From: Candidatus Wolfebacteria bacterium GW2011_GWB1_47_1 | Lineage (GTDB): Bacteria > Patescibacteriota > Minisyncoccia > UBA6257 > UBA9933 | NCBI GenBank assembly: GCA_001029635.1 | Contig: CP011209.1 | Coordinates: 484,970 to 548,969 of the forward strand | DNA length: 64,000 nt | Direction: 5' to 3' | Shown: piece after piece, positions 1 to 64,000 of the stretch | Layout: each line of letters begins with the position of its first letter | Numbering within the stretch: position 1 is the first letter of the stretch | Translations under genes and position numbers: made by a program | The notes under the pieces: model-generated | Database searches by the model: none | The model's input: only the letters and a program-made list of their open reading frames with translations | Told to the model about the DNA's origin: nothing

Positions 1-759
1 GACCTTATCCCGGCACTCCAGTACGAACTTGAGACGCTCGCCGCTAGCGAGGAGAAGATCCTTGAGGCGGGTGGCGACTCCGCCATGCAGGAGCGGATCC
101 GGTTTGGCCTGCTGATGGAGGAGATCAAGACGGCTCCCGCGACGAAGGAGGCTGCATCCGAACTGCTGCAGAGTTGTATCGACATGGGCCGCTTCCGGCT
201 TGCGATGGCGCAGGATGCCCCGAACTTCCGTACCGACAAGATCGGTGCCCAGAAGTTCGACGACCGCGTTTACATCCCCCTGCTTGACAGCCGGAAGGAC
301 TCCGGCCAGTACGCCCTTGAGGAGGAGCTGGGAAAGTACCTTGCCAAGGTTGGCGAGGTAATTGCCCTGGAAGCGAAAGCCCGATTGGAGGATACTCTGC
401 GGGCAGGAGACCCGCGACTCGACCGCATGGCCGACGGCATGGTCGGCACGTACGTGCTGCGCTTTCCTGAGCGCATCGCGAGCGGTAAGCCGGCACTCTC
501 CGCAGGCGTAGGTCTCGTATCCATCGAGAGTAAGATCAGAAGTGGTGGCGGCAAACTGACGATCATCAAGATCGTTTCCGGCGCTGGGCGCCTGTCCTGG
601 ATGGACGATTACCGGGGCTCCTGGATCTCATTCGGCTCGTTCAAGCGTGGGCTGTCCGATGCTAATCTCGAGGACGGGTTGCGTCTCATGTCGGACCGCT
701 TGATCCGTACACTCTCGGACGCCAGTAAGCTCTGGAATAAATCGTCCTACCGGCGGTAG
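1..759 (+). CDS. Hypothetical protein, 5'-truncated at the window edge (frame is open back to position 1). GC-rich relative to neighbours.
   Basis: Open frame from position 1 to the stop at 757-759. Codon and GC composition differs from the downstream secDF genes. No recognisable motif. Confidence 0.4.
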   Translation, partial: DLIPALQYELETLAASEEKILEAGGDSAMQERIRFGLLMEEIKTAPATKEAASELLQSCIDMGRFRLAMAQDAPNFRTDKIGAQKFDDRVYIPLLDSRKDSGQYALEEELGKYLAKVGEVIALEAKARLEDTLRAGDPRLDRMADGMVGTYVLRFPERIASGKPALSAGVGLVSIESKIRSGGGKLTIIKIVSGAGRLSWMDDYRGSWISFGSFKRGLSDANLEDGLRLMSDRLIRTLSDASKLWNKSSYRR

Positions 760-865
760 TGGGCAGGGTGTGGTTTGTGATCAATTTTAGGGAGGCTCTA
801 GAGCCTTCCTTTTTTACGTTCATTTTCTTGCGCCAAGCGGTTTTTTGTGATATATTTTTTGCATT

Positions 866-2107
866 GTGAAAAAACAAGCCAAACTTATCCTAACCGGTAT
901 TGCTGTTGTTGCCGTCCTGGCAGCACTGTTTGTTCTCCCAATATCGAAAAAACCGTTTGATTTCGGTGGAAAGGTAGCCCCATGGAGACTGGGGCTCGAT
1001 CTTGTCGGCGGATCGCATCTGGTCTATGAAGTCGACATGTCTAATGTCGAAGCAAAAGATCGTGATTCGGTCATGGGCGGCTTGAAGGATGTCATTGAGC
1101 GTCGCGTGAACTTGTTTGGTGTCAGTGAGCCGCAAGTCATTACCGCAAAGGAAGGCGATTCCCATCGTTTAATTGTCGAACTCGCGGGTGTTCCTGTTGA
1201 GGAAGCAATTAAGCAGATCGGAGAAACTCCGATGCTTGATTTTCGTGAGGTGATTGAGATTGGTACATCGACTGCGTTTTTACCAACTCAACTCACTGGA
1301 CGTTACTTGAAGAAGGCCCAAATGACCTTCGACCAGACGCTTGGTACGCCGAGCGTAAGTCTCGAATTTAATGAAGAAGGGGGAAAACTTTTTGAGGAAT
1401 TGACCGCACGCAACATCGGCAAGCCCGTTGCCATCTTTTTGGATGGTCAGCCGATTGAAGTCCCGACCGTACAGGAGAAGATTTCCGGCGGAACAGCTCA
1501 AATCACGGGTAAATTTACTTCCGATGAAGCACGCAAGATGGTAGAGCGCTTCAATGCGGGCGCTTTGTCGGCACCAATGAGTCTCATGAGTCAGCAGACC
1601 GTTGGCGCTAGTCTTGGTCAGGAGTCTTTGAAAAAGGCAATCGATGCGGGCATTTATGGAACGCTTATCATCGTCTTGTTTATGTTGGTTTATTATCGTG
1701 GATTTGGTCTCTATGCTTCGCTTGCGCTTGTCGTCTATATTCTATTGACCGCAGCACTCTTCAAGTTCGGAGTAACTATGACCTTAGCAGGTATTGCAGG
1801 ATATATTCTTTCTATTGGTATGGCCGTTGACGCGAACATTCTTATCTTTGAGCGGACTAAAGAGGAACTGAAGCGCGGACTCTCGCGTTCGGCAGCTATC
1901 GAAGAAGGGTTCCGTCGCGCATGGTCTTCTATCCGCGACTCAAACATCTCAACCGGTATTACGTGCTTGATCTTGTTCGTGACAACGTCGAGCTTTGTGA
2001 AGGGCTTTGCGCTGACGCTTGGTATTGGTGTTTTGGTGAGTATGTTTTCGGCGATTACCGTAACCCGTCTTTTGATGTATGTGTTTTCGACGAAGGAACA
2101 CAAGTAA
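866..2107 (+). CDS. secD: Protein translocase subunit SecD
   Basis: N-terminal TM helix, periplasmic domain with LDLVGGSHLVYEVD and C-terminal 6-TM block typical of SecD. Immediately followed by secF. Confidence 0.9.
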   Translation: MKKQAKLILTGIAVVAVLAALFVLPISKKPFDFGGKVAPWRLGLDLVGGSHLVYEVDMSNVEAKDRDSVMGGLKDVIERRVNLFGVSEPQVITAKEGDSHRLIVELAGVPVEEAIKQIGETPMLDFREVIEIGTSTAFLPTQLTGRYLKKAQMTFDQTLGTPSVSLEFNEEGGKLFEELTARNIGKPVAIFLDGQPIEVPTVQEKISGGTAQITGKFTSDEARKMVERFNAGALSAPMSLMSQQTVGASLGQESLKKAIDAGIYGTLIIVLFMLVYYRGFGLYASLALVVYILLTAALFKFGVTMTLAGIAGYILSIGMAVDANILIFERTKEELKRGLSRSAAIEEGFRRAWSSIRDSNISTGITCLILFVTTSSFVKGFALTLGIGVLVSMFSAITVTRLLMYVFSTKEHK

Positions 2108-2126
2108 TCTTATCTATCATCAAACT

Positions 2127-3026
2127 ATGAATATCATAAAATACAAGTCAGTGTTTCTCGGCATCTCCGCCCTGCTGGTCTTGGCGAGTGTCATTGCCCT
2201 TTCTACCCTCGGCTTGAAAATCGGCATCGATTTCAAGGGAGGGGCGATGTGGCAGGTAAAGCAGGTGTCCGGTGACGTTGCGATGAACGAAGGCACATTG
2301 AAGGATTTCCTCGGCACCACACTGGAAGACAAGAATTTTGTCATGTTCCCTGCGGATGACGGCAGTTATCTAATTCGCATGAGCGCCATTTCGGAAGCAA
2401 CGCATCAGCAGTATCTGCAGGATCTTCGTGCTACATTTGGAACTATCGAAGAGGGCCAGTTCCAGTCTATCGGAGCAACTATCGGCGATGAGCTTCGTGC
2501 GAAGTCACTTTGGGCTATTGTGTATGTTGTTCTTGGTATTTCATTGTACGTAACGTATGCTTTCCGTAAGGTTTCCTATCCAGTCAAGTCATGGAAATAC
2601 GGCGTAATCACCTTGATCACCTTATTGCACGATGTTATTGTGCCGGCAGGATTCTTCGCCGTTTTGGGCTGGAAGTTTGGCGTTGAGATTGACACGAACT
2701 TCATCGTCGCATTGCTCGTGGTTATGGGATTTTCGGTACACGACACTATTGTCGTATTCGACCGTATTCGGGAAAATGTGCTCAACCATGGGGGGAATAC
2801 CAAATTTGAGGATATTGTGAACAAGAGCGTCAATCAAACGTTTGCTCGATCTATTAATACCTCATTAACCGTATTGATCGTACTTATTGCCATGTATTTC
2901 TTCGGACCGGCAACCTTGCAGTACTTTATTCTTACCCTGATCATTGGAATTGCGATGGGAACTTATTCGTCGATCTTCGTCGCTAGCCCGCTCTTGACAA
3001 TATCGCGGAAATTAAGTAGAGTTTAA
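2127..3026 (+). CDS. secF: Protein translocase subunit SecF
   Basis: IGIDFKGGAMWQVK motif and C-terminal multi-TM region. Start moved to ATG 2127 (MNIIKYK) because the 2079 start overlaps the secD stop. Confidence 0.9.
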   Translation: MNIIKYKSVFLGISALLVLASVIALSTLGLKIGIDFKGGAMWQVKQVSGDVAMNEGTLKDFLGTTLEDKNFVMFPADDGSYLIRMSAISEATHQQYLQDLRATFGTIEEGQFQSIGATIGDELRAKSLWAIVYVVLGISLYVTYAFRKVSYPVKSWKYGVITLITLLHDVIVPAGFFAVLGWKFGVEIDTNFIVALLVVMGFSVHDTIVVFDRIRENVLNHGGNTKFEDIVNKSVNQTFARSINTSLTVLIVLIAMYFFGPATLQYFILTLIIGIAMGTYSSIFVASPLLTISRKLSRV

Positions 3027-3056
3027 TCACACTAATTTACAGTAGGTTTAATCACT

Positions 3057-4085
3057 ATGAAGAACGTAGGCACCATCATTGAACGCGTAACCCATTCCCT
3101 GTCCGCCCGCCAGCGAGAGATCGTTGAGGAGCGTTTTGGGCTCCGTGATAACGAAGAAAAGACCCTCCAGGAATTGGGAGAGCGTAATGGGATTACCCGT
3201 GAGCGCGTCCGCCAGATCGAAGCCGAGGGGCTTCGTTTGGCACGGGAGCATTTTGCTGAGAGCGATGGGCAACAACTTGTTGACCTAGCCAAGAATCGCC
3301 TCGTAACCATGGGCGGTATTCGCAAGGAGAAGGATTTTGTTGCCGATATGCAGACTATTCTCAAGGATGATTCGGTGAACCAGTGCCAGTTGCGATTCTT
3401 ATTCAAGATCGCCGGAGAACCGATGCACTACGGAGAGGATGACGAATTCTACAGCTTCTGGTGTAATGACAAGGCTACCATCAAGAAGGCGACTACTTTT
3501 ATTGAGAAAGCAGTCAAGTTCTTCGGAGGGAAGAAGGAGGAGCTTGTGTTTAAAGGACAGTTTGACCAGTATTTCACACAGCTTGTCGCAACGGCGTCGC
3601 TCGACGTGGCTATTGGCATGAACTACCTCGGTATTTCCAAGAAGTTTAGTAATAACCCATATTCCGATTTTGGTCTTTCCCATTGGGAAGAGATCGCACC
3701 GAAGACGGCGCGCGCAAAGGCCTACTTGATCCTGCGAAAGCATGGCAAGCCGATGCATTTTCGTGATATTGCCCATACGATCAATAACACCGGTTTCGAT
3801 AAAAAGCCGGTCTATGCACAGACTATCCATAATGAACTCATTAAGGACAATCGATTCGTATTAGTAGGACGCGGCATGTACGGTCTGACCGAGCATGGAT
3901 TCTTTCCGGGCACTGCGAAGGATGTCATTAGGCAGATTCTCGTTGACGGAGGACCGTTGGCACAACAGGAAGTTGTGAAAATGGTTTCGGCACAGCGATT
4001 TCTTAAAGAGAATACCATTCTGCTCAACTTGCAGAATAAAAAGCATTTCAAGCGATTAGATAATGGAACGTATCACGTTGCATAA
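3057..4085 (+). CDS. Sigma-70 region 4 domain protein with a C-terminal HARE-HTH-like winged-helix domain
   Basis: N-terminus ARQREIVEERFGL...TLQELGERNGITRERVRQIEAEGLRLAR matches the sigma region-4 HTH. C-terminus PMHFRDIAHTINNTGFDKKPVYAQTIHNELIKDNRFVLVGRGMYGL resembles a HARE-HTH. Architecture is common in CPR genomes. Confidence 0.6.
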   Translation: MKNVGTIIERVTHSLSARQREIVEERFGLRDNEEKTLQELGERNGITRERVRQIEAEGLRLAREHFAESDGQQLVDLAKNRLVTMGGIRKEKDFVADMQTILKDDSVNQCQLRFLFKIAGEPMHYGEDDEFYSFWCNDKATIKKATTFIEKAVKFFGGKKEELVFKGQFDQYFTQLVATASLDVAIGMNYLGISKKFSNNPYSDFGLSHWEEIAPKTARAKAYLILRKHGKPMHFRDIAHTINNTGFDKKPVYAQTIHNELIKDNRFVLVGRGMYGLTEHGFFPGTAKDVIRQILVDGGPLAQQEVVKMVSAQRFLKENTILLNLQNKKHFKRLDNGTYHVA

Positions 4086-4112
4086 CTAACCGACAACCAA
4101 TAACGGAATACA

Positions 4113-4141
4113 AAAAAGAGACGCACGCGTCTCTTTTTTGT
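4113..4141 (+). terminator. Rho-independent terminator (aaaaaagagacgcacgcgtctcttttttg)
   Basis: Perfect GC-containing hairpin followed by a T-run, directly after the stop of the 3057..4085 gene. Confidence 0.7.
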
Positions 4142-4173
4142 TGGGCTATTTTGCGATATACTGGGATAGATAC

Positions 4174-5520
4174 ATGGAGAACATTTTGAAATCATTATTT
4201 GGAGACCTGCCTGCGTCTCCTGTCATTGGTGATATTGTACTTGGCGTCTTGCGGAGTATTTTTGAGGTGTTCGGATATGTTTGGTGGATTGTTATTCCGC
4301 TTGCACTTGCATTTTATCAGTGGGATTTATGGGTTGATGGTAACAAAAGTGCCTTTAAAAAGAAAATTAAATGGGTTGTATTGGAGATGCGTATTCCTAA
4401 AGAAAACCTGCGCAGTCCTAAAGCTATGGAGCAGGTGTTTGCCACCTTGCACACGACCTATTCCGGGGAGATCAGCTGGTGGGATCAGAATATCAAAGGC
4501 AAGACCGAAGGAACTATGTCGTTTGAGATGGTCGGGCGCAGTGGCGGTGTGCATTTCTATATGCGCATCCCGGCTGATCATCGTAACCTCGTAGAGGCCG
4601 CGATCTTTGGTCAATATCCCAATGCCGAGCTTGCTATTGTGGATGATTATGTCGAATTGGTTCCGGCTTCGTTGCCGAACCAAGTTTATGATGTTTGGGG
4701 AACCGACCTTGTTCTCGATAAGGATAGCGCGTATCCGATTAAGACGTATTTGTATTTTGAGGAAAAGGAAGAAGAGCAGCGACTTGATCCCTTGACGGTC
4801 ATCTTGGAGACCATGTCGAAGTTACAAGGAGAGGAGACCATCTGGCTACAGTATGTTATCAAACCGACTGGGGAGAAGACAAATGAGTATAAAAAGAAGG
4901 GGCAGGCGATCGTGGACAAGATGTTGGGACGCGAAGTAAAGGCGGTCGTTGAGCTGGGCGTGTTTGATCATCTGATTATATTGTTCGAAAACTTTTTTAC
5001 GGCATTTATAACCGAACCGAAGTGGCCTGAACCTCCTAAAAAAGTAGAAACAAATCCAAAAACGATTTCCTCCTTAAGCTTCACAGAAAAGGAAGTGCTT
5101 GAAGGGATAGAGGGGAAGATATCAAAGCTGTGCTACGAAGTAAGTATTCGGATGATCTATATCGACCGACAGGAGCTGTTCAATAAATCCTATACCGGCG
5201 CGCTTATCGGTTCGTTCAAGCAATTTGGATCGCACCACATCAATTCATTCAAAGGAAATAAGGATACATCAATTGCGCCACCTAAGGGATTTAAGGCGTG
5301 GCTGTTTCCTAAGTGGAAGAGCCATCAGGAGTATCTCAAGAAGCGTTCTATGTATGATTCCTATAAGGGTCGTGGCATGATTAAGAAGGCGCCTGTGTTT
5401 TCCATTGAAGAGCTTGCAACATTGTATCACGTCCCAACCTCGTTAGTAGGCGCTCCGAGTATGCGCCGTATTGAAGCGAAGAAGGGTGAGCCACCGGAGA
5501 ATCTCCCAATAGAGATGTAG
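4174..5520 (+). CDS. Hypothetical membrane protein (N-terminal TM hairpin plus large soluble domain). Partner of the downstream T4CP-like ATPase.
   Basis: The ORF-track start 4138 is a TTG inside the terminator T-run. The first ATG is 4174 (MENILKS). Two N-terminal hydrophobic helices, then a domain with no known motif. Confidence 0.55.
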   Translation: MENILKSLFGDLPASPVIGDIVLGVLRSIFEVFGYVWWIVIPLALAFYQWDLWVDGNKSAFKKKIKWVVLEMRIPKENLRSPKAMEQVFATLHTTYSGEISWWDQNIKGKTEGTMSFEMVGRSGGVHFYMRIPADHRNLVEAAIFGQYPNAELAIVDDYVELVPASLPNQVYDVWGTDLVLDKDSAYPIKTYLYFEEKEEEQRLDPLTVILETMSKLQGEETIWLQYVIKPTGEKTNEYKKKGQAIVDKMLGREVKAVVELGVFDHLIILFENFFTAFITEPKWPEPPKKVETNPKTISSLSFTEKEVLEGIEGKISKLCYEVSIRMIYIDRQELFNKSYTGALIGSFKQFGSHHINSFKGNKDTSIAPPKGFKAWLFPKWKSHQEYLKKRSMYDSYKGRGMIKKAPVFSIEELATLYHVPTSLVGAPSMRRIEAKKGEPPENLPIEM

Positions 5521-5528
5521 ATAGGTGC

Positions 5529-5560
5529 ATTGTCATTCCCGCGGAGGCGGGAATGACAAT
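5529..5560. repeat. Perfect 14-bp-arm palindrome attgtcattcccgc-ggag-gcgggaatgacaat (REP-like unit, copy 1)
   Basis: Perfect inverted repeat immediately after the stop at 5520. The core GTCATTCCCGCG recurs at 49945 and, diverged, inside tsaD at 39798-39868. Confidence 0.7.
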
Positions 5561-5613
5561 ATCATTTTAAATAGATTCCTCAGTCGTCTGACAGATGGAA
5601 ATGACAAAAGATA

Positions 5614-7512
5614 ATGAATAATAAAGAAGTCTCAATTTTTGCAAAAACAAATTTTCGCAACCAAAGCGTTAATTTTGGCATCAAGTCAGCTGATCGGCTT
5701 CGTCATATGTATGTCGTCGGCAAGAGCGGTACTGGTAAGACGACCATGATGAAGAATCTGATGATCAATGACATCAAGAATGGCTTCGGTGTTGCCGTGC
5801 TCGATCCCCATGGAGAATTTGTCGAGGAATTGCTTAAGCATGTACCCGAGGATCGCATCAAAGATGTAATCTACGTCAATCCCGCCGATATTGATAACCC
5901 TGTCGGATTTAATCCACTCGAGCGTGTTGGAGAAGAACATGCCCACTTGGTCGCTTCGGCGGTTATGGGTGTATTCCAAAAGATCTGGGTTGATGCCTGG
6001 TCTGCGCGTATGGAGTATATTCTCAATAATACCCTGCTGGCCCTTTTGGAATATCCGGGCACGACGTTATTGAGTATTATGCGCATGCTTGCGGAAAAGG
6101 AATATCGCCAGAAGGTCGTTTCGAATCTTAAGGATCCGGTCATCAAATCATTCTGGGAGAACGAGTTCGCAAAATATACGGACAAGTTTATGACCGAGGC
6201 TATCGCTCCGCTCCAGAACAAGGTCGGACAATTTAGTTCCAATCCAGTCATCCGCAATATTATCGGACAACCAAAGTCTACCATCGACATGCGCAAGGCG
6301 ATGGATGAAGGAAAGATTCTCATATGCAACCTCTCACAAGGCCGACTCGGAGAAGATAACTCGGCATTGCTCGGAGCTATGATCATCACCAAGATCCAGT
6401 TGGCTGCCATGAGTCGTATTGATACTCCTGAAGCGGAACGTCGACCATTCTTTTTGTACATCGACGAGTTCCAAAACTTTTCCACAGGAGCGTTCACCAA
6501 AATATTTGCCGAAGCCCGTAAGTATGGACTCGGTCTTACGCTTGCCCATCAGTACGTTGAGCAGCTTAAAAAGGAGGAAGGTCTCGCCGAGGCGATCGTC
6601 GGAAACATTGGTACCTTGGTATTATTTCGTGTAGGGGCGATCGATGCCGTTTTCTTCGAAAAGGAATTTGAGCCTGAATTTACTCCAGCCGATATGATCG
6701 GCTTGTCAAACAGGCATATTTACCTTAAATTGTTGGTTGACGGTCAGGCGTCTCGGCCCTTTTCAGCAGAAACGTTGCCGCCATATCCAATTCCACAGCC
6801 GAATTTTGAGGATGTTATCATAGCAAATTCCCGCAGACTGTATTCGATGCCGAAACCGCTCGTGGATGAAATGATCGCCAAGGAATATATGGGTTCAGGC
6901 AAGACGTCTATGGAGGATAAGGTCATGCGAAGGGATGAGCGGTCATTGGGATCTACATTAATTCCTCGCGCGCAAGCACCGAGGTCCTTCGGCTCTGGTC
7001 AGGATAAATCCTTCGGCCACCAGCCGGCGGCTCAGAGTAGATCCTTCGGCTCTACTCAGGACAAGCCCCTTGGATCCGCTCAGGACAGGCAGGCATTTGG
7101 CAGAGACCAGGGTAGGTCAGCCGATTCTAGGCCTGTCGCTCATGCGCCTTCGTCGCGCCCTGTCGCGCCCATTAATCGATCTGATGATTCAGGTAAAAAA
7201 GCACCTTTTCATGATTCGACTGCCTTTGAGAAGGTTGTAACCGGTGCCCCTGTGCTCGTAAAACCTGAGGTGGATCGACCGAAACATGTTTATGAAAAGA
7301 AGCCGGTTAATATCGATGACCTAAAAAAAGCGATAGAGGAGACATTGCAAAAACGAAAAGAACCAGTTCTTACCGACAAGTATTTAGGTTCCGTTCAGGA
7401 CGGGCCGGTGCAGCGGCCAAGGAATATTGAGCGCGATACGCAACCCCCTCCTATCGCCTCTCATAGTGATGATAAAGCGGTTGCTGTGCCGGAGAAAGAA
7501 CAGCATACGTAA
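5614..7512 (+). CDS. P-loop ATPase of the TraG/TraD/VirD4 (type IV coupling protein) / FtsK-HerA superfamily, with a low-complexity C-terminal tail
   Basis: Walker A VVGKSGTGKTT, VLDPHGEF, Walker-B-like FFLYIDEFQNF. A conjugative-coupling-protein-like core over about 430 aa. C-terminal 200 aa are a disordered SFGS-QDK repeat tail (about 45-bp DNA period at 6960-7080). Confidence 0.55.
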   Translation: MNNKEVSIFAKTNFRNQSVNFGIKSADRLRHMYVVGKSGTGKTTMMKNLMINDIKNGFGVAVLDPHGEFVEELLKHVPEDRIKDVIYVNPADIDNPVGFNPLERVGEEHAHLVASAVMGVFQKIWVDAWSARMEYILNNTLLALLEYPGTTLLSIMRMLAEKEYRQKVVSNLKDPVIKSFWENEFAKYTDKFMTEAIAPLQNKVGQFSSNPVIRNIIGQPKSTIDMRKAMDEGKILICNLSQGRLGEDNSALLGAMIITKIQLAAMSRIDTPEAERRPFFLYIDEFQNFSTGAFTKIFAEARKYGLGLTLAHQYVEQLKKEEGLAEAIVGNIGTLVLFRVGAIDAVFFEKEFEPEFTPADMIGLSNRHIYLKLLVDGQASRPFSAETLPPYPIPQPNFEDVIIANSRRLYSMPKPLVDEMIAKEYMGSGKTSMEDKVMRRDERSLGSTLIPRAQAPRSFGSGQDKSFGHQPAAQSRSFGSTQDKPLGSAQDRQAFGRDQGRSADSRPVAHAPSSRPVAPINRSDDSGKKAPFHDSTAFEKVVTGAPVLVKPEVDRPKHVYEKKPVNIDDLKKAIEETLQKRKEPVLTDKYLGSVQDGPVQRPRNIERDTQPPPIASHSDDKAVAVPEKEQHT

Positions 7513-7558
7513 TTATTAATAAAAATAACTTAGTAAGGAGGGTGATCAATTTTGTAAA

Positions 7559-8158
7559 TTGATAACTCCGTTCGCAAACAAAATTGGCATGTTAGATATA
7601 AACGATCTTGAAAAAGGAAGTTCTATTATTATGGACGGTGACCCGTTCAGCGTACTTGAAATTTCTCATCAGCACGTCGGACGAGGAGGTTCGTCTGTAC
7701 AAACAAAATTGAAGAATTTGCGTACCGGACAGGTGCTATCGCGCAACTTTAAGCCGGCTGACGAATTCGAAGAGGCAGAAGTCGAGGAGCTGAAGTCAAA
7801 ATACCTCTACGCGACCAAAGGGGAATTTTGGTTTTCCGAACAGGCTAATCCCGGTAAACGATTTAGCTTGACTGAAGATATTGTGGGTGATCAAAAGGAT
7901 TATCTTAAAGCAGATATGGAAGTTATTGCTCTGATCTTCAATGAGAAGATCTTTGGTGTACGGTTGCCGATCAAGATGGAATACGTAGTTACCGAGGCCC
8001 CTCCCGCAATCAAGGGTAATACTGCCCAAGGTGGAACAAAGGTTGTTGTTATTGAATCGGGCGCGAAGGTCAACGTGCCGATGTTTATTAATGAGGGTGA
8101 TAGTATCCGCGTAAACACGCAGACCGGCGAATACGGCGAGCGTGTAGAAAAAGCATAA
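7559..8158 (+). CDS. efp: Elongation factor P
   Basis: MLDINDLEKG...GRGGSSVQTKLKNLRTG matches the EF-P KOW-like N-domain and the rest aligns to EF-P. Start uncertain: TTG 7559 lies 17 nt after the RBS taaggaggg, ATG 7589 has no RBS. Confidence 0.85.
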   Translation: MITPFANKIGMLDINDLEKGSSIIMDGDPFSVLEISHQHVGRGGSSVQTKLKNLRTGQVLSRNFKPADEFEEAEVEELKSKYLYATKGEFWFSEQANPGKRFSLTEDIVGDQKDYLKADMEVIALIFNEKIFGVRLPIKMEYVVTEAPPAIKGNTAQGGTKVVVIESGAKVNVPMFINEGDSIRVNTQTGEYGERVEKA

Positions 8159-8171
8159 TCACCATATATCC

Positions 8172-8792
8172 ATGCAAGCACTCATAGCCAGTACCTGGTT
8201 CACTTTCGTGTTTACGTGGTTTACTCCTGCGGTACTTTTTGTCGTTGCGGTTACTGCGTGTATCGCATATTACCGACCGCTGTCTGATGTTCGTCGTACG
8301 CGAATCTACACATCGCTTGCTATTGGTGTCGTGGTGTTTCGATTATTTGCCGCCGGATTAAAAACGGGTTTGCAATATTATACCTGGACACTTACGGATG
8401 TTTCTAAATTCATGCTGCCGCCACACCAAAGCATCGGTGTCTTATTGCAGTACGTCTGGACACATTTTTGGCTCAATGCGGTGATCGCGATCGGGGCTGC
8501 CTTGCTGTTTTATATCGTTTTGCGATTGTTGCGTTCCCATAACGAACGGTATTTCGAAGAAGGGGAGGTTGAGCTCGGATTTTTAATGGCGCTTGTCGTT
8601 GGATGGCCGTATTTCGTCTTTTTTGTCCCATCCGTTTTTTTACTGGTTATCTTCCTGAGTATCATCCGAGGAGTATTTTTACATAAACCGTATACCACAC
8701 TCGGGGTGCCCTTTTTTCTCGGTGCCGTTATTGCGTATGGGGTAACCTCCTTTATAATGGACGCATATGGCTTGGTGCAGTTTTCCATCTGA
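8172..8792 (+). CDS. Polytopic membrane protein, possibly prepilin-peptidase (A24)-like
   Basis: Five to six predicted TM helices. EEGEVELGFLMALVVGWPYFV is weakly reminiscent of the GGGDVKLLAALGAWLG region of A24 peptidases. No N-terminal zinc-finger or methyltransferase part. Confidence 0.3.
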   Translation: MQALIASTWFTFVFTWFTPAVLFVVAVTACIAYYRPLSDVRRTRIYTSLAIGVVVFRLFAAGLKTGLQYYTWTLTDVSKFMLPPHQSIGVLLQYVWTHFWLNAVIAIGAALLFYIVLRLLRSHNERYFEEGEVELGFLMALVVGWPYFVFFVPSVFLLVIFLSIIRGVFLHKPYTTLGVPFFLGAVIAYGVTSFIMDAYGLVQFSI

Positions 8793-8832
8793 GTCTTGCA
8801 ATTTCGCTTTAGTCTGATAGGCTTTCGGTGTT

Positions 8833-9924
8833 ATGGAAACTCCTAGGCCAAAAGTATTCGTCATGATGTCGGGTGGCGTCGATTCGAGCGTCGCTGCTTT
8901 TTTGTTGCGTGAGCAAGGGTTGTATGACGTGGTTGGGGCATTTATCAAAGGCTACAACGTTGATGGGTGTCAGGATAGGGAGTCTGAGGATGCCCGCCGG
9001 GTTGCCGAGCATTTGGGTATCCCATTTTACGTCATTGATCTTGAAGAGGAATATAAGCAATTCGTTGTCGAGTATCTGGTCAACGGGTATCGCAACGGCA
9101 TTACGCCAAATCCGGATGTGATGTGTAATAAGGAGATCAAGTTTGGCGTGTTTCTGGAGAAGGCGCTTGCGCTGGGTGCCAATTTTGTAGCTACGGGGCA
9201 TTATGTAAGAATTTCAAATTTCAAATTTCAAATTTCTAATGAGGATACGAAGACCGTGTGTGCGTTGCAACAGGGGATTGATGATAACAAAGATCAAAGT
9301 TATTTTTTGTGGACGTTGCGACAGGGGCAGTTGAAACATTGCCTGTTTCCGATTGGCGCGTACACCAAGCCAGAGATTCGCGCCATCGCAACGAAGGCCG
9401 GATTATCTACCGCACAGAAGAAAGATTCTCAGGGAATCTGTTTTTTGGGGAACATATCGTTGCGTGAATTTTTGGAACAATATCTACCCAAGAAGCGCGG
9501 AGATATTATCACAGTTGACGGTAAGAAGGTCGGTGAGCATGATGGGGCCTGGTTCTACACTATCGGACAACGCCATGGTCTTGGTATTGGTGGCGGTCCG
9601 GCTTATTTTGTTGTTAAAAAAGATGTCCGTAATAATATCGTAACCGTGGCGCATACTGAAGGTTTGCTCGGACAGGCGATTGACCATATTGATCTTGTCG
9701 ATGTTAATTTTATGGGAATATATGCCGCGCAATGTCCGGAATCCATCCCGGTCATGGCACGGATCCGTTATCGTCAGGCATTGTTTTCGGCTGTTTTGAT
9801 CGCGGAAAAAAACGGAGTCTACCGATTACAGTTTGATGAGTTTCAGAAATTCATAGCACCTGGCCAGTCAGCCGTACTTTATGGTAATGATGGCGTTATG
9901 ATCGGAGGTGGGGTTATGGCATGA
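8833..9924 (+). CDS. mnmA: tRNA-specific 2-thiouridylase MnmA
   Basis: PP-loop MSGGVDSSVAA, CNKEIKFG, KDQSYFLW and ICFLG motifs. Contains an in-frame heptanucleotide tandem repeat (aatttca x4) at about 9207-9236. Confidence 0.9.
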   Translation: METPRPKVFVMMSGGVDSSVAAFLLREQGLYDVVGAFIKGYNVDGCQDRESEDARRVAEHLGIPFYVIDLEEEYKQFVVEYLVNGYRNGITPNPDVMCNKEIKFGVFLEKALALGANFVATGHYVRISNFKFQISNEDTKTVCALQQGIDDNKDQSYFLWTLRQGQLKHCLFPIGAYTKPEIRAIATKAGLSTAQKKDSQGICFLGNISLREFLEQYLPKKRGDIITVDGKKVGEHDGAWFYTIGQRHGLGIGGGPAYFVVKKDVRNNIVTVAHTEGLLGQAIDHIDLVDVNFMGIYAAQCPESIPVMARIRYRQALFSAVLIAEKNGVYRLQFDEFQKFIAPGQSAVLYGNDGVMIGGGVMA

Positions 9925-10084
9925 TCGAAAGAGAGGGGTGGCTAGAGAATTTCTAAGCTGGAGTGCGCGGCGATCTTTGATTTATGCAATAGGGTGGCGC
10001 GGGGCTTCCTATTTATAACATAGCCATTAGGTGGTACCATAAAAATGTATATAAAGGTCGCATTATTTTAGAAAAATAAATTAT

Positions 10085-10207
10085 ATGATGGGATATTATG
10101 GTATGGGTAGTGGCATGTTCTTTTTTGGCTGGATCATTTATGTGTTGGTATTGATCTTGCTTGTGCTTGGGATTGTCGCTTTGTGGAAATATATCAACAA
10201 GAAGTAA
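10085..10207 (+). CDS. Micro-ORF, 40-aa single-TM protein (MMGYYGMGSGMFFFGWIIYVLVLILLVLGIVALWKYINKK)
   Basis: Clean ATG...TAA frame with a hydrophobic core, followed by a terminator. Its 3' 43 bp are duplicated at 11134-11176. Confidence 0.4.
   Translation: MMGYYGMGSGMFFFGWIIYVLVLILLVLGIVALWKYINKK
10121..10163. repeat. 43-bp direct repeat, left copy (ttttttggctggatcatttatgtgttggtattgatcttgcttg)
   Basis: Identical 43-mer at 11134-11176. The two copies bracket the terminator-promoter-HExxH gene-terminator cassette. Confidence 0.85.
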
Positions 10208-10220
10208 TGTGCTTACAGTG

Positions 10221-10251
10221 CAAAAACCGCCTTTATACAGGCGGTTTTTGC
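10221..10251 (+). terminator. Rho-independent terminator (aaaaccgcctttatacaggcggttttt)
   Basis: Hairpin plus T-run after the micro-ORF. Confidence 0.7.
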
Positions 10252-10284
10252 ATAGCAGTGGCAATTTCCTTCCAACGGTAAGGT

Positions 10285-10354
10285 TGACAACTTTGTATAT
10301 ATATGTTATATATATTATAGAAACTTTAACCACTATAAAGAGGAGGAGGCATTT
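10285..10354 (+). promoter_or_regulatory. Strong sigma-70-like promoter (TTGACA, 17 nt, TATATA) plus RBS aagaggaggagg for the HExxH gene
   Basis: ggTTGACAactttgtatatatatgtTATATAtattatag... followed by AAGAGGAGGAGG 8 nt before ATG 10355. Confidence 0.55.
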
Positions 10355-11110
10355 ATGCATGCGAATGGAACGCATTGGGCTCGATTTTTTTCGAAAAACT
10401 GTCGCAATGAAATGATGCGTGAGTGTCGAGACCTCGGCATTGAACCGAGCGCAATCCGCAGGAGTATTCTATTGAGAAATATGATAGGACGGTTATGTCA
10501 TATTGTATTTCAATCACATCCTGGTAACATCATTTTTAGCCTCAGATCAAAAGAGGCTGCGAATGAGGCTGTAAAAAATTCGATCGCAAGTTATCGGAAA
10601 AAAACCAAAGAAACCGGTGGAGATTTTTTTCGGATCAATGTCGATCGGATTGGTGCTTACGATCTTCGACGCGATCCAATCGGCAGCTTGCATAAGGTAT
10701 CTATGTTCTCTAATTTTTCAGAAATCGATGATACGTATTCTTATGCCGAGCTTCCTGTTCCCAATGAATGGGTATTACTCATGGGGATGGCTGCTCACGA
10801 AGTTCGTCATCGCATGCAGTTTGTGCTGGGCGTAGATCTTGTTGCTGTAGATGGAGCAGCCTACAAAGGTTTTACCGACGGGATGCTCTCGCATAGCGTC
10901 TGGCTCGAAGCGCTTAATACTAAGCTTGCGCTCGAACGAATATACTGTGATACGGTGGGATATCATCCTAGAGTGCGAGATTGGTATGCTTCTGATGTTG
11001 AGTTTGATGCCCGCGCCGTGGAATCGTACATGATGCATGCCTTGCATCGTTATCCGAATCTGGACAACGAGGCACTGCGAAGTATTATGTTCTTGCATCC
11101 GTTTAGATGA
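10355..11110 (+). CDS. Hypothetical HExxH-motif protein (putative zinc metallopeptidase-like), cassette-borne
   Basis: MGMAAHEVRHRMQF carries an HEXXH signature. Own strong promoter, RBS and terminator. No wider family recognised. Confidence 0.5.
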   Translation: MHANGTHWARFFSKNCRNEMMRECRDLGIEPSAIRRSILLRNMIGRLCHIVFQSHPGNIIFSLRSKEAANEAVKNSIASYRKKTKETGGDFFRINVDRIGAYDLRRDPIGSLHKVSMFSNFSEIDDTYSYAELPVPNEWVLLMGMAAHEVRHRMQFVLGVDLVAVDGAAYKGFTDGMLSHSVWLEALNTKLALERIYCDTVGYHPRVRDWYASDVEFDARAVESYMMHALHRYPNLDNEALRSIMFLHPFR

Positions 11111-11112
11111 TC

Positions 11113-11141
11113 ACAGGGGTTAGCCCCTGTGTTTTTTTTGG
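11113..11141 (+). terminator. Rho-independent terminator (cacaggggttagcccctgtgtttttttt)
   Basis: Hairpin caggggt/tagc/cccctg plus an 8-T run. The T-run merges into the right direct-repeat copy. Confidence 0.7.
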
Positions 11142-11176
11142 CTGGATCATTTATGTGTTGGTATTGATCTTGCTTG
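11134..11176. repeat. 43-bp direct repeat, right copy. A start-less remnant of the micro-ORF 3' half.
   Basis: Perfect match to 10121-10163. In-frame continuation has no start codon and a stop upstream. Confidence 0.85.
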
Positions 11177-11324
11177 AATTAAAGGGGTCAGGTACCTTTA
11201 ATTTATCAGAAAATAAGCTTCCATTCGCAAGGCTTATTTTTATGGCTGGCGCTATGGGGCGATGTTGAAACCTTTTTAAACAAAAAAGCGACCAATGATG
11301 GCCGCCTCATGTAATGAAGAAAAG

Positions 11325-11795
11325 CTATAGTGCTGTTCCGTCGGGATTGAGGACTTCGTTGCGAAATGATTTCGGCGAGTGCTTTGGAGGGTCGGGTGTA
11401 AGTATTCCGCAACTTCGAGCGGATTTAAATGCAGTTTCACCTAACCACCAGCTGATAGTTGCCATCATAATGCAGATGATTGCTCCGAGCCAGACAGATT
11501 GCATCGGCCCAGGATCGAGGTTTGCCGCCAACGTAAGAACGATGGCAATAGCACCACTTACCATTTGCCCAGTCTGTTCAAAGTCAATATCATTCTTGGC
11601 TTGCCAAGAAGGATTTGCTTTGAGCAGGTAGTTACTTAGCGTTCTTTTGCTATAGAGCAGGTAGACGATCAGTAGGATGCTCGCGGGGATCTTGGCAAAG
11701 ATGCCGAGCCAAGGAAGGAGCAATAAAAAGACGATTGCTACCGTGAAACTCCACCCAGAGACGTGGTACAGATCTTCGAAGTAAACCTCTTTCAT
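11325..11795 (-). CDS. Hypothetical integral membrane protein
   Basis: 156-aa ORF on the minus strand with 4 predicted TM helices. No better-supported overlapping gene. The C-terminal 30 aa may be read-through. Confidence 0.45.
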   Translation of the reverse strand: MKEVYFEDLYHVSGWSFTVAIVFLLLLPWLGIFAKIPASILLIVYLLYSKRTLSNYLLKANPSWQAKNDIDFEQTGQMVSGAIAIVLTLAANLDPGPMQSVWLGAIICIMMATISWWLGETAFKSARSCGILTPDPPKHSPKSFRNEVLNPDGTAL

Positions 11796-11945
11796 AAAAG
11801 CCCTCTTATCTAATGTATTTAGTTTCTAATAAATCTGAATATACAATGCATTCTTTAGAAGCATTTGTAAAGGTTTGCTGGCAGTCATGGATTCGGACCC
11901 CGAGTGTTTTAAGGAATAGGCTGAATAGGGTATACTAAAGGCATT

Positions 11946-14123
11946 ATGATCCATGACCTATTAAGAGATCCCGTGATCGAATATACCTGTCCGATGCACG
12001 CCGATATCACCGCAGAGAATCCGGGCAATTGTCCTAAATGTGGCATGGCGCTGGTACTACGAGGGGTGATCGAACATGAGCTCCCGGGTGAACATGCGCC
12101 GATTCATGATAAACATGCCGGGCATACGGCAAGCTCGTTTTTGCGCAAATTTTGGATTGCGCTTGCACTAAGTATTCCCATTGTATTGTATTCTGAATTA
12201 CCCGGGGTACTGATCGGTAAGCGTATGCCGGCATTCCCGGGAATGCAATTTCTTGCGCCGATCCTTGGATCGATCGTTTTCTTTTATGCGGGGTGGATCT
12301 TCCTTGTCAGTGCTGTTCGCGAGATCCGCGCCAAGTTGCCCGGCATGATGACACTCATCTCTCTCGCGATTACTACTGCATATACGTATAGCATGTATGT
12401 GTTTGCTATGGGTGAAGAACATACGTTGTTTTGGGAGCTTTCGACCCTTGTTTCAATTATGCTTCTTGGTCATTACGTTGAAATGCGTTCTACCGATACG
12501 GCGAGTCGCGCTATGCAGGAGCTTGCCGTGTTACTCCCGGATGTTGCGGAAGTTGTTGTCGGTAAGGAAACCAAGACGGTTTCTCTTAATGAGTTAGTCG
12601 TCAATGATGTGTTCGTTGTAAAGCCGGGCGGAAAGGTGCCCGCTGATGGTGTGGTTATCGAAGGAGAATCTCTGGTCAATGAGTCAATGATCACGGGGGA
12701 ATCCACCCCTGTACAAAAACGCTTAGATAGCCAGATGGTTGCCGGAACAATCAACGGAGATGGCCGTTTAATTGTGCGGGTTACTCGTATCGGCTCTGAT
12801 ACATTTTTGGCAGGAGTTATGCGACTTGTCGCGGGAGCGCAAGCGTCAAAGTCTCGCATGCAGATCCTTGCGGACAAAGCAGCATCCTATCTGACCGGCA
12901 TTGCTATTTTTTCAGCGCTCACTACCGCAGTTGTCTGGGCGGTGGTATTTGATGCTTCGGCTTCGTTTACGCTGGGTCGTGTGGTTGCCGTTTTGGTGGT
13001 GGCGTGTCCGCATGCGTTGGGGCTTGCCGTTCCGCTTGTGGTTGCCATATCGACATCGCTTGCTTCGCGTAATGGATTATTTATTAAGGATCGCCTTGCG
13101 CTTGAGGCTGCCCGTACCATTGATATGGTCCTATTCGATAAAACGGGAACATTGACTACGGGTGAATATGGTATTTATAAAATTATTCCGTTTGAGCGAG
13201 AGATCGTAGAAGGTGATGACGGCGGTGTCGTGGAATCCCAGGTAGAAGAAAATATCTTGCGGCTCGCGGCTTCGATTGATACTGCCTCCGAGCATCCTGT
13301 TTCTCGTGCCATCGTATCAGAGGCGCGGCGACGAGAGATTGAATTGTTCCCGGTGACCGGATTCGAGCGGTTACCCGGTAAGGGGGTAAAGGGGACTGTG
13401 CGTGGGCTACATGTCCAGGTTGGCGGAGAATCTTTGATCGGCGCGAAGGTTATTGAGCAAACGCCACAGGTCATACGACAAGAAGTTGCCCTATTGGCAG
13501 GTAAGGGGCAAACCATCGTGTATGTGTTTGTCGATCATGCTCCGATCGGCGTCATTGCGCTTGCCGATACCATTCGTCCGGAATCGAAGGAGGCTATTAT
13601 CGCGTTGAAACGCCTTGGTATTAAGCCGGTTATGATGACCGGGGATTCCGAGGAAGTTGCCGAGTGGGTCGCCCAGGATCTTGGCATTGCCGATTATTTC
13701 TTCCGAGTTTCTCCTCATGAGAAGGTGGAGCGGGTTAAGGAATATCAAGACAAAGGCTTGCGTGTCGCCATGGTTGGTGATGGTATTAACGATGCGCCTG
13801 CCCTGATGCAGGCGAATGTTGGTATCGCGATTGGGGCCGGGACAAACGTCGCGATCGAATCAGCTGGTATTATTCTGGCCAAGAGTGATCCGCGTGATAT
13901 CGCCAAGATCTTTAAGCTGTCTCGATTGACGTATCGAAAAATGATCCAAAACCTGTATTGGGCAACGGGATATAACGTCCTTGCCATTCCGCTTGCCGGA
14001 GGGATCCTGTATTCCCAAGGTATCGTACTTTCTCCGGCTGTGTCTGCCGTGCTGATGTCTTTGAGTACGGTGATCGTTGCGGCAAACGCATTATTACTGC
14101 GCCGCAATCATGGACTACTTTGA
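11946..14123 (+). CDS. copB: Copper-translocating P1B-type ATPase (CopB-like, CPH motif) with an N-terminal CPxxxxCPxCGM metal-binding domain
   Basis: N-terminus YTCPMHADITAENPGNCPKCGM. TM6 VVACPHALGLAVP (CPH). DKTGTLT phosphorylation site. GDGINDAPAL hinge. Confidence 0.9.
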   Translation: MIHDLLRDPVIEYTCPMHADITAENPGNCPKCGMALVLRGVIEHELPGEHAPIHDKHAGHTASSFLRKFWIALALSIPIVLYSELPGVLIGKRMPAFPGMQFLAPILGSIVFFYAGWIFLVSAVREIRAKLPGMMTLISLAITTAYTYSMYVFAMGEEHTLFWELSTLVSIMLLGHYVEMRSTDTASRAMQELAVLLPDVAEVVVGKETKTVSLNELVVNDVFVVKPGGKVPADGVVIEGESLVNESMITGESTPVQKRLDSQMVAGTINGDGRLIVRVTRIGSDTFLAGVMRLVAGAQASKSRMQILADKAASYLTGIAIFSALTTAVVWAVVFDASASFTLGRVVAVLVVACPHALGLAVPLVVAISTSLASRNGLFIKDRLALEAARTIDMVLFDKTGTLTTGEYGIYKIIPFEREIVEGDDGGVVESQVEENILRLAASIDTASEHPVSRAIVSEARRREIELFPVTGFERLPGKGVKGTVRGLHVQVGGESLIGAKVIEQTPQVIRQEVALLAGKGQTIVYVFVDHAPIGVIALADTIRPESKEAIIALKRLGIKPVMMTGDSEEVAEWVAQDLGIADYFFRVSPHEKVERVKEYQDKGLRVAMVGDGINDAPALMQANVGIAIGAGTNVAIESAGIILAKSDPRDIAKIFKLSRLTYRKMIQNLYWATGYNVLAIPLAGGILYSQGIVLSPAVSAVLMSLSTVIVAANALLLRRNHGLL

Positions 14124-14128
14124 TTTTT

Positions 14129-14158
14129 AAAAGCCACTTTTACAAAAGTGGCTTTTTG
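14129..14158 (+). terminator. Rho-independent terminator (aaagccacttttacaaaagtggcttttt)
   Basis: Hairpin plus T-run right after the copB stop. Lies inside the ORF-track tyrS start, so tyrS must start downstream. Confidence 0.7.
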
Positions 14159-14173
14159 TATAATAATACAGGT

Positions 14174-15445
14174 ATGCATATTTTGGATGAATTAAAGGAA
14201 CGGGGGCTGATCTATCAGATTTCAAATGAAGAGGAGCTCAGGGCGCTTATAGACCGCAAAGACGGGTCCTTTTATATCGGGTTTGATCCGACCGCGTCTA
14301 GTCTGCATGTTGGCGGGTTACTGGGGATCGTTTTCGCTAAGCGCCTTGAAAATGCCGGCATGAAGCCGGTCATGCTCGTAGGGGGTGCAACGGGACGCAT
14401 TGGTGATCCGAGCGGCCGATCACAGGAGCGCGTACTGAATACAACTGATGTTGTCGAATCAATGACCGCGGGGCTTGAAAAGCAGATCAGTCAGTTTCAT
14501 TTCAAGCATGCGACTTATGTAAACAATTATGACTGGCTTGGTATGATGCCGCTTGTTGATTTTTTGCGTGATGCCGGAAAGTATTTTACGGTCAATGAAA
14601 TGCTTGCCAAGGAGTCGGTAAAGACGCGCATGGAAGACGGTATATCGTTCACCGAGTTTAGCTATCAGTTATTGCAGGCATATGATTTTTTAAAACTGTA
14701 TGAATCGCGTGGCGTTGAATTGCAATTGGGTGGTTCCGACCAGTGGGGGAATATTACTGCGGGCATTGAACTGGTAAGGAAGGTCAAGCACGTTGAAGTA
14801 ATTGGGCTGACTCATCCGCTTGTTACTCGTGCCGATGGAAAGAAGATGGGCAAGAGCGAGAGTGGGGCGGTTTGGCTTGATGCGACCATGACATCGCCGT
14901 ATCACTTGTATCAGTTTTGGCTGAATGTGGATGATTTGGACGTGGTCAAATTCTTGAAGTATTATACGTTTCTAACACTTACAGAGATCGCCGAGCTGGA
15001 GCAGTTTCTCCAAGAGGAGCCTGAAAAACGTGCGGCTCATAGGGCGCTCGCCGATGAGGTGACCGAGTTTGTGCATGGTAAGGACGCACTGGAACAGGCT
15101 CAGAAAATTTCTGAAGCACTTTTTGGCGGCGATATTTCCGGGATCATCGGGGAGAAAAAGAAGTGTGAGGCGTTGTTTGTCGGCAACCCGGCTGTGCAGC
15201 GGGTCGGCGATGAAGCGGTTGTCGGAGTTGGTATTGCGGATTTTCTTACCTCTCTGGCATGGAAGTCTCCATTATCTAAGCGACAGGCGCGTGAGGATGT
15301 GGAAGCCGGGGCGATCGAGTTGAATGGCAAGAAGATTGAATCATCTGAGCATATATTGATCGAAAGTGACATTTTGTTCGACCGATATATTATCGTGAAG
15401 CGAGGGAAGAAAAATTATCATTTTGTCGAAGTAATTGCCGAATGA
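14174..15445 (+). CDS. tyrS: Tyrosine--tRNA ligase
   Basis: HIGH-like FYIGFDPTASSLHVGGL, KMSKS-like KKMGKSESG, C-terminal S4 domain. Start set at ATG 14174 (MHILDELKERGLIYQ), after the terminator. Confidence 0.9.
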   Translation: MHILDELKERGLIYQISNEEELRALIDRKDGSFYIGFDPTASSLHVGGLLGIVFAKRLENAGMKPVMLVGGATGRIGDPSGRSQERVLNTTDVVESMTAGLEKQISQFHFKHATYVNNYDWLGMMPLVDFLRDAGKYFTVNEMLAKESVKTRMEDGISFTEFSYQLLQAYDFLKLYESRGVELQLGGSDQWGNITAGIELVRKVKHVEVIGLTHPLVTRADGKKMGKSESGAVWLDATMTSPYHLYQFWLNVDDLDVVKFLKYYTFLTLTEIAELEQFLQEEPEKRAAHRALADEVTEFVHGKDALEQAQKISEALFGGDISGIIGEKKKCEALFVGNPAVQRVGDEAVVGVGIADFLTSLAWKSPLSKRQAREDVEAGAIELNGKKIESSEHILIESDILFDRYIIVKRGKKNYHFVEVIAE

Positions 15446-15454
15446 TACAAAAGA

Positions 15455-15478
15455 CCGCCTACGGGCGGTTTTTGGGTT
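15455..15478 (+). terminator. Rho-independent terminator (gaccgcctacgggcggtttttgg)
   Basis: Hairpin plus T-run after the tyrS stop. Confidence 0.7.
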
Positions 15479-15524
15479 TGGTTGATTTTTCCTTGATTAT
15501 CCCTATAATAAAAAGGCTAAATCA

Positions 15525-15597
15525 GGGCCTGTAGTCTAGTGGTAGAACACGGCATTCGCATTGCTGAGACGCGAGTTCGATTCTCGCCAGGTCCACC
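15525..15597 (+). tRNA. tRNA-Ala (anticodon CGC)
   Basis: Folded by hand. Acceptor GGGCCUG/CAGGUCC with the G3:U70 Ala identity pair, D-arm, anticodon stem CGGCA/UGCUG, loop UUCGCAU, T-arm GCGAG-UUCGAUU-CUCGC. Confidence 0.8.
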
Positions 15598-15802
15598 CCC
15601 TCCGGTTAGAAATCTCGCAAGATGAGATTGTAAAATGGTGCCTTATAATAGGGCTTTCACGGACGCCGCCTTGCATGTGGCTATCTACTTGCATCACGTT
15701 GCTCTAGTCATCGCAAGTATCCTGTTCACCTATGCCGGAAGAATTTTACCAAAGGATGCCGCGAATTATATCGAGGTATCGAGGTGAAGCAAACAAAAAA
15801 CA

Positions 15803-15830
15803 AAAACACCCGCGCCGGGTGTTTTTGTTT
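15803..15830 (+). terminator. Rho-independent terminator (aacacccgcgccgggtgtttttgttttt)
   Basis: GC hairpin plus T-run, about 200 nt after tRNA-Ala. The intervening region has only a weak 50-aa ORF. Confidence 0.6.
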
Positions 15831-15878
15831 TTGGTGCGATTTTCGCTATAATGAATGTATTAGTTATATTCTATCTAC

Positions 15879-17597
15879 ATGGTCAATCAGGCACTTATTG
15901 ATGTGGTAAAAAATCAGCTTGCCGGCGGTATCGGTGAGCAAGAGATCCGGGAATTTCTTCGGCGACGAGGAACGAGTGACGATGAGGTTCAGGAAATATT
16001 TAAAGCACTCTCAGTACGTGTTCCTACGCTGAGTGAAATACCGGTTACCGAATCGGTTCCTGCCCTTCCAGAGCAATCATTGCCCGTTCCTGCTGCTCCA
16101 GAGATATCCGTTGCCCACGGTATCGAGCGAGAAATTCCGCCTTTACAGCCCAGTGCGCCGTTTGAGCCCCTTTCTTTGGAACCGGCTCCTGTACGGGAGG
16201 ATACTTCCTCGGGCATTGTGCTCCCTCCTGTGCTGAGTCGTGGGAAGCGGATCATACGCATCGGTTCCATTATCGCCTCCGTAGTCCTTGTTCTCGTAGG
16301 TGGGGCATATGCGTATACCGTTTATTTTGCATCACCAGAACAGATATTAGATCGGATGATCCTGCAAGTTCGAGACGTACGGGCTATGGCATTCGCTACC
16401 GAGATCAATGTGACGGCCAGTGGAGGGTCGTTGTTTGCAACGGCGGCATCTTCCACAAACCCTTTTGCGGGAATGCTTATGGGTCAGGAACAGCCGACGA
16501 AGTTGACTGTAACTTCCTCAGGTGCCTTTGATTTTCGCGATGAGGTGAGTCCGAAGGTTTCCATCTTATTCGAGGCCGATACGGATAAGTGGCCGTTGGG
16601 TGATTTTGCACTTGGAGCAGAATATCGGAATTTGGACAGAAAGAACTATGTCAAGGTCAACAACATTCCCGATCTTGGTTTTTTTAGCCTGAGCTTTTTA
16701 AAGAATAAATGGTTCGTCATCGAAGACAAAGAAGCAAAGACCCAATTAGGCGCTTCAACGGGGAGTTCTGAGACGGTCATCCCGGATATCACGCAGGAGC
16801 AACGGAATCAGTTGGCTGATGCGTGGGGTGATCATCGGTTCTTGACCGTCAACAAGCGTCTTTCGCCAGAGGAGATTGATGGTGTTGCCATGCATCATTT
16901 TTCGCTTGCTTTTGATAAGGAAAAATTTAAGGAATGGATTATTGTGACGGATGCGATCATGCAGAATGAGCCAACTGACGTAAGCGAGATGGATGAAACA
17001 CTTTCGTTTTTGAATGTTGATGCCATGGAGACATGGATTGGTAAGCGAGATTCGCTTCCGTATAAATACACAGCCCAGATCTCGCTTCGTGATAAGGTTG
17101 ACGCGAGTAGGATGACGACTATGAACATAGTCTTGACGGGAAAGAATTTTGGCAAGAATCAGGAGATTATAGCTCCTGATGGGGCGCAGTCATTTGAGGA
17201 AGTACTACAGGGTATTTTTGGACAGATGCTTGGGGCTGGCGCTCCGACGTCCGTACCGGCAACGCCACAGGCTCGTAATGATCAGCGAAGAAAGGATGTA
17301 ACGTTGATCGCCGACGCGATTAAAAAGAACGTCTCCGATAATGGCGGAACGTTTATGTGCGCTACCGGTCCGTTGCCTCAGAAGGCTACATTTCTCGGTG
17401 CAGCAGGATTTGGCATGAGCGGGTATGCCATTGAGTCTTGCCTCGTGCCTAAATACTTGCCGGCAATGCCAAAGGATCCTACTAAGGGTGGACTTGGTAT
17501 GAGTGGATATTCCGCATATTATGATTCAGTAACTAAGCGCATCACCGTGCGGGCACCGTATGCGGAAGAGGGATCTAAAATCACAATCACCAAGTAA
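15879..17597 (+). CDS. Membrane-anchored hypothetical protein: conserved about 45-aa N-terminal cytoplasmic domain, Pro-rich linker, TM, large extracytoplasmic domain ending in a pseudopilin (GspG)-like motif
   Basis: N-terminus LIDVVKNQLAGGIGEQEIREFLRRRGTSDDEVQEI is paralogous to the N-terminus of 17753..18085. C-terminal ARNDQRRKDVTLIADAIKKNVSDNGGTF resembles the ARDxQRxxD..I..AlE.Y..DNG.YP motif of type II/IV pilin-like proteins. Confidence 0.55.
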   Translation: MVNQALIDVVKNQLAGGIGEQEIREFLRRRGTSDDEVQEIFKALSVRVPTLSEIPVTESVPALPEQSLPVPAAPEISVAHGIEREIPPLQPSAPFEPLSLEPAPVREDTSSGIVLPPVLSRGKRIIRIGSIIASVVLVLVGGAYAYTVYFASPEQILDRMILQVRDVRAMAFATEINVTASGGSLFATAASSTNPFAGMLMGQEQPTKLTVTSSGAFDFRDEVSPKVSILFEADTDKWPLGDFALGAEYRNLDRKNYVKVNNIPDLGFFSLSFLKNKWFVIEDKEAKTQLGASTGSSETVIPDITQEQRNQLADAWGDHRFLTVNKRLSPEEIDGVAMHHFSLAFDKEKFKEWIIVTDAIMQNEPTDVSEMDETLSFLNVDAMETWIGKRDSLPYKYTAQISLRDKVDASRMTTMNIVLTGKNFGKNQEIIAPDGAQSFEEVLQGIFGQMLGAGAPTSVPATPQARNDQRRKDVTLIADAIKKNVSDNGGTFMCATGPLPQKATFLGAAGFGMSGYAIESCLVPKYLPAMPKDPTKGGLGMSGYSAYYDSVTKRITVRAPYAEEGSKITITK

Positions 17598-17718
17598 AAC
17601 GCATTAATTTTGTGAACTACTTTGTTGCGGGTCCCTGTTAATTCGGTCGGAGTACCGCTGTACGCCTTCCTCATTAACTTTCCCGCGTCGCGTATTTCAT
17701 TAAAATTCACGCGTTTTA
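17597..17718 (+). ncRNA. Structured intergenic element, copy A (candidate ncRNA or complex terminator family)
   Basis: Core TTGCGGGTCCC...GTAC-N4-GTAC...TTTCCCGCG shared with copies B-D. Outer stem aaaacgc/gcgtttt. Begins at the stop codon of the upstream gene. Confidence 0.5.
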
Positions 17719-17752
17719 TACTTATTCAAGTAATTCAAGGAGTATAAGATCA

Positions 17753-18085
17753 ATGGACAAGCAAAAACTTATTACAATCGCAAAGGATCAGCTTAAAGGA
17801 GGTATCGGAGAAGATCAAGTTCGGGAATTGTTGACGTATCGGGGAGTTGAAGCGAACGATGTTGCTGAAATTATGCAGGAGGTTTTGCGTGCAGAAACGC
17901 AGCCTGTTACAGCAGAGGCCGAAGATGTCGTCCAAAAAGCGGATATGGTAATTGCAGAACTTATCCCAGATGCGCCGACTCAGCCCGAATATATTAAAAA
18001 GGAGCGTAATATCCTCCTGTTATCCATCGCCGCATTATTCATCCTTTTGATTACGGGATCGGTCGTCTATTATTTTTATTTCTGA
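17753..18085 (+). CDS. Small membrane-anchored protein carrying the same N-terminal about 45-aa domain as 15879..17597
   Basis: MDKQKLITIAKDQLKGGIGEDQVRELLTYRGVEANDVAEIMQEV aligns with the N-terminus of the upstream 572-aa protein. C-terminal TM helix. Confidence 0.55.
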   Translation: MDKQKLITIAKDQLKGGIGEDQVRELLTYRGVEANDVAEIMQEVLRAETQPVTAEAEDVVQKADMVIAELIPDAPTQPEYIKKERNILLLSIAALFILLITGSVVYYFYF

Positions 18086-18086
18086 T

Positions 18087-18662
18087 ATGGAGCGTCGCGT
18101 ATTTATCATACATGGATGGGGTGCCGCCCCCGAGCGGGAGTGGTTCCCGTGGCTACGCGAGCAGCTTGAACATCACAATCTTGATGTCATCATTCCCGCG
18201 ATGCCTCATACGGAGCACCCTGTGATCGAAGAATGGGTTGCGATGCTGCGTACCGTTGCGGGAGCGCTTCGTCCTACGGATATCTTTGTCGGACATAGCG
18301 TCGGGTGTCAGGCCATCATGCGTTTTTTTGAACAAGAGAATGTATCCTCCGTTGCTGGGTTTATTTGTGTTGCCGGATGGTTTACCTTGCGAGGTGTTGA
18401 AACGGGAGAGGAGTGGGCGATTGCCAAGCCGTGGCTTGATACGCCGATCGATCTTGCGATGGTTAAACGCACTGCTGGTTCGATTACCGCAATCTTTTCC
18501 GAATCTGATCCGTATGTTGATCTTGCTATTAATCGAGATATGTTCGAGCAGCAACTGGGTGCACGGATTATCATCGAACATGATAAGGGGCATTTTAGCG
18601 AGGATAATGGCATCTATGAATTGCCAATCGTTCGGGATACTATTTTAACACTGATACAGTAA
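18087..18662 (+). CDS. Alpha/beta-hydrolase, RBBP9/YdeN-like serine hydrolase
   Basis: IIHGWGAAPEREWFPWL and nucleophile elbow VGHSVGC. About 190 aa, typical for this family. Confidence 0.65.
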   Translation: MERRVFIIHGWGAAPEREWFPWLREQLEHHNLDVIIPAMPHTEHPVIEEWVAMLRTVAGALRPTDIFVGHSVGCQAIMRFFEQENVSSVAGFICVAGWFTLRGVETGEEWAIAKPWLDTPIDLAMVKRTAGSITAIFSESDPYVDLAINRDMFEQQLGARIIIEHDKGHFSEDNGIYELPIVRDTILTLIQ

Positions 18663-18667
18663 ACCAT

Positions 18668-19354
18668 ATGAACAAGCCATTACGATTTGGGCACCGGGGA
18701 GCATCCGGTTATTTCCCGGAAAACACACTCGCAGCTTTTCAAAAGGCTATTGATCTTGGAGTTGATATGGTCGAATTGGATGTGCATCGGTGTAAGACGG
18801 GGGAGATCGTCGTGATGCATGATGACACGGTCGATCGGACTACGAACGGGTATGGGCGTGTCGCCGATCTTGCTCTGGACGCATTGCGAATGCTCGATGC
18901 CGGGCAGGGGGAGCGGGTCGTTACGCTCGAGGAAGTCCTTGATATGCTCGATCATCGGGTTGGAGCCGTTGTCGAGTTGAAAGAAGCGGAAGTCATCGAA
19001 CCAACCGCGGAGATCATCAATCGGTACATTTCTGAAAAGGGCTGGGCAGTCGACCAATTCTCAGTGACCGCATTTGATCATTATCTGTTGCGAACGTTTC
19101 ATAAATTGTGTCCACGAGTACGCCTGGGTGCGATCTTGGCCGGCAACCCTATCGGCTATGCGGAATTCGGACAGCGTCTTGGGGCCGCTTCGGTTAATAT
19201 GGCTCACCCATTTTTGACCCAGGAATTCGTATATGATGCCCATGAGCGTGGATTACAGGTGTTTGCCTGGCCTGTAGACGAGCCGCGGGATATCGAACGC
19301 ATGAAATCGATAGGCGTGGATGGGATTTTTTCCAATTTTCCTGATAGAATCTAA
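18668..19354 (+). CDS. Glycerophosphodiester phosphodiesterase
   Basis: FGHRGASGYFPENTLAAFQKAIDLGVDMVELDVHRCKTGEIVVMHDDT matches the GDPD catalytic motif pattern. Confidence 0.85.
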   Translation: MNKPLRFGHRGASGYFPENTLAAFQKAIDLGVDMVELDVHRCKTGEIVVMHDDTVDRTTNGYGRVADLALDALRMLDAGQGERVVTLEEVLDMLDHRVGAVVELKEAEVIEPTAEIINRYISEKGWAVDQFSVTAFDHYLLRTFHKLCPRVRLGAILAGNPIGYAEFGQRLGAASVNMAHPFLTQEFVYDAHERGLQVFAWPVDEPRDIERMKSIGVDGIFSNFPDRI

Positions 19355-19491
19355 GCCAGGTTTACCTTGTATTCGAAATTCGTCGCGTCCATCTATCTAC
19401 TGGCGGGCGAACGTAAAATATATCCGTTTTGCAGGGTGAATTCGTACTCTCGGGTTGACATTTTCTGGGTCTTCGGGTATCTTTAACTGAT

Positions 19492-19815
19492 ATGAAATTC
19501 GCAGTCATCGAAACAGGGGGAAAGCAATATAAGGTTTCCGCCGGACAAAAATTGAAGGTTGAGAAATTGGAAGTCGAGATCGGACAGCAGTTCGTCTTCG
19601 ACAAAGTGCTCCTCGTCGCCGATGAGCAGAAGGACAGCGCCGATGCGACCATCGGAGCTCCGTATGTCACTAACGCGAAGGTTGAGGCAACCGTGTTGAG
19701 CAAGGATCGCGACGACAAGAAGATCGTCTTCCGCTACCACAATAAGAACCGCTACCGAAAGTTTAAGACGCATAGGCAGCATTATACTGAGGTGGAAATT
19801 AACACCATTGGCTAA
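19492..19815 (+). CDS. rplU: 50S ribosomal protein L21
   Basis: MKFAVIETGGKQYKVSAGQKLKVEKLE canonical L21 N-terminus. About 110-nt 5' leader upstream with a TTGACA box at about 19465. Confidence 0.9.
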   Translation: MKFAVIETGGKQYKVSAGQKLKVEKLEVEIGQQFVFDKVLLVADEQKDSADATIGAPYVTNAKVEATVLSKDRDDKKIVFRYHNKNRYRKFKTHRQHYTEVEINTIG

Positions 19816-19940
19816 AATTCTTCGCCATTTTGCGAGCTGTTGTGTTGCGGGTCCCTGTTGGTTCGGTCGATGTACCAGTAAGTACATCCTCCTCCCCACC
19901 TTTCCCGCGCCTTACATCTCATCAAAATTGCAAACAATTT
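19816..19940 (+). ncRNA. Structured intergenic element, copy B
   Basis: Same core as A/C (ttgcgggtccctgttggttcggtcgatgtaccagtaagtac...tttcccgcgcc). Outer imperfect stem aaaattcttcgccattttg / caaaattgcaaacaatttt. Begins right after the rplU stop. Confidence 0.5.
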
Positions 19941-20026
19941 TCCAGAAAGAATCGTCGGATAAAAACCGGCGATTTTTTGTCGGTTGAAAGAAAAATTATA
20001 GCGAAAACGTAGTATACTGTATCTAT

Positions 20027-20617
20027 ATGATCGAGCATGGGCATTGTGCCGAAAAAACCGATGAGGAATTGGTCGCGCTTACTCTCCAAGACCGGGAAAT
20101 GTACGCGTGCCTGATTCGTCGATATGAAGCGCCGCTTGCGCGGTATGTTTGGCGCATCTCGGGTTATTCTGATGATGACATTGCCGATATTTTGCAAAAT
20201 GCGTTTATCAGCGCGTACCGTAATTTGAACGACTTTGATCCGTCGCTCAAGTTTTCTTCATGGTTGTATCGAATCGCACATAATGAAACGATATCTCAGC
20301 ATCGCAAGCGGCATGCCCGCCCGCAGACCATTGCAGTCGAGGAGGGAGATGATGTATTCGAGCTGCTTGCGTCCGAGGTTGATGTCGTACGTGATGCGGA
20401 TCGAAAGATGACTGCGCGCCGGATCCGCGAGGTGCTTGAAACAATGGATCCGAAGTATCGCGATGTGTTGGTGTTGAAGTTTCTTGAGGATAAGGATTAT
20501 CGTGAAATATCGGATATTCTTCAGAAGCCGATGGGCACCATTGCGACGCTTATCAATCGCGCGAAAAAACAGTTCCGAGAACGGGTTGAAGCAGGAGGGA
20601 TACTATTAACGAATTAA
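20027..20617 (+). CDS. ECF-type RNA polymerase sigma-70 family factor
   Basis: Region 2 (ILQNAFISAYRNLNDFDP...SWLYRIAHNETISQHRKR) and a region 4 HTH at the C-terminus. Confidence 0.8.
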   Translation: MIEHGHCAEKTDEELVALTLQDREMYACLIRRYEAPLARYVWRISGYSDDDIADILQNAFISAYRNLNDFDPSLKFSSWLYRIAHNETISQHRKRHARPQTIAVEEGDDVFELLASEVDVVRDADRKMTARRIREVLETMDPKYRDVLVLKFLEDKDYREISDILQKPMGTIATLINRAKKQFRERVEAGGILLTN

Positions 20618-21438
20618 TGATTATGAAAGATTTTTCTAAAGACATATTACATACCATAGAGGAGCGGGACATTGCGCCGTTGCCACGATGGATCTTTTTG
20701 ATGCGCCAAACCGCTTTGCTTGGCGGCTTTGTACTCTCGGTGTTAATCGGCGGAGTTTCTGTTTCCGTCATCTTGTTTGCATTAGGAGACATCGACCCGG
20801 GAGCGGAACGTATGATACGTATGCATCCCGGACCATTCTTGATTACGTATTTGCCGTATGTGTGGGTTTTAACTATGATCGCGTTTGGTATTATTGCGTA
20901 TTACGACATGCGCAGCATTAAAGGAGCGTATCGCTACCGCGCTGTCACAATCCTTAGTGCAAGCATTGTCGCGAGTATTATTGTCGGTGGCGTATTGCAT
21001 ACTGTTGGAGCGGGGCGTATTGCCGAGCGGCGATTTGCCGATGTAGTGCCGCAGTATCAAGCGTTTGAAACGCGCAAAATGCATCTTTGGATGCGTCCGG
21101 AGGATGGCATGCTTGCAGGCGTGATCGTCTCTGGATCGGCGACATCGACCCTTGTGTTGGAAGATTTTTCGGGAATACGATGGACTGTTGATGTTTCCGA
21201 TGCGGTGCAGCGAGGATTGATCTTAGGAGACTTTGGAGAGCGCGTGCGTGTGGCTGGTTCTCTTACTGGACCCGCGGTATTTCATGCGACCGATATATTC
21301 CCGTGGACCCGGCGTGGCTCTGTAATAAATCGAGAGCAAGGTATGATACGAGACGAAGTTTTTTCACGCCGATTTCCGGATGAATCTGGGCAACAAGGAA
21401 TGATGCTGCGTGAAAGAAATTTGCATCTTGCCCCGTAA
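20617..21438 (+). CDS. Putative anti-sigma factor / membrane protein, start overlaps the sigma gene stop (ATGA)
   Basis: Translationally coupled to the ECF sigma. Two to three TM helices after a short cytoplasmic N-terminus, the usual anti-sigma layout. Confidence 0.5.
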   Translation: MIMKDFSKDILHTIEERDIAPLPRWIFLMRQTALLGGFVLSVLIGGVSVSVILFALGDIDPGAERMIRMHPGPFLITYLPYVWVLTMIAFGIIAYYDMRSIKGAYRYRAVTILSASIVASIIVGGVLHTVGAGRIAERRFADVVPQYQAFETRKMHLWMRPEDGMLAGVIVSGSATSTLVLEDFSGIRWTVDVSDAVQRGLILGDFGERVRVAGSLTGPAVFHATDIFPWTRRGSVINREQGMIRDEVFSRRFPDESGQQGMMLRERNLHLAP

Positions 21439-21526
21439 TAATATATGAAGGCCTTGCTGTTTGATCTGCAACCGTGCACATTGTTTGGTCCTGTAGCTTT
21501 GCCTGAAATATAAAACAGTTATTATT

Positions 21527-21964
21527 ATGAACAAAAAAATTACAGTAGGAATTATTGGATTGGCTGTTGTTGCGGGCGTCGCGGGAATCGCGGCGAGCAC
21601 GACGTATGCCAAAGGTGGTATGATGAATGGGCGCGGTATGGGTAATGCTACATCAACCGCCGCCATTGCGGCGCAGCGGGAGGTTATGGATGCTCATCGC
21701 GAAACGGTTGATAAGGCCATTCAGGCGGGAGATTATACGGCCTGGAAGGCTGCTATGAGCACGCTTCCCGGCAACGGACGAGGATCTGATATGACTAGCG
21801 TCATCACCGAAGCTAATTTTCCTCGACTCGTAGAAATGCACAAGCTTATGACCCAGGCCGATGCCATCCGGCAGGAGCTTGGCTTGAACGAGCGGGGAGG
21901 TATGGGAATGCATGGGCGCGGACAAGGTAGGGGCATGCATATTCAAGTTACTAGCACCCAATAA
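21527..21964 (+). CDS. Secreted Gly/Met/His-rich protein (signal peptide plus GMGMHGRGQGRGMH-type motifs)
   Basis: N-terminal signal peptide MNKKITVGIIGLAVVAGVAGIAAS. Repeated M/G/H clusters reminiscent of Cu(I)-binding Met motifs. Confidence 0.45.
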   Translation: MNKKITVGIIGLAVVAGVAGIAASTTYAKGGMMNGRGMGNATSTAAIAAQREVMDAHRETVDKAIQAGDYTAWKAAMSTLPGNGRGSDMTSVITEANFPRLVEMHKLMTQADAIRQELGLNERGGMGMHGRGQGRGMHIQVTSTQ

Positions 21965-21981
21965 AAATTTATTACCAATAT

Positions 21982-22015
21982 AAAAACACGGCGCGTGAGG
22001 CGCCGTGTTTTTTTG
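21982..22015 (+). terminator. Rho-independent terminator aaaaacacggcgcgtgaggcgccgtgtttttttg (copy 1 of an identical pair)
   Basis: Perfect palindrome cacggcgc-gtgag-gcgccgtg flanked by A- and T-runs. An identical 34-mer sits at 22772-22805. Confidence 0.8.
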
Positions 22016-22017
22016 TT

Positions 22018-22758
22018 ATGGATATGATATATAATTCAACTATGAAAATTGTTAAGAAAATCGTATTAGCCTTGCGTTTTATTTTATTAGACCAGGTATT
22101 TTCGATGAAAATAAAAAAGATGAGCGGGGGAGATTATTTTATTGCCGAAACAATTCCATATCAGTGCCAATTTGCCACTCCTGAGTTGGTAGCGGATATA
22201 TTGGAAAAACGTATAAAAGGAGAAGACGACCCTAATTGGAATAATTTCGGGTTTCCTGATAGAGAAGAGTATGCATATTGGAGTTGGCGGGCGTGTGGGG
22301 TTGCCTGTCTTAAAATGGTGGTTGATTTTTATGCGTTGGCGGGGAAAACCATTGGCGAACTAACGTATGAAGGAGTTAAACTTGGCGGTTATGACGTGAG
22401 TGCTGATAGAGGGTGGTTTTACAAGCCCTTACTTAATCAAGCTCAGAATTATGGATTGACTGGATATACCGTTTCGCATTTCGGCATCGCTTCCATTTGT
22501 GAGCTGATGAAGAAAAAGCGTTTCTTCGTTGCTTCTGTGAATCCATCTTTGATCCGCTTTGATAAGACCGGTGTTAATGAAGAGCCGGGCGGGCACCTTG
22601 TTTTAGTGATTGGCTGCAGGGTAAAGAGTGGGGCTATCGAAGGCTTCTTTATTCATAACCCATCGGGCAAGCTAGATGAAACGAGAAGAAAAACATTTAT
22701 ACCTATAGATGTTTTTAATAAGGCATATAGTAAAAAAGGAATTGCCATCTGGAGATAA
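22018..22758 (+). CDS. Papain-like cysteine peptidase, C39-like (Peptidase_C39_2-type) domain protein. AT-rich cassette gene.
   Basis: YWSWRACGVACLKMV (candidate catalytic Cys) and GGHLVLVIGC (candidate His). Markedly lower GC than neighbours. Bracketed by identical 34-bp terminator copies. Confidence 0.45.
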   Translation: MDMIYNSTMKIVKKIVLALRFILLDQVFSMKIKKMSGGDYFIAETIPYQCQFATPELVADILEKRIKGEDDPNWNNFGFPDREEYAYWSWRACGVACLKMVVDFYALAGKTIGELTYEGVKLGGYDVSADRGWFYKPLLNQAQNYGLTGYTVSHFGIASICELMKKKRFFVASVNPSLIRFDKTGVNEEPGGHLVLVIGCRVKSGAIEGFFIHNPSGKLDETRRKTFIPIDVFNKAYSKKGIAIWR

Positions 22759-22771
22759 GAGGCGCTATATA

Positions 22772-22805
22772 AAAAACACGGCGCGTGAGGCGCCGTGTTT
22801 TTTTG
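22772..22805. terminator. Identical second copy of the 34-bp palindromic terminator. Bidirectional, also serves recR on the minus strand.
   Basis: 100% identical to 21982-22015. The recR stop codon abuts it at 22807. Confidence 0.8.
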
Positions 22806-22806
22806 C

Positions 22807-23406
22807 TTAAATGCGTCGCTCTAGGGCTTGTTCGAGCGTGTCCTCGTCGGCAAACTCTATTTCGCCACCCGTGGGAATACCTCGGCCAAGGCGAGTGAAT
22901 TTCTTTGCGTAGCCCTCGAGTTCATTTTTGATGACCATGGCATTGAGATCGCCGTATGTCGTCGGGTTGGTTGCGATAATTACTTCGTCGGCCTGGCCGT
23001 CCAGCTTTTTCCCGATAATGTTCTTGAGGTGGCTCATGCGCAACTTTTGGGTCGCATCGAGGATGCCACCCTTGGTCAGCTCACCAATGATCAGATAGCG
23101 ACCATTAAACCTCCTTGTTCGTTCGATAGACATGAGGTCGGTTTCTTTCTCAACTATCATGATGATATTCTGCACTCGGTGTGGATTTTCGCAGATACCA
23201 CAGAGGCTTCCTTCGTTGGAATGAATGAAGAAACAATTAGTACATACCTTGATGGAGGCGAGGTCGATGATGCCCCGTGCCGCTTCGTTAATCTTACTTT
23301 TACCGCTTCCGATCAAAAAGAAGGCGAGCCGTGTCGCTTGCCGTGGTCCAATACCTGGCAATTTTGCAAATACGTCGATGAAGTTGCGGATTTGTTGTGG
23401 GAGCAT
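22807..23406 (-). CDS. recR: Recombination protein RecR
   Basis: N-terminal helix-hairpin-helix (LPGIGPRQATRLAFFL), Cys4 zinc finger CTNCFFIHSNEGSLCGIC, Toprim domain. Confidence 0.9.
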   Translation of the reverse strand: MLPQQIRNFIDVFAKLPGIGPRQATRLAFFLIGSGKSKINEAARGIIDLASIKVCTNCFFIHSNEGSLCGICENPHRVQNIIMIVEKETDLMSIERTRRFNGRYLIIGELTKGGILDATQKLRMSHLKNIIGKKLDGQADEVIIATNPTTYGDLNAMVIKNELEGYAKKFTRLGRGIPTGGEIEFADEDTLEQALERRI

Positions 23407-23513
23407 AAGGAATGGGGTTGGAGATTAGAGGTGAGAGGTATGAAAATAAAAATGCGTCGCCTGAGCGGCTCCCTGATTTTTGCCTCGTACCCCCGGTCTC
23501 ATATCTCGTAATA

Positions 23514-24860
23514 TCAAATTGTATGTACCGTGTCCACCTCAGTAAAGGAAACCTTTTCCGGATTCCAAAGAAGTGGAACATCTCCGAGCGGGCCGTTGCG
23601 GTGCTTGGTTACGAGTAGCGCTGATCTGTTCTTTTCTTCTGCCGACATCAAGTCTTTGACGTCGCGATTGTATCGGTGGATGAACATGACGACATCCGCG
23701 TCTTGTTCCCACGAACCGGTTTCGCGTAGGTCGGAAAGTTTTGGTTCTCCACCGCGGGATTCGATGTTGCGGCTGAGCTGCGACAAGGCAAGTACTGGGA
23801 CGTTGAGTTCGCGGGCTAGACCTTTGATACCATGCGAAATTTCGGTGAACTGTTGGACGCTGTTATCACCATGGCGACTCGGTTGAATGAGTTGTACGTA
23901 GTCGATCACGATCAGGTCAAGCTCATGTTCCATCTTGAGTTTGCGGGCCATTGAGCGAATTTGTAGAACCGTTGGGGATGGCGTGTCGTCGACATAGATC
24001 TTCATGCGGGAAAGGCGGTCGAGTGCCGCCTGGATCATCTGGAAGTCCATCTCGTCAGTAATACGGCCAGAGCGCAGGTTCCATAATGGAACGCCTGATT
24101 CGGTCGAGATAAGGCGGTCAATGATCTGTTCCTTGGACATTTCGAGCGAGAATACAGCAACTGATGCGCCGGCCTTTGCGGCACCACGCACCATGTCGAG
24201 TGTAACCGCGGTTTTACCCATAGATGGTCGAGCCCCGAGGATGATCATGTCGGACTTTTGGAATCCTGAGAGTAAATTATCGAGCCCCTTGAAGCCTGAG
24301 CTTGTTCCTGAAAGGCCTTCCATACCGAGGTTTCGTTCCATGCGCTCGTATGCCGCCTTGAGATGATCGGAGATTGGGGTAAATGCGTACGTTTTTGACT
24401 TTTGATTGATCGCAAAGATCTTCTGCTCGATCATATCGAGCATTTCGTCCGGATCTTCCTGGTTTTGGAACACGTCTTCGCTGATGCGCGCCGCAGTGGT
24501 TAATAGTTCGCGTAAGACTTTCTTTTGCTTTACTATGCCGCCATAGTGGTCTACGTGCGCGGAAGAAGGTACCGAGTTGATAAGCTCGGTTAAGTAAGAT
24601 GAGCCGCCGACGGCGTCCATCTGGTTTTTATCCTTAAGCTTATTAGTTACGGTTAGGACGTCGATTGGTTGATTCTTCTCAAACAGTTCGACTATTGACG
24701 TGAAGATCTTTTGGTGTGCGGGTACATAAAAATCTTTCTCTTCGAGAAAGTCCACAACGCGCAATATAGAGTTTTTATCGAGCATAAGTGCACCAAGAAC
24801 TGACTTCTCTGCGTCGAGATCTTGAGGCGGCACTTTCGGGTCGAGATTTCCTTTTGCCAT
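23514..24860 (-). CDS. dnaB: Replicative DNA helicase DnaB
   Basis: Walker A GARPSMGKTAVTLDM, LEMSKEQ, Walker B DLIVIDYVQL and the DnaB N-terminal domain. Confidence 0.9.
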   Translation of the reverse strand: MAKGNLDPKVPPQDLDAEKSVLGALMLDKNSILRVVDFLEEKDFYVPAHQKIFTSIVELFEKNQPIDVLTVTNKLKDKNQMDAVGGSSYLTELINSVPSSAHVDHYGGIVKQKKVLRELLTTAARISEDVFQNQEDPDEMLDMIEQKIFAINQKSKTYAFTPISDHLKAAYERMERNLGMEGLSGTSSGFKGLDNLLSGFQKSDMIILGARPSMGKTAVTLDMVRGAAKAGASVAVFSLEMSKEQIIDRLISTESGVPLWNLRSGRITDEMDFQMIQAALDRLSRMKIYVDDTPSPTVLQIRSMARKLKMEHELDLIVIDYVQLIQPSRHGDNSVQQFTEISHGIKGLARELNVPVLALSQLSRNIESRGGEPKLSDLRETGSWEQDADVVMFIHRYNRDVKDLMSAEEKNRSALLVTKHRNGPLGDVPLLWNPEKVSFTEVDTVHTI

Positions 24861-24991
24861 AGTCGTTCGTATACTCCATTGTATGGTAAGCAGCTGCGGT
24901 TGCCAAGTAGTTTGACAGGGCTAATAAAATGGGTCTATATACATCTTTTACATATTGCTTTTTATCTGTGAATACTATTAAATTATTTCTA

Positions 24992-25603
24992 ATGATGCGA
25001 ACGCTCTATTTTAAGGTTCCTCGGAAAATGCGCCTATTTGTGGTCCTTTTGATCATGATGTTTCTGGCATATTTTGTCGGGCGGTTTTTGCTTGCCCAGA
25101 CGAAGACCGTCCCGGGTGATTTTATGCAGGCTCGACAAGATGCTTCGCTTATTGCTCAGAATATCGTCGGCATGTCCAAAGAGTCGGCAAAGCGCATTGG
25201 CGACATTTCCGCATTGAACAACGAGAGAAAATATCCTGAGGCGCTTGAGTTAGTCAAACAGGAAATCGAACGGAATCGGCAGATCAGGGATAAGGCGATA
25301 GCCTTGTCTGGGTATCTACAGACCATGACCGTAAATGTTTCGGGCATTGAACCGAGGGTTTCTGCGGAAACAGCCCTGGAGGCTGTGAGTACCGAAGTTA
25401 CGCTTATTGGACATCTGCTGACATATAATGATTATTTGAATCAGCTGCTCGTTGCCATCAAGGGGCAGATCATGGGTGACGGTGATGTATCCGCAGAGAC
25501 CATTTCTGATCTGGTCAAGAAGATCAATGACGAATCCATTGTGGTTAATGTGATGAATGATAAGTTTAATGAACAGATGACAAAGTTCGATCGAGGATTT
25601 TAA
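24992..25603 (+). CDS. Hypothetical membrane-anchored protein (one TM plus a coiled soluble domain)
   Basis: The ORF-track start 24929 lies upstream of a promoter-like TTGACA-17-TATATA (24912-24940). The first plausible start is ATG 24992 (MMRTLYF). No family recognised. Confidence 0.4.
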   Translation: MMRTLYFKVPRKMRLFVVLLIMMFLAYFVGRFLLAQTKTVPGDFMQARQDASLIAQNIVGMSKESAKRIGDISALNNERKYPEALELVKQEIERNRQIRDKAIALSGYLQTMTVNVSGIEPRVSAETALEAVSTEVTLIGHLLTYNDYLNQLLVAIKGQIMGDGDVSAETISDLVKKINDESIVVNVMNDKFNEQMTKFDRGF

Positions 25604-25662
25604 TACATACAGAATATGAAACCTGTCCGAGTGGGCAGGTTTTTTGGTATACTAAAAGCACT

Positions 25663-28146
25663 ATGGCAATGGACAATCAGATACAAAAAGACGAATCCGA
25701 TCAGCACCAGATGATACAAAAGCAGGAAGCTATTCGCCTTGGGTTTTTTGAAAGCATGGATCAGGTTAATCGGGCCATACAGGGGGCAAGTGATCTTGAA
25801 CAGATGCTCGGTGGCGTTTTGGAAAAAGTATTCTCCATCTTTAATTGTGACCGCGCATGGCTTCTTTATCCGTGTGATCCTGATGCCGCATCATTTCGTG
25901 TGCCGATGGAGGTTACTCGACCCGAATATCCGGGCGCCAAAATTTTGAATGTGGATGTACCAATGAACCCGGATGTAGCTCAGAATATGCGTGAGGCGCT
26001 GGTATCTCCCGAACCGGTAGTTTATATTGCCGGTACGGATCGGCCCATTAATAAAGTTACTGCAGAACAATTTGGCGTCCAATCTCAGATATTCACTCCG
26101 GTATATCCCAAAGAGGGAAAGCCTTGGATTTTTGGCATGCATCAGTGCTCATTTCCTCGGGTGTGGACAGAGGAGGAACAACAACTTTTTCAGGAGATAA
26201 GTCGACGACTGGCTGATGGGTTAACCAGTCTATTGGCATATCGTGATATTCAGGAAAAGGAGCGATATTTCCGTGCGTTGTTTTACAACATGCTTACCGG
26301 ACTTGCTCATTGCGAGATGATTTTTAATGACCAAGGAGCTCCTGTTGATTTTCGTTATTTGGACGTCAATCCCGTATTTGAGAAGTTGACCGGACTGAAG
26401 GATGTTGTTGGTAAGTTGGTATCAGAAGTGATCCCGGGTATTAAGGAGAGTGATCCCAAATTGTTTGAAATCTATGGACGCGTAGCTTCGGGCGGCGAAC
26501 CTGAGCAATTTGAGATTTATCTCGAAGCGCTCAAAATATGGTTTTCGATTTCCGTGTTTAGTATGCAGAAAGGATTTTTCACCGCAGTATTCGACAATAT
26601 TACGGAGCAAAAAAATCGAGAATTGCAATTGAGTAAGGCGATGAACGAGCTGAAAAATGTCGTTGATGCATTGCCAAGCATCATATATGTGCTTGATACG
26701 AAATCCAATTTAATTAAATGGAACCGTCGAGCGGAGATAGCGACTGGATATTCAGCCAATGAATTAAAACAAAAGCTTTCTCTTGAGCTTATTGCAGATC
26801 ATGACCAGCCTTCGTTCATTGGAGCGATCAACGATGCGTATGATAAAGAATACGTCGAGGTTGATGCACACCTTGTTAGAAAGGATGGATCAAAACTTCC
26901 TTATCGTTGGTCAGCAGCACCGATGCGCGATGCGCACGGGGCTGATATTGGTATCATTGGCATCGGTTGGGATCTAACCGATCAGATCAAGAGTGCAGCT
27001 AAAATCGCTGCATATCAAGAACAGCAGCGCGTTATCTTGGATTCGGTTCCCGATATCATATGGATGAAGGATGTTAACGGAGTATATCTTTCCGTTAATG
27101 AAGCGTATCTTTCACGTATTGGCAAGCAAAGAGAAGAAATCATCGGAAAGACTGACCTTGATCTTTGGCCTAAAGAATTCGCCGATAAGTATCGAGCTGA
27201 TGATAAGAAAGTCACGGAAAGTGGTTTGCAGAAGCGGATGGAAGAAACCGCCCCTGACCTTAATGGGAATATTATCTGGGTTGAGACAATCAAAATTCCC
27301 GTATATGATGATGCTGGCTTATTACGTGGTATTGCAGGTGTCGCACGCGATATTACCGAGCAGAAGCAGATACGCGAGGCGCTTGAAAAGCAGGAGCTGA
27401 TCAACACGGTCGTTTCAAATAATCTGCCGATCGGCTATGCGATCAACACCATTTCTGACGGGAAGGCCATCTTTATCAATAAAAAGTTTGAAGAGATCTA
27501 TGGATGGCCGCGAGAGACTCTGACGAGCGTGGATGCATTCTTTGAGCATGTGTATCCTAACCCTGAGTTTCGTAAGAAAATAAAGGAGCAGGTAACTATT
27601 GATATCATGAGCGGAGATCCCGTACGTATGGTGTGGGAAAAATTACCTATCGTAAGGCAGTCAGGAGAGACTGCTTACATTACTGCCCGGAATATACCTC
27701 TTACTGAATATGATCTTATGGTCTCTACGGTGCTCGATGTGACTCATCAAGTGAAGGTCGAGAAGGCGTTACGTGAGAGCGAGGGGTTGCAACGGTCGAT
27801 CCTGAATACTATGCCCGAGTTGGTATTCGTTAAGGATACGGAGGGTAGATACATCACTGCCAATAAGGCATGGCTTGCGTTTGTGCATAAAGAACTCGAC
27901 GAGATTATTGGGAAGACGGATCCCGCCATTTTTCCTAAGGAGTACGCGGATACATATCGAGCTGATGATGAGGCGGTTATCAAGACAGGTTCCACAAAGC
28001 GTATCGAGGAAGCGAGCGTCGATGGCGCAGGGGTGACGGCGTGGTTTGAGACAACAAAGGCGCCTTTCTATAACGATGAGAACACAATTGTCGGTATCGT
28101 CGGCATTGCTCGGGACATCACAAGCCAGAAATCGCAACAACAGTAG
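25663..28146 (+). CDS. Multi-PAS/PAC sensory-box protein with no recognisable output domain
   Basis: At least four PAS/PAC repeats with GIARDITEQK-type endings (GVARDITEQKQ, GIARDITSQK). Ends without a kinase, GGDEF or EAL domain. Confidence 0.7.
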   Translation: MAMDNQIQKDESDQHQMIQKQEAIRLGFFESMDQVNRAIQGASDLEQMLGGVLEKVFSIFNCDRAWLLYPCDPDAASFRVPMEVTRPEYPGAKILNVDVPMNPDVAQNMREALVSPEPVVYIAGTDRPINKVTAEQFGVQSQIFTPVYPKEGKPWIFGMHQCSFPRVWTEEEQQLFQEISRRLADGLTSLLAYRDIQEKERYFRALFYNMLTGLAHCEMIFNDQGAPVDFRYLDVNPVFEKLTGLKDVVGKLVSEVIPGIKESDPKLFEIYGRVASGGEPEQFEIYLEALKIWFSISVFSMQKGFFTAVFDNITEQKNRELQLSKAMNELKNVVDALPSIIYVLDTKSNLIKWNRRAEIATGYSANELKQKLSLELIADHDQPSFIGAINDAYDKEYVEVDAHLVRKDGSKLPYRWSAAPMRDAHGADIGIIGIGWDLTDQIKSAAKIAAYQEQQRVILDSVPDIIWMKDVNGVYLSVNEAYLSRIGKQREEIIGKTDLDLWPKEFADKYRADDKKVTESGLQKRMEETAPDLNGNIIWVETIKIPVYDDAGLLRGIAGVARDITEQKQIREALEKQELINTVVSNNLPIGYAINTISDGKAIFINKKFEEIYGWPRETLTSVDAFFEHVYPNPEFRKKIKEQVTIDIMSGDPVRMVWEKLPIVRQSGETAYITARNIPLTEYDLMVSTVLDVTHQVKVEKALRESEGLQRSILNTMPELVFVKDTEGRYITANKAWLAFVHKELDEIIGKTDPAIFPKEYADTYRADDEAVIKTGSTKRIEEASVDGAGVTAWFETTKAPFYNDENTIVGIVGIARDITSQKSQQQ

Positions 28147-28183
28147 AAAGAAAAAACCTTTGATTTTTTGAACATGCTTTCAT

Positions 28184-28882
28184 GTGCTATATATGATGAA
28201 ACGAGCAGTACTTATTTCCGGATATGACGATGTACACATCAAGCCCTTATTAGTGAAGGCTGGTTTTTCTATTGTTGAAACTGACCCTGACCTTGTAATA
28301 AGTTATGGCGGGGATGGCACCTTAATGCGCGCGGAGATTGCATGGCCGGGTATACCGAAGCTAATCATCAAGGGAAGTACTATTTGCAAGTTGTGTAATC
28401 CGCTTCCGAATGAGGAGGTTTTGCGCCGGGTTACCGTAGGTGAATATACAATTCGCGATGTTTGGAAATTAGAGGCGGCCGTTGGCGATGCTGTTTTGAT
28501 TGGTTTGAATGATATTGTTCTTCATAATGAAAATCCGCGACATGCGATCCGATATCGGTTGGATATTTCCGGGCAAGGAGATCTTGGACATGAGATTATT
28601 GGCGATGGAATTGTAGTTGCGACACCATTTGGATCGACTGGCTATTATCGGAGTATTACGCACAGTTTTTTTGAGGTGGGGGTCGGACTTGCGTTCAATA
28701 ATAGCACCGAGCGTTTCGATCACATGGTGCTTCGTGACAATTCCATTATTACGGCTACGATTGTGCGCGGCCCTGCCGCAATCTATGCGGATAATCATAT
28801 GGATGTTCGCGTGTTGCATGAAGGCGATTTGATCACGATTCGCAGATCGGATCAATTCGCACGCATCATTACCGTTGTGTGA
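28184..28882 (+). CDS. nadK: NAD(+) kinase
   Basis: GGDGTLM and DGIVVATPFGSTGYYRS motifs. The start could be 28184, 28193 or 28196. Confidence 0.8.
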   Translation: MLYMMKRAVLISGYDDVHIKPLLVKAGFSIVETDPDLVISYGGDGTLMRAEIAWPGIPKLIIKGSTICKLCNPLPNEEVLRRVTVGEYTIRDVWKLEAAVGDAVLIGLNDIVLHNENPRHAIRYRLDISGQGDLGHEIIGDGIVVATPFGSTGYYRSITHSFFEVGVGLAFNNSTERFDHMVLRDNSIITATIVRGPAAIYADNHMDVRVLHEGDLITIRRSDQFARIITVV

Positions 28883-28920
28883 TCTATGAATATAAAAGTG
28901 GCATAAATCGTTTTTGGTCG

Positions 28921-29156
28921 TTGTGCCCCCGCTAGGTGCCCGCTTCGCTGCACTGCGTTCCGCTTGGGGGCAGGGCGCGCAGAAGAATAATGCGCGCCCT
29001 GCATTCCGTCGCGTTGCACGCTCTCCGTCGGCTGACGGATCGCTAGCAACGACCCAAGTCACAGCTCAATCGGACTGTGCCTTCGGCGTCCGATTCCTAG
29101 GGGTAAATCATAAAACACCCCGTAAGGAGTGTTTTATGATTTGTGCCCCCGCTAGG
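28921..29156. repeat. GC-rich multi-hairpin segment bracketed by 16-bp direct repeats (ttgtgcccccgctagg at 28921-28936 and 29141-29156). Candidate ncRNA or mobile-element remnant.
   Basis: Sharp GC rise versus flanks. Hairpins cagggcgcgca/tgcgcgccctg (28967-29003), cgtc-ggct-gacg, aatcggac/gtccgatt with an internal gccTTCGgc, and a roughly 28-bp stem 29090-29166 (cgattcctaggggtaaatcataaaacac / gtgttttatgatttgtgcccccgctaggaatcg). Confidence 0.5.
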
Positions 29157-29278
29157 AATCGGACCTAGATTGGGAGATTAGAAGTCTCCAGTTCTATCCA
29201 TTGAACTACAGGGGCGGTCAGGTACATTTACTTTTGCAACTATTTCAGTATACTAAGAAAGCAATAAACTGCAACAAA

Positions 29279-29349
29279 CGGAGAGTAGTATAGTGGTAGT
29301 ATGTATGCTTTGGGAGCATATGGTCCGGGTTCGATTCCCGGCTCTCCGA
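29279..29349 (+). tRNA. tRNA-Pro (anticodon UGG)
   Basis: Acceptor CGGAGAG/CUCUCCG, anticodon stem UAUGC/GCAUA, loop UUUGGGA with G37, T-arm CCGGG-UUCGAUU-CCCGG. Confidence 0.75.
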
Positions 29350-29463
29350 CTAAGATAATACACAATCAATAACATATAACCAACAACAGGGTATTAGGCG
29401 GGGGGGGAAGTATTGATTCTGATTGGCAATCTGTGTATACTTGAAAAGCAAATTTGGAAAGCC

Positions 29464-29538
29464 GCCGCGGTAGCTCAGCGGTAGAGCGTTGCCCTGAAGA
29501 GGCAAGCGTCGGGGGTTCAACTCCCTCCCGCGGCACCA
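29464..29538 (+). tRNA. tRNA-Phe (anticodon GAA), CCA encoded
   Basis: Acceptor GCCGCGG/CCGCGGC, D-arm GCUC-AGCGGUA-GAGC, anticodon stem UUGCC/GGCAA, loop CUGAAGA, T-arm GGGGG-UUCAACU-CCCUC, 3' ACCA. Confidence 0.85.
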
Positions 29539-29659
29539 ATAGGGATTTGATTAAACAGAAAGAGGCTTTTGTGAGGAAAGCCTCTTTTTGTTCCCCATTG
29601 ACTTTTCTTGTTTTTTATTACAAAACTAAATTAGTATTATTCCAACTGAGGAGGTTTCA

Positions 29660-30253
29660 ATGAATGTATTCAGGAAAGAACTTCAAGCACTTCTCAAGGC
29701 CGCACGGCGGGAGTCTGCGGTTGGAGGGCGAGCCGCTTTAGATAAGCGGGCTCGCAAGCTTTTCGACATGTACCTCGGAGGAGGGGATATTTATGCGACG
29801 GACGAGTCCGTTTGCGGAGAGCTCCTTCATATAACCGTCGATCCCAAAGGGGTTGCCGTTATGTACCATGTGGGTGGTAGACTCTGGCGCCGGGATGCCG
29901 GCGGTAGGATCTACTACGAGACGTTGGGCGGTCCGGGGAGGTCCTTTAAATTCATGCCGCATTTAGAGGATGATGTTGTTACGGCGGCTGATTTCTTCGC
30001 GGTCGGATTTCCGTATTTGGAAGAACGACTCGCGTTGGTCCCAATGGATGAAGGGACAGTCGCCGTAGTCAAGGGGGACGTTCATCCCATCTTCTCCATT
30101 GACGCCCTCGATCGGGTAACTCCCGACAGCATTCATGACATGCGTATATTCTCGTCCGGAGAACTGGCCGACAAGGTCTGCCTCTTGTTCGAGGAGCTCG
30201 TATCTGACGCAGACGGGGCGTGGGACAGGGTGTTCTACGCCCTCAATTCCTGA
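29660..30253 (+). CDS. Hypothetical protein, GC-rich island gene 1 (paralog of 30376..31059)
   Basis: Good RBS (gaggagg). Shares an F-x-x-YLGGGD / FLGGED block and overall pattern with the next gene. Composition atypical for the window. Confidence 0.5.
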   Translation: MNVFRKELQALLKAARRESAVGGRAALDKRARKLFDMYLGGGDIYATDESVCGELLHITVDPKGVAVMYHVGGRLWRRDAGGRIYYETLGGPGRSFKFMPHLEDDVVTAADFFAVGFPYLEERLALVPMDEGTVAVVKGDVHPIFSIDALDRVTPDSIHDMRIFSSGELADKVCLLFEELVSDADGAWDRVFYALNS

Positions 30254-30269
30254 CCTGCGTTGGAAATGT

Positions 30270-30305
30270 GAACAAACCCCGACACCGTAAGGTGTCGGGC
30301 CTTTT
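30270..30305 (+). terminator. Rho-independent terminator (ccccgacaccgtaaggtgtcgggcctttt)
   Basis: Perfect hairpin plus T-run after the 29660..30253 gene. Confidence 0.7.
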
Positions 30306-30375
30306 AATTGACTTTACCATCTTTTTATTGCAAGAATAGACCCAGTACTATTTCACGGCATTTCAAGGGAGGGTA

Positions 30376-31059
30376 ATGATGTCGCGCACACAATTAAGAG
30401 ACTTGTTGATTTCGGCTTTGTCGTTCAGTGACAGCAAAGGAGCCAAACTTTGGGAGAAGCATCTTGTCACTGGCTTCGATGCATTTTTGGGCGGAGAGGA
30501 CGTCTTTGACGCCGCCTACAACGATCGACCAGTCGCATACATGCTCGCGACCATAGTTGAGCGTTCATCTGTTCGTTTTGCCATATACTGCGGAGGATCG
30601 TTCCATGCCGATACGATTTTAGCTGACAGGGTCGGTTATGTGATCACCGGCAAGGGTCTTTCCGTTCGCTATCTGCGAGGAGACCATGAGGAGGTCCGGG
30701 GTGAAATAGCCGACGGCTATCATGCGGCACTCGATCATTTTGGAGCTGATGCATTCCGGGAAATGTTCAACAAGATGATTCTTTATAGCGCCATAAATGA
30801 TGCGTCCCTGCTTGATGTCGATCGGGGCGTTGTGGAGAGTATCCTCATAGTTCCGGGTGGTGTTATAAGCGATCCACTACGGCTTGAGGTGCCTCGCGTG
30901 AGTCGCTTGCGGTCTGGAACGTACTACGACCTGCGCAGCTACGATAACCGCGAAGACCTGGTTAACGGTGTCTATGGGGCGTGGACGGCTCTTGTCTCGT
31001 CTCGGGAACAGGACTGGGCTCGGTTTCTCGAGCTTATCCAGCCTGTCTTTGGCGACTAG
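30376..31059 (+). CDS. Hypothetical protein, GC-rich island gene 2 (paralog of 29660..30253)
   Basis: RBS gggaggg. Aligns loosely with island gene 1. No known motif. Confidence 0.5.
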   Translation: MMSRTQLRDLLISALSFSDSKGAKLWEKHLVTGFDAFLGGEDVFDAAYNDRPVAYMLATIVERSSVRFAIYCGGSFHADTILADRVGYVITGKGLSVRYLRGDHEEVRGEIADGYHAALDHFGADAFREMFNKMILYSAINDASLLDVDRGVVESILIVPGGVISDPLRLEVPRVSRLRSGTYYDLRSYDNREDLVNGVYGAWTALVSSREQDWARFLELIQPVFGD

Positions 31060-31077
31060 GGCTATATCACTTCAACA

Positions 31078-31100
31078 GAGAGGGCGGGATATTCCGCCCT
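31078..31100 (+). terminator. Rho-independent terminator (agagggcgggatattccgccctctttttt)
   Basis: Hairpin plus T-run after island gene 2. Confidence 0.7.
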
Positions 31101-31158
31101 CTTTTTTCTCCTTGAAATAATATTCGGAATGGGTTATTATAAAAACCACGTTGAACAT

Positions 31159-31233
31159 GGTGCCCATAGTTCAGTGGTAGAACGTCGGTTTGTGGTACCG
31201 AAGGTCGAGGGTTCGATACCCTCTGGGCACCCA
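31159..31233 (+). tRNA. tRNA-His (anticodon GUG) with an encoded G-1
   Basis: Extra 5' G pairing with the discriminator C, acceptor GUGCCCA/UGGGCAC, D-arm GUUC-AGUGGUA-GAAC, anticodon stem UCGGU/ACCGA, loop UUGUGGU, T-arm GAGGG-UUCGAUA-CCCUC. Confidence 0.85.
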
Positions 31234-31372
31234 AGTGATAATTAAATAGGGAATGTCTTGTATTTGAGCCGTAAACTTGGTTCGAGTATATTTTTTTATT
31301 TATGGATAAGTTTATGGTCTATGGCGACGAATTGCGAGAGATGCGCGATGTCTATATAATAAAATTAATACT

Positions 31373-32206
31373 ATGGATAGTTTTAAAAATATAGTCATTA
31401 TCTCGGGTATCTCTGGGACCATTGGAAACGCTCTTTTTCAAGAGTTTGTTTTTGATAAAGATACGCTAATTTTCGGAATTTCTCGGCGCGGGATAAAAAA
31501 CCTTAAAACATTACCCCATTATACTTGCATAGTAGATGTGAATCTTGAGGATAAAAAAGATATCGCAAACTTCTCTAAGAAGGTTTTTAGCCTTAACCCA
31601 GAGAGTATTTCCTATATCCATTGTATTGGTCCCTTTAAGACCGAACTTGATAGGGTTACGCTGCAAAGAAAAATAGAAATAGATGACGATGGTGATGGAC
31701 TTGATGATGAGATATATAAAAATATATTTATTCTGGCAAAAAATATGGCGGTTGGCTTAATAAGCCAAAGACAGAATAGCCCTATCCATTTAAGTTTTGT
31801 AAATATAGGATCATTAGTAGAGAATTATGACATATCTATTTTTAGGTCGTGGACAGGCGTGAGGAGGTTGGTGCGGGAAGAATTTAAACGATTAGCTTCT
31901 GATTTTAAAGATATTTCTTCAATAGATATTGTCGTTTCAAGTATTCTTTCGGTGACTGAGCTGATTGCTCGACCTTATGTTTTGGGGACGGATAATGATC
32001 CGCGATATTGGTTAAAACCGCAAGATTTAGCTAAACGTGTTAAAGCCATTATTCTAAAAAGGAAGGATGGTTTTCGACAATACAAAATATTTCATAAAGC
32101 ACCTGGAGTATCACACGATCGATTTAAGGAGAGTGAAATGGTTAAAAGGCGATTATTTGAGCATTATGGGCTCATAAAGAGTGAACCGCGCAAGAAATTT
32201 AAATGA
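31373..32206 (+). CDS. Rossmann-fold SDR / NAD-dependent epimerase-like protein (AT-rich, foreign-looking)
   Basis: N-terminal glycine-rich dinucleotide motif IIISGISGTIGNALFQEF. Very AT-rich compared with the core genes. Sits immediately after tRNA-His. Confidence 0.45.
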   Translation: MDSFKNIVIISGISGTIGNALFQEFVFDKDTLIFGISRRGIKNLKTLPHYTCIVDVNLEDKKDIANFSKKVFSLNPESISYIHCIGPFKTELDRVTLQRKIEIDDDGDGLDDEIYKNIFILAKNMAVGLISQRQNSPIHLSFVNIGSLVENYDISIFRSWTGVRRLVREEFKRLASDFKDISSIDIVVSSILSVTELIARPYVLGTDNDPRYWLKPQDLAKRVKAIILKRKDGFRQYKIFHKAPGVSHDRFKESEMVKRRLFEHYGLIKSEPRKKFK

Positions 32207-32397
32207 TATTTGCCGGTATAAAAGTAGGAATATAAATACTCGCATCATTCTTCCGCGCAAACACAGTTCGAACATCTTCTACTACGGCACCCCAAGAAAT
32301 GCAAAAAATCCCGTGAGGGATTTTTTGTTGCACGTGGAAGTATGCCGCTTGCTTGTGGTACTATATATTCATAACAATAATTAATCCTTATTATCGT

Positions 32398-32820
32398 ATG
32401 AATACATTTGTATGGTCTCCGGAATATAGCGTTGGCGTGCAGTTGGTAGATGAGCAGCATCAGCATTTTTTCTCCATCGCAAACACGCTTGTGGCGATCT
32501 CTCGAGAAGATGATCCTGATCGGGAGTCGCTGCTTAATTTGTTTGGCGAATTGGGGGATTATGCTCTGTATCATTTAAGCACGGAGGAAAGTTTTTTCAG
32601 AGGATTTGAGTACGAAGATGCCGCGGAGCATGTCGCGGCACACGATGCCTATCGAGAGATGATCGCAAGTCGTTTTACGAACGAGATGCAAAAACCCGAT
32701 GCGGATATGAAAAAACTTGCCGAAGAAATGGCTGTGTATTCTGGCACGTGGCTCCAAGACCATATCTTGGGCATGGATAAAAAATTTACCGCGTTCTTTA
32801 ACGTGCATGGGTTTAAATAA
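32398..32820 (+). CDS. Hemerythrin-like (bacteriohemerythrin / HHE cation-binding) protein
   Basis: W-x5-VGV-x3-D-x-QHQ-x-F N-terminal signature, plus further His/Glu ligand positions (YALYHLSTEESFF, EHVAAHDAYRE, WLQDHILGMDKKF). Start at ATG 32398. Confidence 0.7.
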   Translation: MNTFVWSPEYSVGVQLVDEQHQHFFSIANTLVAISREDDPDRESLLNLFGELGDYALYHLSTEESFFRGFEYEDAAEHVAAHDAYREMIASRFTNEMQKPDADMKKLAEEMAVYSGTWLQDHILGMDKKFTAFFNVHGFK

Positions 32821-32929
32821 TTATCAGAACACAACGGCGTATGTATTGCATGCGCCGTTTTGTTTGTGGGTTGCTTGGTGTATACTATTATCTAGAGTTC
32901 AGAATAATCACGTAACCATATCAGAACGT

Positions 32930-33214
32930 ATGAAACGATGGGAATGTCAGAAATGTGGGCATGTTTATAACGGCATGGTGCCGCCGGCGGAATGTCCGAA
33001 CTGCGGATCGCCGCGGGAGCAATTCACGGAATTGGAATTCGAACCGGAGGGGAAGGTGTTTGTCGCCGAGGAGCATATCCCGCAGCATCCAAAGCGCTGG
33101 GAATGTGATAACTGTGGACTTATTGCGTTGAAGGAAGAAGCCCCTGCTGAATGTCCGAGTTGCGGAGCTCCTAAGGAACGGTTTCATCAATTAAACGGCG
33201 AACCAGTCGGATAA
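32930..33214 (+). CDS. Tandem rubredoxin-like zinc-ribbon protein (two CxxC...CPxCG modules)
   Basis: WECQKCGHVY...CPNCGSP and WECDNCGLIA...CPSCGAP. Start at ATG 32930 (MKRWEC). The upstream part of the ORF-track frame overlaps the hemerythrin gene. Confidence 0.65.
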   Translation: MKRWECQKCGHVYNGMVPPAECPNCGSPREQFTELEFEPEGKVFVAEEHIPQHPKRWECDNCGLIALKEEAPAECPSCGAPKERFHQLNGEPVG

Positions 33215-33283
33215 TATACCTATAATTTGTTCTCTGCGCGTCTGTCTCTATTGGCTGCGATGCGCATATATGATCTGCCATAT

Positions 33284-33472
33284 ATGAAACAATATATTAC
33301 ATGGAGATGCGACCGTTGTAACGCGATTTTCAAATTTGATACCGACATCGCGCCATTGCGTTGCCCAGACTGCCTGTCTCCTAAGGAGCATTTGCATCAG
33401 GAGTCGAATGAATATTTATTTGGTAAAAAAATAAGTGAAGGGGACGCTAATGATTCCCATGCTGTCGAATGA
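33284..33472 (+). CDS. Rubredoxin-like zinc-ribbon protein (third module)
   Basis: WRCDRCNAIF...CPDCLSPKE. Start at ATG 33284 (MKQYITW). Confidence 0.55.
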   Translation: MKQYITWRCDRCNAIFKFDTDIAPLRCPDCLSPKEHLHQESNEYLFGKKISEGDANDSHAVE

Positions 33473-34054
33473 TCTTATGCGCAACACCACTACCTGTCAT
33501 GGGTGGTGTTGTTGATTTTACGTGTATTTTTTTGTAGCGCGATTGTAGTAGTTTGCAGCATCTCTTTGAGATCTGCGGGAGGATTTATGCGCAAGCGGAG
33601 GCGATCACAAAAATTTACGCATGGCGGAAGAAAGATCGAGCGAGTCGAGTTGATCAGTGTATGAGATAATTTTATCGGAACATGCATTCTGGTCCTTGGG
33701 GTCTGCGTATGTGGATTCGCATATTGTGTCGCGATCATGTTCGGATTAGGGTTTTATTTGTTCGGCGGATAGTATTTTTTTAAGGCTGGGATGGGTCTAG
33801 GGCGAGGGACGTGGCAACGCGTCCCTTTTATGTTTCTAACGAAAAACCCCAGGCGTAAGCTCGTGGGAGTTTTATATACGGTATTATTTTGTACGGGTCC
33901 GTTAGCCGACCGATTCGGCACAGGATGTTTTTACTTAAGTGATATAGTGTGTATTACACGTATAATTCCCCGAAGAACCATTTTTTTATTGGGCAAAATG
34001 GTGTATAATGAGCCATAACACCAGTAATAAATTCAATAAGAATCCATCATTGTC

Positions 34055-36511
34055 ATGAGTAATATTTATATTCGGAAAATGGACCAGGTCGGCATCAAGG
34101 ATGTTGGCGAGGTCGGAGGTAAAAACGCTTCGCTTGGCGAAATGCTGCAGTATTTGGTCCCGCAGGGGGTCAACATCCCGGGCGGTTTTGTGGTCACCGC
34201 AAGCGCATATCGTTATTTTTTGGAAGAAACCGGCTTAAAAGAACTGATCAAAACAACACTGACCGGGTTGAATTCAAAAAACATCCCGCAATTGCAGAAA
34301 AAGTGTAAACTGATTCGTGAGGCCATCAAGAAGGCCGAGTTTCCTGCCGATATGCAAAAGCAGATCGAGGACGCATATCGCGATATGGAGAAGACCTATG
34401 GTAAGAATGTTGACGTTGCCGTGCGTTCATCAGCGACCGCAGAAGACCTTCCTGGCGCATCGTTTGCCGGAGAGCATGAAACGTTCTTAAACATCCGTGG
34501 AGCAAAGGATGTTGCGGTTGCCGTGCGCGCAGCTATGGCATCGCTCTTTACTGATCGAGCGACCAGCTATCGTGTCGATAAGGGATTTGACCACTTTCAA
34601 GTGGCATTATCCGTTGGTGTGCAGAAGATGGTCCGCTCCGATCTTGGTAGTTCGGGTGTCATGTTCTCAATTGATACCGAGTCAGGATTTAAGGATACGG
34701 TTGTGGTTAACGCCGTATGGGGATTAGGAGAAATGATCGTGCAGGGAGAAGTCACGCCTGACGAATTCCTTGTATTTAAGCCGACGTTGAAGACTATGGT
34801 TGGTGGCAAGAATGCAGCCATGAATCCGATCATCGACAAGAAACTTGCCCTAAAAGATGCGAAGATGATCTATGACACGGGCGCAAAGGCCGTGCAGCAG
34901 ACCAAGATCATCAAGACGACTCCAAAGGAGCGCGATTCGTTCGTATTGGGCGATAAGGAAATATTGCAGCTCTCCCAGTGGGGCGTATTGATTGAAGATC
35001 ACTATACCAAGGTACATGGCAAGTGGACTCCGATGGATATGGAATGGGCACGTGACGGAAAGACCGGCGAATTGTTTATTGTGCAGGCTCGACCGGAGAC
35101 CATTCATGCAGAGCGCGATTTCTCCAAGGTGAAGGAATACGTCCTTGAAGAAAAGGCGACTCCTATCGTGACGGGTATTTCTGTTGGTAGTAAGATCGCG
35201 AATGGCAAGGTGCACATGATCATGAGCGTAAAGAATATTACCCAATTCAAACAGGGAGAAGTGCTCGTGACTGACATGACCGACCCTGATTGGGAACCGA
35301 TCATGAAGATCGCTTCGGCAATCGTGACTGACAAGGGTGGGCGCACATCGCACGCTGCGATCGTGTCCCGCGAACTTGGTATCCCGTGTATTGTTGGAAG
35401 TCTTGACGCAACCAAAAAGCTTAAGAGTGGTAAAATGATCACCGTTGATACGACCGGTACCGAAGGATATGTCTACGACGGCGCAGTGAAGTTTAGCGTG
35501 CGCGAGCATGACATCAAGAAGATCGCAAAGCCGAAGACCAAGATCACGATGAACATCGCGACCCCGGATACGGCATTTGAAAAGTCGTTCCTTCCGAATG
35601 ACGGCGTCGGATTGCTTCGCGAAGAATTTATTATCGCAGGATCGATCGGCATTCATCCAAACGCGCTTTTGAACTATAAGAAGCTGCAGGCGCAAGCAAA
35701 GAAGAACGATAAAGTTGCCAAGAAGATCGTCGCTGAGATCGATAAGAAGACCGTTGGCTACGATGATAAGGTGCAATTCTATATTGACAAGCTTTCCTAT
35801 GGTATCGGCAAGATTGGAGCAGCATTCTATCCGAAGCAGGTCATCGTTCGTTTTTCGGACTTTAAGACAAACGAATACCGTACATTAATTGGCGGAGAGC
35901 TTTATGAGCCGAAGGAAGAAAATCCAATGATCGGATGGCGTGGTGCTTCCCGATACTATCATCCGGATTTTTCTGACGCATTTGTGCTTGAGCTAAAGGC
36001 TATCAAGAAGGTGCGTGAAACGATGGGCTTGGATAACGTTCACGTCATGATCCCGTTCTGCCGTACGGTCGAAGAGGGAAAGAAGAACCTTGCGATTATG
36101 GAGGCAAATGGCCTCGGCAAGAAGACTGGCATTAAGACGTACGTTATGTGCGAGATCCCGGCAAACGTCATTCTTGCGGATAAGTTCCTCGACATCTTTG
36201 ACGGTATGAGTATTGGGTCGAATGACTTGACTCAGCTTACGGTGGGCATTGATCGCGACGGAAACGAGAAGATCAAATATATCACCAATGAAAAGGACGA
36301 ATCGGTCAAGGTGCTTATCCAGGATGTCATTAAAAAGTGTCGTGCGCGTGGAAAGTATATCGGCATTTGCGGACAGGCGCCGAGCGACTATCCTGATTTC
36401 GCCCAGTTTCTCGTGGAGGCAGGCATCGAGACTATTTCGCTTAACCCGGATACGGTTGTGAAGACCACGATGGCGATTGCAGAAAAAGAAGCTTCGTTAA
36501 AAAAGAAGTAA
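34055..36511 (+). CDS. ppsA: Phosphoenolpyruvate synthase / pyruvate, water dikinase
   Basis: N-terminal ATP-grasp (VGGKNASLGEM), central phospho-His domain TDKGGRTSHAAIVSRELGIPCIVG, C-terminal PEP-utilising TIM barrel. Confidence 0.9.
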   Translation: MSNIYIRKMDQVGIKDVGEVGGKNASLGEMLQYLVPQGVNIPGGFVVTASAYRYFLEETGLKELIKTTLTGLNSKNIPQLQKKCKLIREAIKKAEFPADMQKQIEDAYRDMEKTYGKNVDVAVRSSATAEDLPGASFAGEHETFLNIRGAKDVAVAVRAAMASLFTDRATSYRVDKGFDHFQVALSVGVQKMVRSDLGSSGVMFSIDTESGFKDTVVVNAVWGLGEMIVQGEVTPDEFLVFKPTLKTMVGGKNAAMNPIIDKKLALKDAKMIYDTGAKAVQQTKIIKTTPKERDSFVLGDKEILQLSQWGVLIEDHYTKVHGKWTPMDMEWARDGKTGELFIVQARPETIHAERDFSKVKEYVLEEKATPIVTGISVGSKIANGKVHMIMSVKNITQFKQGEVLVTDMTDPDWEPIMKIASAIVTDKGGRTSHAAIVSRELGIPCIVGSLDATKKLKSGKMITVDTTGTEGYVYDGAVKFSVREHDIKKIAKPKTKITMNIATPDTAFEKSFLPNDGVGLLREEFIIAGSIGIHPNALLNYKKLQAQAKKNDKVAKKIVAEIDKKTVGYDDKVQFYIDKLSYGIGKIGAAFYPKQVIVRFSDFKTNEYRTLIGGELYEPKEENPMIGWRGASRYYHPDFSDAFVLELKAIKKVRETMGLDNVHVMIPFCRTVEEGKKNLAIMEANGLGKKTGIKTYVMCEIPANVILADKFLDIFDGMSIGSNDLTQLTVGIDRDGNEKIKYITNEKDESVKVLIQDVIKKCRARGKYIGICGQAPSDYPDFAQFLVEAGIETISLNPDTVVKTTMAIAEKEASLKKK

Positions 36512-36512
36512 G

Positions 36513-36642
36513 TATAAAAACCGTTCGCTTCGCGAATTACTGCGTTGCGGGTCCCCGGCGCTTCGGTCGTCGTACCAGTAAGTACGCTTTCCTTGCGTCG
36601 CTCCCGCGCCTCGTACTTCATCAAAGTGAACGGTTTTTATAC
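36513..36642 (+). ncRNA. Structured intergenic element, copy C
   Basis: Core ttgcgggtcccc...gtaccagtaagtac...ctcccgcgcc. Perfect 14-bp outer stem tataaaaaccgttc / gaacggtttttata. Starts 2 nt after the ppsA stop. Confidence 0.55.
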
Positions 36643-36685
36643 CTTTCTGCGATTTCTGGTAAAATTATATTTAATCTAGAAAAAC

Positions 36686-36979
36686 GTGATCGACTTTACT
36701 CAAATACTCGCAGTAGTGGCAGGGTTCATGGGGATTCTTATGGGCTTCGCTAACATTCCGCAGGCGCTAAAAATCTATAGGACTCGGAGTGCTAAGGATG
36801 TTTCGGGGCTTACCTACGGCATCCTGTCGGGCGGATATTTTGTGTTGCTATTGTATAGTATTTCGCTCGACAACTTCGCGCTGGTTGTCACGAATCTATT
36901 CGGCCTATTGGGCGTAGGTCTGGTGCTTTCCGGCATCATCCGCTATGAAAAGAAAGGGAAGAGACATCGGGGAATATGA
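36686..36979 (+). CDS. SemiSWEET-family small sugar transporter (3-TM PQ-loop protein)
   Basis: 97 aa with three TM helices and the PQ motif (ANIPQALKIYRTRSAKDVS) at the end of TM1, as in bacterial SemiSWEETs. Confidence 0.55.
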   Translation: MIDFTQILAVVAGFMGILMGFANIPQALKIYRTRSAKDVSGLTYGILSGGYFVLLLYSISLDNFALVVTNLFGLLGVGLVLSGIIRYEKKGKRHRGI

Positions 36980-37063
36980 AGGAGAGATAGTTAGTTCTCC
37001 AGAAGGGAAGTTTGTTAGGGTATATAATGCGTGTAACGCTTTGTTTTTGAGAACGTATACTAT

Positions 37064-37621
37064 ATGAAGAATGACACAATGAATCAGGCTAGTGAACAGT
37101 TTAAAACAATGGCAGCCCGGCTCAAGCGGGGCGATATTGGCGCAGGCGAGGAGGCATTCACTTATTTTAGCCCGCTTTTGTACCGCTTCTTTCTGGCGCG
37201 TCTTACTCATCGGACTATCGCCGAAGATCTGACGCAGGACGTATTTTTTAAGATTATTGCGAAGATTGATACATTTGACGAAGAGAAGGGTAATTTCCCC
37301 GGGTGGATCTGGCAGATTGCGCGCAATACGCTCATCGATCATTATCGGGATAAAAAGGAGATCGCGTTCGCGGATGCCGGCGAGGGCATTGAGGAGATCG
37401 CCTCCGCTGTCGATGATGTCGATCAACGTATGCGCGTGCAGAATATTATGCTTGCGGTGCATCAGCTGAGCGAGGAAGAGCAGGAATTGTTCTCGTTGCG
37501 GTATGTATCAGATGTTTCCTATAAGGATATGAGCGGCATGTTGGGCAGATCGGAATCGGCGTTGCGCGTCGCGGTGCACCGGCTCAACATTAAAGTAAAA
37601 GACATTATCATCGAATCATGA
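37064..37621 (+). CDS. ECF-type RNA polymerase sigma-70 family factor
   Basis: Region 2 (DLTQDVFFKIIAKIDTFDEEKGNFPGWIWQIARNTLIDHYRDKKE) and region 4 (ELFSLRYVSDVSYKDMSGMLGRSESALRVAVHRL). Confidence 0.8.
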   Translation: MKNDTMNQASEQFKTMAARLKRGDIGAGEEAFTYFSPLLYRFFLARLTHRTIAEDLTQDVFFKIIAKIDTFDEEKGNFPGWIWQIARNTLIDHYRDKKEIAFADAGEGIEEIASAVDDVDQRMRVQNIMLAVHQLSEEEQELFSLRYVSDVSYKDMSGMLGRSESALRVAVHRLNIKVKDIIIES

Positions 37622-38502
37622 AAATAGTGGTAGATACAATTAAGGAAGTGCAATCTCGTCGACTATTGAAGCGTTCCTTTGCGCCGCGTGAAGAATTCAT
37701 GAACAACACACGTGAGCTGTTTTTGGCCGAGGTTGCCAAGCGTCGCGTTGCACCGTACGCGCCGCAGCTTGCATGGTATATGTTTGGCATGCGCACGCTG
37801 CGGTATTCTATTGCGTTTGCCGTTATAGCTCTCGTTGGTACGTCGGGGCTTGTCGCTTATGCTGACGGTACGAATGTTGCCGTAGATAGTCCTCTGTATT
37901 CGTTAAAGCGTGTAGGGGAACAGGTTCGTTTGACCGTTGCACCTGCGGCAAAGGAGGTTGAGGTTTATCGGGAATTGGCCGAACGCCGGGCAAATGAATT
38001 CATTCAGATCGAAACAAAAAAGAAGCCAGACAATAGTGATACCCTGGATGCATTACGCAAATTGGAGGATACGGAAAAAGAGCTTCGTTCCGCCTTTCGC
38101 AAAAATATTGAAGCGCTCAATGATTATAGTGATTTGCGTAACACTGTTCCAGCTACTGTTGACTTTGGTCTTTGTCAGGCGGCGCAGCTCGTCGATCGGC
38201 GCGGGGACAATGGCAAGTCGGATCAATACAAGCGATTTGAAGACCAATGCGAACGGCTTATGGGGGATAATTTTAACGATAACCGCGATCGTAGTATGCG
38301 AGCGGGAGGCGATTCGCGTACCACTTCCCCTGTTGATCTAATAGACGATCGTGGAGGGGAAAATAATAATCGTGTAATCGACAATCCATCTGCTCGAACT
38401 TCGGGCAGGGGCGATCCTATTCGTCAGGACGACAGTAAGGATCGTGATCGAGGAGGGAGTAGAACAAACAACCATGATGAGATTCGTGAAGAAAGGGATT
38501 GA
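37618..38502 (+). CDS. Putative anti-sigma / DUF5667-like membrane protein with an Asp/Arg-rich C-terminal tail
   Basis: Overlaps the sigma stop (ATGA). One TM (IAFAVIALVGTSGLVAYA), then an extracytoplasmic helical region and a low-complexity D/R/G/N tail. Confidence 0.45.
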   Translation: MKIVVDTIKEVQSRRLLKRSFAPREEFMNNTRELFLAEVAKRRVAPYAPQLAWYMFGMRTLRYSIAFAVIALVGTSGLVAYADGTNVAVDSPLYSLKRVGEQVRLTVAPAAKEVEVYRELAERRANEFIQIETKKKPDNSDTLDALRKLEDTEKELRSAFRKNIEALNDYSDLRNTVPATVDFGLCQAAQLVDRRGDNGKSDQYKRFEDQCERLMGDNFNDNRDRSMRAGGDSRTTSPVDLIDDRGGENNNRVIDNPSARTSGRGDPIRQDDSKDRDRGGSRTNNHDEIREERD

Positions 38503-38616
38503 TCTATGTATAAAAACACACACCTATGGTGTGCGTTTTGTTGACGGTTGAGTATCAACTATGGTACATACAAAGAAGCACTATTCAATAATCAAGGTAC
38601 TGCAAGGAGGCTCCTG

Positions 38617-39009
38617 ATGTCTTTTAAGAAAGTGAAGAACAGCTCGCATTTAGATGAATTCCGAAGGCGGGCGCAATTGAAATTGATGCCGCATGCTCCG
38701 ATGATCAGGCTGCATCGAGAGTCGGCGCGATCCCAGTACGGGCATTTGCCCACCATAGAATCGCTCGCAGTCTTGACCCCTCTGGGGCATTACAAGACCA
38801 AGGCACTGGAGCTTGGATGGGACCCGCAGATCATCATGTGTGCCGTCGCTGCTTATTTGACTCAGCATGCCAACAATCACGCGTTCCATAACCAGAACGA
38901 CCAGCCGATCGGCAGTCGTATGTATGAGGCAATGCGGGAAATTATCGGCGAGCGATGCTGCGGGAAGAGGGATCAGATGCGTATCTTCAACGAAACGTTT
39001 ATACTCTAA
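38617..39009 (+). CDS. Hypothetical protein
   Basis: ATG 38617 is preceded by RBS aaggagg (8-nt spacer). The earlier ORF-track start lacks an RBS. Confidence 0.45.
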   Translation: MSFKKVKNSSHLDEFRRRAQLKLMPHAPMIRLHRESARSQYGHLPTIESLAVLTPLGHYKTKALELGWDPQIIMCAVAAYLTQHANNHAFHNQNDQPIGSRMYEAMREIIGERCCGKRDQMRIFNETFIL

Positions 39010-39026
39010 CCTAGGAGGAGAGTATT

Positions 39027-39482
39027 ATGTTCAAGCGCAATAATCAGTTCGTCATTTCGCAATCCGATCGACCGGTAGGGTTGTATCGTTTAGTGCGAGA
39101 GCAGTCGCACGCTGTTCTTATTCCCACTGTTCCGCTCGAGTACGTCGTGGCGGATCTTCATCGGCTCATTCGTGAAAACGACGTTGCTCATTTGCAGCTG
39201 ACGTCGTTCGGGGCCCTTCTGGAGTCGATCAAAGCCGTACCGGTAGCACTCGACATTATTGCGTACAAGCTGTTTCTTTATGTCGATACCGATATGAGCT
39301 TCCACCAGTTTTTGGCACACTACGCCCGCGTTCCCGACCGGTGTCCCGCTTGTCAGCGCGCGATCGACCGCTTCGTCATTGATGAGCGGCTCGAGCACAT
39401 CATTGCATGTCAGCGACGTAGCATTCGCTCGGTTGTTGTGGCAGTTGCCAAGGGGTTGGAGCGGCCGCGATCGTCGACCTGA
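39027..39482 (+). CDS. Hypothetical protein with a CPACQ zinc-knuckle-like motif
   Basis: RBS ctaggaggagag precedes the ATG. Co-directional with the previous gene, 17 bp away. Followed by a strong terminator. Confidence 0.45.
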   Translation: MFKRNNQFVISQSDRPVGLYRLVREQSHAVLIPTVPLEYVVADLHRLIRENDVAHLQLTSFGALLESIKAVPVALDIIAYKLFLYVDTDMSFHQFLAHYARVPDRCPACQRAIDRFVIDERLEHIIACQRRSIRSVVVAVAKGLERPRSST

Positions 39483-39485
39483 GAT

Positions 39486-39522
39486 TGTCCGTAGGGGGGG
39501 TGCTATACACCCCCCTTTTTGT
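39486..39522 (+). terminator. Rho-independent terminator (gtagggggggtgctatacacccccctttttg)
   Basis: Long G/C stem plus T-run. Confidence 0.7.
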
Positions 39523-39562
39523 ATCTTGGGATAAAGTGCGATATGCTGGAGCATAGCGTTTT

Positions 39563-40714
39563 ATGTCTACGGAGAAGAAAGAACGGGTGAATATTCTATC
39601 GATCGAAACGAGCTGTGACGAAACGGCGCTTTCTTTTGTTACGGCAAGCGGGGGATTGGAAAAGCCGACATTTACGGTTCATGGCGACGTGGTCGCTTCG
39701 CAGATCAAATTGCATCAGCCATATGGAGGGGTTGTTCCGGCACTCGCAAAGCGAGCGCATTTGGAGAACTTGCCGCTATTGTTTGCTCAAGTTGTTCGAG
39801 GGGGTGTCACCCCGGCGGAGGCCGGGGTCCAGGAGGGTTTAGATTCCGGCCTCCGCCGGAATGACAACAGTGAGATATCGGCGCAAGAAGTTGAGCAGTT
39901 TATGGAGCAATTGGACTTTATCACGGTGACTGTTGGTCCCGGATTAGAGCCTGCATTGTGGGCGGGTATCGAGTTTGCAAAGCAGCTTGCGGAGAAGCAT
40001 AGTAAGCCGCTTATCGGAACAAACCATTTGGAAGGTCATTTGTATAGTATCCTTGTCTCTACGAAGCAATACGATGTTGCATCGATCTTTCCCGCAATCG
40101 CATTGATTGTAAGTGGAGGGCACACGTTGTTGCTCAAGATGGATGATTTGACGACATTTAAGAAGATTGGCGAGACCGTAGATGATGCCGTTGGCGAAGC
40201 GTTCGATAAGGTCGCGCGCATGATCGACTTGCCGTATCCGGGCGGACCGGAAATAGAACGATTAGCAAAGGAGGGTAACGCGATGGCGATCGATTTCCCG
40301 CGTCCGATGATCGGGCATAAAAATTATAACTTCAGTTTTTCAGGGTTAAAGACATCGGTATTGTATCATTTGCGTGACCTTGCAAAGGCGGGTAAGGAAA
40401 TCCCGAAGGCGGATGTCGCTGCAAGCTTTCAAAAAGCGGCTTCTGATGTGTTAATCAAAAAGACGTTGCGCGCTGCCGAAGAATTTGACGCCAAATCGAT
40501 CATGATCTCGGGCGGCGTGTCCGCGAACCGCACCTTGCGTGCATCGTTTGCCGATGCGATCGAAAAGAAATTCAAAGCGAAAAAGGATAAGCCGATCCTT
40601 ATTGTCAGTGAATTTTCTACCGACAATGCACTGATGATCGCGGCTTCGGGATACATCGATTATCTGAGAGGGAAGAAGTATAAGTTGGAGGCCAACGGTA
40701 ATCTTAATCTGTGA
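39563..40714 (+). CDS. tsaD: tRNA N6-adenosine threonylcarbamoyltransferase TsaD (Kae1/Gcp family) with an about 25-aa palindromic insertion
   Basis: LSIETSCDETALSFV, HLEGHLYS and GGVSAN motifs. Insertion GGVTPAEAGVQEGLDSGLRRND between the first His region and the VTVGPGL block. Confidence 0.85.
   Translation: MSTEKKERVNILSIETSCDETALSFVTASGGLEKPTFTVHGDVVASQIKLHQPYGGVVPALAKRAHLENLPLLFAQVVRGGVTPAEAGVQEGLDSGLRRNDNSEISAQEVEQFMEQLDFITVTVGPGLEPALWAGIEFAKQLAEKHSKPLIGTNHLEGHLYSILVSTKQYDVASIFPAIALIVSGGHTLLLKMDDLTTFKKIGETVDDAVGEAFDKVARMIDLPYPGGPEIERLAKEGNAMAIDFPRPMIGHKNYNFSFSGLKTSVLYHLRDLAKAGKEIPKADVAASFQKAASDVLIKKTLRAAEEFDAKSIMISGGVSANRTLRASFADAIEKKFKAKKDKPILIVSEFSTDNALMIAASGYIDYLRGKKYKLEANGNLNL
39798..39868. 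repeat. REP-like palindromic unit inserted in-frame inside tsaD
   Basis: gtcaccccggcggaggccgg ... ccggcctccgccggaatgacaa. The arms are 14-bp perfect inverted repeats and share the GTCAYYCCSGCGGAGGCSGGRATGACAA consensus with 5529-5560. Local GC spike. Confidence 0.6.
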
Positions 40715-40761
40715 GCATGTACGTCTTGCGATGACGTACATGGCTATGAAATGAAACATAC

Positions 40762-41835
40762 ATGTTTTCTTATCTACGACATTTTGATTGGAAGTTGAAC
40801 GGCGCGGTTGCGCTTCTTTCGCTTGCGAGTCTTGTTGGTTTGGCGAGTATTAGTATGGATTTGTTCTGGAAACAGCTGCTATTTATCGTAATCGGCCTTG
40901 TGCTTATGCTGTTCGTTACCTATTTCGACTGGCGGTCATTTGCAAATTATCGAGGTGTTATTTTGGGCGTGTATGGAGTGGCTATTTTTTTGCTGATATT
41001 AACGCTTATTATCGCTCCTGAAATTCGCGGGAATAAGGCGTGGATCCCTATCGGACCATTTCAATTCCAGGCATCGGTGTTTGCGAATCTTGCGCTCATC
41101 ATCGTCCTGGCGAGTTTTTTCCGTAAAGGGCATCGGAGTATTGCTCATCTTTCTACCTTGGCGAAATCATTTATATATTTCGCCATTCCTGCCGGGTTGG
41201 TCTATCTGCAACCTGACCTCGGATCTGTATTACTTATGTTCTCGGTATGGTTCGGATTTGTACTGGTTTCGGGTATTCGATGGCGTCATTTGGTCGCCGC
41301 GTTCATGATCTTCGCCGTTATTGGCGCTCTGGGCTGGGCGGTATTTCTTAAGCCGTATCAGAAGGATCGCATCGTGGGCGTATTCTTCCCTGACCGTGAT
41401 GTTTTAGGGGTTAATTATAATGTGATTCAGGCAAAAATCGCCATCGGATCGGCGGGATTGTTTGGAAAAGGGTTTGGGCAAGGTACGCAGGTGCAACTTG
41501 GGTTTTTGCCTGAAGCACATACGGATTTTATCTTTTCTGGCATTACCGAAGAATGGGGATTGATCACCGGGTTTCTCCTAATCGGTGCATTTTTCTGGAT
41601 AATCGTGCGTATTGTTGCTATCGGACTTGTTGAGCGGAATAGCTTCAGTCAGTTTATTTGTCTAGGGATAGCACTGTTTCTGTTGGCAAACTTTGTATTC
41701 AATACCGGCTCAAATATCGGACTCGTTCCGGTTATCGGTGTCCCGTATCCGTTCTTGAGCTATGGCGGATCCCATATCCTCGCAGAATTCATCTTATTGG
41801 GTATGATCCAATCGATCAAATTACGAAACGCATGA
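40762..41835 (+). CDS. FtsW/RodA/SpoVE (SEDS) family peptidoglycan glycosyltransferase
   Basis: 10-TM layout. PEAHTDFIFSGITEEWGLITG and YGGSHIL motifs typical of SEDS proteins. Confidence 0.85.
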   Translation: MFSYLRHFDWKLNGAVALLSLASLVGLASISMDLFWKQLLFIVIGLVLMLFVTYFDWRSFANYRGVILGVYGVAIFLLILTLIIAPEIRGNKAWIPIGPFQFQASVFANLALIIVLASFFRKGHRSIAHLSTLAKSFIYFAIPAGLVYLQPDLGSVLLMFSVWFGFVLVSGIRWRHLVAAFMIFAVIGALGWAVFLKPYQKDRIVGVFFPDRDVLGVNYNVIQAKIAIGSAGLFGKGFGQGTQVQLGFLPEAHTDFIFSGITEEWGLITGFLLIGAFFWIIVRIVAIGLVERNSFSQFICLGIALFLLANFVFNTGSNIGLVPVIGVPYPFLSYGGSHILAEFILLGMIQSIKLRNA

Positions 41836-42869
41836 ATATATTATTTACATTACTAAAGCGGTTTTTTTCCGTAAGTCTCCTTTTTTTCGGTATCATGGTC
41901 ATATTGCTCGCTTGGGTTCTTTTTGCTCGCGAGCTTAAGCCTATGGCTATGGATGAGATTACGGAATATACCATTGAATACACTGTTCGTCCGGGCATGG
42001 GGCTTCGTGACATTGCGAAAGAATTGGAAGACCAGCACATTATCCGATCTAAGTATGCATTTCAAACGTATTCAGTCCTGAGGCAGAAGGCGAATGGATT
42101 CCAGCCGGGAATCTATACGGTAGGACCTGCCCAATCCGTCTCTGAGATCGTCTCTCTATTAACCAAGGGCCCGCTTGAGGTTGAGATACTCATCACGCCA
42201 GGTATGACTATGATCGAGATTGAAGACATAATGGTCGTTTCGAATGTACTTGAAGAAGGGGATCTAACTAGGTTTCCCGTAGACATGATCCGGGAGCAAT
42301 ATCCTTTTCTTGGTAATGCGCAGATCCTCGAAGGATTCCTTTTCCCGGACACCTATCGATTCTATCCACATTCCGACCCTTTGATCGTCGTGGGCAAGAT
42401 TTTAGACCATTTTGAGTCTCAGGTAGGACCCCTCTTGACAGACTTGCGTAATTCTAAAAATAATGATACTATTCATTGGCTTATCCTCGCATCAATATTA
42501 GAGAAGGAAGTGACAAACAAAAAAGAGGCCCAAACAGTCGCCGGTATCTTTGAGAAACGGTTGGCAATAGGCATGCCGCTGCAGGTCGACGCATCGATTA
42601 TCTATGCGAAATGCAGACGGTTTATTAGTTGCCCCACATTGACCCGAGCTGATTTTAAGATTGAGTCTCCGTATAACACCTACTTACACAAGGGGTTACC
42701 ACCTACGCCAATTACCAACCCCGGACTTGATGCGATAAGCGCGGCACGTTCACCAGTTCGTTCGAATTACCTGTATTACTTGTCTGATCCTCAGACCAAG
42801 AAAACCATATTCTCGAAATCGTTTGACGAACACAATGCGAACCGAACTAAATACTTACTCAACCAATAA
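41832..42869 (+). CDS. mltG: Endolytic murein transglycosylase MltG (YceG-like)
   Basis: N-terminal TM, YceG domain with GLPPTPITNPGLDAI. Start ATG 41832 overlaps the ftsW stop. The ORF-track start 41658 is inside ftsW. Confidence 0.8.
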   Translation: MNILFTLLKRFFSVSLLFFGIMVILLAWVLFARELKPMAMDEITEYTIEYTVRPGMGLRDIAKELEDQHIIRSKYAFQTYSVLRQKANGFQPGIYTVGPAQSVSEIVSLLTKGPLEVEILITPGMTMIEIEDIMVVSNVLEEGDLTRFPVDMIREQYPFLGNAQILEGFLFPDTYRFYPHSDPLIVVGKILDHFESQVGPLLTDLRNSKNNDTIHWLILASILEKEVTNKKEAQTVAGIFEKRLAIGMPLQVDASIIYAKCRRFISCPTLTRADFKIESPYNTYLHKGLPPTPITNPGLDAISAARSPVRSNYLYYLSDPQTKKTIFSKSFDEHNANRTKYLLNQ

Positions 42870-42905
42870 CTCGTAAAAGCCGTCGAATAACGGTTATTTG
42901 TTTTT

Positions 42906-45900
42906 ATGGCAAAACAGCTTCCAACAAAAGTTTTTTCAAAACACCCCGGCTCGTTCATCGAGCAGCCGTATCTTGCCACACTCCAGGCCGAATCTTGGGA
43001 CTGGTTTGTGAAGAAAGGTCTGCGCGAACTCTTTGACGAGATTTCTCCGATCAAGGATTACACCGGCAATGAGGTAGAACTGCACTTTCTTGATTATCAC
43101 TTCGATGAACCGCGTTACGACGAGGAAACAACCCGCTTGAAGGGATTGACCTACGAAGCCCCGTTGCGCGTCAATGTGAAACTCATCAATAAGGTCTTGA
43201 ACGACGAAAAGGAACAGGAAGTATACCTGGGAGATTTCCCGATCATGACTAGTCGCCACACGTTTATCATGAACGGAGTTGAGCGCGTTATGGTTTCTCA
43301 ATTGATCCGCTCTAGCGGCGTGTACTTTAGCGCAAGCATGTTGCGGGGAAAGAAATTGTTTGGTGCGAAGATTATCCCGAACCGTGGAAGCTGGTTAGAA
43401 TTCGAAACCGAGATCGACGGCTTTATTGGCGTAAAGATTGATCGACATCGTAAGGCTCCGGTCACCGAACTGCTGCGCGTATTTGCCAACCAGGTAAATA
43501 TTACGTTAACCAACGAGAAGATCCTCGAAATGTTTGCCGACATCGACAAGGGTGCCGTGAAGCATATCGAAGCGACTTTAAAGAAGGATGCGGCAAAAAC
43601 CGCCTCTGAATCATATGTAGAAATTTACAAGCGGTTGCGACCGGGCGATTTGGCGACTCCGGAAAACGCACAGAGCTTGATTGACTCCATGTTTCAGCGC
43701 GACGACCGTTATAGCTTGTCCCGCGTAGGACGCTTTAAGGTGAATCAGCGCTTGGAATTGAAGTCTAAAGAATCGACACTGCTCGACCTCGAGGATGTCG
43801 TGCAGATTGTACGCGAGCTTATTCGCTTGAACAACGACAAGCACGCGGAGCCTGATGATATCGATCACTTGGGCAACCGACGCATCCGCGCCGTCGGTGA
43901 ATTGTTGCAGGGCCGTCTGTATGTTGGTTTTGCGCGCATGCGCCGCGCCATCCAGGACAAGATTTCGACCGCAGAAGCGGATGTTGTCTTAACTCCGGTG
44001 CAGCTTATCAACGGACGACCGCTTGTCGCCGTTATGAAGGAATTTTTGACATCTTCCCAGCTGTCGCAATTTATGGACCAGGTAAACCCGTTGGCTGAGA
44101 TCGAGCACAAGCGTCGTTTGTCTTTGCTTGGACCGGGTGGATTAACCCGTGAGCACGCAGGCTTCGAAGTCCGCGATGTTCACCCGTCCCACTATGGCCG
44201 CATCTGTCCGATTGAAACTCCTGAAGGACAATCCATCGGTTTAGTTAACCACCTCTCCAACTATTCTCGCATCAATGAATTTGGGTTTTTGGAGACGCCG
44301 TATGCAAAGGTAAAAAATGGCAAAGTTACCAACGAGATCGAATGGATGAACGCCTTGGAAGAAACCAAGTACAAGATCGCACACGGCGGAAACCGTCTTG
44401 ATGCGAATAATAGAATTGTAGACGACGTCGTCGGCGCACGTATCAAGGGCGAGCCGCGCACCTGTGATCGCGAGGAAGTAGACTTCATGGACGTTTCAAA
44501 CGACCAAACCGTCGCCGCTGCGACCGCACTTATTCCATTTTTGGAACATAACCCGGCAAACCGCGCGCTCATGGGAGCGAATATGCAACGCCAGGCCGTA
44601 CCGCCGGTACGTCCGCAGGCTCCGCTTGTCGGAACCGGCATCGAAGACAAAATTGCTCGCGATTCCGCGCGCGCCGTTGTCGCACCGGAAGATGGCGAGA
44701 TCATAGAAGTCGATTCGAACCATATCGTATTGAAGACCAAGAGCGAATTGAAGCATTTTGAATTGACCAAGTTCCAGCGTTCCAATAAATATACAAACAT
44801 TTCCCAACACCCAATCATTAACAAAGGTGACAAGGTTAAGAAGGGTGATGTACTCGCCGATGGCCCATCCATGGATCATGGAACATTGGCACTCGGACAG
44901 AATATGCGAGTTGCATTTATGTCCTGGGAAGGGCGCAACTTCGAGGACGCCATTATTTTGTCTGATCGTGTTGTGAAGAATGATATCTTCTCATCCATCC
45001 AGATCAAGGACTTTGTGTGCGATGTTCGCGACACAAAGCTTGGACCGGAAATTACCACCAATGACATTCCGAACGTGTCGGAAGAGAAGTTAAGAAATCT
45101 TGATGAGGAGGGAATCATCCGCATCGGAGCCGAAGTGCGCGCAGGAGATATCCTAGTCGGAAAGGTTTCCCCGAAAGGCGAGACTGAATTGACCGCAGAA
45201 GAAAAGCTGCTCCGTGCTATCTTTGAAGAAAAGGCGCGCGACGTAAAGGATACGTCTTTGTCCGTCCCGCACGGTGAATCCGGACGGGTTATCGGCATCA
45301 AAATCTTCTCCCGTGATCGCGGCGACAAACTTGAGCCGGGTGTTATTAAGCGCATTCAGATCGAACTTGCGGAACTTCGCAAGGTTCGCGCCGGAGATAA
45401 GCTTGCCGGACGTTATGGAAACAAGGGTGTTATCTCGAAGATCTGCCCGGCAGAAGACATGCCGTACTTGGCAGACGGAACCCCGGTTGATGTTATCTTG
45501 AACCCATTGGGCGTGCCGTCCCGCATGAACTTGGGACAGGTATTGGAAGTACATCTTGGTCTTGCGGCAAATAAGCTTGGCTATCGCGCAGTGACGCCGG
45601 TATTCGCGAGTGCAACCGAAGATGATGTACGAGCTGAATTGAAGAAAGCCGGTTATCCGGAAGATGGAAAATTGGAATTGTATGATGGACGAACGGGCGA
45701 GAAATTTGTCAGCCCGGTGACCGTCGGATTTATGTATATGATCAAGCTTGACCACATGGTCGAAGACAAGATCCATATGCGCGCGACCGGTCCGTACTCA
45801 TTAATCACACAACAACCGCTCGGAGGAAAGGCGCAGTTCGGCGGACAACGTTTTGGAGAAATGGAAGTGTGGGCCTTGGAAGGATACGGCGCAGCGTATA

Positions 45901-46124
45901 CCTTGCAAGAAATGCTCACAATCAAATCCGATGACGTATTCGGACGTGCCGCTACCTATGAAAGCATTATTCGAGGTGAGAAGATTAAGAGTCCAAACAT
46001 CCCGTCCGCATTCAACGTGCTTGTGAACGAAATTAAATCGCTCGGTATCTCTGTTGAGAAGGAGGAGGTCGAACCGGAAGAAGGCGAGGAATTACACGCA
46101 ACCGCCTCGCGAATCGAAGAATAA
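42906..46124 (+). CDS. rpoB: DNA-directed RNA polymerase subunit beta
   Basis: Canonical rpoB blocks throughout (GNRRIR..., [33 protein letters not shown]). 1072 aa, short but complete. Confidence 0.95.
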
Positions 46125-46127
46125 GCG

Positions 46128-46250
46128 ATAACGAATAGGGGTCGGCAAACTGCTGCGTTACGGGGCCCCGTTGGCTTGGTTGAAGTGCTACTTGCACATC
46201 TTCCTCGCCAACTTCCCCCGTACTTTGCATTTCATCCAACCCTATCCGTT
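46128..46250 (+). ncRNA. Structured intergenic element, copy D (rpoB-rpoC spacer). Diverged copy with compensatory stem changes.
   Basis: ttacggggcccc...gtgc-tactt-gcac...cttcccccgta. Both conserved stems are kept by paired substitutions relative to A-C. Outer stem aacgaataggggtcggcaaactgc / gcatttcatccaaccctatccgtt. Confidence 0.5.
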
Positions 46251-46287
46251 CTCGGCATTTTCGAAATCTATTTATAAATTCTACCCT

Positions 46288-49200
46288 ATGAATTTCAACG
46301 CCATTAAATTGAAAGTTGCCTCACCGGAAGAGATCCTAAAGTGGTCCCATGGTGAGATCACCAAACCGGAAACGATCAACTACCGGACCCAGCGTCCGGA
46401 AAAGGATGGTCTGTTTTCCGAGCGTATCTTCGGACCGACGAAAGATTATGAGTGCTATTGCGGAAAGTACCGACGCGTTCGCTATAAAGGACTTACCTGT
46501 GATAAGTGTGGTGTGGAAGTGACTCATTCCAGCGTTCGCCGAGAGCGCATGGGGCATATTTCGCTTGCCGCTCCCGTCGCGCATATTTGGTTCTTGAAGG
46601 TTGTTCCGTCCCGCTTGTCCCTCTTTTTGGACATCCCGGTACAAAAGCTCGAAAAGGTTGTGTACTACGCAGCCTATGTCATCACGCACGTCAACGACGA
46701 CGCTCGCAAGCGCGTCTTGAAGGAGCTCGAAGACGAAGTGAAGATGAAGAAGAAGGAGTTTGAGGATAACAAGGATAAGGCAAAACTTGTTGAAGAAAAG
46801 GCAGAACAGATCAAGAAGCAGTTAAAGTCCTTAAAGGAAGGGCAGATTCTTGCCGAAGCAGAATACTTTGAATTGTCCCGCAAATACGGCGATGTGCTCG
46901 AAGCACTTTCTGGTGCGGGAGCCGTACGCCAGTTGCTCGAAAAGATCGATCTGAAGAAGTTTCTTGTTCAAACCGAAAAGGAATTGGAGGAGACTGGAGA
47001 TGAGGGTCAGAAAAAGAAGTTGCTTATGCGCTTGCGCTTGATCCATGCCTTCACTCGACACCAGATGCGTCCCGAGTGGATGGTCATGACTCAATTGCCG
47101 GTATTGCCGCCTGAAATCCGACCGATGGTTGCGCTCGACGGAGGCCGTTATGCGACTTCCGACTTGAATGATTTATATCGTCGTGTTATCAACCGCAACA
47201 ATCGCTTGAAGAAGCTCATGGAGTTGCATGCACCGGAAATCATTGTGGTCAACGAAAAGCGCATGCTTCAGGAAGCCGTCGACGCATTGATCGACAACGC
47301 TAGCCGTGGAGGCAGTGCTGTGCAATTGTCCGCCCAGAAGCGGCCGTTGCGCTCGCTCGCTGATATTTTGAAGGGTAAGCAGGGACGCTTCCGACAGAAC
47401 TTGCTCGGAAAGCGCGTAGACTATTCCGGACGTTCCGTTATTATCGTCGGACCGGAATTGCCGTTGAACTGCTGTGGCTTGCCGAAGAAGATGGCCTTGG
47501 AACTCTTTAAGCCGTTTGTCATTAGCCGCATTATTAGCGACGGACTTGCACATACCATCAAGAATGCGACTCGATTGATTGAGCAGGCACCTGCAGAAGT
47601 GTGGGCGATCCTCGAAGAGGTCATTAAAGATAAGAAGGTATTATTGAACCGTGCGCCGACATTGCACCGCTTGGGTATCCAGGCCTTTAAGCCGGTATTG
47701 CACGAAGAACTTGCGATCAAGATTCCGCCGATGGTATGTTCTGCTTTTAACGCAGACTTCGATGGAGACCAAATGGCTGTTCACTTGCCGTTGTCCGATG
47801 AAGCTCAGAAGGAAGCGACCGAGCTTATGCTCGCAAGTCGTAATATTTTGAAGCCGGCGGATGGAGCCCCTGTGGCATCACCGTCGCTCGACATCGTGTT
47901 GGGCTGCTACTATCTGACGAGCATCATCGATGATGCGAAGGGAGTGGGACATATATTTTCATCCGCTGATGAAGCGAAGATTGCTTTTGAAGCTGGTTAT
48001 GTTGCCATTAACGCACCGGTCAAGGTATTGATGGGTAAAGGAAATATCGTAGAGACTAGCGTAGGACGACTCATGTTTAATGAGGCATTACCGGAGAACT
48101 TCGGATTTGTAAATGCCGTCATGAATAAGAAGGGATTGCAGAAAGTCGTGTCTACCGTTACCAGTGAATATGGTATCGATAACACATGGACTGTACTCGA
48201 TTCCATTAAGGAACTTGGATTCAAGTATGCGACATTGTCCGCCACTACGTGGGCGATGGCTGATCTGATTATCCCGACTGAAAAGAAGGGTATTCTTGCT
48301 CAAGCCGAGAAGGAGGTTGATGTTATTGAAAACCAGTATGAAGAAGGGTTCCTGACCACTGAAGAGCGCCGTGAGCGTGTTATCGAGATTTGGGAAGACA
48401 CCACAAAAAAGTTGTCCGAGGTTGTCCCGAACGCCTTGAAAGCTGCAGGACCTTCGAACTCCGTGTTCTCGATTGTGGATTCCGGATCTCGCGGATCATG
48501 GGCACAGCCGATGCAGATGGTTGGTATGAAAGGTTTGGTGCAGAACCCGCAAGGGGATATCATTGAGCTCCCGATCAAGTCCTCCTACAAGGAAGGGCTG
48601 AACGTGCTTGAATTCTTCATCAACTCGCACGGTGCGCGTAAAGGTTTGACCGATACCGCACTTAAGACCGCAGAAGCAGGATACCTGACGCGTAAACTAG
48701 TCGACGTGTCCCAGAACCTGATCATTCGTGAGGAGGATTGTAAGACCAGTGAAGGAGTCGATATGTATCGTTCCGACGGGGATGAATATGGATATGCATT
48801 CGGAACCCGCTTGTATAGCCGAACCGTCCTTGAGGATGTAAAAGTTGGCAACAAAGTGATCGTGAAGGCGGGCGATAGCGTTACCCGCGAAGCAGCCGAA
48901 GCGATTAATAATGAACCAAAAATTGAGAAGGTTCGATTGCGTTCTCCGTTACGTTGTAAAACGCTCTACGGCGTTTGCTCGAAGTGCTATGGTTACGACT
49001 TGGGTCGCGGCGAAATGATCAAGAGTGGCGAAGCCATCGGTGTCATCGCCGCACAGTCCATCGGAGAGCCGGGAACCCAGCTCACGCTCCGCACCTTCCA
49101 CAAGGGAGGTATTGCGGGGGTTGATATCACGCACGGTTTGCCGCGCGTCCAGGAAATCTTCGAGTGTCGCGTGCCAAAAGGTAAAGCGATCCTCGCTGAA

Positions 49201-49869
49201 GATGACGGTGTGATTACCGAGATCGAAGACAAGGAAGCCTTGAAGGCGATCCGCCTCACAACCACCAAGGGTAAAAAGGCTAAGACCATTGAATATCTGG
49301 TCCCGCGCAGTATTCGTCTCTTTGTAAGGCAGGGGGATGAGGTTACCAAGGGAACCCAGTTGTGCGAAGGAAGTCTTGATTTAAAGGAATTGTTCGAATA
49401 CCAGGGTATTGAAGCGGTAGAACGCTACGCGGTGAACGAAATCCAGCGCATCTATGTACCGGAAGGTAACACGATTAACGACAAACATATTGAGATTATC
49501 GTGAAACAGATGTTCTCACGCGTCATGATTAAGGAACCGGGAGAGACTGATTTCGTCACCGGAGAGGTGATCGAAAAGTCCCGTTTCCTGGAGATTAATC
49601 GCGAGGTGCGCAAGGCAGGCAAAGCGCCAGCAAAGGCGAAACAGCTTCTCTTGGGTATCGCACGGGTATCGCTTTCCACCGAAAGCTTCCTGTCCAGTGC
49701 GTCCTTCCAGGAAACTAACCGTGTACTCGTCGCCGCTGCTACGGAGGGTAAGGAGGACCGATTGCGAGGACTTAAGGAAAACGTCATCATCGGTAAGTTG
49801 ATTCCTGCGGGAACCGGCTACCATTTGACGGGAACCGAAGAGTTTCTTGAAGAGGAAGTACTTGAATAA
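46288..49869 (+). CDS. rpoC: DNA-directed RNA polymerase subunit beta'
   Basis: Zinc-binding [27 protein letters not shown] catalytic loop, trigger loop and bridge helix regions. True start ATG 46288 (MNFNAIKLK). The 46171 start would read through element D. Confidence 0.95.
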
Positions 49870-49904
49870 TTACTAATTTGTAATTACTAATTACTAAAAA
49901 AATA

Positions 49905-49938
49905 CAAAAGCCGTCGGCTTTGGGCCGGCGGCTTTTGT
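49905..49938 (+). terminator. Rho-independent terminator after rpoC (aaagccgtcggctttgggccggcggcttttgtg)
   Basis: Imperfect GC stem plus T-run. Followed by a REP-like fragment tgtcattcccgcg at 49945-49957. Confidence 0.6.
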
Positions 49939-50282
49939 GTATTCTGTCATTCCCGCGCAGGTCGGAATCCACTTCTATTTTTTAAATAATATTTCCTGTA
50001 CTTTTTCCAGAAAAAGTACCAAAAAGCTTGCGAGCGAAATAAAAAAGCGGAATGCTCTTGAAAATTCCTTACGAATCCGAGGGGTGCGCCCGTTTGCTAA
50101 CGGGACCCCGCACCTCGGATTCTGTGGGAATTTTTTGCGTTCATTCTGATCGCTTTTTTACAGCTCGCGAAGGAATGCGGGGAAACTTATACTCCTTTAT
50201 TCACTATCCTTTTTGCATGCGCAAATAGTAGAAATAAAAAAAGACGGGCGCTGGGGAGCGACCGTCGGGGTGGTACTTCGGA

Positions 50283-50480
50283 CTAAAGAGGGTTGTGTCC
50301 GAAGTGGCGCATGTCGCCCGGATGAGCGACCTTGTCGTAGTGGCAGAAGGAGCACTGCGGCGGGGGTAACGGCCTGCTCGCGAGAACCTCGTTGATTTTC
50401 GCGCTGATCCCTATAAAGGCTATCGTCAGAATAAAGCAGGACATTGCGTTTTTATGATATTGAATCGGCATACACCCCAT
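50283..50480 (-). CDS. Small Cys-containing hypothetical protein (65 aa)
   Basis: RBS aaaggag 7 nt before the ATG. Terminator hairpin gacgggcgc/gcgaccgtc plus A/T-run downstream on the minus strand (50229-50262). Confidence 0.45.
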   Translation of the reverse strand: MGCMPIQYHKNAMSCFILTIAFIGISAKINEVLASRPLPPPQCSFCHYDKVAHPGDMRHFGHNPL

Positions 50481-50634
50481 GGGAAATCTCCTTTTTACAT
50501 GGTGCCCGTAGGTGAATTTAAGTTTCTGTATATATTATATACCACATTATATATATTTGTCAACCCCTCCGCAAAATAACGAAGAGGGGTTTAAAAAATA
50601 GCGGACCGAGGTCCGCTATTGAGGGGCGTTGCCG

Positions 50635-50898
50635 TTACGCCGGTACGCATTTGATGAATGCAGGAGCGGGGTCGTGCGACGGGTGATTGCGTTCGATTGC
50701 GGTTGCTGTCTCGAAGGCACCGCTGAAACCGTCGCAGACGATGAGCATATCTCCTATCTCGATCTTACCGGGGTTGTTGGGCATCTCGTCAACAAGAGCT
50801 CTTCTTGTTGATATAAGCGCCCATCTGCGCCCACCTTTGAGATTGCGAACGAAATCCTTGTAGTCTTTTCTACTCAGAATCACCATTTTCCCAGACAT
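50635..50898 (-). CDS. Hypothetical protein (87 aa)
   Basis: Minus-strand ORF with a downstream terminator (tagcggacc-gag-gtccgcta plus T-run at 50590-50630). No motif recognised. Confidence 0.4.
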   Translation of the reverse strand: MSGKMVILSRKDYKDFVRNLKGGRRWALISTRRALVDEMPNNPGKIEIGDMLIVCDGFSGAFETATAIERNHPSHDPAPAFIKCVPA

Positions 50899-51049
50899 TG
50901 TGCCTCCTTATCTGTATACCTACCCGATGAAGTTTCTAAGGGCATCTTATGTCATATTTGTATAATTTGTCAATATTTTGAGCAAAGATAGAGGGGGCAG
51001 ATAGTCATTTCGTTTGACATTGTGGGGCTTATCTAGTACATTAAAACCT

Positions 51050-51478
51050 ATGGAACAGCAAGTAAAAAAATATGAAATCGGGTTTTTGGTAAGGGAAGAG
51101 TCCGAAGTCGACGAAATTAAGAATGCCCTCGCAGCCGTCAAGGCCGAGGTCGTCTCTGAAGGTCGATTAAAGAAGATTCGCTTATCCTATCCTATCTTAA
51201 AGGAAACAGTAGCCCATTTCGGTTATTACTGGTTCAACGCTGATACTCAGGCCATTAAGGTTATGGACGCGTCATTGCGCCTTAACTCTAAAGTGTTGCG
51301 ACATATTATTATCGCAGCGCCGGTCGAGCTCAACGAAGAACGAGTACCCGGAGTGCGTGGCGAAAAGACCGAGAAGACTCGAGAGCGTTCTGCTGAGAAG
51401 CCTGTAAAGAAATCTCCGGATTCCGATGCAGTTGACAATGCTGTGCTCGAGAAGACTCTCGAAGAGATTCTTAAATAA
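51050..51478 (+). CDS. rpsF: 30S ribosomal protein S6, with a Lys/Glu-rich C-terminal extension
   Basis: KYEIGFLVREESEVDEIKNA... S6 fold. Operon rpsF-ssb-rpsR. Confidence 0.8.
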   Translation: MEQQVKKYEIGFLVREESEVDEIKNALAAVKAEVVSEGRLKKIRLSYPILKETVAHFGYYWFNADTQAIKVMDASLRLNSKVLRHIIIAAPVELNEERVPGVRGEKTEKTRERSAEKPVKKSPDSDAVDNAVLEKTLEEILK

Positions 51479-51494
51479 TCACTAATCATACTCT

Positions 51495-51974
51495 ATGAAT
51501 CTCAATAAAGTATTCGTAGCAGGGCGCCTGACCGCAGATCCCATATTAAAGACTACGCCGCAAGGCCAGTCTGTTGCAACCTTTTCGATTGCAACCAACA
51601 GTATGTGGACCGACAAAAGCGGTGCTCGCAAAGAGGAAGTCGAATACCACAATATCGTGGTATGGGGAAGACAGGCGGAAACATCCTCGCAGTATCTTGC
51701 CAAAGGAGCGATCGCACTCGTCGAAGGACGATTGAAGACGCGCTCGTGGCAGAACCAACAAGGGCAGACCGTTAAGACCACCGAGATCATCGCAGACCGA
51801 GTAAACTTCGGACCGCGTGCAGGAGGAGGGGGAGGTATGGCACCGCGAGGAGCCGATCTCGACCAGCCAACACATGATGATTTTGGAGGAGGCTCGTCTT
51901 CGCTCGAAGAAGAAGCCCTTCCGCAGATCGATATCGACGAAGAGGATATCAAGCCGGAAGATCTTCCATTCTAA
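51495..51974 (+). CDS. ssb: Single-stranded DNA-binding protein
   Basis: OB-fold MNLNKVFVAGRLTADP...VEYHNIVVWG. Gly-rich linker and acidic C-terminal tail ending DLPF. Confidence 0.9.
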   Translation: MNLNKVFVAGRLTADPILKTTPQGQSVATFSIATNSMWTDKSGARKEEVEYHNIVVWGRQAETSSQYLAKGAIALVEGRLKTRSWQNQQGQTVKTTEIIADRVNFGPRAGGGGGMAPRGADLDQPTHDDFGGGSSSLEEEALPQIDIDEEDIKPEDLPF

Positions 51975-52059
51975 TAGGAGTTGATACGTTTGCCGGTTCG
52001 CCGAACCAATGGCGACCAAACAACGTTCCATTACCAATCAACTAATACTAACTACTAAT

Positions 52060-52266
52060 ATGATCACCAAGCAATGCTTTTTCTGTTCTCAGAATTTGAA
52101 AACGATCGACTATAAAGAGGTCGATTTGCTGAAGCGCTTCATTTCGGGACAGGCTAAGATCATCGATCCGCGCCATACCGGAACCTGTGCAAAGCACCAG
52201 CGCATGATTGCGTCCGCTGTAAAGCGTTCACGCTTCATGGGGCTTCTTCCGTTCGTGAAGCGGTGA
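52060..52266 (+). CDS. rpsR: 30S ribosomal protein S18
   Basis: CFFCSQNLKTIDYKEVDLLKRFISGQAKIIDPRHTGTCAKHQRMIASAVKRSRFMGLLPF aligns along the full length of S18. Start at ATG 52060. Confidence 0.85.
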   Translation: MITKQCFFCSQNLKTIDYKEVDLLKRFISGQAKIIDPRHTGTCAKHQRMIASAVKRSRFMGLLPFVKR

Positions 52267-52274
52267 GTCCAGAT

Positions 52275-52302
52275 GAAAGCCGCCCAAAGGGCGGCTTTTT
52301 GT
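52275..52302 (+). terminator. Rho-independent terminator (aagccgcccaaagggcggctttttg)
   Basis: Hairpin plus T-run after rpsR. Confidence 0.75.
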
Positions 52303-52393
52303 TGACATCTGATATGGGAATGGCAATACTACTAAATAGTTACTTTAACGCGCAGGGCTGTATAGTTGCAGGCGACATAAAAGGAGGTGTCCG

Positions 52394-52963
52394 ATGGTGC
52401 AAAGGATGATTGGGTTTCTTATAGTCGTTTTCTGTTTTGTGTTTAGTTTCTGCTCCACCTCGATCGCGGCACCTAGCCGTTGTACGGGGGCGATTAGTCG
52501 TATTACCGAGTTGCATAGCCTTGGCAATATTGGTGTTGCAAAGTTACTTGTCGATTCTGCTATTGGCGATCCCGTTTCGATTGGGTGTTCTCCGGGGCAA
52601 TATGCTCAGCTGCGTGCGTTGCGCGATAGTGTCTATCTGGAGTGCATTATAAAACAACTGGATGATGCACGCGCTGACGTACTTGAGCGCGATGATGGTC
52701 TTGCCGCGCTGGAAGGGATTCGAAAGGCTGTTTTTATGGCGCATGTAATCGATGTTTCTCTAGAGGGTATCAATAAGTTGTTCGGATTTGCGTACTTTGT
52801 CGCCGCTGCACAGACGCTCGAAATGGCGAATGAGGCAAAACACGAAGGAGATTTTGAGAACGCTGAATATTTGATCAGAAAGACCGTTGATTTCTTGGAG
52901 AAAGCACGCATGTTGGACGATCGCATCGATGCGATCATGCGGAACAACGGTTTAACAAAATGA
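52394..52963 (+). CDS. Secreted hypothetical protein (signal peptide)
   Basis: N-terminus MVQRMIGFLIVVFCFVFSFCSTSIAAP is signal-peptide-like, followed by a helical domain. No motif. Confidence 0.45.
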   Translation: MVQRMIGFLIVVFCFVFSFCSTSIAAPSRCTGAISRITELHSLGNIGVAKLLVDSAIGDPVSIGCSPGQYAQLRALRDSVYLECIIKQLDDARADVLERDDGLAALEGIRKAVFMAHVIDVSLEGINKLFGFAYFVAAAQTLEMANEAKHEGDFENAEYLIRKTVDFLEKARMLDDRIDAIMRNNGLTK

Positions 52964-53028
52964 CGCTTAGTAGTGTCTGATCACAGGGGAGGGCAATATG
53001 CCCTCCCTATTTTTGAACAGGCTATACT

Positions 53029-53958
53029 ATGCTATACTGGTATTTACGAACTATGACACTGTATACCCATAAAGATGAAAATATCAGAAAGACCTGGCTA
53101 TTGTTTTCCGCATTTCTTATTGTGGTTATTGGCATAGGTTGGTTCTTTTCCTATCTCTATCAAAACTCTGTTATCCTGTATGGTGTGGTTGCGTTTGCCG
53201 TCTTTATGAACATCTTTTCCTACTGGTTTTCGGACAAGATTGTATTGTCTATGGCGCATGCTCAGCCGATCGAAAAGAAAGATAATCCCGATTTATACAA
53301 CCTAGTGGAGAATCTTTGCATCACTGCGGGGCTGCCTATGCCTCGCGTATATATCGTGCATGAGGAGCAACCAAATGCATTTGCGACCGGGCGTGATCCG
53401 AAGCATGCGGTCGTCGCTGTGACGCAGGGATTACTTGATCGACTCAATCGTTCTGAGCTTGAGGGTGTTATTGCACATGAACTTTCTCATGTTGGTAATC
53501 GCGATATGCTGCTTTCGACTGCTGTCGTGGTCCTCGTAGGCTTTATTTCAATTCTTTCTGACATGTTCATGCGGTCCGCATTATGGGGAAGCTTCTCGAA
53601 CCGCGACGATCGCGAAGGAGGGCAGGCGGGTACTGTCTTGCTTATTATTGGGATTGTTGTTTCCATTCTTGCTCCGATATCTGCTCAGCTAATGCATTTG
53701 GCCATTTCGCGCAAGCGTGAATTTCTTGCGGATGCTTCGGGAGCCTTGTTGACCCGATACCCCGAGGGTCTTGCGAGTGCGCTCGAAAAGATATCTCAAA
53801 GTACTACGCCGATGTCTGTCGCAAGTAGTACCACGGCCCATTTATGGCTCGATGACCCCTTCAAAGGAGCTCAGAAGACCAGTTGGTTGCATAAGATATT
53901 TATGACTCATCCACCCGCGGAAGATCGCATCGCCGTGTTGCGCGGTATGCACATTTGA
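53029..53958 (+). CDS. htpX: Zinc metalloprotease HtpX (M48 family)
   Basis: HELSHVGNRDM (HExxH), 4 TM helices, EFLAD downstream glutamate region. Confidence 0.85.
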   Translation: MLYWYLRTMTLYTHKDENIRKTWLLFSAFLIVVIGIGWFFSYLYQNSVILYGVVAFAVFMNIFSYWFSDKIVLSMAHAQPIEKKDNPDLYNLVENLCITAGLPMPRVYIVHEEQPNAFATGRDPKHAVVAVTQGLLDRLNRSELEGVIAHELSHVGNRDMLLSTAVVVLVGFISILSDMFMRSALWGSFSNRDDREGGQAGTVLLIIGIVVSILAPISAQLMHLAISRKREFLADASGALLTRYPEGLASALEKISQSTTPMSVASSTTAHLWLDDPFKGAQKTSWLHKIFMTHPPAEDRIAVLRGMHI

Positions 53959-54620
53959 TCCTCATGCAACATATGCAGCAGCACATCAACCAGTTAAAGA
54001 GTGATATCCGGCAGCTAAAGAAGCAGTTGTCGATTGTTGAGGCAGAGCGTACTAAATTTCAACGGATTGCCGAGCGGGATTTTTTGACCGATCTATACAA
54101 CCGGCATGGATTCATTCGTGAGGCGGATCGGTTTCTCTCTCAAATGAAATCAGATCGTAAGGCGGGACAGCGTCGCAAAGATGCTGTTGTGCGCAATATG
54201 GCAATCGTGTTTATTGACGTTGATGATTTAAAGGTGGTTAATGATGGATTGGGACATAAGAAAGGGGATAAATATCTGCAATTGGTCGGGCGTGCACTTT
54301 CTGCTACTGTTCGTACAATCGATATTGTCGGGCGATGGGGAGGGGATGAGTTCGTCGTCGCGCTAATCAATGTCACTAATGATGAAGCGCTTGCGATCGC
54401 GCGGAAGCTGCATCTAAAGATCGCTCGCATATCGCTTGGTAAAGGCGCTTCTGATTTTGTTGCCAGTGCCAGCTTCGGATTGATTTCCACTGATGGTTCG
54501 CGTCAGCATCCAAACTATGGACTACATGACCTGATTGAAAAAGCGGACAAGGCTATGTATGAAGCAAAAACGAAGAAAGGAAAAGGTGTTATCGTTTCCT
54601 TTTCTGAAATAACCGAGTAA
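53955..54620 (+). CDS. GGDEF-domain diguanylate cyclase with an N-terminal coiled coil
   Basis: DLYNRHGF, FIDVDDLKVVND, RWGGDEFVVAL (GGDEF) motifs. Confidence 0.8.
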   Translation: MILMQHMQQHINQLKSDIRQLKKQLSIVEAERTKFQRIAERDFLTDLYNRHGFIREADRFLSQMKSDRKAGQRRKDAVVRNMAIVFIDVDDLKVVNDGLGHKKGDKYLQLVGRALSATVRTIDIVGRWGGDEFVVALINVTNDEALAIARKLHLKIARISLGKGASDFVASASFGLISTDGSRQHPNYGLHDLIEKADKAMYEAKTKKGKGVIVSFSEITE

Positions 54621-54632
54621 ACTATATAGGAT

Positions 54633-54899
54633 ATGGCATTTTCATTATTCCGCGTGAAATACGTCCCCATCTATACGGTTTCCAATGCCAATCTCGCATG
54701 GATCATGCAGGATTATTTGTTGGGTAATGGCATTAGCGCAAATATCGAGGTTGAGCCGTGCGAATCCGGCAAGCGGATTTGCAATGCACTTCCCGCATAC
54801 AGTGTATGCGTACCGGGGAGCAGGGCAGATGAGGCGAAGCGACTTGCCGATGCATGCGAGGCGGTCAAGATCTCGGGATTTCTTTCTGCACAATTGTAA
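54633..54899 (+). CDS. Hypothetical small protein
   Basis: 88-aa ORF, co-directional, with a terminator-like region after it. No motif. Confidence 0.35.
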   Translation: MAFSLFRVKYVPIYTVSNANLAWIMQDYLLGNGISANIEVEPCESGKRICNALPAYSVCVPGSRADEAKRLADACEAVKISGFLSAQL

Positions 54900-54988
54900 C
54901 ACAAAGAACGACCTCTCGGGGGTCATTTTTTGTTGACAATATAAAATACTTGCTATATACTTGATTAGTCAAGTAAATAAACTTCACT

Positions 54989-55420
54989 ATGAAAACCCCT
55001 ATCAGTTCGTCATTACAATTTTTTTTAGATCTCGCCAAGTTACAGGCTATTATGAGTCGGCGTTTCGATCGAGGGCTTGGCGGTTTAGGTCTGAATGAAT
55101 TCATAATTCTTTTGCATCTTAGTCAGGCTCCCGAGACTAAAATGAGGCGCATTGATCTTGCCGAGAGGGTTGGTCTCACTGCATCGGGAGTTACGCGTAT
55201 TTTGCTCCCGATGGAAAAGATTGGTTTGATTTCCAAGGAGGTTAACGAATATGATGCGCGCGTCAGTTTGGTTATGCTTGCCCCAGGTGGTGCGCGTAAA
55301 CTTGAGGAGGGTCTGGAACGCGCCGAGTTGTTGTGCTCCGAACTTGCTTTCGGAGATCGCAGTAGAGAAATTGCCATGTTGGCTGAGATACTCGGCATCG
55401 CGGGAAGATCTGTTTTGTAA
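54989..55420 (+). CDS. MarR-family transcriptional regulator
   Basis: Winged HTH LNEFIILLHLSQAPETKMRRIDLAERVGLTASGVTRILLPMEKIGLISKE. Confidence 0.7.
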   Translation: MKTPISSSLQFFLDLAKLQAIMSRRFDRGLGGLGLNEFIILLHLSQAPETKMRRIDLAERVGLTASGVTRILLPMEKIGLISKEVNEYDARVSLVMLAPGGARKLEEGLERAELLCSELAFGDRSREIAMLAEILGIAGRSVL

Positions 55421-55526
55421 ATAAAAAATCGGTTTGAAAGTTGCCAAAACCCTACATTTCCCTTACAATACGGGAGTATTTTGAACCTACATTGTTGGTT
55501 ATTGTTCGTGGGTTGCTGGTTAATTT

Positions 55527-55611
55527 GGAGGGTTCGCATAGTGGCCGATTGCGCTCGCTTGGAAAGCGGGTATACCGCAAGGTATCAAGAGTTCGAATCT
55601 CTTACCCTCCG
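55527..55611 (+). tRNA. tRNA-Ser (anticodon GGA), long variable arm
   Basis: Acceptor GGAGGGU/ACCCUCC, anticodon stem CUCGC/GCGGG, loop UUGGAAA, variable stem-loop AUACC-GCAA-GGUAU, T-arm AAGAG-UUCGAAU-CUCUU. Confidence 0.8.
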
Positions 55612-55664
55612 CTCGTTGGGAAATAAAGCCGTCGAGTTCCATAAAAATCGATACTATTTATCAT

Positions 55665-55916
55665 ATGGTCGAAAAAGGACTTGCTACCGGAACGGTACAT
55701 ACATTGCCGGATGATTTTCGGAAAGCGCTTATTGCAAATCCTGCGGCGCGCGCACTATGGGGAAATATTACACCGCTTGCTCGCAATGAGTGGATCTGTT
55801 GGGTTACGTCCGGTAAGAAGGCGGAGACAAGAAGTATTCGTATCAATAAGGCACTTTCAAAGCTGAAAGGTGGTATACGTAGGCCTTGTTGCTGGGCTGG
55901 CTGTATTCATCGGTAA
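55665..55916 (+). CDS. YdeI/OmpD-associated (YdhG-like) family protein
   Basis: ALWGNITPLARNEWICWVTSGKKAETRSIRINKALSKLKGG matches the conserved core of this family. Confidence 0.5.
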   Translation: MVEKGLATGTVHTLPDDFRKALIANPAARALWGNITPLARNEWICWVTSGKKAETRSIRINKALSKLKGGIRRPCCWAGCIHR

Positions 55917-55968
55917 CATAAACATATACTAAATCCGCTCTTTACGGAGCGGTTTTAGTAGTGATACG

Positions 55969-56685
55969 ATGCATTATATGAAAGTGCCGGGAAGTACATT
56001 TGATAAACAGGAGCAGCGACTACTGACGTTGTGGGCTGCTGATTGTGCCGATCGTGTTTTGAAGCGTTTTGAAATGGAATGCCCGGGCGACGGGCGGCCC
56101 CGCTGGGCGCTCGTCGTTGCGCGTGCGTGGGCGAAGAGCGATCTACCGATGCAGATGGCCGAGATTCGTTGCGCCGCACTTGCGGCTCATGCAGCGGCAC
56201 GGAGTGTCGAAAACGTTGTCGCACGGGCGGCTGCCCGCGCGGCAGGGCATGCGGTTGCGACGGTCCATGTCTCCGAACATGCGCGCGGTGCCGCCGATTA
56301 TGCGGTCAAGGCGATAGAGGCAAAGAATGTTCTCAAGGAGCGCGCATGGCAATATAGCCATCTCCCGATCAGTATTCGCGAGAAGATGTTTTATCATCTG
56401 GTCTATGCCACTGTGGCACATATTCCCAAAGGAAGAGTTGCTACGTATGGGCAGTTAGCAAAGCTGGCTGGGAATCCGCGTGGTGCGCGTGCCGTGGGGA
56501 TGGCGATGAAGCGCAACCCTAATATTAAAGGTGTGCCGTGTTATCGCGTGGTTACATCGGATGGTGCGTTGACCGGCTATGCGTTCGGTCGGGGGACTAC
56601 GACTAAAAAGAAATTACTGATGGGTGAGGGTGTGCAGTTCATCGGCGATCGAGTTGATCTACGGGTCTCAGGATGGAAAAAATAA
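55969..56685 (+). CDS. Methylated-DNA-protein-cysteine methyltransferase (MGMT/Ogt-like) DNA-binding domain fused to an N-terminal Ala-rich helical domain of unknown function. GC-rich.
   Basis: C-terminal VATYGQLAKLAGNPRGARAVGMAMKRNPNIKGVPCYRVV (PCxR active-site-like). The N-terminal about 130 aa are an unrecognised helical domain. Confidence 0.6.
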   Translation: MHYMKVPGSTFDKQEQRLLTLWAADCADRVLKRFEMECPGDGRPRWALVVARAWAKSDLPMQMAEIRCAALAAHAAARSVENVVARAAARAAGHAVATVHVSEHARGAADYAVKAIEAKNVLKERAWQYSHLPISIREKMFYHLVYATVAHIPKGRVATYGQLAKLAGNPRGARAVGMAMKRNPNIKGVPCYRVVTSDGALTGYAFGRGTTTKKKLLMGEGVQFIGDRVDLRVSGWKK

Positions 56686-56701
56686 GAATATAATAAATTA
56701 T

Positions 56702-57073
56702 ATGGAACACATGTCAGAACAAAAAAAGACGCTTGAGATAGCGAAGGAATTTCTTGGAAAGAACGTCCATGTCGTGTTCGATCGGCCGCTTGGATCCAAG
56801 CATCCGAAACATGGTTTTATATACGAGGTTAATTATGGATATATTCCCGGTATCATGGCCGCAGATGGAGAAGAGCTTGACGTCTATTTCTTGGGAATTG
56901 AAGATGCACTTGAACAGACTGATGGTACAGTGATCGCTATCATTCACCGCGAGGATGACGACGATGACAAACTAGTTGTCGTACCTCACGGAATCGAGAT
57001 CGATGACGAGGCGATTATGCAAGCAGTGGCATTTCAGGAGCAATATTTTAAGTCGAGTGTCATACGGAAATAA
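56702..57073 (+). CDS. Inorganic pyrophosphatase-family protein (short)
   Basis: FDRPLGSKHPKHGFIYEVNYGYIPGIMAADGEELDVYFLG...DDDDDKLVVVP follows the PPase pattern (NYGFIP..DGDPLDVLVL...DDKIIAV). Confidence 0.55.
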   Translation: MEHMSEQKKTLEIAKEFLGKNVHVVFDRPLGSKHPKHGFIYEVNYGYIPGIMAADGEELDVYFLGIEDALEQTDGTVIAIIHREDDDDDKLVVVPHGIEIDDEAIMQAVAFQEQYFKSSVIRK

Positions 57074-57079
57074 AAAAGG

Positions 57080-57112
57080 CCCTGCATCAGTGGGGCCTTG
57101 TCATTTATCTGT
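57080..57112. terminator. Bidirectional terminator (aaaaaaggccctgcatcagtggggccttgtcattt)
   Basis: Hairpin aggcccc/ggggcct flanked by A- and T-runs between convergent genes. Confidence 0.65.
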
Positions 57113-57606
57113 CAGTAGAGGGCGATTGTATCCCCGAGTTTGCGCGTATTGGGTTCGGTGCCACCATGGACACCGTTTAACTTTAGCAGGATGAGCCGCT
57201 CTGCAACTACGAAGAGTTGTTGTGGTTCGTCAATGAGTCTGCGCGCGAAAGGCCCATCACTCATGCGTCTTAGTTTGCTGTACAGCTGAAGCTCTTTTTT
57301 CTGGGGCAGGTATATGAATACTGCCATTTGGGACGTTCCGGCTTCTGATGTGTAAAAAACCATCGCCTTAACCCATTCCATCCATTCGAAGTGCCATTCC
57401 TGCGAGTATGTGCGTGGTTTTCCGTTCATTCTCTGGGTTGCTCTGGCATCTATTGGTATCTCGCATCTGTTCGATTTGTGCAATAACCTGTCTTGCACGG
57501 TGGTAGCAAAGATTCTCGGGCAGATCGCCCAGATTTTTTTTGCGTTTGCGATCTGACTCGGTTCGCAGTGGGCGATGGTGTGCCACATACCCGTCTGAAT
57601 TTCCAT
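57112..57606 (-). CDS. Hypothetical protein
   Basis: 164-aa minus-strand ORF between convergent and divergent neighbours. No motif recognised. Confidence 0.4.
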   Translation of the reverse strand: MEIQTGMWHTIAHCEPSQIANAKKIWAICPRIFATTVQDRLLHKSNRCEIPIDARATQRMNGKPRTYSQEWHFEWMEWVKAMVFYTSEAGTSQMAVFIYLPQKKELQLYSKLRRMSDGPFARRLIDEPQQLFVVAERLILLKLNGVHGGTEPNTRKLGDTIALY

Positions 57607-57776
57607 GAGCGAGCCTCCTTATCGTGTAAACATATTGTATGATTGGATCTGTATATAGGTTGCATCTTTCATTGTGTATTGTCAAATAGTATATAGGCTG
57701 GTAATTGACTCCTGCTTCCGTTTCTGGTATTTCTTGAATAGAATCTTACCGAAAGCAAACAAAAAAGGGGGTGTCT

Positions 57777-58223
57777 ATGTTACATCCGATCTGGAGGGAA
57801 ATAAACCCACAGGACAAAAAGCTGTATGGAGAGACTCGCGCTTTGGTGGAACTTATCCCGGATGACATTGGTCTTGGCTCAGACTACAACGGCAAACGCG
57901 TCGAGCTTTCATGTCATATCGTCGCGCGGGCATTCGCCAACGTTTTTTCGGATCATGTCCGGTGCGTCGACGGGTATTTTTCTGCAGGGTTCCCGCATTC
58001 GTGGCTGGAGACGGAAGACTTCGCGCTCATCGACACCTTCCCGGTGCAGATGATTGGGGGCCCGTTGTTGTTTTGGAAGCACCCGCTCTTTCACATGAAG
58101 GTTACTTACGCTCTTTATCAGGAGGAGCCTAGCGTTATGCACGGCGTGTACAAAAACGTTGGTAAGTGGCAGTTCGATCGAGCTGTCGGTATTCTTACGG
58201 ATCTTCTCATCGCACTCCATTAG
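57777..58223 (+). CDS. Hypothetical protein
   Basis: RBS-like aaaagggggtg upstream. No motif recognised. Confidence 0.4.
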   Translation: MLHPIWREINPQDKKLYGETRALVELIPDDIGLGSDYNGKRVELSCHIVARAFANVFSDHVRCVDGYFSAGFPHSWLETEDFALIDTFPVQMIGGPLLFWKHPLFHMKVTYALYQEEPSVMHGVYKNVGKWQFDRAVGILTDLLIALH

Positions 58224-58327
58224 TTTGCGAGCCCCGGAACCCCGGGGTTTTTTACTACCGTATTAGAAAACCCCGCACGATCCATTCGTCGTGGTAAGAG
58301 TAGATGATGGGAGTGTAAGGAGGACTC

Positions 58328-60069
58328 CGTTGTGCTATCATGGGTACACATTTATGACCCAAGATGAGGCATTTGCAATCTTAAAGACCGGGACGAACGT
58401 ATTTTTGACGGGAGAGCCGGGGAGCGGTAAGTCGCATATGGTTAATCGCTATGTGGAGTATTTGCGATCTTGCGGGGTCGAGCCGTCGATCACGGCATCC
58501 ACGGGTATCGCCGCGACCCACATCGGCGGCATGACGCTGCATGCCTGGTGCGGCATCGGCGTGCGCACCCACCTTACCGATCACGACCTGGAATTGATGC
58601 TCGACAAGGATCGACTAGTCAAGCGACTTCGGGTCGCGCGCGTATTGATTATCGACGAAGTCTCGATGCTTTCGGGAGACACGCTCGCGCTCGTCGAGCA
58701 GGTTTGCCGGGTCCTGCGCGACTCGGCAGAGCCCTTTGGCGGCCTCCAGGTGGTCCTGGTTGGGGACTTTTTCCAGCTGCCACCCATTATGCCAAAAGCC
58801 GATTCGGAGCGCGTAAAAACAATTTCTCTCGACGGGGAAGACCAGTGGTCACCCTTCGCATTCATCGGTTCGGCATGGGCCAAGGCCGACCCGACCATCT
58901 GTTATCTGACGGAGCAACACCGCCAAGAAGATCCTGCTTTTTTGCAGGCGCTTTCGGCCATCCGCCGGGGCGAAGTGACCGACGCAGTGCGCGATTGCCT
59001 TAACGGGCGCTGTACTACGCCACCGTCCGAGGACGAATATACCAAGCTCTATGCGCATAATTTTGCGGTCGATCGGATCAACGATGCTTATCTGCGCAAG
59101 TTGCCTGGCGAGCAGCGTAATTTTGCCATGACGAGCTCGGGCATTACCGCGATCGTCGATGGTTTGAAGCGCGGATGTCTTTCGCCCGAAACGCTTTCGC
59201 TCAAGGTTGGAGCGAAGGTCATGTTCACGCGCAACAGTACCGAGGGCAAGTTCGTCAACGGGACCACGGGAGTGGTCTCCGGGTTTTCGCTTGTTACGGG
59301 CAATCCGCAGGTGACGTTGCATAATGGCAAGACGATCGAGGCAGAGCAGGGCGAATGGAGCATCTTCGACGGCATGAAGTGTTTGGGCATGATCAAGCAG
59401 ATCCCGTTGCGGCTTGCATGGGCGATCACGATTCATAAGAGTCAGGGGATGTCGCTCGATGCCGCGATCATCGACCTTTCGCAAGCGTTCGAATTCGGGC
59501 AGGGGTATGTTGCGTTGTCGCGTGTGCGCACGCTCGCTGGATTGTATCTGTTGGGGTATAACGAACGCGCACTCGAAGTGCATCCCGATGTGTTCGCGCA
59601 AGATATTCAGTTCCGTGCGGCATCCGAGCAGGCTCGTTACAACTTCGCCGCACTAGGTGAGGAGCAGATCGCGAATCTGCAATCCCAGTTCATCGATTCG
59701 ATCGGTGGTGCCGTAGGCATGGGCATGCAGGCGCCTGCGTCCAAAGTTTCGACCTACGATGCAACGGCCGAACTGGTGGCGCAACAGATGTCGATTGCTG
59801 AAATGGCAGAGCATCGCGGGGTGTCCGAGGGTACGCTCATTACGCATCTAGAAAAGCTTGTCGCCAGCGGTACGCTTAACCCCGAGCATGATCTGGAATA
59901 TCTTAAGCCCGAGCGCCGACGATTTGTGACCATGCAGGCCGCATTGGAGCAGACGTATAAAAAGAAGGGGAGTATGTTGCTATCTCCCGCCCAGGCAATG
60001 TTGGGGTCAGACTTTACCTTTGAGGAGCTGCGGGTTGTACGGTTGTTTTTGGGGAAATCCGAGGGATGA
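58328..60069 (+). CDS. PIF1/RecD-like ATP-dependent DNA helicase (AAA_30 / Pif1 family) with a C-terminal helical HTH-like extension
   Basis: Walker A TGEPGSGKSH, IIDEVSM, GDFFQLPPI, ITIHKSQG, YVALSRVR motifs. Start set at TTG 58328, 6 nt after RBS aggagg. GTG 58291 or ATG 58354 are alternatives. Confidence 0.75.
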
Positions 60070-60157
60070 AAAATGGTGACTGACTCCATTAATACTCTAT
60101 AATGATATTGAAGCTAGAATAATCGTTTTGGTTACTATTTTTTGATATAATTTATCT

Positions 60158-61045
60158 ATGGAAATACCAACCGCTCGAAGAGGTGAATATCTTCAAACTG
60201 TATTTAGAATTATTGAAAAAAATGGTGGCAGTTTGCCATTGCGTGAAATTCTAGTCGAGATGCCAAAGTCACTTATATTTAATGAGTATGAGGCTGGGCA
60301 TTATGAAAAGACGGGGTATGTGAGGTGGAGATCGATGATGTACTTGTATTCCATCGACTGTGTAAAAGCGGGCTGGTTGGTTAAAAATAAAGGCACCTGG
60401 TCTATTACTGAAGAGGGTAGAAAAACCCTACAATTTTCTCCGGAAGAATTTATTAGGATAGCTACTCAGAAATATAGGGAATGGAAACGGCAGAAGGATT
60501 TCGTTGAGTTGGTTGCGGAAGATGAGAGAGGAGCGGATATTGCCGAGCGCGAGGCGACTATTGGCTATGAGCAGGCTGCAGAGATTGCGCGGAATGAAAT
60601 AGTTGAGCATATTCGAGCTTTAAATCCATATGAGTTTCAGGATCTTGCTGCGGCACTATTACGCGGTATGGGATATTATGTTTCTGAGGTTGCGGCACCC
60701 GGTCCTGATGGGGGTGTTGATATTCGAGCCTATAAAGACCCTCTTGGAGTCGAAGGTGCTCGTATTAAGGTTCAAGTAAAGCATAGGAAGGATACTAAAG
60801 TTACGAATAGTGAAGTTTCTGCGCTGAATGGATTATTGAGAAATGGGGATGTTGGCTTAATTGTTTCTAGCGGGGGATTTACCCGAGAAGCAGTTAAGGA
60901 GATGAGGAATTCCAATAACCATATCGAAAAAATTGACCTTGATGATTTGATTGATTTTTGGGAAGAATATTATGATAAATTACGCGAAGAAGATAAGTTA
61001 CTATTACCCTTGCGTCGAATTGCTTTTCTTGCTCCCAATAAATAA
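60158..61045 (+). CDS. mrr: Mrr-family restriction endonuclease (N-terminal winged helix plus Mrr catalytic domain). AT-rich.
   Basis: Catalytic-domain motifs GPDGGVDIRAY and KVQVKHRK (PD-(D/E)xK type), N-terminal Mrr_N-like domain. Confidence 0.75.
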   Translation: MEIPTARRGEYLQTVFRIIEKNGGSLPLREILVEMPKSLIFNEYEAGHYEKTGYVRWRSMMYLYSIDCVKAGWLVKNKGTWSITEEGRKTLQFSPEEFIRIATQKYREWKRQKDFVELVAEDERGADIAEREATIGYEQAAEIARNEIVEHIRALNPYEFQDLAAALLRGMGYYVSEVAAPGPDGGVDIRAYKDPLGVEGARIKVQVKHRKDTKVTNSEVSALNGLLRNGDVGLIVSSGGFTREAVKEMRNSNNHIEKIDLDDLIDFWEEYYDKLREEDKLLLPLRRIAFLAPNK

Positions 61046-61137
61046 TAACTAATTTATTTTTCCGTAACGCTTAAATATCTGAACCTGGACGCGCTGAAGT
61101 CATCCTGTGACGTGGCGTGTGATGTAATTAATGCACT

Positions 61138-61551
61138 ATGGTTTTGTCGAAAGAGGAATCGGTCAATATCCCATTAGTTGGAGCTGCGCCGTGCGGTACG
61201 CCGCTTTTCGCCGAAGAAAATATCGAGCAACTAATCCCGGTGCCAAAGGAGAAGTTACAAAGCGGGCTGCGATATTTTATTTTGCGAGCGACCGGTGATT
61301 CGATGAATAAGGCCGGGATTAACGACGGAGATCTAATTTTATGCAAGCAAAAACTTACTGCGAGGGAGAATGATTTGGTTGTTGCGTTGATTGATGACGA
61401 GGCGACAGTTAAAGAATTTCATCTTGAGGGCGATACTATTGTGCTTAAACCGCGCTCGACGAATCCGGAACACCAGCCACGTTATTTTACAAAAGGTGAG
61501 AATTTGAAGATCCAAGGGATTGTTCAGGAGGTCGTGCGGCTTTTTGCATAA
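61138..61551 (+). CDS. S24 (LexA/UmuD-like) peptidase lacking an N-terminal DNA-binding domain
   Basis: Cleavage-site region IPLVGAAPCG, catalytic ATGDSM (Ser) and downstream Lys (LKPRSTN). Upstream in-frame TAA at 61129 rules out a longer N-terminus. Confidence 0.7.
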   Translation: MVLSKEESVNIPLVGAAPCGTPLFAEENIEQLIPVPKEKLQSGLRYFILRATGDSMNKAGINDGDLILCKQKLTARENDLVVALIDDEATVKEFHLEGDTIVLKPRSTNPEHQPRYFTKGENLKIQGIVQEVVRLFA

Positions 61552-61688
61552 TATAATCTATTACGTTTATTTACGTTTATATTGAGTTTAGAACATCTAT
61601 ATAAAGGTGTTTGATATAATACCATACGCATTTGGATTAATGGGGTTAGATGCCATTAATTTGGCGCGATTCATGATATAATTAACCC

Positions 61689-62750
61689 ATGAAGTTCAAC
61701 ACTGCACTCAAAGTGTTTGTCGCAATTATAATCGCCGAACTTGCGGGGGTTATTGGTTTGTTCTTCGCCGCAAACTCGGTATCGACCTGGTATGCAACTC
61801 AACTTGTGAGGCCGTCTTGGAATCCGTCTTCGTGGGTGTTTGGTCCTGTGTGGATCACGTTGTATGCGATGATGGGTATCACATCGTATTTGGTTTGGTC
61901 TGCTGCTACCAAGCGAACCATGGAAGGGGGTGTACAGAAGGCAAGCCTTCGCAAGCGGGTGCGCGGCGCGTTGACCATCTATGGCATGCAACTTGCTTTA
62001 AATGCCGCTTGGTCCATTATCTTCTTCGGTCTACGGAGCCCGGGATGGGCGTTTGTCGAGATCGTCTTTTTGTGGATCGCTATCGTTGCCACGATCGGCG
62101 TGTTTTGGCGCATTTCGAAGCCTGCCGCATGGCTGTTGGTCCCGTACATTCTTTGGGTCAGCTTCGCGGGGTATTTGAATTATACAATCTGGTCCTTGAA
62201 TCAGGGTGGATCTACGGTGCAGCCGTATTGCACCATGGAAGCGAAAGTGTGCCCTGATGGATCGTCTGTTGGGCGCAGTGGGCCGAAGTGTGAATTTGCT
62301 GCATGTCCTGAATCGCGATACGATACAACTTGGAAGACGGCAACTGACGAAGAAAAGGGAATCACATTCCGCTACCCAGAAGATCTTGGAACCACCTACA
62401 TGCGTGCGTATGATTGGCCTCCGCAGGTTGCCATCACCAACGGACCGTTTGAATGTACCGATGCTGGCTCTGAGATCGAGCGCGCCGGAAGGACGCATCC
62501 ATGGAAGATCGATGACCGAACGTACTGTGTGACCGAAGTTGTGCAGGGCGCTGCGGGGAGTATGTATACGCAATATGCGTATGCGGTAGAGCGCGGCCCA
62601 CAGGTTTGGATCTTCACTGCGACGGTGCGTGCCACGCAGTGTGGCAACTACGATGAGCCGCATATGACAGAATGTCAGGCAGAGCGCGATACCTTTGACT
62701 TTGATACCGTTATGGATCGCATTATTCGAACCGCAACGACGATACGTTGA
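61689..62750 (+). CDS. TspO/MBR (tryptophan-rich sensory protein) N-terminal 5-TM domain fused to a Cys-rich C-terminal domain
   Basis: Trp-rich TM core (WYATQLVRPSWNPSSWVFGPVWITLY...NAAWSIIFFG...LLVPYILWVSFAGYLN). The C-terminal about 190 aa have 8 Cys. Confidence 0.6.
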   Translation: MKFNTALKVFVAIIIAELAGVIGLFFAANSVSTWYATQLVRPSWNPSSWVFGPVWITLYAMMGITSYLVWSAATKRTMEGGVQKASLRKRVRGALTIYGMQLALNAAWSIIFFGLRSPGWAFVEIVFLWIAIVATIGVFWRISKPAAWLLVPYILWVSFAGYLNYTIWSLNQGGSTVQPYCTMEAKVCPDGSSVGRSGPKCEFAACPESRYDTTWKTATDEEKGITFRYPEDLGTTYMRAYDWPPQVAITNGPFECTDAGSEIERAGRTHPWKIDDRTYCVTEVVQGAAGSMYTQYAYAVERGPQVWIFTATVRATQCGNYDEPHMTECQAERDTFDFDTVMDRIIRTATTIR

Positions 62751-63265
62751 TCGATATGCAGCATACGATTGTTGAAGTGAGCGATATCATGCAAAGCGGA
62801 TATCGCTATACGTTGGTGGAACCGATGGGGAAGAATTTTGACCCAGCCTTTGCGCCCGAATTAACACCCAAAGAAATGCTTCGTTTGGGTGTTTTTGGTG
62901 GGAAGTATATGACCGATTGTGCATATGAATTTCCGGCTGATTGGTATGCCAAGGCGAAGTTGTGTCCCGAGCGACACGACCCGAAGCTGAACTATTTTGG
63001 GGTGAACGCATCGCAACCGCTTTCGGTTTGGCGGGCGAAGGGATGGATCCACCTCGACGATCCGCGCGGATGGTTCCAATGGTATTGCCGCTATTATATG
63101 GGGCGGCGTATGCCTGATGAAGATAAGAAGCAGATTCGCCGATGGAAGGCCATCGGGCGGCATATCGCGCAGGTGCGGAAGAATTGCCCTAAGGGCGATG
63201 CAACCTGCCGACCTAGGCAACGGCAAGCTATTTTGCATTGGGCGTATGACGCTCGGGAATTATAA
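62747..63265 (+). CDS. Hypothetical protein, start overlaps the previous stop
   Basis: 172-aa ORF, Trp/Arg-rich (GWFQWYCRYYMGRRMPDEDKKQIRRWKAIGRH). No family recognised. Confidence 0.4.
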   Translation: MIDMQHTIVEVSDIMQSGYRYTLVEPMGKNFDPAFAPELTPKEMLRLGVFGGKYMTDCAYEFPADWYAKAKLCPERHDPKLNYFGVNASQPLSVWRAKGWIHLDDPRGWFQWYCRYYMGRRMPDEDKKQIRRWKAIGRHIAQVRKNCPKGDATCRPRQRQAILHWAYDAREL

Positions 63266-63349
63266 CAAAACACCCTGCTGCCGCAGGAGTGTTTTTTAAC
63301 GATGTTTTGTTTGATCCGATAGTATTCTTGACCCTTCTCGAATCGCGTC

Positions 63350-63525
63350 TCGATGCTATGTTTATTTGCGTGCATGTATGCATATATACCTGCGCGTTTG
63401 TATATGCGCATACTTGTACGGATGTAGATACATGTTTGTGCGTATGGTATGTATGTGTATATACGTACGCATGTATGTGTATGTATGTGTATATACGTAC
63501 GCATGTATGTGTATGTATGTATCCG
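63350..63525. repeat. Low-complexity GT/AT-rich tandem repeat (about 32-bp unit tacgtacgcatgtatgtgtatgtatgtgtata, 2 full copies plus degenerate copies)
   Basis: Direct inspection: gtatatacgtacgcatgtatgtgtatgtatgtgtatatacgtacgcatgtatgtgtatgtatgtatcc. The ORFs called across it on both strands are artefacts. Confidence 0.8.
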
Positions 63526-63546
63526 GATAGTTGCAAGGTATCAATT

Positions 63547-63582
63547 TACTTTTATCTGACGACCGTCAGATAAAAGTAAAAT
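63547..63582. promoter_or_regulatory. Perfect 16-bp inverted repeat ttacttttatctgacg-ac-cgtcagataaaagtaa (terminator or operator) upstream of the last gene
   Basis: Perfect palindrome with a 2-nt loop, AT-rich. Confidence 0.6.
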
Positions 63583-63628
63583 GCTATTGGTTGTGCTACA
63601 CTAGTGCTATATGGCAAAAGGAGACCTT

Positions 63629-64000
63629 ATGTGGGGAATATTGGCCGTTATTGGCATGGGTGTTATGTCTGTTATAGAAGTGTCTGATATTATTCTCGAA
63701 ACTCCGTACAAGGGCACTGGCGGGGGACGCGGTAAAGCAGCCAATATAACCTTATCTCCACAAGACGCAAAGCGAGCTCAGCGCAGGCGTTATGATAATT
63801 TGGTCTACCGATTAAAACAACAGGGATTACTCGAGGAAGTCGAGAAGGAAGGAAAGAAGTTCTTTCGGCTCACTGCTGAGGGGAAAAGAAAATTAACAAA
63901 ATCAAAAGAAAGCCCGTCTTTGCCATCCCTCTATTATGAAAAGGAGAAAGATGAGCGATTTGTTATCGTAATGTTTGACATACCCGAACAAGACAGGAAG
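63629..64000 (+). CDS. Partial CDS (3'-truncated): N-terminal TM plus a winged-helix (PadR/PaaX-like) regulator-type segment
   Basis: MWGILAVIGMGVMSV TM helix, then NLVYRLKQQGLLEEVEKEGKKFFRLTAEGKRKL (wHTH recognition helix and wing pattern). Runs off the window end. Confidence 0.35.
   Translation, partial: MWGILAVIGMGVMSVIEVSDIILETPYKGTGGGRGKAANITLSPQDAKRAQRRRYDNLVYRLKQQGLLEEVEKEGKKFFRLTAEGKRKLTKSKESPSLPSLYYEKEKDERFVIVMFDIPEQDRK

Follow-up and report, generated by a model that had tools for sequence, protein, structure and literature searches.

A module of about 220 bp that copies the 3' half of its neighboring tRNA, at a tRNA-Arg gene of a Patescibacteria genome

The window examined here is the whole 64,000-nucleotide stretch taken from contig CP011209.1 of Candidatus Wolfebacteria bacterium GW2011_GWB1_47_1. 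It contains, beside the NAD kinase gene nadK, a short segment in which the GC content rises abruptly to 60 to 65% (28900 to 29100, in 100-nt windows), compared to 47.7% in the whole window. The segment is bounded by an exact 16-bp direct repeat, TTGTGCCCCCGCTAGG, starting at 28921 and at 29141, and blastn agreed with this pairing; the two copies are 204 bp apart, and by our own arithmetic such a pair of 16-mers would be expected by chance about 6e-5 times in a 700-bp region. The folding z-scores of the segment were -8.5 for the + strand and -9.0 for the - strand, and none of 200 shuffled sequences folded as well. A previous annotation of this DNA made from the letters alone, hereafter the sequence-only reading, had reported the GC jump, the 16-bp repeat, and a dense set of strong hairpins. 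The repeat proved exact in both places, the GC values bore out the jump, and every hairpin listed was found. The long, near-perfect stem described in that reading turned out to consist of two pairings, namely, a 16-bp one between 29088 to 29103 and 29149 to 29164 and the 17-bp hairpin at 29105 to 29142, and its 5' arm does overlap the 3' arm of the preceding hairpin (29068 to 29075 paired with 29088 to 29095).

The same reading had placed the segment between nadK and tRNA-Pro. Its nadK side is correct, but the true right-hand neighbor is a minus-strand tRNA-Arg(UCU) gene that had been overlooked, and around this gene the picture of a GC-rich RNA next to tRNA-Pro is replaced by a defined anatomy. 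The features are collected in Table 1.

Table 1. Features of the tRNA-Arg(UCU) 3' flank, in window coordinates; nt numbers are tRNA positions
Feature	Position	Strand	Description or basis
nadK (NAD kinase), left neighbor	28184-28882	+	Pfam PF20143; homologues
Spacer between nadK and copy A	28883-28920		A-tract and T-tract (ATAAAAG...TTTTT), without stem
Repeat copy A	28921-28936	-	Putative displaced original tRNA-Arg 3' end, nt 60-72 plus CAA; 38 nt past the nadK stop, where relatives carry the tRNA end
Variable region, H1 and GGGGGCA (28966-28972)	28937-28972		Folding and comparison with relatives
Hairpin H2	28970-29002		Perfect GC-rich 12-bp stem (28970-28981/28991-29002), 9-nt loop
Hairpin H3	29011-29054		Outer stem CGTTGC/GCAACG; inner stem CCGTC-GGCT-GACGG
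Hairpin H4	29068-29095		AATCGGAC/GTCCGATT, T-loop sequence in both orientations; 12-nt loop with GCC-UUCG-GC (motif at 29079-29087)
Arm B, inverted copy of tRNA-Arg 3' half	29088-29103	+	nt 52-64 exact, then GGG
Terminator-like hairpin, just 3' of tRNA-Arg	29105-29142		17-bp arms (29105-29121/29126-29142), 4-nt loop, A/T-rich tracts on both sides
Repeat copy C	29141-29156	-	nt 60-72 (T-stem 3' strand, acceptor 3' strand, discriminator) plus 3 nt of trailer, CAA
tRNA-Arg(UCU), anticodon TCT	29143/29144-29215	-	ARAGORN; Rfam RF00005, 63.4 bits

Read in the direction of the tRNA, the order is tRNA-Arg, the trailer CAA, the 17-bp hairpin, an antisense copy of nt 52 to 64 (29103 to 29088), a GC-rich core of 151 nt with hairpins H4, H3, H2, and H1 in this order, a sense copy of nt 60 to 72 with CAA (28936 to 28921), the 38-nt spacer, and the nadK stop codon. 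The antisense copy thus occupies downstream offsets 44 to 56 and the sense copy offsets 208 to 220, and the whole module is about 220 bp long and noncoding. Since the antisense arm copies the tRNA 3' half, the long stem is the 3' half of the tRNA paired with its own inverted copy, with the terminator-like hairpin at the tip. Arm B can pair either with 29149 to 29164 inside the tRNA-Arg gene, whose T-loop is UCCGAUU with a C at position 55, or with repeat copy A. The core also contains two other pieces of the tRNA. One, GTCCGATT, comes from the T-loop in sense orientation and makes up H4 with the antisense arm; the other, TGCCCCC, which in the tRNA direction is an acceptor piece in antisense, pairs with the sense copy at the distal end. 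On the + strand, this second piece is GGGGGCA, which reads as a sense fragment of the tRNA acceptor 3' strand and is paired with TGCCCCC (28924 to 28930) in copy A. The 17-bp hairpin is fully paired on the minus strand, with one G-U pair included, and was not called by a consensus terminator scan. nadK has no terminator of its own ahead of the module, so that the + strand of the module probably lies in the nadK 3' untranslated region.

Searches for known families returned little beyond tRNAs. Rfam 15 at gathering score found only tRNAs in the whole window, and its sensitive mode, applied to 28000 to 30000, gave nothing credible in 28937 to 29103 at an E value of ≤10; a small stable RNA or riboregulator of a known class (6S, SRP, tmRNA, or RNase P) is thus not supported. 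At eight other module-bearing loci (see below), the sensitive mode matched only tRNAs and spurious microRNA-type hairpins. ARAGORN detected no tmRNA, and no tmRNA or tRNA-like model matched the module. A group I intron in the tRNA was rejected on the grounds that neither strand matches Rfam and that the tRNA is complete without splicing; the 204-nt GC-rich insert has about the length of the smallest tRNA introns known. The open reading frames crossing the segment are GC driven and have no homologues, an 84-amino-acid pseudo-open reading frame having no match in protein databases, and a 17-codon frame at 28990 to 29043, whose start and stop are shared with a related contig (L006), was dismissed because its substitutions are not conservative. 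The module encodes no enzyme, the 204-bp insert leaving no room for genes, and its neighbors, nadK and tRNAs, provide no linked recombinase, transposase, or reverse transcriptase. No autonomous relative was found, nor was a second copy within the 64-kb window; one possible copy at a second locus is a weak match at positions 44 to 140 of the related contig L005 (E = 3.7e-5; z = 4.6), which lies downstream of recR and hints that cores may exist elsewhere than at tRNA genes. Exact-pattern scans with blocks of the insert gave no match in viral contigs and metagenomes. We could not find tRNA-copying modules of this kind described in the literature searched or in Rfam.

The sequence-only reading had proposed comparing empty sites with conservation in related genomes, and this comparison revealed both. 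Homologues of nadK belong to Patescibacteria (candidate phyla radiation), and a contig from a groundwater metagenome (L001) is identical to the window contig, the 229-amino-acid form of nadK being matched. We compared the site in seven related contigs whose nadK is 72 to 78% identical (75 to 78% in the five described here). In two of them (L002 and L004) the site is empty, nadK being followed by a terminator of 38 to 48 bp and then directly by tRNA-Arg. Two others are filled: L006 carries a homologous module beside tRNA-Arg, matched by blastn at 85.6% over 180 bp (E = 8e-51), and its nadK is separated from the module by an inserted, complete diversity-generating retroelement (DGR), and in L129 the module lies 15 nt past nadK and the contig ends inside it. 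L128, a sister of L006, has a deletion derivative in which only H4 and the inverted arm remain, joined directly to the nadK stop codon. One and the same site is thus empty, filled, or truncated in different related genomes, and in the nadK tree the filled genomes do not form one clade.

The homologous module in these relatives was also recovered by nhmmer (E = 6.6e-19). Its identity, 76 to 86%, is far above the 41 to 51% (about 46%) found at third codon positions of nadK, which points to either constraint or recent exchange. Conservation at this level in three related lineages speaks against a decaying insertion remnant, which the sequence-only reading had offered for the case of no transcription and no conservation. 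Should the module have been inherited vertically in the clade of the window, this conservation, together with the perfect 16-mer, would suggest a function over selfish DNA. Among the individual elements, H4 is conserved in L006 and L128, and the L006 homologue of arm B is complementary at 19 of 19 positions. H2 shows one C-C mismatch in L006 and one in L129. Four pairs of the H3 inner stem are altered in L006, by one double change and three one-sided transitions, and the H1 region is a 12-bp hairpin in L129. L006 also carries an antisense copy of tRNA nt 64 to 72 at downstream offsets 161 to 169. In the window and in L129, the spacer between nadK and the repeat keeps an A-tract and a T-tract without a stem. 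By comparison with L129, L002, and L004, the spacer at 28883 to 28920 looks like the decayed original terminator between nadK and tRNA-Arg, and the state of the site across these genomes fits the distal repeat being the original tRNA end.

The reading that the segment is one member of a DGR template/variable repeat pair was considered and rejected; in L006, that pair lies at 3296 to 3413 and 3792 to 3909, apart from the module at 5569 to 5757, and the window has no second copy.

We then asked how widespread this arrangement is. A genome collection was scanned for the tRNA-Arg 3'-half pattern, giving a comparison set of at least 120 loci from many phyla. Among the matches listed, an antisense copy was present within 250 nt downstream of 8 of 34 Patescibacteria tRNA-Arg genes and a sense copy downstream of 9 of 34, compared to 1 and 0 of 34, respectively, upstream. 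The corresponding values among the matches listed from other phyla were 1 of 61 for each orientation downstream and 0 of 61 for each upstream, the lone exception being an unclassified low-GC genome. We extended the count to all 124 tRNA genes, representing 21 anticodon types, that 48 Patescibacteria sequences contain; these sequences comprise the window and 47 fetched loci, and 43 of them come from one scan centered on tRNA-Arg. Downstream, 23 antisense and 33 sense copies were found; upstream, there were 2 and 8. Sense/antisense/sense modules follow about 20 to 25% of the tRNA genes sampled in these 48 Patescibacteria sequences and hardly occur in other phyla.

At Arg, His, Lys, Val, Leu, and Ser genes, the common order is tRNA, usually a terminator hairpin, antisense copy, core, sense copy, and original flank. 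The antisense copy runs from about nt 72 to nt 52, the structured core measures 60 to 150 nt, and the sense copy extends from nt 56 to 61, in the T-loop, to 2 to 6 nt beyond the gene; modules of similarly small size were found at more than 20 tRNA genes. The arms match the adjacent tRNA in every case, and in the clade to which the window belongs this extends to the rare C55 T-loop. At locus L112, the module constitutes the spacer between tRNA-Arg and tRNA-Val. In many modules, a small hairpin of 9 bp splits the antisense arm at the junction of acceptor and T-stem; it is present in nine other modules and absent from those of the window and L006. The window module follows the family order of tRNA, hairpin, antisense copy, core, and sense copy, an architecture defined in this analysis, and its likeness to modules outside its own genus is confined to this architecture and to short motifs. 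It belongs to a distinct subfamily with a longer, GC-richer core and without the small hairpin.

The hairpins are under selection, as indicated by compensatory changes. In the small hairpin, compared across nine loci and five tRNA types, 100% of the cells were paired, double changes occurred in 9 of 9 pairs, and no shuffle matched this result; none of its 80 cells held a G-U pair. Paralogous cores located at two tRNAs of one genome, namely, His and Leu in L009 and Arg and Lys in L045, showed four compensatory pairs each. The structures are also strand biased. In 21 of 22 cores, the tRNA-sense strand folded better, with a mean difference of -4.6 kcal/mol (binomial P = 1e-5), and upstream and far-downstream flanks used as controls split about 50:50, with no strand bias. 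For the window core, the values were -74.3 kcal/mol on the tRNA-sense strand and -68.7 kcal/mol on the other. The sole exception is L006, which has A-C mismatches on its tRNA-sense strand. The G-U pairs on its + strand had been read as evidence for a + strand RNA, a view overturned by the finding that L006 stands alone, and these pairs probably reflect decay.

Several loci bear on the mobility of the modules. L051 carries two different modules in tandem at tRNA-Arg, and L109 carries two identical 220-bp units in tandem at tRNA-Leu. In the paralogous cores of L009 and L045, the arms of each match its own tRNA. The tRNA-Ser module of L036 is nearly identical to the tRNA-Val module of L110 and, like it, has a T-loop piece of the Val type at its end, after which comes the Ser repeat of its own. 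Taken together, the tandem arrays, the paralogous cores, and the Val-type piece at tRNA-Ser suggest that the modules move. The repeats run 2 to 6 nt into the genomic trailer and never carry CCA, thus indicating that the duplication was made at the DNA level, and a cDNA of the mature tRNA was rejected as the source for the same reason. No repeat partner more than 300 bp away was detected in any sampled Patescibacteria locus, and the modules are thus not trimmed islands.

The reading that we prefer, and to which we give an even chance, is that the segment is a small, nonautonomous, noncoding, site-specific insertion module that sits at the 3' end of tRNA-Arg(UCU) and copies its tRNA target. The sequence-only reading had come close by considering a mobile insertion that duplicated 16 bp of its target, which agrees with the empty sites in relatives and the recurrence of modules at many tRNA genes; it had recognized neither that the repeat is the tRNA-Arg 3' end, and hence att-like, nor that the tRNA 3' half recurs, inverted, in the long stem. 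Under such an insertion model, the module would enter by a site-specific DNA event with its junction in the T-loop. The event would duplicate, or replace by an identical copy, the sequence that begins at the T-loop and stops a few bases beyond the tRNA, keeping the tRNA intact; copy C would be the regenerated 3' end of tRNA-Arg, and the old end would be left behind, displaced. The antisense arm could pair with either sense copy to form a helix of 13 to 20 bp mimicking the acceptor/T-stem "top half" of the target tRNA, and the folded single-stranded form, in tRNA-sense polarity, may be what the presumed enzyme recognizes. The match of the antisense arm to its target, together with the strand bias and covariation of the hairpins, points to a folded single strand, of DNA or RNA, as the probable active form. 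In tRNA sense, the predicted excision junction is ...GCGAAGCGGGCA joined to CCTAGCGGGGGCACAA, followed by ATCATAAAAC... The antisense arm always matches the local tRNA, even where related cores lie at different tRNAs, and this is not explained by a simple cut-and-paste element. If the elements do move between tRNA genes, an insertion mechanism that copies the target, or is guided by it, is implied.

Integration by a tyrosine integrase classically leaves a direct repeat of a tRNA 3' end, which begins in or next to the T-loop and extends beyond the gene, and T-loop and 3'-end sublocations of such integration in tRNA genes have reportedly been distinguished. As with integrase-type elements, the insert would restore the tRNA 3' end, the displaced end would stay as a direct repeat, and empty sites occur in relatives: a 16-bp exact tRNA-end repeat accompanies an intact tRNA (63.4 bits), and L002 and L004 are empty. 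However, the 204-bp insert contains no integrase or recombinase gene, and unlike integrase-type elements, the module is only about 220 bp long, is gene-less, and combines an inverted target copy with a conserved hairpin core; in addition, related cores occur at different tRNAs with their arms rematched, and no large versions were seen. Casposons also insert site specifically in the 3'-distal part of tRNA genes, tRNA-Leu included, and duplicate their target, from 14 bp up to 35 bp, forming tandem arrays separated by a shared duplication (PMC4779613). The module arrays of L051 and L109 look similar to these, but a casposon spans kilobases and has Cas1, PolB, and terminal inverted repeats, and the module contains none of them.

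Miniature inverted-repeat elements (MITEs), REP/BIME sequences, palindromes derived from IS200/IS605, and the cis-mobilizable elements (CIMEs) that integrative elements leave behind resemble the module in being small, noncoding, hairpin dense, intergenic, close to terminators, and variable between relatives, and the dependence of MITE-, REP-, and CIME-type repeats on an enzyme acting in trans invites the same comparison. The window module has inverted arms (28924 to 28936 versus 29096 to 29103) and a 16-bp duplication; both are copies of the tRNA end, so that the ends of the element are indistinguishable from the target. Unlike in these repeats, the arms of the module copy the 3' half of the neighboring tRNA instead of being element-specific ends, and insertion is tied to one position of tRNA genes. 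Multicopy status within a genome was seen at the L009, L045, and L109 loci and not in this window. Integron attC sites and the attP hairpin of phage CTX offer an analogy only: there, inverted site copies fold to mimic a double-stranded target, in a strand-specific manner and with the formation of arrays, but the junction of the module, in the T55/C56 region, does not match the attC core site. The tRNA-like domain of tmRNA, YrlA, and viral tRNA-like structures show that a helix of acceptor/T-stem sequence can close a larger structured RNA, as it could in the module, whose T-loop, in contrast to theirs, is paired or replaced. None of the genes that define integrase elements, casposons, MITE-type repeats, or folded-site systems is present. 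Our best reading is that the module represents a new variant of tRNA-targeted integration.

The main rival explanation is a structured RNA that has a function and belongs with the tRNA gene. It would be transcribed in the same direction as the tRNA, either by read-through or because it is an operon spacer, and its two ends, the antisense arm and the distal sense copy, would pair into an acceptor/T-stem mimic. Such an RNA could serve as a decoy or substrate for enzymes that process or target tRNAs, or as a cis-regulator competing with tRNA folding. It would account for conservation far above the neutral expectation, for the compensatory changes, for the folding bias of 21 of 22 cores toward the tRNA-sense strand, for arms that always match the neighboring tRNA, and for L112, in which a module between tRNA-Arg and tRNA-Val would be cotranscribed with them. 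We nevertheless regard it as rather unlikely, since most modules are preceded by a strong hairpin resembling a terminator, with A and T tracts, and have no room for a promoter, and the site can be present, absent, or truncated among close relatives. The identical tandem copies in L109, the T-loop piece of another tRNA in the L036 module, and the A-C mismatches on the tRNA-sense strand of the L006 copy are likewise difficult to reconcile with it, as are the lack of G-U pairs in the small hairpin and the absence of any matching Rfam family.

Two explanations without a mobile module were also weighed. Template switching at the tRNA terminator hairpin, that is, a local replication error by fold-back synthesis producing a direct-inverted-direct triplication, would explain the sense-antisense-sense order centered on a palindromic terminator, arms that match the local tRNA variant down to the rare C55 T-loop, and the several nested sense and antisense tRNA fragments in the window module. 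We consider it improbable because homologous cores are found at different tRNAs and in different genomes while empty sites hold nothing that corresponds to them, the terminators of modules flanked by two of them are unrelated in sequence, and the core hairpins are under selection. Less probable still is that a large integrase-borne element (prophage, plasmid, or island) entered tRNA-Arg and later lost its interior by deletion, leaving a scar. The direct repeat of the tRNA 3' end is the only observation that such a scar would explain; the inverted tRNA copy and the conserved cores would not be expected, the same small module size recurs at more than 20 tRNA genes, and sampled Patescibacteria loci hold no kilobase-scale, repeat-bounded islands. 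Moreover, no integrase fragment was found, the reading frames across the segment lack homologues, and the pattern scans of viral contigs were without a match.

Beyond this locus, we propose, more tentatively than the insertion reading of the window segment itself, that Patescibacteria harbor undescribed miniature elements at tRNA 3' ends, with a regenerated end, a target-matched antisense arm, and a conserved core, which would move between tRNA genes with recopying of the target and stack in arrays, or else that the modules are a new family of RNAs mimicking the tRNA top half; the window segment would be a member either way. If true, a sizeable fraction of the tRNA genes in a very large and poorly understood phylum would carry small structured modules that copy the tRNA 3' half in both directions, pointing either to a mode of insertion in which the target is read or copied, which would bear on how site-specific and guided integration evolved, or to a new tRNA-linked RNA. 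The modules create tRNA-end fragments, long palindromes, and contig breaks, which can mislead tRNA annotation, the prediction of prophages and att sites, and metagenome assembly. Elsewhere in the window, a 15-nt match to the 3' end of tRNA-Pro at 49060 lies inside the conserved rpoC motif IGEPGTQ and was attributed to chance.

The gap between nadK and the minus-strand tRNA-Arg(UCU) gene is an insertion hotspot. In L006, a relative's contig that carries the hairpin-rich module, nadK is separated from the module by a complete diversity-generating retroelement, which comprises a target gene with a variable repeat, a template repeat, bAvd and a frameshifted reverse transcriptase; this retroelement is absent from the window. 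Beyond this gap, two GC-rich (54 to 60%) genes of unknown function, encoding 197 and 227 amino acids, are found between tRNA-Phe and tRNA-His in the window. Neither had a match in Pfam, and they are weak paralogues of each other (28% identity over 71 amino acids, E = 3e-4). Since the same tRNA-bounded slots hold different genes in L002, a relative lacking the module, the tRNA cluster is variable as a whole.

Coordinates of the features, by sequence
Sequence	Feature	Position
L006	Diversity-generating retroelement	2603-5368
L006	Target gene with variable repeat	3296-3413 (variable repeat)
L006	Template repeat	3792-3909
L006	bAvd	
L006	Reverse transcriptase, frameshifted	
Window	Two genes of unknown function	29660-31059
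Window	tRNA-Arg(UCU)	29144-29215
Window	17-codon ORF	28990-29043
Window	Match to tRNA-Pro 3' end, in rpoC	49060-49075
L002	Nested tRNA-Pro genes	6960-7140
L002	Intact inner tRNA-Pro(TGG)	7016-7087
L005	GC-rich, hairpin-dense stretch	1-152

Six of the eight related contigs (L003, L004, L005, L007, L128 and L129) stop in or just past the tRNA cluster 3' of nadK, the ends of L129 and L128 falling inside the module region, thus suggesting that the palindromes and repeats located there break short-read assemblies.

The intact tRNA-Pro(TGG) of L002 sits within a second tRNA-Pro, which it breaks after about nucleotide 43. A small hairpin (TCCGCCAACCGGCGGA) also interrupts the T-loop of this outer tRNA immediately 3' of GGTTC, the point in the T-loop at which the module junctions fall too. 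The T-loop of the window tRNA-Arg(UCU) reads UCCGAUU, with a C at position 55, which is near-universally U. This variant is shared with L004 and L006 but not with L002, and it is present in every tRNA-derived fragment of the window module.

A GC-rich, hairpin-dense stretch at the end of contig L005, directly 3' of recR, matches the part of the window module spanning hairpins H3 and H4 (nhmmer, E = 3.7e-5) and may be a copy of the module at a second locus in this relative. At the same place, L002 harbors a different long inverted repeat. Within or beside the tRNA-flank modules in several genomes of Saccharibacteria and one of Jorgensenbacteria (L045, L036, L106, L109 and L026), the palindrome CCTGCCTGCCGG(C/T)AGGCAGG is recurrent and may represent a separate small repeat family.

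At the border of the loop of module hairpin H2, a 17-codon ORF (MRALHSVALHALRRLTDR) begins. Its start and stop positions are identical in L006, but the substitutions are non-conservative, and it is therefore probably non-coding. A 15-nucleotide match to the 3' end of tRNA-Pro, lying inside the conserved IGEPGTQ motif of rpoC, was dismissed as fortuitous, chance recurrence of 15-mers being possible in 64 kb.
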